Shown piece after piece: positions 1-64,000 of a DNA stretch of 64,000 nucleotides. The position numbers and the translations under genes were made by a program. The DNA comes from an uncultured Chloroflexota bacterium (lineage in GTDB: Bacteria; Chloroflexota; Dehalococcoidia; CAUJGQ01): positions 5,556-69,555 of the forward strand of contig CALFMN010000102.1 of the NCBI GenBank assembly GCA_937879875.1, read 5' to 3'. The notes under the pieces are model-generated. The model was given only the letters and a program-made list of their open reading frames with translations. It was not told the origin of the DNA and did no database searches. The stretch's first letter is position 1. Each line of letters begins with the position of its first letter.

Positions 1-1
1 T

Positions 2-535
2 CCGTTGCATGCCAGCATTCAAGAACATTGCCGCACCATTGGCTTCGACAACCTGGCGCCGATCATTTGGCACAAAATTGCAAACGCGAAGCTGGAAGTA
101 GAGAACGGATCCAGCTTTCTCGGCAAGCCCTACGAGCCAAACGGGATCATCAAAAACGACATAGAGTATATTTTGTTTCAGAGAAAGCCAGGAGGATATC
201 GACAGCCGTCGCTTGCGGCACGGATTCTCTCGGTGATCCCCGCTGAGGCTCATAAGGACTGGTTTCAACAGATTTGGACATTGCCCGGTGCTTCAACTCG
301 GCGGCATCCGGCGCCGTTCCCGCTCAAGCTGGCTGAGCGTCTGGTGCGGATGTTCTCATTCGCCGGAGACACCGTGCTTGACCCGTTCATGGGCACGGGG
401 ACGACGAACCTGGCCGCCCGTCGCTGGGGCAGGAACAGCATCGGCATCGAGGTTATCCCGGAGTATCACGACCTCGCTCAGCGCCGGATGGATGCCCGAG
501 ATGGTGTGCAACTGGCACTCGCATCAGGGGAATGA
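2..535 (+). CDS. DNA methyltransferase, N4/N6 (PF01555-like) family, 5' end cut by window edge
   Basis: The frame is open from the window edge. The C-terminal half reads ...TLPGASTRRHPAPFPLKLAERLVRMFSFAGDTVLDPFMGTGTTNLAARRWGRNSIGIE, with AdoMet motif I (DPFMGTGTT) near the C-terminus as in beta-class MTases. The catalytic (D/S)PPY motif would lie upstream of the window. Confidence 0.8.
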   Translation, partial: PLHASIQEHCRTIGFDNLAPIIWHKIANAKLEVENGSSFLGKPYEPNGIIKNDIEYILFQRKPGGYRQPSLAARILSVIPAEAHKDWFQQIWTLPGASTRRHPAPFPLKLAERLVRMFSFAGDTVLDPFMGTGTTNLAARRWGRNSIGIEVIPEYHDLAQRRMDARDGVQLALASGE

Positions 536-1296
536 CCGGCGTGTTTCTCGTTCCATCGTACGTATTCGCCGAGGCCGTACGGGCGTTCTGGGGGACTCGC
601 ATGCGCCAGTCGAGTGCCCAGACAGCTCGCGGTACGGCCGATCAGGGTGCGCGCGGCGCTGTCACCGGCGGCGCGCAGATGAACGGCTTTGTGCGAACCA
701 TTGTGACACTGATGGTCAACTCAGGAGTGAGGCCAGAGTCCATCTTTGTGGATCGTGGTGCTATCCCGATGGACTACGGCGCGGGCAGCACGACAAGCTT
801 GCCTGGCTACTACCGCCCCACGAAGAAGTGGGACATCGTGGTAGTTGAGCGTGGAGATCTCATCGCTGCAATTGAACTGAAGTCCCAGATCGGACCATCT
901 TTCGGGAATAACTTCAACAACCGGACCGAAGAGGCGATCGGAACCGCGGCCGATATCTGGACAGCCTATCGCGAGGGCGCGTTCGGTACGTCCGCGACTC
1001 CCTGGCTTGGCTACCTTTTCTTGCTCGAAGATTGTGCGGACTCCCGGAGACCGGTCCCAGCTCGAACGCCGCACTTTGCGGTGTTTCCGGAGTTCGTCGG
1101 AGCTTCGTACGCGCTTCGCTATGAGTTGCTGTGTCGAAGGCTGGTCCGTGAACGCCAGTACAGCGCGGCCTGCTTTCTCATGGCCGACGCGGCACACGCC
1201 GATGCGGCAGAGAACTATACCGAGCCCGCTCAGGATCTCGCCGGTGAGCGTTTTCTGACGCAACTATTGTCGCACGTGTCAGCCAATGCCCGGTAG
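532..1296 (+). CDS. Type II restriction endonuclease, XhoI/PaeR7I-like
   Basis: ATGA start/stop overlap with the methylase gene (532-535). The block DIVVVERGDLIAAIELKSQIGPSFGNNFNNRTEEAIGTAADIWTAYREGAFG is what I recall as the XhoI/PaeR7I endonuclease family signature. This is from memory and was not searched. Confidence 0.65.
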   Translation: MTGVFLVPSYVFAEAVRAFWGTRMRQSSAQTARGTADQGARGAVTGGAQMNGFVRTIVTLMVNSGVRPESIFVDRGAIPMDYGAGSTTSLPGYYRPTKKWDIVVVERGDLIAAIELKSQIGPSFGNNFNNRTEEAIGTAADIWTAYREGAFGTSATPWLGYLFLLEDCADSRRPVPARTPHFAVFPEFVGASYALRYELLCRRLVRERQYSAACFLMADAAHADAAENYTEPAQDLAGERFLTQLLSHVSANAR

Positions 1297-1339
1297 TAGG
1301 GCGCGGTTTCGCTGAGCTGGTTCATCGACAGGCGCAACG

Positions 1340-2041
1340 TCATCCGTAGTCAGGAATCTGGCCGAAGCGCTCGCGCAGGCCGGCGCGGCCGGCAGGCGTG
1401 AGGCGCACCGCACGGCTCGATGGACGCGGCTCAATCCAGCGCAGCTCGATCAGCCGGCGGGCCAGCGCCGTGGCCAGCGACCCGGCGAGATGGTGCCGCC
1501 GCTGGGTCCGGTCAAGGCAGGGGCGCAGCAGCGGGCGCCGTGCACGGCAGAGCGCGGCGATGTCGATACCGAACGTGCCGAACGCCGAGCGGCCAGGCTC
1601 GGTCAGTTCGAAGCCGCCCTCTGTACGGCTGATCCAGCCGCCTGCAACCAGCGCCTCGGTCAGCCTTACACCGAGCGTTCCGGCCAGGTGGTCGTAGCAG
1701 AGGCGGGCGAAACGCAGCTCCGAAGCGATCCGTGGCCCGTCTTCGTGCGGCTCGGCAGCGGACAGCGTCTCATTGAGCAGGGCGAGCGCCTCGAGAGTGC
1801 GCACAACCCGCGCGCCGGCGATGCGGAAATAGCGGTGCCGGCCCTGCTGCTCGACGGCGAGCAGACCGGCCTCAAGCAGGCGCGCGAGATGGCTGCTGGC
1901 GGTTTGCGGCGTCACGCGGGCGCGACGAGCGAGCTCGCCGGCGGGTAGGGCGCGCCCATCGCTGAGCGCGGCAAGCATGGCGGCGCGCGCCGGCTCGGCA
2001 AGCAAAGCCGCAGTCGTGGTGATCTCTGCGTCGCGCAGCAT
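1340..2041 (-). CDS. ArsR/SmtB-type winged-helix transcriptional regulator with C-terminal extension
   Basis: N-terminus LAEPARAAMLAALSDGRALPAGELARRARVTPQTASSHLARLLEAGLLAVEQQGRHRYFRI is a typical ArsR wHTH. The gene is divergent from the SnoaL-like gene. Confidence 0.7.
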   Translation of the reverse strand: MLRDAEITTTAALLAEPARAAMLAALSDGRALPAGELARRARVTPQTASSHLARLLEAGLLAVEQQGRHRYFRIAGARVVRTLEALALLNETLSAAEPHEDGPRIASELRFARLCYDHLAGTLGVRLTEALVAGGWISRTEGGFELTEPGRSAFGTFGIDIAALCRARRPLLRPCLDRTQRRHHLAGSLATALARRLIELRWIEPRPSSRAVRLTPAGRAGLRERFGQIPDYG

Positions 2042-2105
2042 GCTTCGATGCTACTCGAAGCGATCGCCGCCTACCATTGCCGCAGCAACCAAAAGGAGCG
2101 AAACC

Positions 2106-2543
2106 ATGTCGCAAGAGCACAGCTCTGCCGCGGATTGCGCCCGCATCTTCGAGCAGTGGCAGGAGCGGGCGCGGGCGGGCGATGTCGAAGGCACGCTGGC
2201 GCTCTACGCCGAGGACGCCGTGCTGGAATCGCCGCTCATTCCCGCCATCATGGGCGTGGAACGCGGCGTGCTGCGTGGCCACGCCGAGATCCGCCCGTTC
2301 TTCGAGGAAGGCACGCGCCGCCGTCCGAACGAGTTGGTGCGCTGGCACCGCAGCGGCGCCTACTTCTGCGCCAACGGCATGCTCGTCTGGGAGTACCCGC
2401 GCGAGGCGCCGGACGGCGATCAGGTCGACATCGCCGAGTTCATGGAGCTTCGCGACGGCAAGATTCAGCATCACCGCATCTACTGGGGCTGGTTCGGTGT
2501 GCGGATGCTGCAGCAGTCGGCGGCGCGAAAGGCGGCGCCCTGA
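2106..2543 (+). CDS. SnoaL-like / NTF2-fold protein (ketosteroid isomerase-like)
   Basis: ATG at 2106 follows AAGGAG (about 2092-2097). The pattern ...WQERARAGDVEGTLALYAEDAVLESP...MELRDGKIQHHRIYWG is typical of SnoaL/NTF2-like proteins. I discarded the longer ORF start at 1977 because it overlaps the ArsR gene and has no SD. Confidence 0.7.
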   Translation: MSQEHSSAADCARIFEQWQERARAGDVEGTLALYAEDAVLESPLIPAIMGVERGVLRGHAEIRPFFEEGTRRRPNELVRWHRSGAYFCANGMLVWEYPREAPDGDQVDIAEFMELRDGKIQHHRIYWGWFGVRMLQQSAARKAAP

Positions 2544-2544
2544 G

Positions 2545-3468
2545 TCAGCACACGGCACGACCCTTGTTCGATGGGTCCGAGTGCGTTTCGGCCAGCATGG
2601 TGAGAAACGCCGCGGCGGCGGGAGCGGGCCGCGCGCCGGTGCGTTGCAGCAAATACCACGGCCGGCGCAGGTCCAGCCCGTCGATGCGGAAGCCGCGCAA
2701 CCTGCCCGCGGCGACTTCGTCCACCACGGCATAGCGCGAGATGAACGAGGCGCCGAGCCCGGCCGCGACCGCGCGCTTGATCGCTTCGATGTTGCCCAGC
2801 TCCATCGCTGGCGGCCATTCGACGCCGAGGGCGCGCAGCCGCCCATCCACCAGCGTACGGGTGAAGGCCGTTGGCTCGCGGGCGAGATAGCGCAGACGCG
2901 TCAACTCGTCCAGTGACAGCACGCCGTCGGCCACGACGCGCTCAGGCACGAACGCGGGCGGCGCCATCAGCAACAGCTCGTCCTCGAGCAGCGGTGTTGC
3001 GCTGAGACGATCGTCCTGGGCCAGCCCTTCGACCACGCCGAGTGCAGACTCGCCATCGGCGACGCGCCGCGCCACGCGGGCACTGACATCGACCTCGAGC
3101 AACACCTCGATCGCGGGGTACGCTCGGGCGAACGCGCCGAGCAGCGGCGGCAGCCAATACGTCGCCGGCGTCGGGCTGGCCGCAACCCGCAGCCTGCCGC
3201 TGGCCACGCCGCGCACTTCGGCCAGCGCGTGCGCGGCCTCGTCCAGCAGCGCCGTAACCCGCTCGGCATAGGGCAGCAAGGCTTCGCCCGCGTCGGTCAA
3301 CTCGATGCGCCGCGGCAGCCGTTCGAAGAGGCGCACGCCGTGCTCGCGCTCCAGCGCTTCGATCTGCTGGCTGACGGCGGACTGCGTCAGGTGCTGCGAC
3401 TCGGCGGCGCGGCTGAAGCTGCGCTGCTGCGCCACCGCAAGAAAGAGCCTGAGCTGATGGCTGGTCAC
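2545..3468 (-). CDS. LysR family transcriptional regulator
   Basis: N-terminal HTH MTSHQLRLFLAVAQQRSFSRAAESQHLTQSAVSQQIEALERE plus a LysR substrate-binding domain. Divergent from the TauE-like gene across an AT-rich spacer (3469-3600). Confidence 0.85.
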   Translation of the reverse strand: MTSHQLRLFLAVAQQRSFSRAAESQHLTQSAVSQQIEALEREHGVRLFERLPRRIELTDAGEALLPYAERVTALLDEAAHALAEVRGVASGRLRVAASPTPATYWLPPLLGAFARAYPAIEVLLEVDVSARVARRVADGESALGVVEGLAQDDRLSATPLLEDELLLMAPPAFVPERVVADGVLSLDELTRLRYLAREPTAFTRTLVDGRLRALGVEWPPAMELGNIEAIKRAVAAGLGASFISRYAVVDEVAAGRLRGFRIDGLDLRRPWYLLQRTGARPAPAAAAFLTMLAETHSDPSNKGRAVC

Positions 3469-3600
3469 CGCGTTCTGCCCATTATTCAGTAGCAGAGCTA
3501 ATGTTATACATTATGAACTCGTACTTGCCTAATCAGCAAACCGGCCCGATCATGAAAGCACGGAGCCGAAGCGGCGCGGCAAACACAGAGGAGCGATACG

Positions 3601-3966
3601 GTGGGCGCAAACCTTGCAGCGTATGCGGCGTTGGGCCTGACGGCGGGCGTGCTGAGCGGCCTTGTGGGCATCGGCGGCGGCATCCTGATCGTGCCGGCGC
3701 TCGTCGTGCTCTTCGGCCTCTCGCAGCACCAGGCGCAGGGCACGACACTGGCATTGCTCGTGCCGCCGATCGGCTTTCTCGGCGCCTGGACGTACTACAA
3801 ACAGGGCTACGTCGATCTGCGGCTGGCAGCGCTGATCGCGGCCGGCTTCTTCCTCGGCAGCCTGTTCGGGGCGCAGTTCTCGGTTGGCCTCTCGGACAAA
3901 ATGCTGGCCCGCGTGTTCGGCGGCGCCGTGGTGCTGATCGGCGCGAAGATGCTGATCGGCGCATAA
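3601..3966 (+). CDS. TauE/SafE-family (sulfite exporter-like) membrane protein, half-size
   Basis: GTG start preceded by GAGGAG. The 121-aa product is predicted to span the membrane four times, with GLVGIGGGILIVPAL and GSLFGAQ motifs typical of TauE/SafE. Confidence 0.65.
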   Translation: MGANLAAYAALGLTAGVLSGLVGIGGGILIVPALVVLFGLSQHQAQGTTLALLVPPIGFLGAWTYYKQGYVDLRLAALIAAGFFLGSLFGAQFSVGLSDKMLARVFGGAVVLIGAKMLIGA

Positions 3967-3975
3967 CCGGCGCGC

Positions 3976-5004
3976 TCAGCCAGAGCGCCGCGCTCTGCCT
4001 TCCGTGCAGTAGATCGCCAGCGTCTCCCGCGCGAGGGCGACGAGCCGCTCGCGCAGCCCATTCGGCTCGACCACCTCGGCCAGCGCGCCGAACGAGAGGA
4101 TGTAGCCGCACGCCTCCGCCTCGGACTCGAACGAGAGCTGCAGGATGCTCCAGCCATCGTCGTCCGGCTGCGACTGCGCCTCGACGCGCAGATAGGCGCC
4201 GACGCTGCCCAGCCGCGAGAGCATCTCCGGTGCGACGCGCAGCGTGACCGGATACCGCGGCAGGCTGGCCGTGAAGCGCTCACTCGATGCTGCCCAATAC
4301 GCCGCAAGATCGAACTCCGGTGGCCGCACCGCCGGCTCCGCGAGCAGCGCCGCCTCCTGCACGCGCGAGACGCGATAGGTCCGGATCTCGCCTTCCACCG
4401 CGGCGATGAGATACCAGACGCGCCCCTTGGCCACGAGGCCGAGCGGATCGACTGTGCGCTGTACATGGCTGCCGTCGCCGCGCTCGTAGATCAGGTCGAG
4501 CCGGCGATCCTGCCAGACGGCCTCCTGCAGCGCCGGCAGAAACGGCGCCGGCTCCCAGCCGCGCCGCCAACCACCCGTGTCCACATAAATGCGCTGCCGC
4601 GCATATTCGGCGTCGTGCCGGCGCAGCGAGGGCAGCGCCACCAGCAGCTTGATCAGCCCGCTCTCCGACGCGCGTTGCAGGCCCAGGTCGGCGAGCAGCG
4701 CGGGCGGCGTGCCAAGGAAGAGCGCTTGCACCTCCGCCTCGTTCAGTCCGGGTACGTCGACGTGATAGTGTTCCGGCAAAACCCAGCCGCCGCCGCGCCC
4801 GCGCTCGGCGTAGACCGGCACACCGGCGGCGCTCAGCGCCTCCATGTCGCGCTGGATCGTGCGCTCGGAGACTTCGAGCCGCTCGGCCAGCGTGCGAGCG
4901 GTCAGGCGGCGCTGCGCCTGCATCAGCAGCAGGATCGAGAGCAGGCGGTCGGCACGCACGGCGCGTTCGTCCCCTTCGTCGGTGCATCGATGAGCTGCCT
5001 TCAT
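3976..5004 (-). CDS. YafY-type HTH-WYL domain transcriptional regulator
   Basis: From the internal ATG at 5004: RADRLLSILLLMQAQRRLTARTLAERLEVSERTIQRDMEALSAAGVPVYAERGRGGGW (HTH_11/DeoR-like), followed by a WYL-type domain (...GRVWYLIAAVEGEIRTYRVSRV). The 5' extension of the 514-aa ORF overlaps the divergent gene and was discarded. Confidence 0.8.
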   Translation of the reverse strand: MKAAHRCTDEGDERAVRADRLLSILLLMQAQRRLTARTLAERLEVSERTIQRDMEALSAAGVPVYAERGRGGGWVLPEHYHVDVPGLNEAEVQALFLGTPPALLADLGLQRASESGLIKLLVALPSLRRHDAEYARQRIYVDTGGWRRGWEPAPFLPALQEAVWQDRRLDLIYERGDGSHVQRTVDPLGLVAKGRVWYLIAAVEGEIRTYRVSRVQEAALLAEPAVRPPEFDLAAYWAASSERFTASLPRYPVTLRVAPEMLSRLGSVGAYLRVEAQSQPDDDGWSILQLSFESEAEACGYILSFGALAEVVEPNGLRERLVALARETLAIYCTEGRARRSG

Positions 5005-5096
5005 CGTAGCTGGAAAATAAGACAGGTGCTGACAGGTTTCATGGCATACGCTGTGCCGTGCGACGCGCCGTTGATGGCGCCGCGAGGAGGACAACC

Positions 5097-5634
5097 GATG
5101 TCCAATCAGCAAAGCGCCACGGCGCTGGCACAGCCGGCGCGCGACCGCCCCGACATCCCCGCCGGCTACGGCATTCACGGCGGCGAGGAGGGGATGCTGC
5201 CCTGGATATGGGTGCGCCGGCGGCTCGAAGCTGCGCAGAATTACTGGATCTGCAGCGCCCGTCCGGACGGCCGGCCGCACGCCATGCCGGTGTGGGGCGT
5301 ATGGGTGGATGACACACTCCTGTTTGGCACCGGCCGCGACACGCGCAAGGCGCGCAATATCGCCGCCAATCCGCATGTTGCGGTGCATCTGGAGAGCGGC
5401 GACGACACGGTGATCGTCGAAGGCGTGGCCGAGGAGCTGCACGACTCGGCGCTGCTGGCGAAGGGCGACGCGGCCTATCTGGCCAAGTACGTCGATCCGG
5501 CCTCGGGCGAGGGATTTCATCTCACGCCGCCCGAAGGGGGCGACAGCTCGGTCTACTGCCTGCGTCCACGCATAGCGCAGGCCTGGCGCGAGGCGAGCTT
5601 TCCGGCGACGGCGACGCGCTTTCGGTTTGGATAG
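5097..5634 (+). CDS. Pyridoxamine 5'-phosphate oxidase (PPOX/F420-dependent) family protein
   Basis: ATG at 5097 follows GAGGAGGA. NYWICSARPDGRPHAMPVWGVWVDDTLLFGTGRDTRKARNIAANPHVAVHLESGDD is a typical split-barrel PPOX-family sequence. Confidence 0.75.
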
Positions 5635-5909
5635 CCCTCATAACTCCCCTTCACCTGCTCTCTCATACACAGGCCGTGGGAGATCTGCTGCATGCAACGA
5701 GCAGTATGGGAGAGCAGGGGCGATCCGGCGCGGAGCGTTTCGAAGAGCATCTGGTTAGCAACAGGCTGCAGGGGCGCAAGCACCGGCGCGCCGGCGAACT
5801 GAACGCTCGCTCGGATCGCGCGCTGCAGGATCGCCCGTCGCTCCCATACGCTCTTGAACAGCCGTAGATCTCCTGGCGTCTGCGTATGGAAGAGACGGGA
5901 CGGGGGGCG

Positions 5910-6788
5910 TCAGGGCCGCTCGCCCACGACCAGCACGTGCGAGCTGAGGCCCAGCAGCGTCGGCTCGTGCTCCACGGCGCGGATCGCCTCCAGCAGCAGC
6001 TCGCGCCGGCGCGCGTCATTCCACCAGGCGGCCAGATCGCGCACCGCGAACTGCGGCCCTTCGACGGCCACGCGATCGACGATCGCGAAGCCTGCTTCGG
6101 CCACCTCGTCGCGCAGTTCGTCCGGGTGATGGAAGTAGGCTGTGGTCCAGTAACGCTTCTCCGTCGGGTTGCGGTGCTGGCCGTCGCGCAGTCCGCGCCA
6201 CATCAGCGGCAGAAACGCCGGATCGTCCATCTGCTCGAAGTAGAGGCCCGAAAACAGGCCGGCGAAGCGCGAGACGCCGACCGCGAAGACGCGGCCGCCC
6301 GGTTTCAGCACACGCAGCGCCTCCTGCAAGGCACGAAGCCGATCGTCGCGTTCGGTCAGATGATAGAGCGGTCCAAGCAGCAGCACGGCATCCGCACACA
6401 TCTGCGCGAGCGGCAGCGTCCGTGCATCGCCCAGGATGATGCCCGCGAGCGGCGCTGCCGGCCGCTCGCTCTCTGCGTCGCGCACCAGCCGCGTATGCGC
6501 GGCCACGAGATCGAGCAGCACCACGCGGTAGCCCGCAGCCGCGAGCCAGCGTGCATACATGCCGGCGCCACCGCCGATATCGGCGATCAGCGCCGGCGCG
6601 GCGGGCAGATGGCGCAGCAGCAGTTCCTGCATGCGCGCCAGCTCCAGCGCGCCTCCGGCGTCCACCGTCAGCCGCACGGTTTCCGGCTCGCGCGTGTAGT
6701 ACGCCACGACCTCGGCCATTGCCGGGGTCAGCGCCGTCGCGGCGCCAGTTTCGCGCGCATCGCCTGTCATCGTCTGTGCAGGATACAT
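5910..6788 (-). CDS. Class I SAM-dependent methyltransferase
   Basis: Motif I LIADIGGGAGMYARWLAAAGYRVVLLDL and post-I/II LLGPLYHL...LKPGGRVF. Start taken at ATG 6788, with an alternative at 6770. The longer 603-aa ORF is a read-through artefact. Confidence 0.8.
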   Translation of the reverse strand: MYPAQTMTGDARETGAATALTPAMAEVVAYYTREPETVRLTVDAGGALELARMQELLLRHLPAAPALIADIGGGAGMYARWLAAAGYRVVLLDLVAAHTRLVRDAESERPAAPLAGIILGDARTLPLAQMCADAVLLLGPLYHLTERDDRLRALQEALRVLKPGGRVFAVGVSRFAGLFSGLYFEQMDDPAFLPLMWRGLRDGQHRNPTEKRYWTTAYFHHPDELRDEVAEAGFAIVDRVAVEGPQFAVRDLAAWWNDARRRELLLEAIRAVEHEPTLLGLSSHVLVVGERP

Positions 6789-6857
6789 GACGCGCGGAAA
6801 CCGCGGCAGCGCTACGATGCTGCACGATACGGCCTGCACATCCGAGGAGGCGCCGCC

Positions 6858-8144
6858 ATGCCCGACATCCGCGATCTGTCCGAGCAGCTCTGGAACGGCA
6901 CGCTGAGCACGGCCGAAATGCACCCGGTACACGGGCGCGTGCCGGAGGGCCAGGAGCTGGCCGAGGGGCTGCTCTACTACAAGGGCGTCGCCAGCGCCAA
7001 CACGCTGGACAGCGGCGACGGGCTGGTGATGCTCGATACGGGCGCGATCAACGACCGCCGCCGGCTGCACGAGGCGGTGCGCGCCTGGCGGCCGCGGGCG
7101 CCGCTCGTCGCGGCGGTCTTCTCGCACCATCACGTGGACCACATCTTCGGCACCGTCCCCTTTGAAGAAGAGGCGAAGGCGCAGGACTGGGCGCCGCCGC
7201 GCGTCTACGCCCACGCGCTGATTCCGGCGAACTTCGACCGCTACCGCAAGACCCTGGGCTGGAACACCGCGATCAACCTGCGCCAGTTCGAGCTGCCGCC
7301 CGACCGTTTCCGCTGGCCGGCCGAGTACCGCTATCCCGACGTGACCTATCAGCAGGCGCTCACGTTCACCGTTGGCGATCTGACCTTCGCGCTGCGCCAC
7401 GCCCGCGGCGAGACCGAAGACGCGACCTGGACCTGGGTGCCGGAGCGGCGCATCCTCGCACCCGGCGACCTCTTCATCTGGGCCGTGCCGAACGCGGGCA
7501 ATCCGCAGAAAGTGCAGCGCTACGCCGGCGAATGGGCGGCGGCGCTGCGCGAGATGGCGGCGCTTGGCGCCGAGATCATGCTGCCGGGCCACGGCCTGCC
7601 GATCTTCGGCGCCGAGCGCATTCGCGTTGCCCTGCTGGATACAGCCGAGCTGCTCGATTCGCTGGAGGCGCAGGTGTTGGCGCTGATGAACGCTGGCGCC
7701 ACGCTCGACCGCGTGCTGCACGAAGTCCAGCCGCCCGCGCAGCTACTGGAGAAGCCGTACCTGCGCCCCGTCTACGACGACCCGCAGTTCCTGCTGCGCA
7801 ACATCTGGCGGCTGTACGGCGGCTGGTGGGACGGCGAGCCTGACAACCTGCTGCCCGCGCCCCGCGCCGAGCAGGCGCACGAATGGGTGCGGCTCGCCGG
7901 CGGCCTGGCGAACGTAATCGCGCGGGCGGCGGCGCTGAAGGAAGAAGGCAACCTGCGCCTTGCCTGCCACCTGATCGAGTTCGCCGCGATCGCCGAGCCG
8001 GCCTCGCGCGAGGCGCACGAGCTGCGCCGCGCGATCTACGCGCAGCGCGCCAGCCGCGAGCAGTCGAGCATGGCCCGCAACATTCTCAACCACGCCGCGC
8101 AGGCGAGCGCCCAGGGCAAGCGCGACTTCGCCGGCCAGGCGTAA
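6858..8144 (+). CDS. MBL-fold metallo-hydrolase with alkyl-sulfatase-type dimerisation domain
   Basis: ATG at 6858 follows GAGGAGG. It carries the HxHxDH motif (FSHHHVDHIFG) and a C-terminal ...YDDPQFLLRNIWRLYGGWWDGEPDNLLP...LAGG... region like the alkyl sulfatase dimerisation domain. No SCP2 tail. Confidence 0.8.
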   Translation: MPDIRDLSEQLWNGTLSTAEMHPVHGRVPEGQELAEGLLYYKGVASANTLDSGDGLVMLDTGAINDRRRLHEAVRAWRPRAPLVAAVFSHHHVDHIFGTVPFEEEAKAQDWAPPRVYAHALIPANFDRYRKTLGWNTAINLRQFELPPDRFRWPAEYRYPDVTYQQALTFTVGDLTFALRHARGETEDATWTWVPERRILAPGDLFIWAVPNAGNPQKVQRYAGEWAAALREMAALGAEIMLPGHGLPIFGAERIRVALLDTAELLDSLEAQVLALMNAGATLDRVLHEVQPPAQLLEKPYLRPVYDDPQFLLRNIWRLYGGWWDGEPDNLLPAPRAEQAHEWVRLAGGLANVIARAAALKEEGNLRLACHLIEFAAIAEPASREAHELRRAIYAQRASREQSSMARNILNHAAQASAQGKRDFAGQA

Positions 8145-8187
8145 GCGGCGGGCGTATACTGGATGTAGCACGCTCAGGACGAACACG

Positions 8188-8373
8188 ATGAAACGCAAGC
8201 CTGCGCCGGCTACGGACGATCCGTGCATCGAGCGACTTGCATACACGGCGCCCGACCAGATCGAGTGGATTCAGAAGTCCGAAGCGCATCTGGCAGCCGA
8301 GGCGGAACTTGCGGCGAAGCAGGCCGCGGCACGCGACGCCGGCGACGCGCAGCCGGCGCACCCGGCGAATTGA
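8188..8373 (+). CDS. Small hypothetical protein (61 aa)
   Basis: High GC3, AGGA about 9 nt upstream of the ATG, and the stop lies 5 nt before the next gene's ATG. No recognisable domain. Confidence 0.3.
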   Translation: MKRKPAPATDDPCIERLAYTAPDQIEWIQKSEAHLAAEAELAAKQAAARDAGDAQPAHPAN

Positions 8374-8378
8374 GCCGG

Positions 8379-9227
8379 ATGTCCGGACCAGCTCGCGCGT
8401 TCGAACAACGCCGCGAGGCGTTGATCACCCGGCTTGAAGCGCTGGCCGGCCATGACCAGCGCATCGTCGCGCTCTGGCTGCAGGGCAGCCTTGCGGCGGG
8501 CACGGCCGATGCGCTCTCGGATGTCGATGCCTATCTCGCGATCGCGGACGAGCAGTTCGACGCGGTCTACGCCGCCCGGCTCCAACTGGCCGCAATGCTC
8601 GGCGACGTGCTCGCATGGGCGGACGCGATCGTGCCGGGGCTCAACGCCCTGCACTGCGTGCTCGCCGGCCCGGTGAAGCTCGACCTCTTCTTCGAGCGAG
8701 CGAGTCAGGCGCCGAACGTCAATCGGCCTGCCGTGCGCGTGCTGGTCGATAAGGCCGGGCTGGGGCCGCGGCTGAAAACCGGCTGGCGGCCGTCGCCGGC
8801 GAGCACGGCACAGCGCATGGACGCGGTGTTTCGCGGCACCCGGCAGGGCTGCACCTGGCCGGTGCGGCTCTTGCTGCGCGGGCAGTGGTCCATCTTCGCG
8901 ATGGCCGAGCTGGAGGTCATCAACGACAACTTGGCGCTGCTCATGGCCGTGCAAACCGATCCCGCGCTGCTCTTTCACAACCGGTTCTCGTACCCGCGCC
9001 TGCTGCGCCCGGAGCAGCGGGCCGAGCTGGACGGCCTGACGCGGGTGCTGCTGGAAGCGGTTGTCCGTCGCGATCTCGCCGCCATGCGCGACGCCCACCT
9101 GCGCATCTACGACGCGCTCGTGCGCGAAGGGCGCGCCGCCTACGCCGCGCTCGGCATGGAGTATCCCGGCACTGAAGCCGGCGATGCGGCCATCCGTGCA
9201 TTTTATGAGCGCGACTGGCCGCGGTAG
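8379..9227 (+). CDS. Nucleotidyltransferase-domain protein (minimal NTase fold, ANT/Lnu-like architecture)
   Basis: LWLQGSLAAGTADALSDVDAYLAI matches the G-S...D-x-D pol-beta NTase motif, followed by a helical C-terminal domain. Start chosen at ATG 8379, downstream of the small ORF. Confidence 0.6.
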   Translation: MSGPARAFEQRREALITRLEALAGHDQRIVALWLQGSLAAGTADALSDVDAYLAIADEQFDAVYAARLQLAAMLGDVLAWADAIVPGLNALHCVLAGPVKLDLFFERASQAPNVNRPAVRVLVDKAGLGPRLKTGWRPSPASTAQRMDAVFRGTRQGCTWPVRLLLRGQWSIFAMAELEVINDNLALLMAVQTDPALLFHNRFSYPRLLRPEQRAELDGLTRVLLEAVVRRDLAAMRDAHLRIYDALVREGRAAYAALGMEYPGTEAGDAAIRAFYERDWPR

Positions 9228-9324
9228 GCCGCCGAGCAACCCTTGCCCCGCGCGCTGCATCAATACAAGCCCGCCCCACCAGGCCTGGCTGCATGGTGCG
9301 CGGCGACGCTGCCTGGCGCACTGC

Positions 9325-9669
9325 TCAAGCGCGGGGCTGGGCGGCCTCAACGACGTGCCCGTAGAACGCCGTTTGGCATGCCGGGCCGCAGAAATGCGCG
9401 CGGAGATCGGTGAGCTCGCTCTGGCAGTGGGCGCAGAAACGCGGCATCGTGCCATGCTCGCAGTAAAAGGCGATCTGGCGTTCGAGATCGGCGACGATGG
9501 CGGCCACAGTGCTCTTCGGCAGCAAGCGCCGAAGGTCGTTTGCGAACGAAATAAGCTGCAAGTCCTCCGGCCAGTCGGTCAGCAGCAGCGGCGGGGCGTC
9601 GGGATATTTCAAACGATGGAGCAGATAGGCCAGGCGATCGGCTTCGCGTCCGAGATAGGCGGCTGGCAT
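9325..9669 (-). CDS. Hypothetical protein with C-terminal Cys-rich (zinc-ribbon-like) segment
   Basis: 114 aa with a purine-rich AGAGGAAAGG upstream. The C-terminus FCAHCQSELTDLRAHFCGPACQ looks like a CxxC...CxxxC zinc ribbon. Confidence 0.4.
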   Translation of the reverse strand: MPAAYLGREADRLAYLLHRLKYPDAPPLLLTDWPEDLQLISFANDLRRLLPKSTVAAIVADLERQIAFYCEHGTMPRFCAHCQSELTDLRAHFCGPACQTAFYGHVVEAAQPRA

Positions 9670-9796
9670 CCGGACGAGACCTTTCCTCTAAACTGCGAGC
9701 GCGGGGCAGAGCCCAAGCTCACGATAGAGGTCCGATCCCGGTGTGACGAGCCCTCCGCGGCGGTTATGGTCCACTGTCAGGAAACTGGCATCACGG

Positions 9797-10009
9797 TCAG
9801 CATGGGCTTGTCCTCAGCGGCGCCGGGCGGTGGTTGTGACGCCACGAGGGCATGCGGCGCCGCTGCTGGCGCTGAGCCTCTGTCCACCACACCCAGCAGC
9901 GGGCATGGAACGCCTGCGGCCCTTCCAGCGTCCCGCTGTCCATCCGTACCGTCAGCGTCTCGTCGATCGGAGCGATGGAATGACCACATGCGGCGCACAT
10001 TGAGCGCAT
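9797..10009 (-). CDS. Small hypothetical Cys/His/Trp-rich protein (70 aa)
   Basis: Good SD (GAGGGAGG, about 6 nt spacer) and high GC3. Contains a CAACGH...HARCW motif. No family recognised. Confidence 0.35.
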   Translation of the reverse strand: MRSMCAACGHSIAPIDETLTVRMDSGTLEGPQAFHARCWVWWTEAQRQQRRRMPSWRHNHRPAPLRTSPC

Positions 10010-10329
10010 CGTCGCCTCCCTCGCCGCGGCCCCTCAGCGACCGGGCGTGCTTCTTCCTCAGTTGTGTGGCTGAAGCCGTCAGTCGTGGTGCAGACGTTGA
10101 CTATTCCTCGACGCCGTCGCCACGCTGCCGAGCCGCTGCCGTACTGTCCGCGGCGGAGCATGATCATTGCTGCCTGAATGTATAAACGGTCCGCAGCGGC
10201 CAATTTGCACGGCCGAACCCGCATTGCCGATCGCGTCCGTGGATCGCTCGCAGCGCGTCAACATTGACGTGCGCGTTACGGTTGGGCTACGCTCCCGCCA
10301 GTGTCGCGCAGAGCACAGGGAGCAGGGCT

Positions 10330-11886
10330 ATGGCCGAACCGATCGTGCAGACGAGCGCCGGAGCAGTGCAGGGCGGCGCCGAGCCCAACGGGGTTCTCGT
10401 CTTCAAGGGTTTGCCCTACGGCGCACCAACCGGGGGTGAGCGCCGCTTCCTGCCGCCGCTGGCGGCCGCGCCGTGGAGCGGCGTGCGCGACGCCGCGGCC
10501 TTCGGGCCGATCTGTCCGCAGGGCGGCGCCGTCGCCAGCGGCTCGCTTGCCGACCAGCGTACGATCGGCTTTCTGCCCGACCTGCCGCAGAGCGAGGACT
10601 GCCTCGTGCTCAACGTCTGGACGCCGGGCGTTGGCGATGTGGCGGGCCGGCCGGTGATGGTCTGGCTGCACGGCCGCGGCTACGCCGAGGGCGCGGGCTC
10701 CGAGGGCTGGTACAACGGCGCTGCGCTGGCGCGGCGCGGCGATGTCGTCGTCGTCACGATCAACCACCGGCTCAACGTCTTCGGCTACCTGCATCTCGCC
10801 GATCTCGATCCCGCCTTCGCCGGATCGGGTGTCGCGGGGCTGCTCGACGTGGTGCTGGCGCTCGAGTGGGTGCGCGACAATATCGCGGCCTTCGGCGGCG
10901 ACCCGGGCAACGTCACGATCTTCGGCGAGTCGGGCGGAGGCGCCAAAGTCAGCACGCTGCTCGCCATGCCCGCGGCCGCGGGGCTGTTTCACCGCGCGAT
11001 CGTGCAGAGCGGCCCCAGCCTGCGCGGCACGGAGGCAGCGGAGGGCACCGCGTTCGCTGAGCGGCTGCTGGCGCATTTCGGCCTCAAGCCGAACGAGGCT
11101 GCGAAGCTGCAAACGCTTCCCTTCGAGCAGCTCACCGAGGCGCTGGCGAGCATGCCCCCACCGCCCGACGGCACGGCGACCATGGCCGGTGCGCCGCGGC
11201 GCACCGCGCTCTGGCTGCGCCCGGTGGTTGACGGCACGTACTTACCGCGGCACCCGTTCGACCCGGTCGCCGCGCCGACGGCGGCGCCTGTGCCGCTGCT
11301 GATCGGCACGAACAAAGACGAAGCCGCGCTGTTCCTCGCCGGCGATCCGCGCAGGCGCCGCCTTGAAGAGTACGAGCTGCTTGAGCGGCTGACGCGGCTG
11401 CTGGGTGAGCGGCGCGACGAGATTCTGGAGGTCTACCGCCGCAACCGCCCCGACGCCACGCCGTGGGATCTGCTGATCGGCATCTCCAGCGAGCCGACGC
11501 GGCTGGCCTCGATTCAGCTCGCGGAGCGCAAGGCGGCGGGCGGCCCGGCGCCGGTCTTCATGTATCTGTTCACCTGGGAGAGCGATGCGCTGGGCGGGTT
11601 GTTCAAGTCCTGCCACGCCCTGGAGATTCCGTTCGTCTTCAACCAGCCCGATGCGGCGCCGTTCACGGGCAGCAAAGCCAACCGTGGCGAACTGGCCGCC
11701 TCGATGAGCGACGCCTGGGCCGCATTCGCCCGCACCGGCGACCCGAACTGCTCCGGTCTGCCGCACTGGCCGGCGTACACGACGGACCGGCGCAGCACCA
11801 TGCTCTTCGACGTACCCTGCCGCGTCGAAGATGACCCGCGGCGCGAAGAGCGGCTGGTCTGGGAAGGCATGGCGCTGCGGCGGTAG
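10330..11886 (+). CDS. Carboxylesterase/lipase family protein (type B, para-nitrobenzyl esterase-like)
   Basis: [30 protein letters not shown], nucleophile elbow FGESGGG and LIGTNKDE are all hallmarks of type-B carboxylesterases. Start at ATG 10330. Confidence 0.85.
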
Positions 11887-11971
11887 AGCTCCGGTCAAGT
11901 ACCTTACGTTGTGCCGCGATCGCGCTCCTCCGGCGGCGGCCCATGCCCTGGCTCGACCTCGCACACGGGAG

Positions 11972-12150
11972 TCATCCGGCCAAGAACATCCGGATCGCTA
12001 TGCTGTGGTCGTAGGCGTACTCGAAGATGCCGACGTGCCCGCCGCGCGGCATCACCTGCAGCCCGAGGCGTTCCTCACGCCGGAATCTGCGCGAACCGCG
12101 CCGTCTACGCGCTGACCCGGCTCCATCAGCAGCAAAACACGGCCTTGACA
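11972..12150 (-). pseudogene. Remnant of an alpha/beta-hydrolase C-terminus (frameshifted fragment)
   Basis: Two adjacent minus-strand frames read ...RVLLLMEPGQRVDGAVRA and FRREERLGLQVMPRGGHVGIFEYAYDHSIAIRMFLAG*. Joined, they resemble the C-terminal PxLLxxGxxD...GH...E...FL end of alpha/beta hydrolases. There is no N-terminal part and no start codon. Confidence 0.4.
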
Positions 12151-12335
12151 GCGAAAAGGGGGGGGTGTACACCCTGTCCATACAAGGTACCCCGTGCAGT
12201 CGATAGGCCTTATCTCGATCGATTCTTGCACGACGCGTGCGTTCTCACCTTCCCTCAGCCATGGGTGCAACGGGGCGTGGCCGCGCTGGCTACGGCTCTT
12301 GCTGGTCATTCCTTGATCAGCCGAGGAGGGACGTT

Positions 12336-14258
12336 ATGGAGAGCAGCGGGTACTGGCAACACCTGGCTCAGGGCGGGCGGACCACGCGCCGGCGGGTGCT
12401 GGCCACCGGCGGCGCGGCCGCCGGCACGCTGTTCCTCGCGGCCTGCAGCGGATCGGGCAGCAAGAAGAGCAGTAGCAGCACCGGCAATGCGGGCGCCAAC
12501 ACGCAGGCCGGAGCCCCCACGTCGTCGGGGTCCGTTGCCAGCGGCGCGCCGCTCACGGCGACGGCGTCCGCGAATGGCTCACGTGGCAACCCGACGTCAC
12601 CTATCTACCTGGATGCGAAGAGCAAACCGGTCACCGGCAAGGAGACTATCGAGGAGCTGCGGGAGCGCTTCCATCCCCGTAACCTCAAGTACTTACCCGG
12701 CTGGAAGAACAACCCCAAGTACGGTGGTACGCTGCGCTGGTTCAGCGACATGCCGACGAGCTGGGACTTCTCCGACGCGGCAGCATCGCTCCTGGCCAGT
12801 TATGCGATGTTCCACAACGGTCTGATGACGTTCGAGATGGGCGATCTGAGCGACAACCTGAACCTGGTCACGACCGAGCTGGACCTGGCGAAATCCTATG
12901 AGCAGACCGATCAGTTGACCCTGACCTTCAAGCTCCAGCCGAACGTCAAATGGCAGAACGTGCCGCCGGTGAACGGGCGTCTGTTCACCTCCGAGGACGT
13001 CAAGTACTGCACCGAGGTCTACCAGAAAGCGCCCGTGCAGAGCACGATCTACCGCGACGTCGATCACGTCGAGGTGCCGGACGCCAATACCGTCGTATTC
13101 AAGATGAAGCAGCCCGTCGCGTACTTCTTGAACGTCCTGCGCCAACCACACAACCTCATCTTCTCGCGCGAGCAGCACGACTCGCCCAACGGCCTCAAGG
13201 ACGGCCCGATCGGAACCGGTGCGTTCATTTTCACCGGCGGAACACTGCACGTTGGTTGGAAAGCGCGCAAGAACCCGGACTATTTTAAGAAGGATAAGTG
13301 GACCGGCCAACAGTTGCCGTATCTCGACGGGATAGAGACGCTGTACGTGGCCGATTCGAACGCGGCCGTGGCCGGCGTGCGATCGAAACAGGTCGACGTA
13401 TACGGGGCGCCCACACGTAACATCTGGATGGACCTGCTCAAGACCAACCCGGAGTTGGTCACCCAGATCACCACGCCGCCGCCGAGCTATCAGCCCTTCA
13501 TCGGCATCCGTAACGATAAGCCACCGTTCAACGATCCGCGCGTGCGGCAGGCGATGTCGTTGGCGATCGATCGTCAAGCCATCATTGATAGCGTGTTCTT
13601 CGGCATGGCCGGCTATGGCTACGCACAAGATTGGACGTACTTCGGCCAGGAGTGGCCCTGGACGCTGGACCAGGTCGGCCAGTACATGCAGTTCGACGTG
13701 AAGAAGGCCAAGCAGCTCCTGGCCGCCGCGGGCCTCAGTAACGGTATCGGCCGCAAGATGGAACTCTATCACGTGGCCGCGACCGGCTACAACTTCGACA
13801 CGGGGCAGCTAGTGGCCGACAACTGGCAGCGCAACCTCGGCATCGACGTGACGCAGACGACGCCACCCGACTACGCGTCCTGGGTGAACAAGCTGTACAA
13901 CGTCCAGTATGACGACACGATCGTTGTCGGTGTGGCCGGCCCAAGCCTTGACCCGGATGCGTACGCGTTCGACCCGCTGAACTCACATTCGACCAAGAAC
14001 TATTTCAAAGTCAATGACCCGCAACTGGATCAACTGACCCAGGCGCAGCGGGTGGAGTTCGACGTTCCCAAGCGCCAGGGGATCTTGCGGGAAATCATGG
14101 CCCGCGACCTAGATCAGGCCTACCGGATGTGGACGGTGACCCAGTACAAGATCAACGCCCGCTTCCCGTATCTGTACAACGCGGTCGATCAGGTCCACGC
14201 CTGGGGACCGGCGGGCTGGGGCTCCAAAGTCTGTGAGCTGATCTGGATGGACAAGTAG
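12336..14258 (+). CDS. ABC transporter substrate-binding lipoprotein, family 5 (peptide/nickel type)
   Basis: ATG at 12336 follows GAGGAGGG. Tat-like RRRVLATGGAAAGTLFLAAC signal with a lipobox Cys and a Ser/Gly-rich linker. Size (about 640 aa) and motifs fit DppA/OppA-like proteins. Confidence 0.85.
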   Translation: MESSGYWQHLAQGGRTTRRRVLATGGAAAGTLFLAACSGSGSKKSSSSTGNAGANTQAGAPTSSGSVASGAPLTATASANGSRGNPTSPIYLDAKSKPVTGKETIEELRERFHPRNLKYLPGWKNNPKYGGTLRWFSDMPTSWDFSDAAASLLASYAMFHNGLMTFEMGDLSDNLNLVTTELDLAKSYEQTDQLTLTFKLQPNVKWQNVPPVNGRLFTSEDVKYCTEVYQKAPVQSTIYRDVDHVEVPDANTVVFKMKQPVAYFLNVLRQPHNLIFSREQHDSPNGLKDGPIGTGAFIFTGGTLHVGWKARKNPDYFKKDKWTGQQLPYLDGIETLYVADSNAAVAGVRSKQVDVYGAPTRNIWMDLLKTNPELVTQITTPPPSYQPFIGIRNDKPPFNDPRVRQAMSLAIDRQAIIDSVFFGMAGYGYAQDWTYFGQEWPWTLDQVGQYMQFDVKKAKQLLAAAGLSNGIGRKMELYHVAATGYNFDTGQLVADNWQRNLGIDVTQTTPPDYASWVNKLYNVQYDDTIVVGVAGPSLDPDAYAFDPLNSHSTKNYFKVNDPQLDQLTQAQRVEFDVPKRQGILREIMARDLDQAYRMWTVTQYKINARFPYLYNAVDQVHAWGPAGWGSKVCELIWMDK

Positions 14259-14317
14259 CCCTCTCGGCGGGAGCAGGCGGGCATGCGATCGAGCCCGCGG
14301 ACTGTGGGGCACCGGCA

Positions 14318-15271
14318 ATGACGAACTACATCATCCGGCGCACGGCCGCCGCGGTGTTCGTCCTGCTCGTCATGTCCATCGTCATCTTCCGGCTGGTGCA
14401 CTGGCTGCCGGGCGACGTCCTGCTGGTGAAGCTCGGGGAAGGCGGACGGGTTGCGCCGGCCCAAATGGCGCTGGCGCGCAAGGAGATGGGGCTCGACCGG
14501 CCGCTGGTGGTGCAATACACCTCATGGTTGGGCAACATCGTGCGCGGCAATTTCGGGCACTCGCTGCTCTACCCGAACAAGACCGTGCTCGGCCTGTACG
14601 GCGACGGCCTGCCCATCACCATCGAACTGGCCGTGCTTGGGCTCATCCTGGCGCTGCTGATCGCGATCCCGGTCGGCGTGCTCTCCGCGGTCAAGCAGGA
14701 TACCTGGCTGGACTATGTCACCCGCGTCACCGCGATCGCTGGGCTTGCGGTGCCTAGCTTTTGGCTCGGAACCCTCGCCTTGCTGTACGGACAGCTCTGG
14801 TTCCACTGGACACCACCGTTGCGGTACATCTCATTCGGGCGAAACCCGGGCAGCAACATGCAGATGTTTGTCTTGCCCGCCGTGATTCTCGGCTTCGGCA
14901 TCGGCGCGGGGATGACCCGCATTACGCGGAGCAGCGTGCTGGAAGCGCTGCGCAACGACTACGTGCGCACGGCGCGGGCGAAAGGGCTACGCTCTGGCAC
15001 GGTGATCGTCCGGCACGTGCTGCGCAACTCGCTCATCCCGGTGACCACCGTCCTTGGTCTGCAGGTCGGCGCACTGCTCGGTGGCCAGGTGATCCTGGAG
15101 CAACTCTTCAGCCTGCCCGGTATCGGACAGATCACGTTGAACGGCGTGCTCACGCGAGACTACACCGTGATCCAGGGCGGCGCGCTGATGATCGGTTCCG
15201 TCGTAGTCTTCATGAACCTGCTGGTCGACGTGTCATACGTCTTCCTGGATCCGCGGATCAGGTACGGGTAA
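14318..15271 (+). CDS. ABC transporter permease (DppB/OppB-like)
   Basis: Starts MTNYIIRRTAAAVFVLLVMSIVIF, as is typical. EAA loop region present (...RTARAKGLRSGTVIVRHVLRNSLIP...). Confidence 0.9.
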   Translation: MTNYIIRRTAAAVFVLLVMSIVIFRLVHWLPGDVLLVKLGEGGRVAPAQMALARKEMGLDRPLVVQYTSWLGNIVRGNFGHSLLYPNKTVLGLYGDGLPITIELAVLGLILALLIAIPVGVLSAVKQDTWLDYVTRVTAIAGLAVPSFWLGTLALLYGQLWFHWTPPLRYISFGRNPGSNMQMFVLPAVILGFGIGAGMTRITRSSVLEALRNDYVRTARAKGLRSGTVIVRHVLRNSLIPVTTVLGLQVGALLGGQVILEQLFSLPGIGQITLNGVLTRDYTVIQGGALMIGSVVVFMNLLVDVSYVFLDPRIRYG

Positions 15272-15320
15272 GCGCGGACTGGCGGTCAACGCGGGCATCG
15301 TCGCTCCGTGGAGGTGCCAG

Positions 15321-16241
15321 GTGACGATCGAAGGCGCCTTGCTCGACACCGAACCAGGCAAAGTTGCCGGCGAGCTTGATTCCCTGCGTCCACGGCGCGG
15401 TCGCGCGGGGCGCCTATTGCTCGTTGCCCGCAGGAAGCCCCTCGGTACGATCTCTCTGGCTGTGATCGTGGTGCTGGTGGTGACCGCGGTCTTCGCGCCG
15501 CTGATCGCGCCCTATGATCCGACGGCCACGCACCCGCGCCAGAAGTTGCAAAGCTCGAGCGCACAGTTCCTGCTCGGAACCGACAACCTCGGTCGCGACA
15601 CCTTCAGCCAAATCGTGCACGGCGCCCGTACCTCGCTGTGGGCCGGTGTCTCCGCCACCGTCTTCGGCACCATCCTGGGTTCGCTCATCGGCATGGCCAG
15701 CGGTTACGCAGGCGGTCGCACCGACATGGCGATCCAGCGATTTATGGACGCGCTCCAAGCGTTGCCGCTGATCGTGCTGTTGCTGGTCGTCGTGGTGGCG
15801 CTTGGGCCGAGCCTGTGGAACATCGTCTTGGCGCTGTCCATCGGCATCTTGCCCGCCGCCGGCAGAATCATCCGCGGCGCCACGCTCACGGTGAAGACGG
15901 AAACCTACATCGAGGCGGCGCGCGTCGTGGGCGCCCAGCCGTTTCGTATCCTGTTTCGACACGTGCTCCCCAACGTCACCGCGTATATCATCGTGATCGC
16001 CTCGGTGACGGTCGGCGGCGCCATCCTCGCCGAGGCCGGCCTGAGCTTCCTGGGCCTGGGCGTACCACCGCCCACGCCATCATGGGGCGGCATGCTGACG
16101 AACGCGGGGCGGCGGTTCTTCGAAGAGCAACCCGGACTCGCCATCTACCCCGGGCTCGCTATCTTTGTGTCTGTGCTCTCCTTCAACTTGCTGGGCGACA
16201 CTCTCCGCGACGTGTTCGACCCGCGGCTGCGCGGCCGCTAA
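15321..16241 (+). CDS. ABC transporter permease (DppC/OppC-like)
   Basis: GTG start. Contains LLGTDNLGRDTFSQIVHGARTSL and the EAA loop YIEAARVVGAQPFRILFRHVLPN. No ATPase gene follows. Confidence 0.9.
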   Translation: MTIEGALLDTEPGKVAGELDSLRPRRGRAGRLLLVARRKPLGTISLAVIVVLVVTAVFAPLIAPYDPTATHPRQKLQSSSAQFLLGTDNLGRDTFSQIVHGARTSLWAGVSATVFGTILGSLIGMASGYAGGRTDMAIQRFMDALQALPLIVLLLVVVVALGPSLWNIVLALSIGILPAAGRIIRGATLTVKTETYIEAARVVGAQPFRILFRHVLPNVTAYIIVIASVTVGGAILAEAGLSFLGLGVPPPTPSWGGMLTNAGRRFFEEQPGLAIYPGLAIFVSVLSFNLLGDTLRDVFDPRLRGR

Positions 16242-16301
16242 CGGCTGTCCGTGCGATCGTCCGGCTTCGTTGCCGTGCTGCCGGCCGCGCAGGCGCCGGT
16301 C

Positions 16302-16412
16302 TCTACGTCGTCATCAGCATGGGCGAGCGCGGCGCCGGCGCGATCGCGTCGGGGCCAAGCGCGTACGCATCCTTCTGACAGACCTGGATGCGGTAGCAGC
16401 CGGGGTCGGCGA
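16302..16412. repeat. Direct repeat copy A: orphan duplicate of the 3' end of the NHL-repeat gene
   Basis: About 110 bp aligns by eye with 18092-18203 at about 89% identity (12 mismatches in about 107 nt). The minus strand would encode ...YRIQVCQKDAYALGPDAIAPAPRSPMLMTT*, but there is no upstream ORF. Confidence 0.85.
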
Positions 16413-16542
16413 TCTCGCGGCAGGTCTGGTTGCGCGCCTCGGCGGCGTGTCAGTGCGGAGGCAGGGCCGGCCGGTGACGTGCCGCCGTCCGAGCCGTAAG
16501 CCGGCCGTTCACGCGCTCCGGCCGCGGCGCTGACCGATGCCG

Positions 16543-18000
16543 CTATCCTACCGGCAGGCGGTTGAGGCCGGCGGCGGCCGCGGCCTGCTGCACGGCGCCG
16601 GCGACGGCGGGCACGACCTGCCTGTTGAACACTGACGGCACGATATACTCCTCCGAGAGCTCATCCTCGGCGACCAGCCCCGCCAACGCCTCGGCAGCCG
16701 CGATCTTCATCGCGTCGTTGACGCCGCGCGCACGGCAGTCGAGCAGCCCGCGGAAGACACCCGGAAACGCCAGCACATTGTTGATCTGGTTGGGGTAGTC
16801 GCTGCGGCCGGTCGCCACGATGCGTACGTTCTCCGGCATCTCTTCGGGCATGATCTCCGGCGTCGGGTTGGCAAGCGCGAAGGCGATCGCACGAGGACGC
16901 ATCGCCGCCAGCCACTCGCCACGCGCCAGGTTCGGGCCGCTCAAGCCGATGAAGGCGTCGGCGCCGCGCAGCGCTTCGGCCAGATCGCCGGTGACACGCT
17001 CGCGGTTGGTGTGCTCGGCGATCCACTGCTTTTGCGGGTTCATATGCTCGGTTCTGCCCGCGTAGACGACGCCGGCGCGGTCGACAGTGATCACGTCGCC
17101 GACGCCCGCCTGCAGCAGCAGCTTCGTCGAGGCGACGGCCGAGGCGCCGAGGCCGAGCACCACCAGCTTCATCTTCCCCAGCCGCCGTCCGCTGCAGCGA
17201 GCGGCATTCAGCATCGCTGCGAGGACGACGATCGCCGTGCCGTGCTGATCGTCGTGAAAGACGGGGATGTCGAGCCGGCGGCTCAGCTCCTCCTCCACCG
17301 TGAAGCAGGCCGGCGCCGCCACGTCCTCAAGGTTGATGCCGCCGAAGCCCGGCGCGATCGCGGCGCCGACTTCGATCAACTGCTCGGGACTCTCGACCCG
17401 CACGCAGATGGGATAAGCATCGACGCCGGCAAACTCCTTGAAGAGCAGCGCCTTGCCCTCCATCACCGGCATCGCCGCCTCGGGGCCGATATCGCCCAGC
17501 CCCAGCACCGCCGATCCATCCGTGAGCACGGCCACCGCGTTGCGCTTGATCGTCAGCTCCCAGACGCGCTCCGGCTGCGCCGCGATCGCCTGTGAGACGC
17601 GGCCCACGCCCGGCGTGTAGGCCATCGAGAGGTCGTCGCGGGTGCGCACCGGCAGCTTCGAGCTGACAGCGATCTTCCCGCCCTGGTGGAGGGCGAAGGT
17701 GCGGTCGATCGCCTCAAGCAACTCGATGCCCGCGATCTCCCGCACCGCGGCGATCACCTGCGCGCTGTGCTCCTCATCACGGCACTTCACGGCGATGTCC
17801 CGCACGACCTCGCTGCCGCGGTGCTCGACGATGTCGACGGCGTCGATATCGCCGCCGGCCTGCCCAATCGCCGTAGTCAGCCGGCCCAGCATGCCGGGGA
17901 TGCTGCGGATCCGCGTGCGCAGCGTGAAGGTGTAGCCTGCCGACGGGGTGATGCTCGTCACGAAAACCCTCTCAGTTGGCCAGCCAGCCCGGCTAGCCAT
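16543..18000 (-). CDS. NAD(P)-dependent malic enzyme with N-terminal ACT domain
   Basis: The N-terminal ~80 aa look like an ACT domain (TLRTRIRSIPGMLGRLTTAIGQAGGDIDAVDIV). These are followed by LSMAYTPGV, GLGDIGPEAAMPVMEGKALLFKEFAGVDAYPICV and the NAD-binding VLGLGASAVA motif. Confidence 0.9.
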   Translation of the reverse strand: MASRAGWPTERVFVTSITPSAGYTFTLRTRIRSIPGMLGRLTTAIGQAGGDIDAVDIVEHRGSEVVRDIAVKCRDEEHSAQVIAAVREIAGIELLEAIDRTFALHQGGKIAVSSKLPVRTRDDLSMAYTPGVGRVSQAIAAQPERVWELTIKRNAVAVLTDGSAVLGLGDIGPEAAMPVMEGKALLFKEFAGVDAYPICVRVESPEQLIEVGAAIAPGFGGINLEDVAAPACFTVEEELSRRLDIPVFHDDQHGTAIVVLAAMLNAARCSGRRLGKMKLVVLGLGASAVASTKLLLQAGVGDVITVDRAGVVYAGRTEHMNPQKQWIAEHTNRERVTGDLAEALRGADAFIGLSGPNLARGEWLAAMRPRAIAFALANPTPEIMPEEMPENVRIVATGRSDYPNQINNVLAFPGVFRGLLDCRARGVNDAMKIAAAEALAGLVAEDELSEEYIVPSVFNRQVVPAVAGAVQQAAAAAGLNRLPVG

Positions 18001-18091
18001 CGGCCTGCAACCGCACCAGTTCCGGCAATGCGATCAGGCACTCGGTTGCGTTACGGAGTGCGTCGCGTGCGCCGCCACGACGCCTGCCGAA

Positions 18092-18203
18092 TCTACGTCG
18101 TCATCAGCGTGGGCGAGCGCGGGACTGGCGCGATCGCCTCCGGGCCGAGCGCGTACGCCTCTTTCTGATAGACCTGGATGCGGTGGCAGCCGTGGTCGCA
18201 GAT
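18092..18203. repeat. Direct repeat copy B (inside the 3' end of the NHL-repeat gene)
   Basis: Partner of 16302-16412. The two copies bracket the malic enzyme gene. Confidence 0.85.
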
Positions 18204-19112
18204 GAAGAGGCGGCCCTCGGCATCGACGCGTACGGAGCCCGGGCCTTTCAGCCGCTTCTGCGGCTCAAGCCGCGCCATCTCGCGCAGGCGCAGCGGCTTC
18301 GGATTCGCCAGCAGGTAGTCGCGGGCCACGCGCGAGAGTGTCGCATCGCCGACGAACTGCTCGACGTAGCGGCCGTCGGGATTGAAGAGCTGCACGCGGT
18401 TGTTGCCCCAGTCCGCCACGTAGATGTCGCCGTCGCGGTCCACCGCCAGGCCTGCCGGCCGGTTGAGCTGCCCTGCTTCTGCGCCGGACGAGCCGAACGC
18501 GGAGAGAAAGGCGCCATCGGCGCTGAAGGTCTGCACGCGGTCGTTGCGCCAGTCGCTGACGTACACGCGGCCTTCGTCATCCACAGCGATGCCCCAGGGC
18601 ATGTTGAACTCGCCGGGACCGCTGCCGAACCTGCCCCACGTTGAGAGGAAGCGGCCGTCGCGGGAAAACTTCTGCACGCGGTGGTTCATGGTGTCCACCA
18701 CGAACAGATTCTCCTCGTCGGATGTGTCGAAGGCGATGCCAGAGGGGCGGTTGAGCTGGCCCTCGCCGCTGCCCGCCTCGCCCCAGGTGCCGAGGCACTG
18801 CCCCTCGCGATCCATGATCGTGATGCGGTTCAGCGCCTCGTCGGAGATCAGCAGCCGCTCCTCGCGGTCGCGGATCAGCGCCGCCGGCCACAGGAACTTG
18901 CCCTCGGCCGTGCCGGCGCCGCCGATCACGTCGCGGTCCTCGTCGTCCCAGCTGTAGCGGCGGATCTCCGTGCCCAGTTCGCCGCGGCAGAGCACGTAGA
19001 TGCGGCCCTCATCGCCCAGGGCGACGTCCACCGGATTCGTAGTCAGGCGGCGCATCCCCAGCGTCTTGATATAGGGAAAGCCCGCCCGCAGCAGGGCATG
19101 TGCTCTCGGCAT
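18093..19112 (-). CDS. NHL repeat-containing beta-propeller protein
   Basis: Start at ATG 19112 follows AGGAAGGAG. Six repeats of the form G.G.GQLNRP.G(I/L)AVD..G.(I/L)YV(A/S)D..N.R(V/I)Q.F. Confidence 0.8.
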   Translation of the reverse strand: MPRAHALLRAGFPYIKTLGMRRLTTNPVDVALGDEGRIYVLCRGELGTEIRRYSWDDEDRDVIGGAGTAEGKFLWPAALIRDREERLLISDEALNRITIMDREGQCLGTWGEAGSGEGQLNRPSGIAFDTSDEENLFVVDTMNHRVQKFSRDGRFLSTWGRFGSGPGEFNMPWGIAVDDEGRVYVSDWRNDRVQTFSADGAFLSAFGSSGAEAGQLNRPAGLAVDRDGDIYVADWGNNRVQLFNPDGRYVEQFVGDATLSRVARDYLLANPKPLRLREMARLEPQKRLKGPGSVRVDAEGRLFICDHGCHRIQVYQKEAYALGPEAIAPVPRSPTLMTT

Positions 19113-19261
19113 CGCTCGTCGGCTCCTTCCTGGCAGCGTCGCGTGAATCTCACCGCTCTCTTGCGCCGCTGGTCGCGCCTGGCGGCGCGAAGGGCGCAGC
19201 ATTGAAAGGTCTCCGACGGTTGCGCTCAGCTATGGGCGCCCCTACGTCTGTCGCTGTGGCG

Positions 19262-31529: not shown

Positions 31530-32690
31530 ATGCGGCTGAGTCTGGCGTACGAGATGCAGCGGCCGCTGGTGGACGACCACGCGGTGATCGAAGAGACGAT
31601 CGAGCAGTGTGTGCTCGCCGACGAGATGGGCTTCGATTCCGTCTGGTTCGTCGAGCACCACTTCTTGACCAGCTTCTCGATGTCGCCCTGCCCCGAGGTG
31701 ATCTTCGGCGCCCTCAGCCGCCTGACCAAACGCATCCGCCTCGGCTTCGGCGTCGTGATCCTGCCTTACCACCACCCCGTGCGCGTGGCCGAGCGCGTGG
31801 CCATGGTCGATCACCTCTCCGGCGGCCGCGTCGAGTTCGGCACCGGCCGCTCGGCGCCGTATGAGCAGATCGGCATGGGCATCGACCCGCGCAACACCCG
31901 CGCCATGTGGGAAGAGTCGCTGCGCATGATTCCCAAAATCTGGGAGGACGGGCCGTTTTCATGGGAGGGCCAGTTCTGGAACGTGCCCCCGCGCGATGTG
32001 CGCCCCAAGCCGTTCCAGCAGCCGCACCCGCGCATCTGGGTGGCCGCGCTGCAACCCTCGACCTATCAGCTTGCCGCCGAGCTGGGCATCGGCGTGATGG
32101 CGCTCAGCGTGGCCGCGCCGTCGTATCTGGCGCCCTACATCAGCGAGTACAAGACAAACGTGCGCAACGCGCGGCCGGTGGGCAAGTTCATCAACGACCA
32201 GTGGCTGAGCGCGACGATGGGCTTCTGCGGTGAGGACGACGCAGCGGCGCGCGAGTTGGCGGCGCGGTCGCTGCGCACCTTCTTCGGCCCGGACCGGCCG
32301 TACTTGAAGGACCAGATGCATCTCTACGCGCAGCTCGTCGAGTCCTGGGGCGGCGTGCCGGAGCACCTGCAGGCCAACTTCGCGCGTTACCTCAAGAAGG
32401 ACGGCGCCGACGGCGCGCCCGAAGTCGATCTCTCCGGCGGCTCCGGCCAGATCGCCGCGGCGCTGTGGAACCAGATCGACGCCGACACGCTGGTGGAGCG
32501 CGGCGTGCTCGTGGCCGGCGATCCGGAGAGTTGCCTGAAGAGCATCGCCATTCACGAAGCCGCGGGCGTGGACGAGCTGCAGTTCCTGATGGCGACGGAG
32601 ACGGTGCCACACGAGCAGGTGCTGTCCTCGATCGAGCTGTTCGGCAAGCACGTGATTCCCGCGCTGAAGCAGCAGCCGGCGCGGCGCTGA
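31530..32690 (+). CDS. LLM-class (luciferase-like) flavin-dependent oxidoreductase
   Basis: ATG at 31530 follows AAGGAGG. MRLSLAYEMQRP...ADEMGFDSVWFVEHHF...RIRLGFGVVILPYHHPVRVAERVAMVDHLSGGR is typical of LLM proteins. Confidence 0.85.
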   Translation: MRLSLAYEMQRPLVDDHAVIEETIEQCVLADEMGFDSVWFVEHHFLTSFSMSPCPEVIFGALSRLTKRIRLGFGVVILPYHHPVRVAERVAMVDHLSGGRVEFGTGRSAPYEQIGMGIDPRNTRAMWEESLRMIPKIWEDGPFSWEGQFWNVPPRDVRPKPFQQPHPRIWVAALQPSTYQLAAELGIGVMALSVAAPSYLAPYISEYKTNVRNARPVGKFINDQWLSATMGFCGEDDAAARELAARSLRTFFGPDRPYLKDQMHLYAQLVESWGGVPEHLQANFARYLKKDGADGAPEVDLSGGSGQIAAALWNQIDADTLVERGVLVAGDPESCLKSIAIHEAAGVDELQFLMATETVPHEQVLSSIELFGKHVIPALKQQPARR

Positions 32691-32749
32691 GTCATCCGGC
32701 GCGGCCCGGCACCGCAAACAAGCGAACACCGGACTATCCAGCCCGGTTC

Positions 32750-33292
32750 CGCTGGTCGCTGGACCAACTGTGCACGCGAAACGTTGAGGCGCGATTCCCG
32801 CTCGTCTGTCATCTTGAAGAGCAGCTCTGGGAGCTGCGCGAGGAAAGCCGAGGCAACATCTACCGCGTGATTTACTGCTTCTTCACGGGCCGGCGGATCA
32901 TTCTCCTGCACGGCTTTCAGAAGAAAACGCAAAAGACGCCCGAACGCGAGCTTGAAACGGCGCGGCGGCGCTACGAGGACTGGCTGCTTCGGCACGAGTC
33001 GCTTTCGCGACTATTGGGACCGCCAGATGGCCGATCCGCATTCCACCGGGCTTACGTGGAAGAGGGCGCACGGAAAGACTTGTGGCTGCAGCTCGTGGAG
33101 GCGCGCCAGACCGCCAGGCTGACGCAGGCCGAACTGGCGCAGCGGCTCGGCGTCTCGCAGGCACAGGTGGCCCGGATCGAAAGACGCGGTTACGACGCCC
33201 AGACGCTCAGAACGCCGCGTCGCCAAGCAGAAAGGCCGCCTCGAAGAGCGACCCCGCTGACGCGGCCTCTGCCGACGGACGTCGGCGGCTAG
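32750..33292 (+). pseudogene. Decayed HigB(Gp49/RelE-like)-HigA(XRE) toxin-antitoxin module, fused in one frame and lacking a start
   Basis: HLEEQLWELREESRGNIYRVIYCFFTGRRIILLHGFQKKTQKTPERELETARRRYEDWL is a Gp49/HigB-type toxin core. It runs on in the same frame into an XRE HTH (ARLTQAELAQRLGVSQAQVARIERRG). There is no ATG/GTG/TTG between the LLM stop (32690) and the toxin core, about 25-40 N-terminal residues are missing, and the C-terminal tail of the antitoxin is aberrant. Confidence 0.55.
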
Positions 33293-33446
33293 CGGTTTCG
33301 GAGATGCGTTTGGCACTCTTGGATGCTCATGGTATCTTATAGTGAGACGAGGTGAGACGAGCGCACAGCAGCTCGATGCCAGCCGCCGAAGGCCACAGTG
33401 GCATAAGCATCGGCACGGCGCGCTGATGCGCCAAAAAGGAGAACCA

Positions 33447-33953
33447 ATGAGCAGCGAGTTTCTGACTGTGGAGCAGGTGGCTGAGCAGCTACAGGTTCAT
33501 CCCAACACCGTTCGGCGCTGGATGGACGCTGGCGTCCTGCGGAAGGTGCCCCTGCCGGGTCGCACGGTGCGGATTCCGGCGAGCGAGCTGGCGCTCCTAT
33601 CCAGCCAGTCACCCCGCTTCGGCGACCTGATCATGGCCTTCGCCGCCGAGTTGCCTATGCAGACCAGCGTCGCTGGCGACATCGTACAGCGCGGTGAGCG
33701 GAATGGCCTCCGGCTCGCCATGCTCTTCGACTTGAACCGGGCCCGAGTGCTGCGGGTGTGGCGACGGGGTGGGACGGTGACGCGCGCTGAGGCCGATGCG
33801 CTGGGCGATCGGTACGCACACCCCTTCCGCTACCAACCTGGACCCAACGATCGTCGCTACTACACCGAAAAGCTGCCGGGTGGCAAAGGTTGGCTGATCG
33901 CGGAGGACGAGCACGCATTCGAGCACGGGCGCGATCTCACCGAGTTGGAATAA
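33447..33953 (+). CDS. Excisionase-family (MerR-like) HTH protein with uncharacterised C-terminal domain
   Basis: ATG at 33447 follows AAAGGAG. N-terminus LTVEQVAEQLQVHPNTVRRWMDAGVLRKVPLPGRTVRIPASEL matches the excisionase-type HTH. The remaining ~110 aa are unassigned. Confidence 0.6.
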   Translation: MSSEFLTVEQVAEQLQVHPNTVRRWMDAGVLRKVPLPGRTVRIPASELALLSSQSPRFGDLIMAFAAELPMQTSVAGDIVQRGERNGLRLAMLFDLNRARVLRVWRRGGTVTRAEADALGDRYAHPFRYQPGPNDRRYYTEKLPGGKGWLIAEDEHAFEHGRDLTELE

Positions 33954-34222
33954 CCCGGTGCCACCGAGGCCAGCCTGAGACCTCAAATCACCCCTGCTGG
34001 CCGAGCGCGGCCAGCCACGTCAGCAGCTCAGCGATCTCCATGTCCGAAAACGTGGCGGGGGGCTCCGCCAGCGAGCCAGCGGTCGATGCGCTCGCGCCAC
34101 GGCTTCGGTGTCGAGGTCGCTTTACAGCACGGCCGCGGCTTTGATTCCCCGAACCGTCGGCGTCAACGATTGACGCAACGGCGCTGCCGCCTCCCTCGCA
34201 TTCTCTATGCCCAGCGCGTCGG

Positions 34223-34738
34223 TCAAAAGCTCGGCGGATCTTGCACAAGTTGGACCGGTACGCCGTCCTGCAGTACCGTTGTGCCGCTTAACGTGAACGT
34301 CCGAGTCGTCGGAGGAAGACTCGGACAACATAAGGCATCCGACGGCCTATAGTTTGGATAGCTCACTTGAATGCTGTCACCACCTCTCCCAACAAAGCGG
34401 CCTCCCTGAATCGCACCGAGGTAGTTCGTGCCAGAAAAGAAAAACAGCCAAATATCACCACAGCTAATGCACGGGAATTCGTAAGCTTCAATAGCTATGA
34501 AGAGGTCAGATGCAATGTATATGTCCTCAACTGTGAACGAAGTAGCAGCCAGTTCAGGAAATTGGCTTGCACTAGTGTCAGGTGTCATCCCTTCAATCTG
34601 CTGAACGTCGCTAATGATGGTCTGCCCAACTATATTGGGATCTGACTGAGCGCTAACCGGAGTGCTGAAGGCGGCTGGAACAAGCGAGGATGCAATACAC
34701 ACGAAGGCGAACCATAGGAAGTAACGACGTCGCCTCAT
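34223..34738 (-). CDS. Secreted protein, possibly LppP/LprE-like; low-GC gene
   Basis: Signal peptide MRRRRYFLWFAFVCIASSLVPAAFSTPVSA. C-terminal ...SIQVSYPNYRPSDALCCPSLPPT resembles the Y-R-P-x-D-x-x-CCPS motif I recall for LppP/LprE. GC in about 34340-34700 is far below the local background by eye. Confidence 0.5.
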   Translation of the reverse strand: MRRRRYFLWFAFVCIASSLVPAAFSTPVSAQSDPNIVGQTIISDVQQIEGMTPDTSASQFPELAATSFTVEDIYIASDLFIAIEAYEFPCISCGDIWLFFFSGTNYLGAIQGGRFVGRGGDSIQVSYPNYRPSDALCCPSLPPTTRTFTLSGTTVLQDGVPVQLVQDPPSF

Positions 34739-34984
34739 CTCCGGCTTCTCCCTATCGGTCTTCTATGCCGAGCGGTGCTCGCGTATCAGCCGCCGTAGAC
34801 GCGGCACGAGAGCCGCTCGCTTGTCTCACTTCGATCGAGGCGGAACGTTCTCCCGAAGCCGCTCCGCATATGATAGGGATTGCAAGCACTGAATACATGT
34901 GCAGGTGCTCGGCAGCGGCTTCACGCTCAGTGTCGCTGTACACCAGCAGCTGCATCTAACCGCCCCTGCCTAAAGGCTGTCGCC

Positions 34985-37900
34985 TCACTCGTAGCGCAGC
35001 GCCTCGGCGGGGTCGATGCGGCCGGCCTGCCAGGCGGCGAACAGCGTTGTGCTCAGCGCCGACAGATACGCAACCAGCGCGATCAGGCCGACCTCGCCCC
35101 ACGGTACGCGCAGCGTCAGCTCGCGGAAGTCGTTGGAGAGAAAAACGACGACGTTGCGGGCCAGCACGACACCAAGCCCCACGCCCACTCCGACGCCCAG
35201 CAGCGCGATCAGCGAGACTTCCATCAGAAAGCTCGCCTGCACCCAGCGCCGCCGCAGGCCGATCGCCCGCAGCATGCCGATCTCCTGCCGCCGCTCCACC
35301 ACCGCCCGTGTGCTGATCACGCCCAGCGCTGCCATGCCGGAGACGAGCCCGAGCCCCACGAAGCCTTCGAGCAGGTAGTTCAGCAGCCCGCGTACGGTTT
35401 CGAGATTGCGCAGCCCTTCGCCGACGACGCTCGTCTGCATCCCCTGCAGCGCGAACGAGAGGTCGAGGCCGAGCGCCGCCTGGCTCGGGTCGCGGCCGGC
35501 GCGCGTTTGAAAGTAGAACGAGGTCGGCACCGCGGTCCGCGCCGTGGGTGTCGTCACGTTTGTACGCAGCGTCAGCAGACCAGATGGCAGCGCGTCGCGG
35601 TCGTCCACCACGCCGATGATCGTCAGCCGCAGCGGTTTGCCGCTCGTATCACGCAGCCAGATCGGTTCCGGCTTGAACAGCGCCTCGCCCGGCTTCGGCG
35701 CGTTGATGCCGACCGAGCTGTAGCCCGTGCCGTCCGGCAGACTGCCAAGCGAAACCAGCGCCATGCCGGGCCTGGCCGCCAGCGCGTCCCAGACGGCGCC
35801 GTCCGTGGCGTAGCTGCTGGCGCGAGCGCTCAAGCGCAGCCGCGTGCCGCGCAGCATCCCATCGTCTGCCAGGCGGATCGTCGCAGTATGCCAGCTCGCG
35901 GCCTTGCCCGACGGCTGCACGATCTCGGCCGAGATCGTCGCGTCGCTGCCCACGCCGCTGAACTGGTCGGGCTGCGTCGCCGGCGCGCTCGCCAGCGCGG
36001 CGTTGATGTTGGACAGGTTCGCTCCTTCGGGCGCGGCGGCGCTGATGTCGTAGCCCGCTGGCGGCCGCTCGCGGATCACGTACGCCTGGTGGGCGCTCTC
36101 CAAAAGCACGGCCGAAACGACCATGGTGAAGACGACCAGCGAGAACATCGCCACGGCCATGCCGGTGCGAAAGCGATGCTGCAACGGATAGGCGACGGCC
36201 ATCTTCACCGCCGCCGTGGCCGCGCCGCCGCGCCGCAGCAGCCCCGCCAGGCCTTGCAGCGGCCCGGCGAGATTGAACGCCAGCACGACCACGACGCCGG
36301 CGACCATCATCACACCGGAGAGCGCGAACGTCTCGATGCGGTTCACCGCCAGATGATCGTGGCGCTGGATCCAGAATGGCGGTGGGAACGACCAGAACGC
36401 GGTCAGGCCAACGCCTGCCAGCGTGTACGCCGCGCGCTCGACCGGGCCGTGCGGCAGCCGCGCCAGCAAGAGCAGCCAGCGTACGAGCAGCGCCCCGCCC
36501 AGCAGCGCCAGCGAAACGCCGAGCGCAAAGACCACGTACTGATGCCGCGCGTGGCCGTAGAGCAGTATGAACAGACCCACGCCCGCCGGCACGAGGCCGC
36601 GCACGGTCAACATCGCCGGCAGCGTCAGCAGCGCCTGCGCCCCGCTCAGCAGCAGCCCGGCCGCGCGCCGCCCGCCGCCCGCGCCCAGCGAGCGGAAGCC
36701 GCTGCCCAGCGTCGCCAGCCGCGAGCGCGCCTCGCTCGCCATGCCATCACCGAGCCCTTGCGTGGCCGGAATACCGCGGATCGCCTCGACGATGTTGACG
36801 CGGCTCACGCGCCAGGCCGAGACGAGCACCGTGGCGAACGTGACCAGCAAGCCGAGGCAGAAGGCGATCACCAGGCTGCGCGGACTGACCGTGCCCTGCA
36901 CGCCGATGCCGTAGCCCGCCAGTGCGTGCGCCACCAGCCGCACCACGGCCGCGGCTACGAGCATGCCGACTGCCACGCCCAGCAGCGCCGAGGCGAGGTC
37001 GTAGAGCATGCCCTCGAAGGCGAACGACTGGATCAGATGCGAACGCTGCAAGCCGACCGCGCGGGCGATGCCCATCTCGCCGCGCCGCTCGGCCGCGAGC
37101 ATCACAAAGACGAGGAAGACGAGCAGCAGGCTGGCGGCGATGCTGAACAGCCCCAGCACGAGAAAGCTGCTGGTGAGAATGCTGCCGTACTGGTTCGCCT
37201 GGTCGAGCGCGCTCTGCTTCACTTCGACCACGGTGAGCTGGTTCAGGTTGCGCAGCAGCCGGCCGGCGCGGCCCGCGCGCGTCGGCAGGAACGAGGCGGT
37301 GGCGCGCAGCGTGCCGGCGACCTGCGGATCGCCCAGCAGGTAGATCAGGTGATCGTTGACCTTGCCCTGCTCGACCGTGTGCAGCAGGTCGCGGATCTGC
37401 GCCTGGCCGGGGCCGTTGCGCCGCGCGATCAGGCCGTTGAGCACGCTGCGGCCGTTGCTGCTGTCCAGCACCTGCAAAATCTGCTCGGCGGCGTCGCGGT
37501 TGATCAGCGCCTTGCGCAGATCGAGCGCCGCCTGGCGGCTGCACGAGGCGCCGGCGGAACAGCGGTTGACCACGAGGATCTGGTTGATCTGCCCTGCTTC
37601 GGTGCGCAACTGCTGCATCGCCGCGATCGAGAGGAAGATCGTCGGCTGCGCGCCGGCCAGGTCGCCGTTCTGCACCACCGCGGCGACATTCAGCGCCGTC
37701 GGCGTGGGCGGCGTGCCGGGCTTTGCGTCGGGCGGCGCCAGATAGACCTGCACCTGCTTGCCGGCAGCGCTGGAGAGCAGATCGGCGGCCGCCTGGTTCA
37801 GATAGACCTCGTTCGCGCCGAGCGCCGCGATCTCGCGCGGTGCGCCCGCACGGTCTTTCAACGGCGAGAAGCCGGCGGCCATGTGTGGCGGCAGCGCCAG

Positions 37901-38416
37901 CAGCCCGACGCCGGGGTGGATGAGCTGTGAGCCGGCGTCGGCGGCCGGCGCCTGTTCGAGGATGGCGGGCATCACGCCGGCGATCGCGTGGCTCTTGCTC
38001 GCGGCTGCGCTGACCGTCAGAAACTGGTCCTGGTCAAAATAGGGCGTGCTCACCTGCATCAGTGCGCCGCCCGAGGCCAGGTTGTCTAGGCTGCGGCGCG
38101 TGACCTGCGTGGGATCGTTCAATGAAGCCGTGACCGTCTCATCAACGCGGCCGATGCTGCCGGTGATCAGGGAGCGCACGGTCAGCGTCATCGCGTCGCC
38201 GGTGGAGAAGGCGGTGGCGATCACGACGGTGCTGAGCATCAGCCCGATCACGATCACGACCGAGCGCAGCGGCCGGCGCGCGGCATTGCGCAGCCCCAGT
38301 TTCAGCAGCGTGCGCCGCCGCAGCGCGATCAGCCCGAGCACGCCGAGCACGAGCGCCGAGAGCGCTACCAGCACCCGCGCCAGTTCCGTGGTTGAGACGC
38401 CGAACAATGAATCCAT
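34985..38416 (-). CDS. ABC transporter permease with two FtsX domains (MacB/YbbP-like)
   Basis: 1143 aa. N-terminal TM segment plus a large periplasmic region, then two 4-TM FtsX blocks (...ERRGEMGIARAVGLQRSHLIQSFAFEGMLY... and ...ERRQEIGMLRAIGLRRRWVQASFLMEV...). No ATPase gene is adjacent. Confidence 0.85.
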   Translation of the reverse strand: MDSLFGVSTTELARVLVALSALVLGVLGLIALRRRTLLKLGLRNAARRPLRSVVIVIGLMLSTVVIATAFSTGDAMTLTVRSLITGSIGRVDETVTASLNDPTQVTRRSLDNLASGGALMQVSTPYFDQDQFLTVSAAASKSHAIAGVMPAILEQAPAADAGSQLIHPGVGLLALPPHMAAGFSPLKDRAGAPREIAALGANEVYLNQAAADLLSSAAGKQVQVYLAPPDAKPGTPPTPTALNVAAVVQNGDLAGAQPTIFLSIAAMQQLRTEAGQINQILVVNRCSAGASCSRQAALDLRKALINRDAAEQILQVLDSSNGRSVLNGLIARRNGPGQAQIRDLLHTVEQGKVNDHLIYLLGDPQVAGTLRATASFLPTRAGRAGRLLRNLNQLTVVEVKQSALDQANQYGSILTSSFLVLGLFSIAASLLLVFLVFVMLAAERRGEMGIARAVGLQRSHLIQSFAFEGMLYDLASALLGVAVGMLVAAAVVRLVAHALAGYGIGVQGTVSPRSLVIAFCLGLLVTFATVLVSAWRVSRVNIVEAIRGIPATQGLGDGMASEARSRLATLGSGFRSLGAGGGRRAAGLLLSGAQALLTLPAMLTVRGLVPAGVGLFILLYGHARHQYVVFALGVSLALLGGALLVRWLLLLARLPHGPVERAAYTLAGVGLTAFWSFPPPFWIQRHDHLAVNRIETFALSGVMMVAGVVVVLAFNLAGPLQGLAGLLRRGGAATAAVKMAVAYPLQHRFRTGMAVAMFSLVVFTMVVSAVLLESAHQAYVIRERPPAGYDISAAAPEGANLSNINAALASAPATQPDQFSGVGSDATISAEIVQPSGKAASWHTATIRLADDGMLRGTRLRLSARASSYATDGAVWDALAARPGMALVSLGSLPDGTGYSSVGINAPKPGEALFKPEPIWLRDTSGKPLRLTIIGVVDDRDALPSGLLTLRTNVTTPTARTAVPTSFYFQTRAGRDPSQAALGLDLSFALQGMQTSVVGEGLRNLETVRGLLNYLLEGFVGLGLVSGMAALGVISTRAVVERRQEIGMLRAIGLRRRWVQASFLMEVSLIALLGVGVGVGLGVVLARNVVVFLSNDFRELTLRVPWGEVGLIALVAYLSALSTTLFAAWQAGRIDPAEALRYE

Positions 38417-38419
38417 ACG

Positions 38420-39172
38420 TTACTTCGCCGAGTCGATCGCCTGCCAGAACAGCTCGGCGAGGCGGTTATAGCCGGCGCTCGTGGGGTGCAGGCCGTCGGC
38501 GCTGACCAGGCCGGCACGCTCCTTTGCATCCTTCACGTCGCCCCAGGCGATGTAGATGTCGACCAGGGTTGCACCCTGCTCGCCGGCGATGCGGGCGATC
38601 GTCGCGTTCCAGCTCCGCACCAGGCCATCGAGCGCTGCCGGATCGCGGCCGTTGAAGGCGGGCAAGAGGCGCAGATCCGGCAGATTGCCGACGAAGAGCT
38701 TCGCGCCCGTCTGCCGCAGCCCGCTCAGCACGCCGGTCAGGTTCGCCGAGAAGGCGTCGAGCGAGACGTTCTGCTCGATATCGTTGACACCCAGCCAGAC
38801 GGCGGCCAGCGTCGGCGCCGTGTCCTGCGCGACCGGCAGCTCCTGCTCCTCCGCCTGTTGCGCGGTCGCCCCGCTGATGCCGAGGTTCACCACGCGGCTG
38901 CCCGAAGGCAGCTTCGCACCGAGCCGCGCTACCCAGTTGTCCGAATCCGGATTCGTGGCGCCGATGCCGACCGCGTCCGAGGCGCCGATCGCCACCAGCA
39001 CCTGCGCGTGATCGCTGCTTGCCGGAACCATCGATGAGGCCGGAGCGCTCGCCGCCCGGCAGCCAACCAACAGCACGCACAACGCGACGAAGCCGACCAG
39101 GCTCGCCTTCACCACACCACCCACACCCGCACCCCGGACCTGCGCCCTTCGCCCTCCGCCCTCTGCCCTCAT
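38420..39172 (-). CDS. SGNH/GDSL hydrolase family lipoprotein
   Basis: Lipobox-like LLVGC, block I IGASDAVGIGA, block III GVNDI and block V DGLHPT. The stop lies 3 nt before the FtsX permease ATG. The exact start is uncertain (39172, or GTG codons near 39110). Confidence 0.8.
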   Translation of the reverse strand: MRAEGGGRRAQVRGAGVGGVVKASLVGFVALCVLLVGCRAASAPASSMVPASSDHAQVLVAIGASDAVGIGATNPDSDNWVARLGAKLPSGSRVVNLGISGATAQQAEEQELPVAQDTAPTLAAVWLGVNDIEQNVSLDAFSANLTGVLSGLRQTGAKLFVGNLPDLRLLPAFNGRDPAALDGLVRSWNATIARIAGEQGATLVDIYIAWGDVKDAKERAGLVSADGLHPTSAGYNRLAELFWQAIDSAK

Positions 39173-39275
39173 CCCTTGTAATGATACGTCAACATGGGCC
39201 GTTCCAGATGGGCGCGCTATACTCGGGACGTTACGGACGCATCCACTTCAGCTATCGGAGATACGAGAAGGCCGC

Positions 39276-39617
39276 ATGAAGGTTGCAGTACAGGTTTCCT
39301 CCTCTTGCCCGCACCGCGAGGCCACGCTCGACGCGGTCAAGGCTGCCATGGCCGAGGCCGGCATCGCGGGCGAGCCGCAGGTCGTGAGCGTGGGCGACTA
39401 TGAGCAGGCGAAGGCGCTGCGCTGCTTCGGCAGCCCGACGGTGCGCGTGGACGGCGTGGACGTGGAGTACGGCGACCGCGAGCCGGAAGAGTTCACCACC
39501 GGCTGCCGCTACTACAACAGTCCGGACGGCTGGGTGCCCGTGCCGCGCAAAGAGCTGGTGCTGCGCGGCATCGACACGGCGAAGCGCCGGGCTGAGCGCG
39601 CGGCGAAGCCTTCGTAG
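39276..39617 (+). CDS. Small thioredoxin-fold-like protein (hypothetical)
   Basis: 113 aa, high GC3. The pattern MKVAVQVSSSCPH...GSPTVRVDGVDV resembles small thioredoxin/glutaredoxin-like proteins. The assignment is tentative. Confidence 0.45.
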   Translation: MKVAVQVSSSCPHREATLDAVKAAMAEAGIAGEPQVVSVGDYEQAKALRCFGSPTVRVDGVDVEYGDREPEEFTTGCRYYNSPDGWVPVPRKELVLRGIDTAKRRAERAAKPS

Positions 39618-39621
39618 GCGC

Positions 39622-39787
39622 GGCCCTCGCCCTCACCCCCTCCCCTCTCCCAATCCTGGGCGAGGGGCAATCGTGGGTCGAGCGTTCCGATCGCTGAACG
39701 GCTAACCCGGCGCCCTGGCGATCAAGCAACTCATGATCGCCCCTTTCCCTCCAGGATTGGGGGAAAGGGGACGGGGGTATGAGGGCC
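39622..39787. repeat. GC-rich inverted-repeat element E2 (same family as E1)
   Basis: Ends are GGCCCTC... at 39622 and ...TGAGGGCC at 39780-39787. Terminal hairpins CCCCTC-TCCCAATCCTGGGC-GAGGGG (about 39641-39666) and CCCTTTCCC-TCCAGGATTGG-GGGAAAGGG (about 39741-39769) carry mutually complementary loops. The element lies between the convergent thioredoxin-like and herA genes. Confidence 0.7.
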
Positions 39788-39795
39788 GACTGCTC

Positions 39796-41490
39796 CTATT
39801 CGTCCGGGTACAGGTCAGACGCACGCGAGCGCGACCGCTCGCCGAAACCCTCAACCCAGCGCTCGTAGTTCTCCGGGCCATACGTTTCGGGCCTGACCAC
39901 GATCGGCATCGGCACGGCGTGGCCCAGAATCAGCGCCTGCTGCTTTGAATCGAGCCGCGCCAGCACCTCGCGCAGGCCGCTCTTGCCGGAGACGCCGGAG
40001 AGCACCGCGTCCACGTCGCGCTCGTTGTCCAGCAGGCAGCTCACGCGCGTGCCGAGCTGCGACATGACCTCGCTCTCGATCGCGCTCGGGCGCTGGTCGA
40101 TGACCAGCAGCGTGACGTTGTACTTGCGCATCTCCCGCGCGATCTGGCCGAAGATCGTCTGTCCGGCCACGCGCGGGTCGAGGAACTTGTGCGCCTCCTC
40201 GATCGTAATCATCAACCGGATCGGCTTCTCGCCCTTCTCGCCCAGCGCTTTCTCCACCAGGTCGCGGTACTTTTCGTGGATGCGCCGCGTCAGTACGTTC
40301 GCCACCAGCATATAGCTGTCCAAATCGTTACCGAAGCGGCCGAACTCGATCACCACGCTCTTGCCGGCGAGCAGCGAGCCGAGGATGGCGTTGAGCGAGG
40401 CGGCCGGCGCCCGCTCAACCAGGAACGGCTTGTTGCGCAGCAGCTTGTTCAGGCCGCGCTGCAGATTGCGTACCGTGGCGACGTGGATCGCAAGCTGGTT
40501 GAGCAGTGGCGTATCGTCGCTGTCCTCGTCCATGCTCAGATCGAGCGCCTGCTTCAGCCAGCCGTCGCGGAAGCGCGCCTGCAAGGCGTGACAGGCGTCC
40601 ACCGAGTTTTGTGTGAGGTTCAGCGTCTCCGCCAGCAGCGCGATGTCCTCGGCGTCGATCTCGTTGTGGCCGATCGTCACGGCCGAGTCGTACTTGACGC
40701 GCCGGCGCCGCGAGCTGTCTTCGTCCAGCGTGTAAACGACGACGGACGACGGCACGAGTTGCTTCAGCCCCTTGACCGTGCCGCCCGCGCCCTCGTAGCT
40801 GCCCTCCCAGCCGTACTCGTTGTGCATGTCGAACACGAGATGTACGGCCTTCTTCTTCGCCTCGCGCTGCGCGTTGCTCTTCTGGATCACGTTCAGCAGC
40901 ACGAGCCGGGTCAAGAACGTCTTGCCGGTGCCGCTCTTGCCGAAGATGCCGTTGCTGCGCTCGACGAAGCGCTCGTAGTCGAGCCGGACCTTGACCTCCA
41001 TATCGAGCGGCGTGCCGATCACAAAATGCTCCGCATCTTCCTCGCCGAAGATGCGCTCGACCTCGGCCTGTGTCGCCTCACGCACGCGCGAGAAGTGGCC
41101 GGGGACGGTCTTCACCGGCTCGGGCGCGTTGTTCTCGATCGCCGAGACGCGCAGCATCGGCGTGATGTGCAGCACGGCGAAGGCGGCGGTGCCGCGGTAG
41201 ACCTCGCGCAGGAACTCGTCATCTTCGCCCGGCGGCGTTTCGGTGAGCGCGGGCAACGTCGTTTTCAGCTCCACGTCCGTGATCATGCCGAAGAAGAGCT
41301 GGTCGCGCGCCTCGACCGTGACGTAGCGGCCGGCCGCCATCTCCTCGACGTCCACCTCACCGTCGAGCCGTACCTCGAGCCCGCCGGTGAGCGAGCCGCC
41401 GACCACCGAGCCGAGCGACGAAAAGATCTGCGGCCGGTCGAGTTCCACCAGCGAGAGCACGGGGCGTCCGTCGGTGCCGTGGCCGTTCAT
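39796..41490 (-). CDS. herA: HerA-like (DUF87/FtsK-HerA superfamily) ATPase
   Basis: ATG at 41490 follows GGAGGA and overlaps the upstream stop (ATGA). N-terminal HAS-barrel-like segment (LGSVVGGSLTGGLEVRLDGEV...GRYVTVEARDQLFFGMITDVEL). Walker A GIFGKSGTGKTF, Walker B/DEAH-like LMITIEEAHKFL and LLVIDQRPS. Confidence 0.85.
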   Translation of the reverse strand: MNGHGTDGRPVLSLVELDRPQIFSSLGSVVGGSLTGGLEVRLDGEVDVEEMAAGRYVTVEARDQLFFGMITDVELKTTLPALTETPPGEDDEFLREVYRGTAAFAVLHITPMLRVSAIENNAPEPVKTVPGHFSRVREATQAEVERIFGEEDAEHFVIGTPLDMEVKVRLDYERFVERSNGIFGKSGTGKTFLTRLVLLNVIQKSNAQREAKKKAVHLVFDMHNEYGWEGSYEGAGGTVKGLKQLVPSSVVVYTLDEDSSRRRRVKYDSAVTIGHNEIDAEDIALLAETLNLTQNSVDACHALQARFRDGWLKQALDLSMDEDSDDTPLLNQLAIHVATVRNLQRGLNKLLRNKPFLVERAPAASLNAILGSLLAGKSVVIEFGRFGNDLDSYMLVANVLTRRIHEKYRDLVEKALGEKGEKPIRLMITIEEAHKFLDPRVAGQTIFGQIAREMRKYNVTLLVIDQRPSAIESEVMSQLGTRVSCLLDNERDVDAVLSGVSGKSGLREVLARLDSKQQALILGHAVPMPIVVRPETYGPENYERWVEGFGERSRSRASDLYPDE

Positions 41491-42083
41491 GGCTGGATCC
41501 TCCGCAGGATGGCTTGCAGGCGCGTGGCGTCGTCCGCGAGCAGCGGCGTGAGCGCCTTGCCCGAGTGCACGAGGAAGCCGCGGCGGTCGGGCTGCGCGGC
41601 GGCCGCCTGGCGCAGCGCGGAGGCGATCACGTCGTCGGCAAAGACGCCGCCGGCGAGCAGCAGGCGCAGAAAGTCGAACGAGCGCATGAAGGCGGCGCAT
41701 TCGTCGTCGGTGCAGCCGCGCACCCGAGCGAGCATCGGCGCCGGCGCGGACGGCAGGTATTGACAGACGTTGCCGGCGCGCTTATGGCCGACGACGACGG
41801 CGTCGAACGTCGTGGCAAGCAGCGCCGGCACGTGCGGATTCTCGTCGAGCACGCGCTGCAGGTCGTGCTCCGGCTCGCCGCGGGCGGTCACGCGCCGCGT
41901 CGGGTCGATGCCTTCGGTCAGCACGCCGCAGACGACCGCGAAGACCGGCTCCTCCATGTCCTCGACCGCGACCAGCAGCCCCAGCGGCGGCGCGCCGTCG
42001 CGTGCAAAGCACTCGGCGCTGAAGCGATCGATCGAAGCGCGAATCACGCGGCCGTAGCGGGTCGGCGGGGCAGATGCGGTCAT
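41487..42083 (-). CDS. Uncharacterised protein (198 aa) with HAS-barrel-like N-terminus, coupled to herA
   Basis: ATG at 42083 follows AGAGGAA. Alternative start at 42113. N-terminus YGRVIRASIDRFSAECF....PPLGLLVAVEDMEEPVFAVVCGVLTEG resembles the HerA N-terminal barrel pattern by eye only. The C-terminal half appears helical. I recognise no family. Confidence 0.55.
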   Translation of the reverse strand: MTASAPPTRYGRVIRASIDRFSAECFARDGAPPLGLLVAVEDMEEPVFAVVCGVLTEGIDPTRRVTARGEPEHDLQRVLDENPHVPALLATTFDAVVVGHKRAGNVCQYLPSAPAPMLARVRGCTDDECAAFMRSFDFLRLLLAGGVFADDVIASALRQAAAAQPDRRGFLVHSGKALTPLLADDATRLQAILRRIQP

Positions 42084-42123
42084 CTTCAATTCCTCTGCGG
42101 TCCCCACCGGCATTCGTGGCTCG

Positions 42124-42504
42124 TCATTCCTTCGGCCGCTTGAAGAAGAGCAGGCCGTTCCAGGGATTGCCGACCATCTCCCAGCCCTGCTCGCCCAGAT
42201 CCGCGATCGCGGCGAGCACAGCGTCCGGCTCGGCGACGTTCTGGTCGCGGTCGCCGAAATCGGAGATCAGCTCCGGGCCGTCCTTCGTCAGCCAGACGCA
42301 GCGCGGGGACGCCGTTCTGAACGCGCCCGCGGTATCGCCGGCGATGCCGGAGAGCAGCACGTACTCCCAGGCCAATGTCTCGCCGTCGTCGCCCTCGTCG
42401 TCCTCGTCGTAGTCGTCCATCTCAGGCTCCGGCTCGTTCTGCTGCTGCGGCTGGACCGCCCAACCGGACTGCCGCTCGCGCTCGGGATTGATGTCGCGTT
42501 TCAT
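42124..42504 (-). CDS. DUF4177-like small protein with poly-acidic N-terminal region
   Basis: C-terminal LAWEYVLLSG...VLAAIADLGEQGWEMVGNPWNGLLFFKRPKE fits the DUF4177 pattern (WEYK...GWELV...FKR). It is preceded by EPEPEMDDYDEDDEGDDGE. Start at ATG 42504 or GTG 42540. Confidence 0.5.
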   Translation of the reverse strand: MKRDINPERERQSGWAVQPQQQNEPEPEMDDYDEDDEGDDGETLAWEYVLLSGIAGDTAGAFRTASPRCVWLTKDGPELISDFGDRDQNVAEPDAVLAAIADLGEQGWEMVGNPWNGLLFFKRPKE

Positions 42505-42539
42505 ATGAACCGCCGTCTCTTCAGCGTGCGCCGGGGGCA

Positions 42540-42577
42540 CCTAACCCTGACCTGGCTGAAGCCAGGTCAGGGTTAGG
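42540..42577. repeat. Perfect 17-bp-stem palindrome (CCTAACCCTGACCTGGC-TGAA-GCCAGGTCAGGGTTAGG)
   Basis: Read directly from the sequence. It lies between nurA and the DUF4177-like gene. The 18-mer GGGGCACCTAACCCTGAC (42534-42551) is identical to 59986-60003. Confidence 0.9.
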
Positions 42578-42585
42578 CCGCCGTT

Positions 42586-43836
42586 TCATATCGCCCGCAC
42601 CCGCTTGCTCAGCGCTTTGGACGAGGTTAGCCAGGGGATGCCGTACAGCTCGCATTCGCGCGCGATCAGCGCGGAGAAGGCCGCGCGGTCCGTCGTCGAG
42701 ATCACCGCCTGCTCGTGCGCCTCCTGCAATGCGACCGGATAGTTCGCGCCGCTCTGCGCCTGGTGCACCAGCAGCGCGTGCAGCAGATCCAGACGCCCTT
42801 TCTCTTCCGCCATCCAGACCGGAAGTTCGACGCGGGCGATCTCGTCGCCGGCGCGCAGGTAGAAGAAGGCGATCTCGTGCCCGGCCTCTTCATACCACTT
42901 CTCCGCCGTCTGCGCGTGCGGCGACCGGTACGGCTTGAACACGGCGCTGCGCTGCCACGGCTCCAGCAGATGCCGCATCAGTTCCGCGTCGTGCGGCAGG
43001 CCCGCGGCGTCGCAGGGCCGTTCGCCCGTCTCGCGGCCGGGGCACGAGGCGCAGACCACGCGCTCGCCCAGCGGGCAGGCCAGCAGCCGCAGGCTGTGGA
43101 CGACGTTGCCGGCCCGCGTTTGGCTGACGTAGCCGCTGAACACGGCGCGCCCTGCCTCGACGAGCGCCTGCAAGCGATCGAGCGCCTGCAGCGTGCCGTG
43201 TTCGCCCGTCTTGAGCTGCTCCGCGATCGAGGGCGGCAGGTCGCGCTTGTCCAGGTTCCAGAGCGCGAGGTTGCCGTCCACCAACGCCAGCAGCGGCCGG
43301 TCGCTCGGACAGTAGTACTCAGCCAGCTCGGCCAGCTTTGCTAGCTCGCGCACGCCGCGCACCACACCCAGCACCGCGCCGAGGATCGCACTCTCGCGGC
43401 TGGGGTCCTGTGCGTCGCGCAGCACAATCTCGCCGCCGGTCGGCTGCACGTCGACGTCGGAATCGGGGATCGCGTCCGGGCCGTCGCCGTACTGGATCAG
43501 CATCCAGCCGAAGTTGAGCACGAAGCAGTCGACCGGCAGGTGTCGGTCCACGTCGATGCTGGACCCGTCCACGGCCAGCGCCGCGTAGGCCGCGGGCGGC
43601 TCCGGCGCGGGCACGCCGCGATCGAGCCGTCCGCCGTCCGGCGCGAACGGCAGCGCCAGCGTCCACGAGGTCTTTGCCGAAAGCATGCGCCGCTCGAACC
43701 ACGCGGGATCGTCTGCCGCTCTGCGCAGCAGCGTCAATGCCTGCGCGAGCCGCGCTGCGCTCTGTCCGCGTTCCTCGCGGGCGCGCTCCACCAGCTCGGG
43801 CAGGCGGGCGGCGACTTTGACCAGATCCAGCGTCAA
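42586..43836 (-). CDS. nurA: NurA-domain nuclease
   Basis: TTG start at 43836 follows GGAGGGGG (7-nt spacer) and overlaps the selB TGA (TTGA). Contains ALAVDGSSIDVDRH, LALVDGNLALW and ANYPVALQEAHEQAVIS, which fit the NurA catalytic D/E/D/H motif pattern. Confidence 0.7.
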   Translation of the reverse strand: MTLDLVKVAARLPELVERAREERGQSAARLAQALTLLRRAADDPAWFERRMLSAKTSWTLALPFAPDGGRLDRGVPAPEPPAAYAALAVDGSSIDVDRHLPVDCFVLNFGWMLIQYGDGPDAIPDSDVDVQPTGGEIVLRDAQDPSRESAILGAVLGVVRGVRELAKLAELAEYYCPSDRPLLALVDGNLALWNLDKRDLPPSIAEQLKTGEHGTLQALDRLQALVEAGRAVFSGYVSQTRAGNVVHSLRLLACPLGERVVCASCPGRETGERPCDAAGLPHDAELMRHLLEPWQRSAVFKPYRSPHAQTAEKWYEEAGHEIAFFYLRAGDEIARVELPVWMAEEKGRLDLLHALLVHQAQSGANYPVALQEAHEQAVISTTDRAAFSALIARECELYGIPWLTSSKALSKRVRAI

Positions 43837-45717
43837 CGCACGACCCCCTCCGGGCTGCGCAGCACGCGCTCGTCGCCCACGCGACGGGTCACGCGCCGGT
43901 CGTCCAGATGCTCGAGCAGCGCCTGCGCGTAGCGGCGGCTGGTGCCGAACAAGTCGCGCACCTGCGCCAACGTGATCGTCGGTTGCTCCCGCAGGTGCGC
44001 GAGGATACGGTCCACCATCTGCCGATACGCCGCCGCGTCGAAGACGATGCCCTCGGCCACGGGCACGACAGCGCCGCTCTCGGCCAGATAGGCGATCAGC
44101 TCGCGGTCCGGCAGGCGCTCCGGTGCGGGCGCGTAGGGATTCGCCCGCAAAGCGGCGAGGAAGCGATCGGCCTCCGCCTGCTGCGTCGCTGCGAGTGTGA
44201 CCTGGTGATCGGCCGGCGCCACCGTGGCGCCGCGCTCACCAAGGTCGCCATGCGCCAGCCAGCGCTCCAGCAGGCTGCCAAACAGGCGCGGATTCAAGCC
44301 GAGGCGGCTCTTCAACTCCTCGCGCGGCATGCCGGCGCGCAGTGGATGCTCTTTGAGGAAGGCGGTCACGGCAGCCAGCGCGCGGTCGGTGAGGCGCTGA
44401 TAGCCCGCGAGGGTATACAGCGCCGTGTTCGGTCCTGGCATCTCGCCGCCGACGAGCACGGCGCGGCCCTCAGCCAGCAAAGTCGCCAGCGCGGCGCGCA
44501 CGCCCTCGGCGCCGAGGCTGGTTTCGCGCACCAGCACGTCCAGCGTGGCCGGCTCCTGCCGCGCAAGCACCTCGGACAGGCTCTCTTCGGGTGTGCCGCG
44601 CTCCAGCGAGGCGAGCGAGGCGAGCGTGGCTTCGTGCCGGCGGCGATGGCGGCGGGCGTGCACATCCACGATCGTGCCACCGCCCAGCGTCTCGTTCGGC
44701 GAACGCAGCACGAAACTGTCGCCCTTCGCCACGGCCACCGGCTCGAACAGGCGGACTTGCGCCCAGCCTTCGGCGCCCGCAGGCAGTTCGTCGGCATCGA
44801 GCAGCCGCACGCGGGCCGGAGCCTCGGCCGCGCCGGTGTGAAACGTCGTCTGCGCGTTATGGCGCAACGGATGGGTGGCATCGCCCGTCATACGCAGCCG
44901 CACATCCACCGCGCTGGTTGGCGAAAGCCAACCGGGCGTGGTCAGCACGAGGCCGCGGTGCAGATCGTCCGTGCCGACGTTGCCCAGGTTCACCGCCGTG
45001 CGGCTGCCGGGCTGTGAGCGCTCGACCTTGTGCTTGTGCGATTGCAGACCCCGTACGCGCGAGCGCAGGCTGCCTGGCTCGACCACGATCTCCTGCCCAG
45101 CGCGCAACACCCCATCGATCAACGTGCCCGTGACGACCGTGCCGAAGCCGGCGACGCTGAACACGCGGTCGATCGCCAGCCGCGGCCGGCCGATGTCGCG
45201 TTTCGGTTCCGTCTGCGCGAGCGCGGCTTCGAGGGCGGCGAGCAGCTCCGTCAGACCCTCGCGCGTGACGGCGGAGCAGGGGATCAGCGGCGCACCGGCC
45301 AGGCTGGTGCCCTCCAGCGTCTCCGCCACGTCGGCCTGGACGAGTTCGAGCCAGTCGGGCTCAACCAGATCGGCTTTGGTGACGGCAACGACGCCGGTCT
45401 TGATCTGCAGCAGATCGAGGATGGCGAGGTGCTCGCGCGTCTGCGGCATCACGCCTTCGTCCGCCGCGACGACGAGCAGCGCGATGTCGATGCCGCCGAC
45501 GCCGGCCAGCATGTTCTTGATGAAGCGCTCGTGCCCCGGCACGTCGACGATGCTGACCTCTTCGCCGCCCGGCAGCTTGAGCCAGGCGAAGCCGAGGTCG
45601 ATCGTCATGCCCCGCTCCTTCTCCTCGCGGAGCCGGTCGGGGTCGATGCCGGTGAGCGCCTGCACGAGCGTCGATTTGCCGTGATCGACGTGGCCGGCGG
45701 TGCCGATGACATACATG
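43833..45717 (-). CDS. selB: Selenocysteine-specific translation elongation factor
   Basis: Start at ATG 45717. G-domain motifs [17 protein letters not shown] and TKADL, followed by beta-barrel domains. The C-terminal winged-helix repeats end ...[37 protein letters not shown]. Confidence 0.9.
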
Positions 45718-45996
45718 GTGGCACGAGGATAGCACGCCGCACGGGTTCCGGCCGGAGCGACGCGACGTAACGGCGTGACGGGGTGAATGGGGAGTGGAGA
45801 GTGGTGAGCGGTGCGTGATCCGCTCGCCCTCGCACGATGGTGTAGGGGCGCATGGCGTGCGCCCTTCGCGCCGTCAGGCGCGACCAGCGGCGCGCCGTGT
45901 GAGCGAACCCACCGCCGTCGATCAGCCGGATGACCCGCCCGAAACCAGCCGGCGCCGCATACCATGAATGCGGAGGCTGTCCAGGAGGTTGATGCC

Positions 45997-46161
45997 ATGA
46001 CCGACGAGCGGCCCGACGAAACGCGCCAGGAGCGCCGCGAGCAGCGCGCCCGCAAGCAGCGCGAAATGCAGAAGCATGGCGCCAACCTTGCGCAAATCTA
46101 CCGCGACGCGGTGCTGAAGCGGGCGAACGCGCCCAAACGGCGGCGTCAACATCGCGTCTGA
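45997..46161 (+). CDS. Small highly basic hypothetical protein (54 aa)
   Basis: ATG at 45997 follows CAGGAGG (9-nt spacer). High GC3. Arg/Glu/Lys-rich sequence (ERREQRARKQREMQKH...KRRRQHRV). Confidence 0.35.
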   Translation: MTDERPDETRQERREQRARKQREMQKHGANLAQIYRDAVLKRANAPKRRRQHRV

Positions 46162-46234
46162 CGCCGTTGTTCGTAGTTGACCGCGGTGTTACTATGGCGC
46201 ACGCGCTTGAGCAACTTCGCAGCGAGGAAGCCAG

Positions 46235-46447
46235 ATGGCGACACCGTTCGAGAACTACCTCGACCTGGTCGAGGCCGCCCGCGTGCTGGCCATCCACCCG
46301 CAGAGCCTGCGCCGCCTGATCAAGCAGGGCAAGGTGCCCGCGGTGCTCTTCGCCGGCAAGTATCTGATCGAGCGCGACAAGATCGAGATGTTCAAGTCCA
46401 ACTACGATCCGCGCCCCGGCCGCAAGCCGATCCGCCGCCTGCTGTAA
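46235..46447 (+). CDS. Excisionase-family HTH DNA-binding protein (70 aa)
   Basis: LDLVEAARVLAIHPQSLRRLIKQGKVPAVLFAGKYLIERDKI matches the excisionase/MerR-type HTH. GAGGAA lies upstream of the ATG. Confidence 0.6.
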   Translation: MATPFENYLDLVEAARVLAIHPQSLRRLIKQGKVPAVLFAGKYLIERDKIEMFKSNYDPRPGRKPIRRLL

Positions 46448-46513
46448 CTCGCTCACGCCCGCGCGCTGCCGGGACAGCGGCGCTCTCCGCGGGCGGCACC
46501 TGCGATCGCCCCG

Positions 46514-46720
46514 CTAGCGCAGCGCCCTGATGACCAGCACCAGCAGCAGCGTTGCCAGCCCCGCCGTCAGCCCGAGGAAGATGCCGAGCAGTGAGCCAAC
46601 GCTCACCGCGCCGCGCATCGAGCCGCTGTATGGCCCGCGCCCCAGCGTGCGACGGTAGGTGATGAGTCCGCCGACGATCACGATCGCGAGCAGCACGGCG
46701 ACCGCAACCACGCCCGTCAT
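46514..46720 (-). CDS. Small two-TM membrane protein (68 aa)
   Basis: Two hydrophobic helices. The start overlaps the upstream stop (TGATG). Confidence 0.4.
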   Translation of the reverse strand: MTGVVAVAVLLAIVIVGGLITYRRTLGRGPYSGSMRGAVSVGSLLGIFLGLTAGLATLLLVLVIRALR

Positions 46721-47484
46721 CAGCGCGGCGCCTTGATCGCGATGTCGCTCCCGTTCGGGTCGCGCACATCCAGCGTGAGCTGGAACGCCGTGCCGTCGGC
46801 GGCATCGCTGCTCTGCACGGAGATGCGCAGGGGATAGCGGTTGCCGCCAGCGGTCCAGACATCAAGCGCGGTGGAAGATTGCTGACCGTTGCCGCCTTCG
46901 CGCCCCTGGCCGAAGAGACCGGGCGTGCGCGCCAGCTCGCCCGGCGGGAAGCGGTAGTGTTCCGCCTGCACGCCGTCCACGGTCTCGGCAACGGGTGATT
47001 TGCCCGTGGTGCTGACGGTAGCGAGCGTTTGCTGACAGAGCGTCTGCGGGTCGAGGCTGCTGAGCGCGGCCACAAACGGGCCGGCGTTGTTGTTCGCGGT
47101 TTCCCAGGCGCCCGCGCCGACGCGCTGATACTGGGTGTTGCCGATGCGAAGCGTTTCGACATCCTGGCTGGCGCCCTGAGGGAAGCTGACGTGCAGCTGC
47201 GTCGAGGCCGGCGCCCGGTGGGCGCCGTCGAAGCGCACATCCCGCAAGAGATTGGCCAATGATCCAAGCTCACTGCGCGTCTGGCCCTGGCCGGCGTCAA
47301 ACTTCAGCTCGCCGCTGAAGCGGTAGGCGCGCAGGCCGCCCAGGCAGGGCAGACTGCCGGCCGGCGCCGGCGTTCCGCCCGGCTCGTTGCGGCGCGTCTG
47401 CGGATTGACGGCGCAGCCGACGATCGCCACGGCCGTCGCCAGCGCCGCGCCGGCGAACGCTCTCCCGATCCCCGACCACCGCAT
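46720..47484 (-). CDS. Lipoprotein (hypothetical)
   Basis: ATG at 47484 follows GGAGGAGG. Signal peptide plus lipobox AVAIVGC. No enzymatic motif recognised. Confidence 0.6.
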   Translation of the reverse strand: MRWSGIGRAFAGAALATAVAIVGCAVNPQTRRNEPGGTPAPAGSLPCLGGLRAYRFSGELKFDAGQGQTRSELGSLANLLRDVRFDGAHRAPASTQLHVSFPQGASQDVETLRIGNTQYQRVGAGAWETANNNAGPFVAALSSLDPQTLCQQTLATVSTTGKSPVAETVDGVQAEHYRFPPGELARTPGLFGQGREGGNGQQSSTALDVWTAGGNRYPLRISVQSSDAADGTAFQLTLDVRDPNGSDIAIKAPR

Positions 47485-47693
47485 CGTGCCTCCTCCGCCC
47501 GGCGCTCCTCGCGGGCTGATCGTAGCATCGGCGTCCCGACTGTCGCCAGCGACGGCCTGCGTGCGCCGGGCGTCGCCGCGCATGGTGGCATCGCGCGTCG
47601 TCCGCCGCGCGCGGTAGAATGGCAGGAAGCATCGCGATGCATGGGCCGGCGTGCAGGCGCCGAGACCCCGTTCGCCCGGCCCGAGCTAACGCT

Positions 47694-48527
47694 ATGTCTG
47701 TGGTTATCTCGCTTGCGGCCAGCGTCATTACCTTCGCTTTTGCCGGCGCCGTGCTCTGGCAGTACCGGCGCAAGCGGCGCATGCACCAGTTTGTCTGGGC
47801 AATCGCGCTGCTGTGCTACGGCGCCGCCACCAGCGCCCAGTTCGTGGCGGAAGCCCGTGGCTGGAGCACGGGGGCGTTCCGCATCTGGTATCTCTCCGGC
47901 GGCCTGCTCACGGCGGCCTATCTCGGCCAGGGCACGGCGTTTCTGCTGCTGCCGCGGCGCGCCGGGCGCGTGATTTTCGCCCTGCTGCTGCTCGTTTCGA
48001 TCGTGGCCACGGTGCGCATCTTCACGGTGCCGTTGCGGCTGAGCCAGATCCTGCCGCCGGCCGGCAAAGTGACGCCGCAGGCGACCAGTCTGCCCGCGGA
48101 CTTGCGGGCCTACGCGGTGGTGCTGAATATCTACGGCACGCTGCTGCTGGTCGGCGGCGCGGTCTGGAGTGCGATCGTCTACCTGGATTCGCGGCTGGAC
48201 CGGCGCCGGCGCGCCGGCCATCGCGTCGTGTCGAACCTGTTGATCGCGGGCGGCGCGATGGTGATCGCCAGCGCTGGCTCGTTCGAGGCGCTTGGTCATG
48301 GTGAATTTCTCTATGCCGGCGAGATTCTCGGCATCGGCATCATCTTCGCCGGCTTTCTGCGCAGCGGCGGTCGGCCTCGGCCGGCTGCCGTGGAGCAGCG
48401 CACCGAAGAAACCCGCCCACCGCAGCCGCCCGCCATCCAGGCTGACGACGCAGTTGCAGCTTCCATTGCAGCGCCCGCCCGCCCGCTGCGCCGCATCAGC
48501 GAGCGCTCGGCGGCGGGCCGCCACTGA
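47694..48527 (+). CDS. Integral membrane protein (hypothetical, about 7 TM)
   Basis: Start at ATG 47694. Multiple hydrophobic helices and an Ala/Pro/Arg-rich tail. Confidence 0.55.
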   Translation: MSVVISLAASVITFAFAGAVLWQYRRKRRMHQFVWAIALLCYGAATSAQFVAEARGWSTGAFRIWYLSGGLLTAAYLGQGTAFLLLPRRAGRVIFALLLLVSIVATVRIFTVPLRLSQILPPAGKVTPQATSLPADLRAYAVVLNIYGTLLLVGGAVWSAIVYLDSRLDRRRRAGHRVVSNLLIAGGAMVIASAGSFEALGHGEFLYAGEILGIGIIFAGFLRSGGRPRPAAVEQRTEETRPPQPPAIQADDAVAASIAAPARPLRRISERSAAGRH

Positions 48528-48551
48528 GTCCAGCCGCCGCCCGACGACAGG

Positions 48552-49391
48552 TTACGGCCGTTCCATCTCCCAGCCGGCCGGCTCCGGCCAGTTGTGCAGC
48601 ATCTGTCCGCCGTCCGCGACGACGACAGCGCCGTTGATGAAGCGCGCCGCGGGCGAGCAGAGAAAGGCGCACAGCTCGGCGACCTCCGCGGGCGATGCGT
48701 AGCGGTGTGCAGGCACCGACGCGAGGTTGGCGGCCTCCGAGGCGTCATCGAAGCCGGCCTGCGCCAACTCCTTCTCGTGCAGCGCCGTCGTATCCACATT
48801 GCCGGGCGCCAGCGCGTTGACGGTGACACTATGCCGGCCCCAGTAGTTCGCCAGCGTGCGTGTCAGGTTGACCACGCCTGCGCGTGCCGCGCCCGAGTGG
48901 GCGAAGAAGTAGGCGCCGCGCTCCAGTGAGTAGACGTGCACCACGTTGACGATCGCGCCGAAGTTTTGGGCCACCATGCGCGGACCGATGCGGCTGCACA
49001 TATTCCAGGTGCCATTGAGGTTTAGATCGATGACCGAACGCCAGCCGCGGTCGGAGATCTCGGAGGGCCGCGCCGGGAACTGGCCGCCGGCGTTGTTGAT
49101 CAGGCAGTCGATGCGGCCATAGCGCTGTAGCGTTCCCTCGGCCAGCGCCTCGACCTGCGCCACGTCGCGGATGTCCGTCGCCTGTGCCGCGCAGATGCCG
49201 CCGGCGGTCTCGATCTGCTGCCGCGTTTCACTCAGTGTTTCAATGTGCCGGCCCGCGACCACGACGCTGGCGCCCAGTGCGCCGAAGCGCAGGGCAATCA
49301 CCCGGCCGATGCCGCTGCCGCCGCCCGTGACGATGACGACGCGGCCGGCAAACAGGTTCGAACGCAGGACTTCCACCGTTTCTCCGCCCAT
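48552..49391 (-). CDS. SDR family oxidoreductase (2,4-dienoyl-CoA reductase-like)
   Basis: Start at ATG 49391. Cofactor motif VTGGGSGIG, then NNAGG. The active-site region AHSGAARAGVVNLTRTLA lacks the classical YxxxK, as in DECR-like SDRs. Confidence 0.85.
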   Translation of the reverse strand: MGGETVEVLRSNLFAGRVVIVTGGGSGIGRVIALRFGALGASVVVAGRHIETLSETRQQIETAGGICAAQATDIRDVAQVEALAEGTLQRYGRIDCLINNAGGQFPARPSEISDRGWRSVIDLNLNGTWNMCSRIGPRMVAQNFGAIVNVVHVYSLERGAYFFAHSGAARAGVVNLTRTLANYWGRHSVTVNALAPGNVDTTALHEKELAQAGFDDASEAANLASVPAHRYASPAEVAELCAFLCSPAARFINGAVVVADGGQMLHNWPEPAGWEMERP

Positions 49392-49476
49392 GCTCGCTCT
49401 CCCCGGGCGCTGCCGGCGCTGCCGCGACTCAGCTTGGCACGCTGCGGGCGGTTGCCGGCGTGCGGGCAATGACCGG

Positions 49477-50235
49477 CTACTGTTGAGCGGGAGCAGCAGA
49501 CGGGCCGGCCACCAGCGGCACGCGCTTGACCTCCGCGCCGCCGTCCGCGAGACGTACGAGATTGATCGTTTTCGAGAGGTCGGGCGAGCCGGAGTAATAG
49601 GCGGGCAGATCGCCGGCGCCGATCTTCGTCGCCAGATCCCAGTGGCCAAGCGCGAGATAGTCGGCCTGCAGTGCGTCCAGCTCCTCCTGATGAATCAGCC
49701 AGGAGCGGTGCAGATCCTGCGGGCCGCTGACCCAGTGGCCGTGCGCGATGGCGACGCGCCAACGCGCGGCGCCGCGCGGCGCCGGATCGCGCAGCGGCGC
49801 CATGTCCACGTGATCGGGATGCGGCCGGCCCCAGACTTCGAGGTCAAGGCCGGCGAGCGGCAGCAGTTCGTCGACGGTGATGCCCAGGACTTCGACGTTT
49901 GGCAGCTCGCCCAGCCCGCCGCGGCGGTAAACGGAGCCGGGCGCGAGGCAATCGTGGTTGCCGGGCAGAATGATGACCGGCAGCGCCGCGTCCTGCAAGC
50001 AGCGGCCAACGGCGTCGATCAGCGGCAGCTTAACGCGGTTGTGGTCGAAGATGTCGCCGGCGAGCAGCAGCGCGTCGGCGCCGGCGGCGACGGTGGTATC
50101 GAGCACGTGCTGCAGGCGGGCGAGATCATCCTCATGCCGCGTCTCCGAGGCGAGATGCAGATCGGAACTGTGCGCCAACAGCACGGACGACCGCCGCGAG
50201 GCGCCGTTCCTGCCCACGCCGGGATCAGATGCCAC
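49477..50235 (-). CDS. Metallophosphoesterase family protein
   Basis: GTG start follows GAGGTG. Motifs SDLHL, GDIFD, LPGNHD and AHGH. Confidence 0.75.
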   Translation of the reverse strand: MASDPGVGRNGASRRSSVLLAHSSDLHLASETRHEDDLARLQHVLDTTVAAGADALLLAGDIFDHNRVKLPLIDAVGRCLQDAALPVIILPGNHDCLAPGSVYRRGGLGELPNVEVLGITVDELLPLAGLDLEVWGRPHPDHVDMAPLRDPAPRGAARWRVAIAHGHWVSGPQDLHRSWLIHQEELDALQADYLALGHWDLATKIGAGDLPAYYSGSPDLSKTINLVRLADGGAEVKRVPLVAGPSAAPAQQ

Positions 50236-50304
50236 GCTTCACCTCGGGCGGCCAGCCGCCCCGCTGAGCATGGCACAGGTGCGCCGGCGCGGGCCAGCCG
50301 CGCG

Positions 50305-50616
50305 TTAATCCCAATCGGAGGTGGAGGGCGAGCTGATGACGCTGGCCGCGGCGCCGACCAGGGCCACCGCACCGAGCACAAGCAGCAGCACGGCCGCGCC
50401 ACCGGAGAGCTTGTGGCCGAGCAGGAAGATCAGCGCGATCACGGCGCTGGCGCCACCGGCGAGCGCCAGGTTCGAGTGCGTCTGCACGACGGCCTGCCGG
50501 CGACGACGCTCATTGCCGCGCGGATAGTCGAGCTGGCCCCGCCGGTACTGGGCCACGCGCCAGCCGCCCCAGCCGAGCGCCGCGAGGCAGGCGATGTAGA
50601 CGATGACGGCCAACAT
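50305..50616 (-). CDS. Small membrane protein (hypothetical)
   Basis: ATG at 50616 follows GGAGGAGGG. Predicted to span the membrane three times. Confidence 0.5.
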   Translation of the reverse strand: MLAVIVYIACLAALGWGGWRVAQYRRGQLDYPRGNERRRRQAVVQTHSNLALAGGASAVIALIFLLGHKLSGGAAVLLLVLGAVALVGAAASVISSPSTSDWD

Positions 50617-50757
50617 GGAATCCCTCCTCCGCGAGCCAACACCCTGCAATCATCGTAATCCCGCGACCGGCGCCGCGGAAAGGGATCGCAGAATCGCGTG
50701 GCGAAGACGCGCACGATCGCAGGGCAATCGCCGGCCGGACGGCGATCTGCATGACGC

Positions 50758-51972
50758 CTAACCGCGCTCGCCAGCGGCGTCGAACAGCAGCGGCAGGTGC
50801 TTGACGCCGTGCATGATGAAGCCAGGCACCTGCTCAAGCTGAGCCGCATCGACGCGGCGCAGGTTCGGCAGGCGCCGGCCGATCTCTGCCAGCGCGATCG
50901 TCGCCTCCAGCCGCGCCAGCGGCGCGCCGAGGCAGAAGTGGATGCCCTGGCCGAAGCTCAGATGGCGGTTCGGCGTGCGGGTGATGTCGAAGCGATCCGG
51001 ATCGGGAAACTCCTTCGCGTCGCGGTTGGCCGAGGCGAGCCAGACGATCACCGGCTGCCCCGCCTGCACCGTTTCGCCGCGCAGCTCGGTGGCCGCGGTT
51101 GCGATGCGCACGGTGGCCTGCACGGGCGGGCGGTAGCGCAGCACCTCCTCCACCGCCGTGGGAATCGTTGCCGGCTCGGCGCGCAGCCGGGCGAAGGCGT
51201 CCGGCTGCTCCAGCAACGTGCGTACGGCGTTGCCGATCAGGTTCGTCGTCGTCTCGTTGCCCGCGACGAGCAGGAGGATACAGAAGATCAGGATCTCGTC
51301 GCGCGAGAGCTTTTCGCCCTCGACCTCGGCGGCGATCAGGGCGCTGATCAGATCCTGCCGCGGCTCGCGCTGGCGCGCATCGACGACCGTACCGAAGTAG
51401 GCGCTCATCTCCTTGATCGTTTGGTCCGGCACATCGCGCGGGCTCGTGCCCCCCTCTTCACGTTCGATCGGTACGCCCGTGCCCAGGCTGGCCGCAACCA
51501 CGTCCGACCAGCGCTTGAAGTCGGCGCGGTCCTCCGCCGGCACGCCGAGGATCTCGGCGATCACGATCACCGGCAGCGGATACGCAAGGTCGCTGATCAG
51601 ATCGATGCTTCCGGCGGGCTCGACGGCGGCGAGCAGCTCGTCCGTGATCGCGCGGATGCGCGGCACAAGCTGTTGCACCATGCGTGGCGTGAAGGCGCGG
51701 TTCACCAATTCGCGTAGCTGCGTGTGGCGCGGCGGGTCGAGATTGAGGATGCTGGTCGGCTGACGCTCTGCACGGGGCAGGTTGCGCTGAGAATCGCTGG
51801 AGAAGCGCTTCGGGTCGCGCAGAATCGTGCGGCAATCCTCATACAAGAAGGCGTTCCACGCCTGCAGCTCCGGCCGGTAGCCGAAGGGCTGGAACTGCCG
51901 CGCCATGGCGTACAGCGGATACGGGTTGTCCAGATTCTCCGGCGACATCAAGGGGTTGGTGCCGGTCACCAT
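50758..51972 (-). CDS. Cytochrome P450
   Basis: Start at ATG 51972. I-helix LLVAGNETT, ExxR (EEVLRYRPP) and the heme-binding loop FGQGIHFCLGAPLA. Confidence 0.9.
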   Translation of the reverse strand: MVTGTNPLMSPENLDNPYPLYAMARQFQPFGYRPELQAWNAFLYEDCRTILRDPKRFSSDSQRNLPRAERQPTSILNLDPPRHTQLRELVNRAFTPRMVQQLVPRIRAITDELLAAVEPAGSIDLISDLAYPLPVIVIAEILGVPAEDRADFKRWSDVVAASLGTGVPIEREEGGTSPRDVPDQTIKEMSAYFGTVVDARQREPRQDLISALIAAEVEGEKLSRDEILIFCILLLVAGNETTTNLIGNAVRTLLEQPDAFARLRAEPATIPTAVEEVLRYRPPVQATVRIATAATELRGETVQAGQPVIVWLASANRDAKEFPDPDRFDITRTPNRHLSFGQGIHFCLGAPLARLEATIALAEIGRRLPNLRRVDAAQLEQVPGFIMHGVKHLPLLFDAAGERG

Positions 51973-52105
51973 GACTGTGGCCTTTCTGAGCGCTGCGGCC
52001 GTGCAAACGCGCGGCCGCACACCCCCAGTATACCCTTTGTGGGAAGGGCAACTAACCGGGCGAACGGCGCCGGCCGCTTCGAGGCGGCGCGCCAGGAGGC
52101 GACGG

Positions 52106-53704
52106 CTACGACGCCGGTGCGATGCGCACCTGCGTCGCGCCGAAGGTCTGCACGCCGCTGGCGTCGGTGAACAGGGCAACGATCGTGTAGACTCCCGGCG
52201 CCCTGTAGGTGTGCATAGCGTACTGCGACGGCTGATCGTGCGTGACTTCGCCATCGCCCCAGTCGAACGACCAGGACGGGGCGCCGGGAACCAGCGGTTG
52301 CGCGCCTACCGAGGCGAAGGTCAGTGCCTGGCCGGCGCTGCCCACTAGCGGCGGATCGACCGCGTTCAGCATGTGCGTCGCGATGTCGAAGGCGGTGAGT
52401 GTGTCCGCCAGCATGGGCAGGGGCAAGCCGGGCGGCGGCGGCGGGATCTGGCCGTTGAGCACCGCCGGGCTGATGCTCAGCTCGTACACCATCACTTCCG
52501 CGGCATCCGGGTCGCCTACCTGCCATGCGCCAACGAGGTGTGGGCTGGCGAGGCCGAGGAAGAGGCCCCGTCCGGCGAACGTCTCACCCAGGGGCTTGAG
52601 CTCGCCGGTATACAGAAAGGTGGCGCTCGAAGCATCGCTGAGCCTGAAGTCCACGGCGAACTGCCCGCCGTAGTCCGGCCGCACCACGCCGCCGCCGCTC
52701 AGTGTGCCCCCCGCGGTGGCGAGGGCGACATCCACCGACTCGCCGCCCGGCGCAACATCCGGGCCGTTCGGCGTGATCGTGAGCTGGCCCGCGCCGAAGC
52801 GGTCGCGGTAGTCGAGCGGCGGCAGCGTTTGCGGCGCCAGCGGCACGGACTCGATCTGGATATCGACCTGCGGCAGGCCGGTCAGGGCGCAGTTCAGGGC
52901 GTTCGGAGTGCCCGCCGGCTCGGCGCAGACGGTTTCAGGTGGCCACTGATCGACCGGCAACGCGAGCGCCTGCACCCGCGCCTTCAACGCGACCGCGGCA
53001 GCGGTTGAAGAAGTCAGCGTTGCGCCATCCCAGTTCACATCGAGCGGCCGGCCGGCGTTGTCTGCGACCGAAAGCGCCGGGGCAAGCCGATCCGGCGCAC
53101 CATCGCCAGTGGGATCAACCCAGTGCACCGTTTCGCCCGGCGCCAGCGTCGCACTTTGACTCGTCGTGTCCTCCGGCGCGGTTGTAATCGCGACTTCGAG
53201 CGTGTGCGGTGTGTCCATCACGCCGAGCGCGGCGCGGCAGCGCACCACGTTGCCACGCGCGGTATCGGCGCCGCAAAAGCTGAGGCCGGGCGGACCGCCT
53301 GGCGGGAAACCCGACGGATAGGACGTTTGCAGTTGCACGAGCACGTCGTCGAAGGCGGTCACGGTGAAGTCGGGCGCGCCGAGCGAGAGGAAGACGCGGA
53401 CAGGCGAATCGTTCCGCACGTGCATAGGAACTGGGCTGAAGCGTCCGGCGCCGAAGATCGAGATGAACCGACCCGGAACCGGGGTTGGCGTTGGAGTCGG
53501 CGGCGGCTGCACAAACGTCACGTCTTCGCCCGGCGCCAGCGAGCGGCCGCCCGGGATCGTGATCTGCGCCTCCGGCGTCAGCGACGGCTGCGGCTGACCG
53601 GCCGCGTGCGGCGGAGCGCTGCTGCCCGCCAGCGCCACGGCGATCAGAACGGCCGCCGCGACGGCGAGCAGACAGAGCAGAAACCGCGCGCCTCGGACCC
53701 TCAT
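52106..53704 (-). CDS. Secreted protein with C-terminal PKD domain
   Basis: Start at ATG 53704. Signal/TM segment RFLLCLLAVAAAVLIAVALA. C-terminal WSFDWGDGEVTHDQPSQYAMHTYRAPGVYTIVALFTDASG is a PKD repeat. Confidence 0.7.
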   Translation of the reverse strand: MRVRGARFLLCLLAVAAAVLIAVALAGSSAPPHAAGQPQPSLTPEAQITIPGGRSLAPGEDVTFVQPPPTPTPTPVPGRFISIFGAGRFSPVPMHVRNDSPVRVFLSLGAPDFTVTAFDDVLVQLQTSYPSGFPPGGPPGLSFCGADTARGNVVRCRAALGVMDTPHTLEVAITTAPEDTTSQSATLAPGETVHWVDPTGDGAPDRLAPALSVADNAGRPLDVNWDGATLTSSTAAAVALKARVQALALPVDQWPPETVCAEPAGTPNALNCALTGLPQVDIQIESVPLAPQTLPPLDYRDRFGAGQLTITPNGPDVAPGGESVDVALATAGGTLSGGGVVRPDYGGQFAVDFRLSDASSATFLYTGELKPLGETFAGRGLFLGLASPHLVGAWQVGDPDAAEVMVYELSISPAVLNGQIPPPPPGLPLPMLADTLTAFDIATHMLNAVDPPLVGSAGQALTFASVGAQPLVPGAPSWSFDWGDGEVTHDQPSQYAMHTYRAPGVYTIVALFTDASGVQTFGATQVRIAPAS

Positions 53705-54030
53705 CGGAAACCTCAGACCATCTGAAGGACACAGCTCGCCGCCGCACTCCACAGAACAGGACGTATCAGCGTCCAAAACGTTGCGCCATAGCCGCGCCTG
53801 CGGGCCGCTGGCGCATGGCAGCCGTCTCGCGGCAACACGCCGGTCAGGTGTTTGCCTCCTCGCTCCGTGCTCCCCGCAATCTGCCGTCTGCTCTGACCGC
53901 GCGGCCGTACAGTGTGCTGAAAATGTCTGTCTGCCCAGAACCGGGGGTGCTCGCAGACGGTCGATGCAGGAACGGGAAAGCGCCTCATGCAGCCAGGCGA
54001 TCAGGCGCTTCCCCGCACCTTTTGATAGCT

Positions 54031-55017
54031 CTACGGCACGCGCCGGGCCGCCGGCCAGCGCCGGCGCGCGGCGAGCCCCGTCAGGCAGAGCAGCGCCACG
54101 ATCGCCGCGAACGGCAAACCGATCACGCCGATCCAGATCAGCGCGCTTGCCGAACCTCTCCCGAGGTCGCCCAGCACACGCGCGGCGTCGCGAAACGTGT
54201 CGGCCGCGGACCAGCCCTTGTGCGCCACCGCTGCTGGCACCGCCGGCGCCTCCTGCGGGATCAGCTCAACGCTCAACGTGGCCAGGTCGCTCAGCTTGGT
54301 CAGATACTGCTGCCTCCCCTTCGCCTGCTCGATCTGCCCGTTGATGTCGGTCAGCTCGCGATAGACGGTGAGAATGTCGTTGGCGTTATTGGTCTTCTCG
54401 CGGATGGTAGCGAGCAGCGCGCGGAGTTGGTCCGATGTCGCCTGGAGGTTGGCCACCCGCGCATCCAGGTCGGCGTACTCCTCGGTAACGTCCTGGCTCG
54501 TGATGTTCTCACGCTGGACCTTGACGCCCAGGTTCTTGATCTGGGCCATCGCCTGGTCGAACGCGGACGCCGGCACGCGCAGCGTCACTGTTCCGCGCAG
54601 CTTCTCGCCCGATTGCGCCAGGTTGCTGCCCGAGATGTAGCCACCAAATCCGGTGGCGATGCTGGAGATACTCGTAAACGCGCCCTCCACATCCCCAACG
54701 ACCAGGCCGAGGTCGGCATTGCGGATAATCTTGCGGCCCAGGTCGGCTGCCGCCCCGCCCGAAGCGTCGGGAATGCTTCCGCCTGCCGCAGCCGCTGTGG
54801 CTGGCGCTGCGCCGGACGAGGACGCGGCGGACGTGGCGGCCGCGGCGGGCGGTGCCGCATTTGACGAGCGAGTCGCGCTCGCCGCCGTAGCGGCAGCGTT
54901 CGCCGCCGTCTCCTTATGCGTCGTTCCCGTCCCGGCGGAGCTGCAGGCGACCACCAGCAGCACGGCAAGCGACCCTGCCGCCAACACGCTCACTCTTGCC
55001 GAAGAACCACCCTGCAT
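54031..55017 (-). CDS. DUF4349 domain-containing lipoprotein
   Basis: ATG at 55017 follows GGAGGAGGG. Lipobox LLVVAC and an Ala/Ser-rich linker. Contains RKIIRNADLGLVVGDVEGAF...LRVPASAFDQAM...DVTEEYADLDARVANL plus a C-terminal TM, as in DUF4349. Confidence 0.7.
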   Translation of the reverse strand: MQGGSSARVSVLAAGSLAVLLVVACSSAGTGTTHKETAANAAATAASATRSSNAAPPAAAATSAASSSGAAPATAAAAGGSIPDASGGAAADLGRKIIRNADLGLVVGDVEGAFTSISSIATGFGGYISGSNLAQSGEKLRGTVTLRVPASAFDQAMAQIKNLGVKVQRENITSQDVTEEYADLDARVANLQATSDQLRALLATIREKTNNANDILTVYRELTDINGQIEQAKGRQQYLTKLSDLATLSVELIPQEAPAVPAAVAHKGWSAADTFRDAARVLGDLGRGSASALIWIGVIGLPFAAIVALLCLTGLAARRRWPAARRVP

Positions 55018-55252
55018 CGACCCTCCTCCGTTCGTACTCGCGGCCCGCACTGTACGGGCCGGCATGGCACAGAGGACGATGCAGCATGGAGATTTATTTC
55101 TGCTTTGAGCGGTACGGGCGGCGCCAGCCTCACGTCCCGCCAGCCGAAACTCTTGCCAGCGCACACCTACGCCAGTCACACGTCAACAGCCGCTGCGGAG
55201 GGCCAACTGCACGGATGTCTCCGCACGAGCTGCACAGGGCGCGCGAAGGCCG

Positions 55253-55813
55253 GTGCCGCGACGAGCGATCCGCATCGACACGCACGCTGGCTCAGTTCGG
55301 GCCGACGAGGTGAACGCCATCGACTGGATCGCAGCCGCAGGAGCGGTAACCACCGCGCTTGCTGCCCTGTTTACCGGCTGGCAGGCTCGCGAGGTGCGGA
55401 GAACGGTCGGCGAGCAGAAGGAAGACCGCCGTCTGCTCTATCGCCCGTTCATCGACGTGCACCGCGATCCGGCCACTGACGCACTGGTGATTGAGAACAT
55501 CGGCCGTGGCGTCGCACTTCGCTGTGTCGTTTTCACGTGGCCACCACCGTTCGGCGACAGTCAGGGTGTAAGCGAGATGGTGGCGCTGGGCGCAGGGGGA
55601 AGGCGAGTTCTCAATTCCTGGACGCTTCAGCCACGGGCGGACTACGTCTTCGAGGATGTTGAACGAGGAACCGCTCGTCTGGACATCGCAATATGCGAAG
55701 ATGAGCTCGGAACTCTATACCGATTCGCGCCAAGGGGAGCATACGACCACTGGGAGGGGGGTGCCGCACACCCTCCTGCATGGATCGGATACTATCAGGT
55801 GGTTCGCAGCTAG
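55253..55813 (+). CDS. Hypothetical membrane-anchored protein
   Basis: The ORF has one TM segment (IDWIAAAGAVTTALAALFTGW). The start is uncertain (55253, or GTG near 55310). GC is somewhat lower than the surroundings. Confidence 0.35.
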   Translation: MPRRAIRIDTHAGSVRADEVNAIDWIAAAGAVTTALAALFTGWQAREVRRTVGEQKEDRRLLYRPFIDVHRDPATDALVIENIGRGVALRCVVFTWPPPFGDSQGVSEMVALGAGGRRVLNSWTLQPRADYVFEDVERGTARLDIAICEDELGTLYRFAPRGAYDHWEGGAAHPPAWIGYYQVVRS

Positions 55814-55829
55814 CGTCAGAGAGATTGCT

Positions 55830-56114
55830 ATGCCGGTTTATGATGGCAGCGCCGAACTCATGGCTCTGAACGGAGAGCGCATAAGTAGAGTCCTCGCCCA
55901 CCTGGAGAGCCAGCTCCCGTCTGGCCCAAAATTCGGATCGTGGCAGGGCAAACTGTCGCCGCCCGACGGCGGAGAATTCGACGGTCCCATCGATCTGGCG
56001 GAGGTAATCGTCCGTTTGCCCGGCGGGCGGACCGCGCGGGCAGTGCTCAGAGGCAAGACAGCCGAGCCTCACCCCGCGCTGGAACTTGTCGGCTCCGGCC
56101 CACCGCCGTTCTGA
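55830..56114 (+). CDS. Hypothetical protein (94 aa)
   Basis: ATG at 55830 lies 14 nt after the previous stop. Weak SD. No domain recognised. Confidence 0.3.
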   Translation: MPVYDGSAELMALNGERISRVLAHLESQLPSGPKFGSWQGKLSPPDGGEFDGPIDLAEVIVRLPGGRTARAVLRGKTAEPHPALELVGSGPPPF

Positions 56115-56120
56115 GCCAGG

Positions 56121-57047
56121 CTAGACCGCGCGCCGGCTGCCTTGCGGCCGCGCCGCGTGGCCGTAGCGGGCGAGCAGCAGGCGGATGAAGTTGGCCGCGG
56201 CCGGCGGAGGCGGCGCGCCGCGGCGCGGCACTACCAGGCAGGTCGTGCGCGTGATGCGCGGCAGGCCGGCCACGTGCAGCTCTACCAGCGCACCGGACTC
56301 CAACTCCGCCGCCACGGCCTGGCGCGGCACCATGCCCACGCCGTAGCCCATCTGCGCCGCCGTACGCACAGCTTCGTGGCTGTCGAACTCCATCGTGATG
56401 CGGGGATAGACGCCGGCCTGTTCCAACTCGGCATCGACGTGCGTGCGGAAGCGCGAAGGCGCCTGGAAGAGGATCATATCGAGCTGCGAGAACTCCGCGA
56501 GCGTCACAGGTTCGGGCAGAGCGGCGGCGAACGCCGGCGCCGCGACTGCAATGATCGCGTCTTCGAACAGCGCCGTCGATTCCAGGCGAGGATGCGCCAC
56601 CGGCGTGCTGGTGAGGCCCAAATCGGCGTTGCCTTCGAGCAGCCGGTCGAGCACGCCGTCGGCGCGGGCCGACCAGACGCGCAGCCGCACGTTGGGATAG
56701 GCGGCACGGAACTCGCCCAGCAGGCGCGGCAGCGTAAACAGGCCCACCGTCGTGACGCAGGCGATCGAGACCTCTCCCTGTTCCGGGTCGGAGAGCGAGG
56801 CGACATCGCTCTTCAGATGCTCGACCTGCGCGAGGATGTGATGTGCATGCTGGTAGACGCTCTGGCCCATCGCGGTAAGATGTAAGCCGCGGCCGCCGCG
56901 TTCGACCAGCGTGGCGCCCAGCTCGCGCTCCAACGCCGCGATCTGGCGCGTCACCGCGGGTTGGCTGAGGTTCAGCAGCTCGCCGGCGCGGGTGAAGTTG
57001 CCCTCGTCCACCACGCGCACGAACGTCTCCAGATGTTGCAGGATCAT
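56121..57047 (-). CDS. LysR family transcriptional regulator
   Basis: Start at ATG 57047. HTH MILQHLETFVRVVDEGNFTRAGELLNLSQPAVTRQIAALEREL. Divergent from korAB. Confidence 0.85.
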   Translation of the reverse strand: MILQHLETFVRVVDEGNFTRAGELLNLSQPAVTRQIAALERELGATLVERGGRGLHLTAMGQSVYQHAHHILAQVEHLKSDVASLSDPEQGEVSIACVTTVGLFTLPRLLGEFRAAYPNVRLRVWSARADGVLDRLLEGNADLGLTSTPVAHPRLESTALFEDAIIAVAAPAFAAALPEPVTLAEFSQLDMILFQAPSRFRTHVDAELEQAGVYPRITMEFDSHEAVRTAAQMGYGVGMVPRQAVAAELESGALVELHVAGLPRITRTTCLVVPRRGAPPPPAAANFIRLLLARYGHAARPQGSRRAV

Positions 57048-57244
57048 CTCGTTATGACTCCAAATGGCTCGATACAATCATCGTCGCGCATACTCAGTAT
57101 AGCAATGATGCATTGGACGTATGGATGTTTCAGGCATATTATCCCCTTGGCAGGGTGAGCCCTGAAGGCGAGGGAAGAGCAGGTCGCATCCGGTCCGGCG
57201 CCGGGTGAGGATTGAAACCGCGGCGAAAACGTGAGGAGGAGTGC

Positions 57245-59026
57245 ATGCTCCAGGAGATCGTCTGGAAGATCGGCGGTGAGCAAGGGCAGGGTCTGGACCC
57301 AACCAGCGACGTCTTTGCCACCGTCTGCAACCGCATGGGGTACTGGGTCTACGCCTACAAGACTTTCTCCTCACGCATCAAGGGCGGGCATACGGACTTC
57401 ACCGTGCGCGTCAGCCAGGAGCGCAAGCTCTCGCCCGCTCCGAAACTGAACATGCTCGTCGCCATCGACCAGGAGTCGATCGACCTGCTGGTCGAAGACC
57501 TGGCCGAGGATGGCATCCTGCTGGCCGACAGCGGCTTTAACCCGCAGGCGCCGGCCGGCGTCAAGCTGATCACGGCCGACCTGACGAAAATGGCGCGCGA
57601 ACTGGGCAACCCGGTCTACCGCAACATGATCGCCGTCGGCTGCTCGGCTCAAGTCCTCGGCATTCCGCTGGAGCCGTTCCGCGAGTACGTGCAGGAGAAG
57701 TTCGGCCGCAAGGGCGAGGCCGTGGTCCAGGAGAACTGGCGGGCGCTCGATATGGGCGCGCAGATCGCGATCGAGCAGCTCGGCGAGCGGGTCTTCAGCC
57801 TCGGTGTGCCCGACGGCAAGAACGACCGGCTGATCGTCACCGGCAACGACGCGATGACGCTCGGCGCCCTTGCCGCCGGCTGCCGCACCGTCTTCGCCTA
57901 TCCGATTACGCCGGCTTCCGAAGTGCTCGAAGTTGCGGCCAAGCTCTTCCCGCGCTACGGCGGCGTCGCCGTCCAGATGGAGGACGAGCTTTCGGCGCTC
58001 GGCGCCGTGATCGGCGCGGGCTTCGCCGGCGCGCGGGCGCTGACCTGCACCGCCGGCCCCGGCATCTCGCTGATGCAGGAGCTGATGGGTCTCGCCGGCA
58101 TGACCGAAGTGCCCTGCGTGATCATCGACACGCAGCGCGGCGGCCCGAGCACCGGCATGCCGACCAAGCACGAGCAGTCGGACCTCTTCGCGCTGATCCA
58201 CGGCGGCCACGGCGAGGCGCCGCGCATCGTGCTGGCGCCGGGCACCGGCGAACAGGCCTTTTTCGACGCCGCGCTCGCCTTCAACCTGGCGGACAACTAC
58301 CACTGCCCGGTGATCATCGCCTCAGACCTCGGCCTCGCGCTGTGGCAACAGACCGTCGATCCGTTCGACGTCTCGAAGGTCGTGATCGACCGCGGCCCGA
58401 TCGTCGAGCAGTCCTATCTCGACTCGATCGGCGGCGACGGCTTCGAGCGCTACGCCGACAGTGAGACGGGTGTCTCCGCCCGCTCCTTCCCCGGCATGAA
58501 GAACGGCCAGTATCTTGCCACCGGCGCCGAGCACGGCCGCACAGGGAAGGTCACCGAAAGCGCAGCCAACCGCGTGCGCATGATCGAGCGGCGCAAGCGC
58601 AAGCTGCGGAAGCTGGAGATCGGCGGCAAGCCGGTGCCCGGCGTCGAGGTCGAAGGGCCGCAGCGGCCGGATGTGCTCCTGATCTCCTACGGCTCGACGA
58701 TCGGCGCGGTGCGCGAAGCGGCCGGCAACCTTGCCGGCGATGGCATCAGCGTCGGCGTCTGCCAGGTGCGGCTGCTCAACCCGCTGCCGGTGGAGGAACT
58801 GACGGCGCTGGTGAACAACGCTCGCAACGTGATCGTGATCGAGAACAACTCCGAGGGCCAGCTCGCCTATCTGATGCGGGCGAACCGCGTGCCCTACGGC
58901 AACGTCCAATCCATGCTGAAGTTTGACGGCACCCTCTTCCGCGGCGACGAAGTGACCGCGAAGGTGAAAGAGATGGTCGCCGTCCCGCAGGCCGCCGAGC
59001 GGCCGGCTGAAAAGGTGCGCGCGTAA
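57245..59026 (+). CDS. korA: 2-oxoacid:ferredoxin oxidoreductase, alpha subunit
   Basis: ATG at 57245 follows GAGGAGGA. Starts WKIGGEQGQGLD...YKTFSSRIKGGHT (gamma-like domain), followed by the alpha domain (AYPITPASE, GAGFAGARALTCTAGPGISLM). Confidence 0.9.
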   Translation: MLQEIVWKIGGEQGQGLDPTSDVFATVCNRMGYWVYAYKTFSSRIKGGHTDFTVRVSQERKLSPAPKLNMLVAIDQESIDLLVEDLAEDGILLADSGFNPQAPAGVKLITADLTKMARELGNPVYRNMIAVGCSAQVLGIPLEPFREYVQEKFGRKGEAVVQENWRALDMGAQIAIEQLGERVFSLGVPDGKNDRLIVTGNDAMTLGALAAGCRTVFAYPITPASEVLEVAAKLFPRYGGVAVQMEDELSALGAVIGAGFAGARALTCTAGPGISLMQELMGLAGMTEVPCVIIDTQRGGPSTGMPTKHEQSDLFALIHGGHGEAPRIVLAPGTGEQAFFDAALAFNLADNYHCPVIIASDLGLALWQQTVDPFDVSKVVIDRGPIVEQSYLDSIGGDGFERYADSETGVSARSFPGMKNGQYLATGAEHGRTGKVTESAANRVRMIERRKRKLRKLEIGGKPVPGVEVEGPQRPDVLLISYGSTIGAVREAAGNLAGDGISVGVCQVRLLNPLPVEELTALVNNARNVIVIENNSEGQLAYLMRANRVPYGNVQSMLKFDGTLFRGDEVTAKVKEMVAVPQAAERPAEKVRA

Positions 59027-59904
59027 TGGCGGCTGAAGCAATAACCCTGCAAGACTACAAGACCCCTGAAGAGTCCTGGTGGTGCCCCGGCTGCGGCGAT
59101 TTCGGCGTGCTCGCCGCGCTGCAGAAGGCGCTGCTGGACCTGCAAATCAAACCCGAGAATATCGCGCTTGTCGCCGGCATCGGCTGTTCGGGCAAGATCG
59201 GCAACTACGTCAACAGCTACAACCTCCACGTCACGCACGGCCGCACGATGCCCGCGGCGCTCGGCCTCAAGCTGGCCAACCGCGAGTTGACCGTGATCGC
59301 GGCCGGCGGCGACGGCGACGGCTACGCGATCGGCATGGGCCACTTCATGCACGCGCTGCGCCGCAACGCCGACATCACCTACATCGTGATGGACAACCAG
59401 ATCTACGGCCTGACCAAGGGCCAGACTTCGCCGACCTCGGCGATGGGCTTCGAGACGAAGTCAACGCCGTCGGGCAACAAGGAGCACAACGTGCGGCCGC
59501 TGCAACTCGCGATCGCGGGCGGCGCGACCTTTGTGGCGCAAGGCTTCAGCTCGAACCAGCGCCAGCTCGTGGACCTGATCAAGGGCGCCATCCGCCACAA
59601 GGGCTTCTCGCTGGTCAATACGCAGAGCCCCTGCGTGACCTTCAACAAGCTCAATACCTACGCCTGGTGGAAGCAGAAGCTGGTGGACGTGACCACGCTT
59701 GAGGGCTACAACCCGCACGACCGCGTGTCGGCGATGACGCTGCTGGCCGCGCACGACGAAGCGGTGACGGGGCTGGTCTACGAGGACACGGTCTCCGAGT
59801 CGTTCGACCAGATGCTGCCCGGCTTCCGCGAGCAGGGCATCGTCAACCAGGACTGGACGGCGCCGCAGGGCGAGTTTCAGAAGATCCTGGCCGGGTACAG
59901 GTAG
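59026..59904 (+). CDS. korB: 2-oxoacid:ferredoxin oxidoreductase, beta subunit
   Basis: TAATG stop/start overlap with korA. TPP-binding region WCPGCGDFGVL...GGDGDGYAIGMGHFMHALRRN...MDNQIYGLTKGQ. Confidence 0.9.
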   Translation: MAAEAITLQDYKTPEESWWCPGCGDFGVLAALQKALLDLQIKPENIALVAGIGCSGKIGNYVNSYNLHVTHGRTMPAALGLKLANRELTVIAAGGDGDGYAIGMGHFMHALRRNADITYIVMDNQIYGLTKGQTSPTSAMGFETKSTPSGNKEHNVRPLQLAIAGGATFVAQGFSSNQRQLVDLIKGAIRHKGFSLVNTQSPCVTFNKLNTYAWWKQKLVDVTTLEGYNPHDRVSAMTLLAAHDEAVTGLVYEDTVSESFDQMLPGFREQGIVNQDWTAPQGEFQKILAGYR

Positions 59905-59985
59905 CAGGCGGCAGGTTACAGAAAACAGAGCGGCGGGGCGGGGCAGCCTCGCCGCTTCCTGCTTGCGTGGCTGCCGTGGCCGTGC

Positions 59986-60298
59986 GGGGCACCTAACCCT
60001 GACTTCGCAAGCGAAGTCTGTCCCTTCCCGAGACGGGTAAGGGACTCCTGGAGCGTTCCATACACTGAGCGACGGCAGCGGAGCCGGGGAACCCTGAGGA
60101 GGAGTGGGCGAGCGGCCTCTGTCGCAGCGCACTATGTCTCCAGCGGACACTGACCGCCGTCATGCGCTCCAGCCAGCTTCGTCTCCCGAGAGGACATCCC
60201 ATCTCGCTCCCCTCGCTCACTGGCCGGAGCGCTCCAGGAGTCCCTTCCTGCGTCGGGAAGGGACAGCTTTCGCAAGCGAAAGCAGGATTGGGTGCCCC
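59986..60298. mobile_element. MITE-like / REP-composite element with ~70-bp imperfect terminal inverted repeats
   Basis: The left arm (59986-60055) and the reverse complement of the right arm (60230-60298) align at about 80% by eye. Each arm contains two sub-hairpins (CTTCGC-AA-GCGAAG / CTTTCGC-AA-GCGAAAG, and TCCCTTCC...GGAAGGGA). The ~170-bp core has no credible ORF. The element sits between the convergent korB and amidohydrolase genes. Confidence 0.6.
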
Positions 60299-60343
60299 GG
60301 GCGGGCGCGGCGCTGTCGCTGTGCTCGTCGCCGCGCCGCGGGC

Positions 60344-61567
60344 TCAACCGGCCGCGGGCGACTGAGCCGCGGGCGCGGGGGAAGCCCGCCCTCCTTCCAG
60401 CCACACGCCGAAGACGGCCTCGGGCCGCTCCAGCAAGCTGATGTCTGCCAGCGGGTCGCCGGCCACGAGCAGCAGATCGGCGCAAAAGCCGGGCGCGATG
60501 CGGCCGGTGCGTTCGCCCAGACCGAGCAGCTCGGCGGCGGTGGCCGTGGCAGCGCGGATCGCCTCGGCCGGCGCAAGCCCGTGTTCCACCATCAGCCGCA
60601 GCTCCTGCGCGTTGCGGCCATGCTCATTGCCGGGCGTGCCGGCGTCCGTCCCGGATGCGAGGATGACGCCGGCCCGCAGCGCGCGGTGGAACGAATCGAC
60701 GTGTGCCTCGGCTACCATGCGCGACTTCTCCAGCACGTGCGGCGGCATGCCGGCGCCTTCGCCGAGCAGATTAATGTTGTGCGGCGCCGCGATCGTGGCC
60801 ACGAGCACGGTGCCGCGCTGTTTCATCTCCTCGATCACGTCGTCTTCCAGATAGATGCCATGCTCGATCGAATCGATGCCCGCGAAGACGGCGTTGCGGA
60901 TGCCCTGCGCAGCCTGCGCGTGCGAGGCCGTTTTCACGCCGGCCTTGTGCGCCTCCTCGACGCCCGCGCTCAACTCGTCCAGGCCGAGCTGCGGCGAGCG
61001 CGGGTCCACGCCGGGCGTCATCACGCCGCCGCTGGCCATCAGCTTGATCGCTCGGGCGCCGGCCTTCAGCTGCTCGCGCACCGCCTTACGCACTTCGTCG
61101 GGACCGTCCGCCTCGCGGCCGATCGGCCAGCCGTGGCCGCCGGTCATCGTGACCATGCGCCCGGCCGGCACAATGCGCGGCCCTGCGACCATTCCCTGCT
61201 CCACCGCACGCATCAGGTCGCAGTTGAGCGCGTGCGGCGCGCCGAGGTCGCGCACGGTGGTGAAGCCGGCGCGCAACGTGGCGCCGGCATTGTTTGCCAT
61301 CCGCCAGGCGTAGACGGCGATCGGATCGACCGGGTTGAGCGGCTCGCCCGGCCAGCCGTCGTAGGCCAGATGCACGTGGCAGTCGATCAGACCGGGCAGC
61401 AGGGTGCAGCCTTCCGCCTGCACGACCTCGGCGCCGTCCCGCGGCAGGGCGCGGCCGATTGCGGCGATGTGGCCATCCTCAACACGCACGTCGAGGCCCG
61501 GCAGCAGCGTGCCGGCGTCGCTGTCGAAGACGCTGGCGCCGGCGATGAGCAGCGATGCGGGGCTCAT
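60344..61567 (-). CDS. Amidohydrolase family protein (metal-dependent hydrolase)
   Basis: Start at ATG 61567. LLPGLIDCHVHL metal-binding motif, a later ...SIEHG... motif, and GTDAG near the C-terminus. Confidence 0.85.
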   Translation of the reverse strand: MSPASLLIAGASVFDSDAGTLLPGLDVRVEDGHIAAIGRALPRDGAEVVQAEGCTLLPGLIDCHVHLAYDGWPGEPLNPVDPIAVYAWRMANNAGATLRAGFTTVRDLGAPHALNCDLMRAVEQGMVAGPRIVPAGRMVTMTGGHGWPIGREADGPDEVRKAVREQLKAGARAIKLMASGGVMTPGVDPRSPQLGLDELSAGVEEAHKAGVKTASHAQAAQGIRNAVFAGIDSIEHGIYLEDDVIEEMKQRGTVLVATIAAPHNINLLGEGAGMPPHVLEKSRMVAEAHVDSFHRALRAGVILASGTDAGTPGNEHGRNAQELRLMVEHGLAPAEAIRAATATAAELLGLGERTGRIAPGFCADLLLVAGDPLADISLLERPEAVFGVWLEGGRASPAPAAQSPAAG

Positions 61568-61815
61568 GGCGCACCTCGGTTCGGGGCTGGTACCGGCATG
61601 GTACAGGCCGTCCGCGCGGCGCAGAAGGGCCGCGCGTGGCCGGCGAACGGACGGACCCGCGCCGCGTGGCCCGATCGCCGTTTGGAGCACGCACGATCCG
61701 CGTTGACGTCTCTGCGCCGGTGCCGCATCATCCCATATGCGGGCGTTGCGGACCGGTGAACGCGGACGGGAGCCGCATGCCGGTCTGCCGCCGCCGCACG
61801 GACGGGAGCGCGACG

Positions 61816-62628
61816 ATGAGGACGGCAAACGGCGCCTTCGACCTCCAGGTACTCGTGGACGGCGCGGAGGCGTACGAGTTCGTTCACAACGGCGAGACGT
61901 ACATTGAAGGTCGCCGCGACCGCGAGTACACGCTGCGCGTTCACAACAATACAGGCGGCCGGCTGCTCGCCGTGCTCTCGGTGGACGGTCTGTCGGTCAT
62001 GGACGGCCGGCCGGCGAGCACCACCCGCGGCGGCTACGTGCTCGATCCGTACCGCTGCACCGACATCCGCGGCTGGCGGCTCAACGATCGCGAGGTCGCG
62101 CGCTTCTTCTTCGGCTCGCTGCCGCAGGCGTACGCCGCGCAGATGGGCCAGCCGCGCAACATCGGCGTGATCGGCGCCTCCGTGTTCAGCGAGCACGTGC
62201 CCGCGCCGGTGCGCTATTTCCCGCCTCCGGCGTCGGCGTCGCGAGCGCCGGCCGCACCAACCTACGACGGCACCCCGAGCCCCGCCGCACCGCGTCCGCA
62301 GGACGCCTTCCCCACCCTCGGAGCGCCGCCTCCCACCGCGGCGCCGCCTCCGCCCTCGATGGCGCCACCGCAGCAGCAGGCGCCATCACCCGCCTCCGCT
62401 GGCATCGGCACGGGCTTCGGGGCGCGCACGCAGGATGCGATTCGCCATGTGAGCTTTGCGCGCTCGTCGGAGCCGCCGCAGGTGCTGGTGCTGCGCTATG
62501 ACGATGCGGCGGGCCTGCGCGCCCGCGGCATCGATCTTGAGCGCGCGGCGTCGCTGCAGCGTGTGGACCAGGCCAACCCGTTCCCAGCCGATCGCGGCGC
62601 GCCGCCCCCGCCAGGCTGGCGTGGCTGA
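61816..62628 (+). CDS. Hypothetical two-domain protein with Pro/Ala-rich linker
   Basis: ATG at 61816 follows GGGAG. N-terminal ~150-aa globular region, then a ~70-aa P/A-rich linker, then a C-terminal ~80 aa. No family recognised. Confidence 0.55.
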   Translation: MRTANGAFDLQVLVDGAEAYEFVHNGETYIEGRRDREYTLRVHNNTGGRLLAVLSVDGLSVMDGRPASTTRGGYVLDPYRCTDIRGWRLNDREVARFFFGSLPQAYAAQMGQPRNIGVIGASVFSEHVPAPVRYFPPPASASRAPAAPTYDGTPSPAAPRPQDAFPTLGAPPPTAAPPPPSMAPPQQQAPSPASAGIGTGFGARTQDAIRHVSFARSSEPPQVLVLRYDDAAGLRARGIDLERAASLQRVDQANPFPADRGAPPPPGWRG

Positions 62629-62681
62629 GGCGTCGCACGGCCGTACCGTGCTGCCGGCAATGCTCCGGCGACCGGTGCGGT

Positions 62682-63161
62682 TCAGTCGCGCTGTGCGAGG
62701 GCGCGCAGCTCGTCGGTATACCAGTCGGTGGCGAGCAGCACGCGGCGTACGAAGGACTGGCGCCGCAACTGATTGCGGATGTAGTCCTGCCACTCCTCAC
62801 GCAGATGGCGGGGGAAGGCGCCCATCGTCACCAGCACCAGTTCGTAGTAGTCGAGCACCTGGGCGGAGACGAGGATCAGCCGCGTGTCTTCGCCGCGCAG
62901 TTGCTCGAACTCCCAGTCGCCCTCCGCGTATTTCGGGTCGTTCAGCCCGGCGAGCAGTTCAGGGTGTTCCAGAAAGAGCATGTTGGTGTTTGAGCCGGCA
63001 GAGACGATCGCCTGGTAGGCGGTGGCGATGCTGGCCTGCTCGCTGGCCCGCGCCTGCCTCAGGAAGAGCAGCAGCGCTCCCATCGTGCCGAGCAGCCCCA
63101 GTCCGCTGAGCAGCGAGCCGATCGAGGCCATCACCTGCAGCCAGTTGGTGAGCGGCAGCAT
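62682..63161 (-). CDS. Hypothetical membrane-anchored protein (159 aa)
   Basis: N-terminal TM segment (IGSLLSGLGLLGTMGALLLF) followed by a helical domain. High GC3. Confidence 0.5.
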   Translation of the reverse strand: MLPLTNWLQVMASIGSLLSGLGLLGTMGALLLFLRQARASEQASIATAYQAIVSAGSNTNMLFLEHPELLAGLNDPKYAEGDWEFEQLRGEDTRLILVSAQVLDYYELVLVTMGAFPRHLREEWQDYIRNQLRRQSFVRRVLLATDWYTDELRALAQRD

Positions 63162-63169
63162 GCCCGGCC

Positions 63170-63280
63170 CCCAGCCCCTTCCCCAATACTAGGGGAAGGG
63201 AAGTTTCTGGATCTTGGCGAGGGTGTCGAGCTGCCTCTATCCCTCCCCATCGCTATGGGGGAGGGGCAGGGGAGGGGGTC
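63170..63280. repeat. Pair of GC-rich hairpins (variant of the E1/E2 family)
   Basis: CCCTTCCCC-AATACTA-GGGGAAGGG (63177-63201) and CCCTCCCC-ATCGCTAT-GGGGAGGG (63241-63264). The second hairpin overlaps the last codons of the CMD-family gene. Confidence 0.65.
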
Positions 63281-63843
63281 ACGGCCGTCGGGATCGGCTG
63301 CATCCCCGGCTCAAGATCGATCGCCAGCCCTTCGAGCACGCGGGCGACGCAGTTGTAGAAGCCGACCGTGATCGCCAGCTCGAGGATGCGGCGGTCATCG
63401 AAGTGCTGGCGCAGGGCGCTGAACGTGGAGTTGGAGACCTGCACGTGACGCGTCGATTCGGCGGCGTAGGCCAGCAGGGCGCGATCCGCGGGCGAGAACG
63501 GGCCGGGGTCGTCGCGCAACAGCGCCTGCACCTGCTCGTCGCTGACCCCTTCGCGGCGGGCGATGGGCAGGTGCGCCGCCCATTCGTAGTTGGCGCCGGA
63601 ACAGCGCGCGACCTGGATGATCGCCAGCTCGCGGTTGCGGGCGTCGAGGCTGACCGAGCCGTCCTGATCGAAGCCGCGCAGCGTTTCGGCAAAGGCGCCC
63701 CAGCGCTGCATCAGCTTCGGGCTGTGCGCGAGCAGCTCGTAGAGATGGCCGGGGCCGCTGCCGCGGGCAGCGCGCAGCCGCGCGAACTCCTGTTTCACCT
63801 CTTCCGGGCCGGTTTCGCTGGTGACGTAGGCGATGCGGGCCAT
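63253..63843 (-). CDS. Carboxymuconolactone decarboxylase (AhpD-like) family protein
   Basis: ATG at 63843 follows AAGGGAG. RELAIIQVARCSGANYEWAAHLPIAR is a typical CMD/AhpD-like core. The Pro-rich C-terminal tail is encoded by the hairpin repeat. Confidence 0.8.
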   Translation of the reverse strand: MARIAYVTSETGPEEVKQEFARLRAARGSGPGHLYELLAHSPKLMQRWGAFAETLRGFDQDGSVSLDARNRELAIIQVARCSGANYEWAAHLPIARREGVSDEQVQALLRDDPGPFSPADRALLAYAAESTRHVQVSNSTFSALRQHFDDRRILELAITVGFYNCVARVLEGLAIDLEPGMQPIPTAVTPSPAPPP

Positions 63844-63940
63844 GTGTCGCTCCCTTCGATCGCTCGATGGGGTGAGTGGGGAGTGGAGAGTAGTGAAAGG
63901 GGAACCGGCAGCGAAAGCCCGACTCACTGCTCACCCCAAC

Positions 63941-63964
63941 TGTTCCCTGTTCCCTGTTCCCTGT
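63941..63964. repeat. Heptamer tandem repeat (TGTTCCC)x3
   Basis: Read directly: TGTTCCCTGTTCCCTGTTCCCTGT, near the right window edge and upstream of the CMD-family gene. Confidence 0.8.
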
Positions 63965-64000
63965 AACCTATCCCCCATGAAACACTGCGGCGATTGTGGC

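Follow-up and report, generated by a model that had tools for sequence, protein, structure and literature searches.

Bacterial NurA-HerA has been described in Deinococcus radiodurans (DR_0836/DR_0837) and in Thermus thermophilus, where a NurA nuclease and a HerA ATPase, the latter composed of a HAS barrel and a RecA-like core, are co-encoded on the chromosome. To our knowledge, these two-gene Deinococcus and Thermus versions are the only bacterial ones studied. The crown barrel of HerA and of F1-type ATPases corresponds to the Pfam family HAS-barrel (PF09378), and in the HerA and F1-type ATPases compared here it forms the N-terminal part of the ATPase chain. In archaea, the two genes belong to an mre11-rad50-herA-nurA operon (S. 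solfataricus, 4D2I; T. kodakarensis, 9X1L and 9X1M), and in the archaeal complexes a HerA hexamer carries a NurA dimer docked on its HAS ring (PMC12977600); an extra barrel-only subunit is not described in these systems. The nurA-csm6-herA clusters of Pyrobaculum (cited in PMC12977600; PMC3396285) provide a precedent for an extra gene between nurA and herA. What bacterial NurA-HerA does in the cell is a matter of dispute (PMC9960219). Finally, HerA-family hexameric motors are combined with an effector in the anti-phage systems SIR2-HerA (Nezha), DUF4297-HerA and TdpAB.

The window, which is the whole 64-kb stretch of DNA analysed here, carries on its minus strand, in this order, selB (43833..45716), encoding the selenocysteine-specific elongation factor and first gene of the co-directional string; nurA (42586..43836), encoding a NurA-domain nuclease of 416 aa; an intergenic hairpin (42540..42577); a gene for an acidic protein of 126 aa (42124..42504); a gene for a 198-aa protein, called HASp hereafter (41487..42083); and herA (39796..41490), encoding a HerA-family ATPase of 564 aa. 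All features listed in an earlier note on this DNA were recovered at the same positions. The selB ORF was identified by its 53-66% identity to the SelB genes of related loci (tblastn) and by Pfam SelB domains on its orthologues in L002, L005, L006, L066, L067 and L070. The selB stop overlaps the nurA start (TTGA) and the HASp stop overlaps the herA start (ATGA), the latter as already claimed and as read directly in the sequence. No Rfam family matched at gathering scores across the whole 64-kb window. Unlike the two-gene bacterial systems, the locus has a conserved HASp gene between nurA and herA, overlapping herA and translationally coupled to it. Unlike the archaeal operon, it comprises neither mre11 nor rad50, and its operon partner is selB. 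It also differs from the Pyrobaculum clusters, where the inserted gene encodes the CRISPR-associated Csm6, whereas the present one encodes a barrel protein derived from HerA; CRISPR elements are missing from its vicinity.

[quoted passage not shown] NurA matched Pfam NurA above the cut-off (E = 1.1e-18) and contains the motifs AVDGS (residues 88-92), LVDGNL (185-190) and YPVALQEAHEQA (366-377). The key D, G, S, E and H residues of these motifs did not vary in 44 orthologues, D90, D187, E372, H374 and E375 being invariant. This NurA is very distant from the studied NurA proteins and carries an insert with four invariant cysteines (C254, C262, C265 and C275); in sequence searches against the PDB, neither the protein nor its profile reached any chain. 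HerA matched Pfam DUF87 (E = 8.6e-25) and HAS-barrel (E = 2.1e-7), its own barrel occupying residues 27-100, and its Walker A motif GKSGTGKT, Walker B-like motif IEEAH (in IEEAHKF) and IDQRPS motif were nearly invariant in 58 orthologues. The catalytic motifs are intact, as in the two-gene systems. In the window the two genes share one strand, and 47 of 65 related loci likewise have nurA upstream and in the same orientation. The HerA profile matched the archaeal HerA 4d2i (7.7e-23) and, with a similar value, the SIR2-HerA structure 8wiv (about 7e-23); it failed to reach the very distant D. radiodurans HerA at E<=0.01. As 4d2i and 8wiv score alike, HerA sequence similarity cannot separate repair from defence.

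The earlier note had guessed by eye that the N-terminus of the 198-aa protein resembles a HAS barrel, and structure prediction agreed: HASp is predicted to be a free-standing copy of the HerA-type N-terminal HAS barrel. The AF2 model was confident over the full length (pLDDT 93.7, pTM 0.89), with a beta-barrel at about residues 9-123 and a helical domain at about residues 126-196. All 50 Foldseek matches listed from the PDB were HerA chains, over 126-158 aligned columns (best E = 5.9e-7, probability 1.00). They included entries for archaeal repair HerA, for the D. radiodurans protein and for SIR2-HerA, DUF4297-HerA and TdpAB; the best among these matches listed was T. kodakarensis HerA-NurA. 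The window HerA, like HASp, matches structures of the anti-phage HerAs. The window HASp did not match PF09378 at E<=1, whereas 30 of 60 tested family members did at E<=0.1 (best 2.7e-9); the 198-aa protein had no match in Pfam, NCBIfam or PADLOC. Profile comparison with the N-terminus of the neighbouring HerA gave a weak colinear match (hhalign E = 0.0037), and the family profile retrieved only noise from PDB sequences (E>=0.7). No relative of the C-terminal helical domain was detectable, and its derivation from the helix-bundle domain of HerA was unsupported (hhalign against full-length HerA, E = 0.3). With a pI of about 6.1 HASp is close to neutral, and neither this value nor its net charge hints at DNA binding. 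In contrast with the HAS barrel of the compared HerA and F1-type ATPases, that of HASp stands in a polypeptide of its own, joined to a helical C-terminal domain, and the HASp gene lies beside an ATPase that still carries a HAS barrel; as HerA has retained this barrel, a second one has no obvious need, which counts against HASp as a third subunit.

The HASp family comprised 1065 representative clusters, defined at 50% identity, at E<=1e-3 (749 at E<=1e-10), so that more than 1000 clusters of 'hypothetical protein' now have a name and a fold. Since the 198-aa protein resembles only the N-terminal part of HerA, and since the window protein lacks a Pfam match, the ORF might be regarded as a functionless decayed fragment of a duplicated herA gene or as a gene-calling artefact. 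However, the length is nearly constant (about 190-215 aa) in more than 1000 clusters, the motifs APPLG, T56, R63, P83 and LL-T are invariant, the model is very confident throughout, and the gene is retained at HASp identities down to about 35%. This conservation already refutes the fragment or artefact reading, to which we give practically no weight.

Related loci were collected with a 10-sequence alignment, and the resulting set of 65 favours relatives with an APPLGSLV or CYEL motif. The named HASp sources are almost all Chloroflexota, mostly Dehalococcoidia; co-occurrence had also been considered for Actinobacteria and Deinococcota, and no source from these two groups was present among the named ones. 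It was observed that herA lies immediately downstream of HASp in 61 of 61 related loci, and a 4-nt overlap between the HASp stop and a candidate herA start is present in 40 of 56 loci. The 198-aa gene is consequently not the poorly conserved insertion that the earlier note had envisaged as an alternative. The association with nurA was looser: of the 65 loci, 31 have nurA directly upstream of HASp (within 300 nt), 16 have it at a greater distance upstream in the same orientation, with unrelated genes inserted between, and in 10 it was not found in the 5 kb or more that precede HASp, which suggests that HASp-HerA may also work without an adjacent NurA. These results bear on the possibility that HASp is a decoy, which would mimic the docking platform of HerA, bind NurA rather than HerA and keep the nuclease inactive until HerA engages. 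NurA does dock on HAS barrels in solved complexes (PMC9960219, PMC12977600), and the HASp gene is placed between nurA and herA; nevertheless, the strict linkage with herA, mostly through overlapping codons, and the loose linkage with nurA point to HerA as the primary partner of HASp and render a decoy quite improbable.

The surroundings of the locus are of housekeeping type and include selB, SecDF, glutamate dehydrogenase and aconitase. Gene order relative to selB and the housekeeping genes was retained at HASp identities from 35% to 86%, indicating vertical inheritance, and no HASp copy was present on plasmid or phage records. An anti-phage or anti-plasmid function, in which the HerA motor would drive a nuclease effector as in DUF4297-HerA or SIR2-HerA, with HASp as sensor or regulator, therefore appears doubtful. 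Several observations are in its favour: the best NCBIfam and PADLOC matches of HerA are anti-phage HerA models, defence HerAs are among its best PDB sequence matches, mobile or toxin-type genes (RAYT-like, HNH, HicA-like) accumulate between nurA and HASp, and archaeal HerA-NurA has been proposed to destroy foreign DNA (PMC12977600). However, the match to NCBIfam HerA_antiphage reached 72 bits for a cut-off of 800, PADLOC matched HerA only and not NurA, HASp or the acidic protein, the locus has no SIR2, DUF4297 or TdpB effector, and no other defence genes were seen in the flanks. The module lacks the appearance of a mobile defence cassette.

The acidic ORF represents a genuine gene, limited to the closest relatives. 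Its product, 126 aa when translated from the ATG, contains EPEPEMDDYDEDDEGDDGE. A disordered N-terminal tail of about 45 aa, with a charge of -12.5, precedes a folded C-terminal domain that AF2 predicts to consist of three strands, a helix and two strands (pLDDT 75 overall, about 90 for residues 46-124). A longer form starting at a GTG at 42540 would begin inside the palindrome. A search of 5.8 billion clusters yielded only 8 homologue clusters (58-85% identity), and the alignment of nine sequences has 50 invariant columns. The description of this protein as DUF4177-like was not upheld: neither the full protein nor its C-terminal 85 aa matched Pfam even at E<=10, NCBIfam and PADLOC gave no match, and one of nine family members matched DUF4177 (PF13783) with E = 0.11, a faint hint at best. 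Foldseek found nothing significant (PDB best E = 0.1, KCTD H1 domains; BFVD best E = 0.034), which leaves the proposal of a DNA mimic, and that of a phage origin, unsupported.

The earlier note had proposed a four-component NurA-HerA machine, to which the barrel protein and the acidic protein, the latter as a DNA mimic or regulator, would both belong. The order selB-nurA-acidic-HASp-herA is indeed kept in L066, L067 and L068, the acidic-gene start overlaps the nurA stop in L067, the protein sequence is constrained, and its acidic tail could suit the ionic NurA-HerA interface of D. radiodurans (PMC9960219). However, the acidic gene is absent from all 65 related loci and from L070, although HASp is 63% identical there, and in other lineages the nurA-HASp gap is occupied by unrelated genes. 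With so few homologues and no significant fold match, a four-component system seems unlikely, and the acidic gene is, from this distribution, a lineage-specific gene recently inserted between nurA and HASp in one narrow clade, an outcome that the earlier note had set out, for both ORFs, as refuting its proposal. As the acidic gene is confined to the closest relatives, and as even these do not share the palindrome, the conserved unit comprises three genes, not four.

We consider it reasonably likely that the locus is a three-gene NurA-HASp-HerA module, typical of Chloroflexota and mainly of Dehalococcoidia, in which HASp binds HerA and which serves in end processing. HASp is probably an undescribed third subunit of NurA-HerA; the literature searched contained no description of a barrel-only HerA partner or of a nurA-HASp-herA module. 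From gene linkage and predicted fold, we infer the physical binding of HASp to HerA, its stoichiometry, the face bound and the biological role as follows. NurA would be the nuclease and HerA the ring ATPase or translocase, and HASp, a non-catalytic barrel with a small helical domain co-translated with HerA, would bind HerA in roughly equal amounts, most likely on the side of the ring formed by its HAS barrels. NurA docks on this side in the solved NurA-HerA complexes, and DNA leaves the ring there (PMC9960219, PMC12977600), so that HASp would adapt or gate the coupling of nuclease and motor. The role of this vertically inherited, chromosomal module would most simply be the processing of DNA ends for repair. 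A large and environmentally abundant bacterial class keeps a three-gene version of NurA-HerA, with a free-standing copy of the very domain that NurA uses to dock on HerA. If HASp is stoichiometric, the accepted 2:6 architecture is altered, and HASp would offer a natural handle on nuclease-motor coupling or gating.

More tentatively, HASp might form a ring of its own or insert into the HerA crown, and so constitute a second HAS-barrel tier that would be the true docking and gating platform of the NurA dimer, in a three-tier NurA2-HASp6-HerA6 complex. If this possible but less likely arrangement is correct, such a three-tier machine would be standard in a whole bacterial class; we know of no earlier case, among FtsK-HerA and F1-like ATPases, of a crown barrel supplied as a separate obligatory polypeptide.

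The palindrome at 42540-42577 was present as reported, and was not strictly 'perfect', since 36 of its 38 bases are paired: two fully complementary (100%) arms of 18 nt flank two unpaired central bases. As RNA it has a minimum free energy of -50.8 kcal/mol (z = -6.6 compared with shuffled sequences), and it is the only perfect hairpin of such size in the 64-kb window. It was considered as an intrinsic terminator and rejected: the stem is present, but the terminator scan called none and no T tract follows (3' flank GTGCCCCCGG). It was likewise rejected as a conserved regulatory element, being absent from L067, L068 and L070, with a different, 12-nt hairpin at its site in L066. From this comparison, the palindrome is specific to the source genome and lies outside the conserved system. 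In a test for REP-type repeats restricted to the 64-kb window, its 5' motif had one partial second copy, at 59987-60003.

Five co-directional genes occupy positions 39796-45716 of the window, on the minus strand: selB (43833-45716), nurA (42586-43836), an ORF for a 126-aa acidic protein (42124-42504), an ORF for a 198-aa protein (41487-42083) and herA (39796-41490). All motifs quoted in the earlier note were found, and Pfam searches confirmed its NurA (E=1.1e-18) and its HerA (DUF87, E=8.6e-25; HAS-barrel, E=2.1e-7); the catalytic motifs of both proteins are invariant. The TTG start codon of nurA overlaps the selB stop codon (43833-43836), and the ATG of herA overlaps the stop codon of the 198-aa ORF (ATGA). 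A short insert (residues 254-275) in NurA orthologues from this clade contains four invariant cysteines (C254, C262, C265 and C275) and may form a zinc or iron-sulfur knuckle; we know of no such motif in the NurA proteins studied so far.

The 198-aa protein, called HASp hereafter, is the core of the whole finding. The window protein itself matched no Pfam, NCBIfam or PADLOC model. A word-indexed search yielded 51 relatives of constant length, and with the profile of these sequences the family comprised 1065 representative clusters (50% identity) at E<=1e-3 and 749 at E<=1e-10. APPLG, T56, R63, P83 and LL-T are invariant in the alignment; DPxRR, LPPxP and RLxAILRR also count as invariant motifs of HASp. 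AlphaFold2, run with the family alignment, predicted an N-terminal beta-barrel (about residues 9-123) followed by a helical C-terminal domain (about 126-196), with a pLDDT of 93.7 and a pTM of 0.89. When this model was compared with the PDB using Foldseek, all 50 matches listed were HerA chains, with 126-158 aligned columns; the best was HerA-NurA of T. kodakarensis (E=5.9e-7), and the others included HerA from S. solfataricus, D. radiodurans, SIR2-HerA, DUF4297-HerA and TdpAB. At the sequence level, the Pfam HAS-barrel was matched by 30 of 60 family members (best 2.7e-9), and the N-terminal region of the adjacent HerA family gave a weak, colinear match in a profile-profile comparison (E=0.0037). 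The stand-alone HAS barrel that the earlier note had suggested by eye is thus correct, since the fold match and the sequence evidence agree. No relatives of the helical C-terminal domain were detectable. The profile search also returned a 372-aa representative protein (P0171) in which the C-terminal part of NurA and a full HASp share one reading frame, which would be either a true NurA-HASp fusion or a gene-calling read-through.

All five window proteins were mapped onto 65 related loci, six from exact-protein look-ups and 59 from GTDB species representatives. herA directly followed HASp in all 61 loci with enough downstream DNA. Among 56 loci, 40 had a candidate herA start codon in a 4-nt overlap with the stop of HASp, an arrangement that suggests translational coupling and synthesis of the two proteins in roughly equal amounts. 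nurA was located at most 300 nt upstream of HASp in 31 of the 65 loci; another 16 have it farther upstream on that strand, one has it on the opposite strand, and in 10 it was not seen within at least 5 kb upstream. The invariant unit is HASp-herA and the usual unit is nurA-HASp-herA. Where nurA is distant, the intervening DNA contains unrelated genes: RAYT/IS200-like ORFs, a glutaminyl-cyclase-like ORF, one HNH gene and one HicA-like gene. The nurA-HASp gap was recorded as an insertion hot spot in related loci L008, L009, L011-L015 and L055, where the site is immediately upstream of HASp, and in L018, L020 and L004; in L004, a methyltransferase gene is present between HASp and a truncated herA. 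The named sources of HASp are almost all Chloroflexota, chiefly Dehalococcoidia; the exceptions are a single protein from Bipolaricaulia and two short contigs, binned as Thermoplasmatota and Acidobacteriota.

The NurA dimer docks, in complexes from archaea and bacteria alike, on the ring of HAS barrels of the HerA hexamer, through which the DNA also leaves (PMC9960219, PMC12977600). HASp, as a protein of its own, has the fold of that barrel; its gene always accompanies herA, and the two are probably co-translated. Most simply, HASp would be a non-catalytic subunit bound to HerA that acts at, or mimics, the NurA-docking HAS platform, and could in this way adapt or gate the coupling of nuclease and motor. 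HASp might instead be a NurA decoy; this model is less favoured, because linkage to herA is strict and that to nurA loose, so that HerA is the likelier primary partner. The HerA encoded here retains its own HAS barrel, and a HerA-bound HASp subunit does not account for why a second barrel would be required. The closest described systems are the two-gene bacterial NurA-HerA (Deinococcus, Thermus), the archaeal mre11-rad50-herA-nurA operon and the Pyrobaculum nurA-csm6-herA cluster, the last being a precedent for a gene between the two; no barrel-only subunit has been described in any of them, and a full-text literature search found no description of a barrel-only HerA partner.

The earlier note had suggested a four-component variant with two additional genes, a reading that found support only in part. 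The acidic ORF is a genuine gene under constraint: across nine sequences, 50 alignment columns are invariant. Its homologues, however, form eight clusters only, all at 58-85% identity. In the closest relatives of the window locus (L066, L067 and L068) the acidic gene separates nurA from HASp; it occurs in none of the 65 other related loci and is missing from L070, where HASp is 63% identical to that of the window and lies 97 nt from nurA. The conserved novelty is therefore one extra gene, HASp, and not two. In the model of the acidic protein, about 45 N-terminal residues are acidic (charge -12.5) and disordered, and the small alpha/beta domain that follows is predicted with confidence; there was no significant structural match in PDB or BFVD. 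Profile searches gave no support to a DUF4177-like C-terminus; only one of nine relatives touched DUF4177 (E=0.11).

The inverted repeat between nurA and the acidic ORF (42540-42577; two 18-nt arms, 2-nt centre) is the sole perfect hairpin of its size in the 64-kb window, and folds as RNA with -50.8 kcal/mol (z = -6.6 vs shuffles). At this site, L067 lacks intergenic DNA altogether, L068 and L070 have no hairpin, and L066 has a different one of 12 nt, so the repeat is not conserved. Like the acidic protein, it is a late addition. A terminator was considered and rejected, as the T tract is missing and the terminator scan called none there. The 17-nt motif GGGCACCTAACCCTGAC (42537-42553), which opens the palindrome, recurs once about 17 kb away (59987-60003), where it likewise precedes short hairpins; because of this recurrence, the two copies may belong to a REP-like repeated element family.

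The nurA-HASp-herA module is set among housekeeping genes. selB was linked to nurA in about 17 loci across Dehalococcoidia, with HASp identity as low as about 35%, and the overlap of the selB stop with the nurA start was also noted for L066, L067 and L070; it is odd to find a selenocysteine elongation factor and a DNA nuclease as operon partners. SecDF, glutamate dehydrogenase or aconitase genes were found near the module in related loci. A search of 72,556 plasmid and 50,697 phage records found no HASp, PADLOC recognized only HerA among the cluster proteins, and scores of the window HerA against the NCBIfam anti-phage HerA models were far under the cut-offs. This pattern suits a chromosomal DNA-processing machine passed on vertically better than it suits a mobile defence cassette. 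On the similarity of HerA alone, repair and defence cannot be told apart, since archaeal repair HerA and SIR2-HerA have equal scores. Degradation of foreign DNA has also been proposed for archaeal HerA-NurA itself (PMC12977600).

Downstream of herA, the window contains ORFs of 113 aa (39276-39617, plus strand), 250 aa (38420-39172, minus strand) and 1143 aa (34985-38416, minus strand); they follow herA in the same order in L067, where the counterpart of the 250-aa ORF has GDSL-lipase Pfam domains. A small Zincin_1 (PF06262) gene, not seen at the corresponding position in the window, is located a few kb 3' of herA, on the opposite strand, in several distant loci (L001, 11547-11912; L002, 10828-11214; L003, 12809-13174; L005, 13228-13590).
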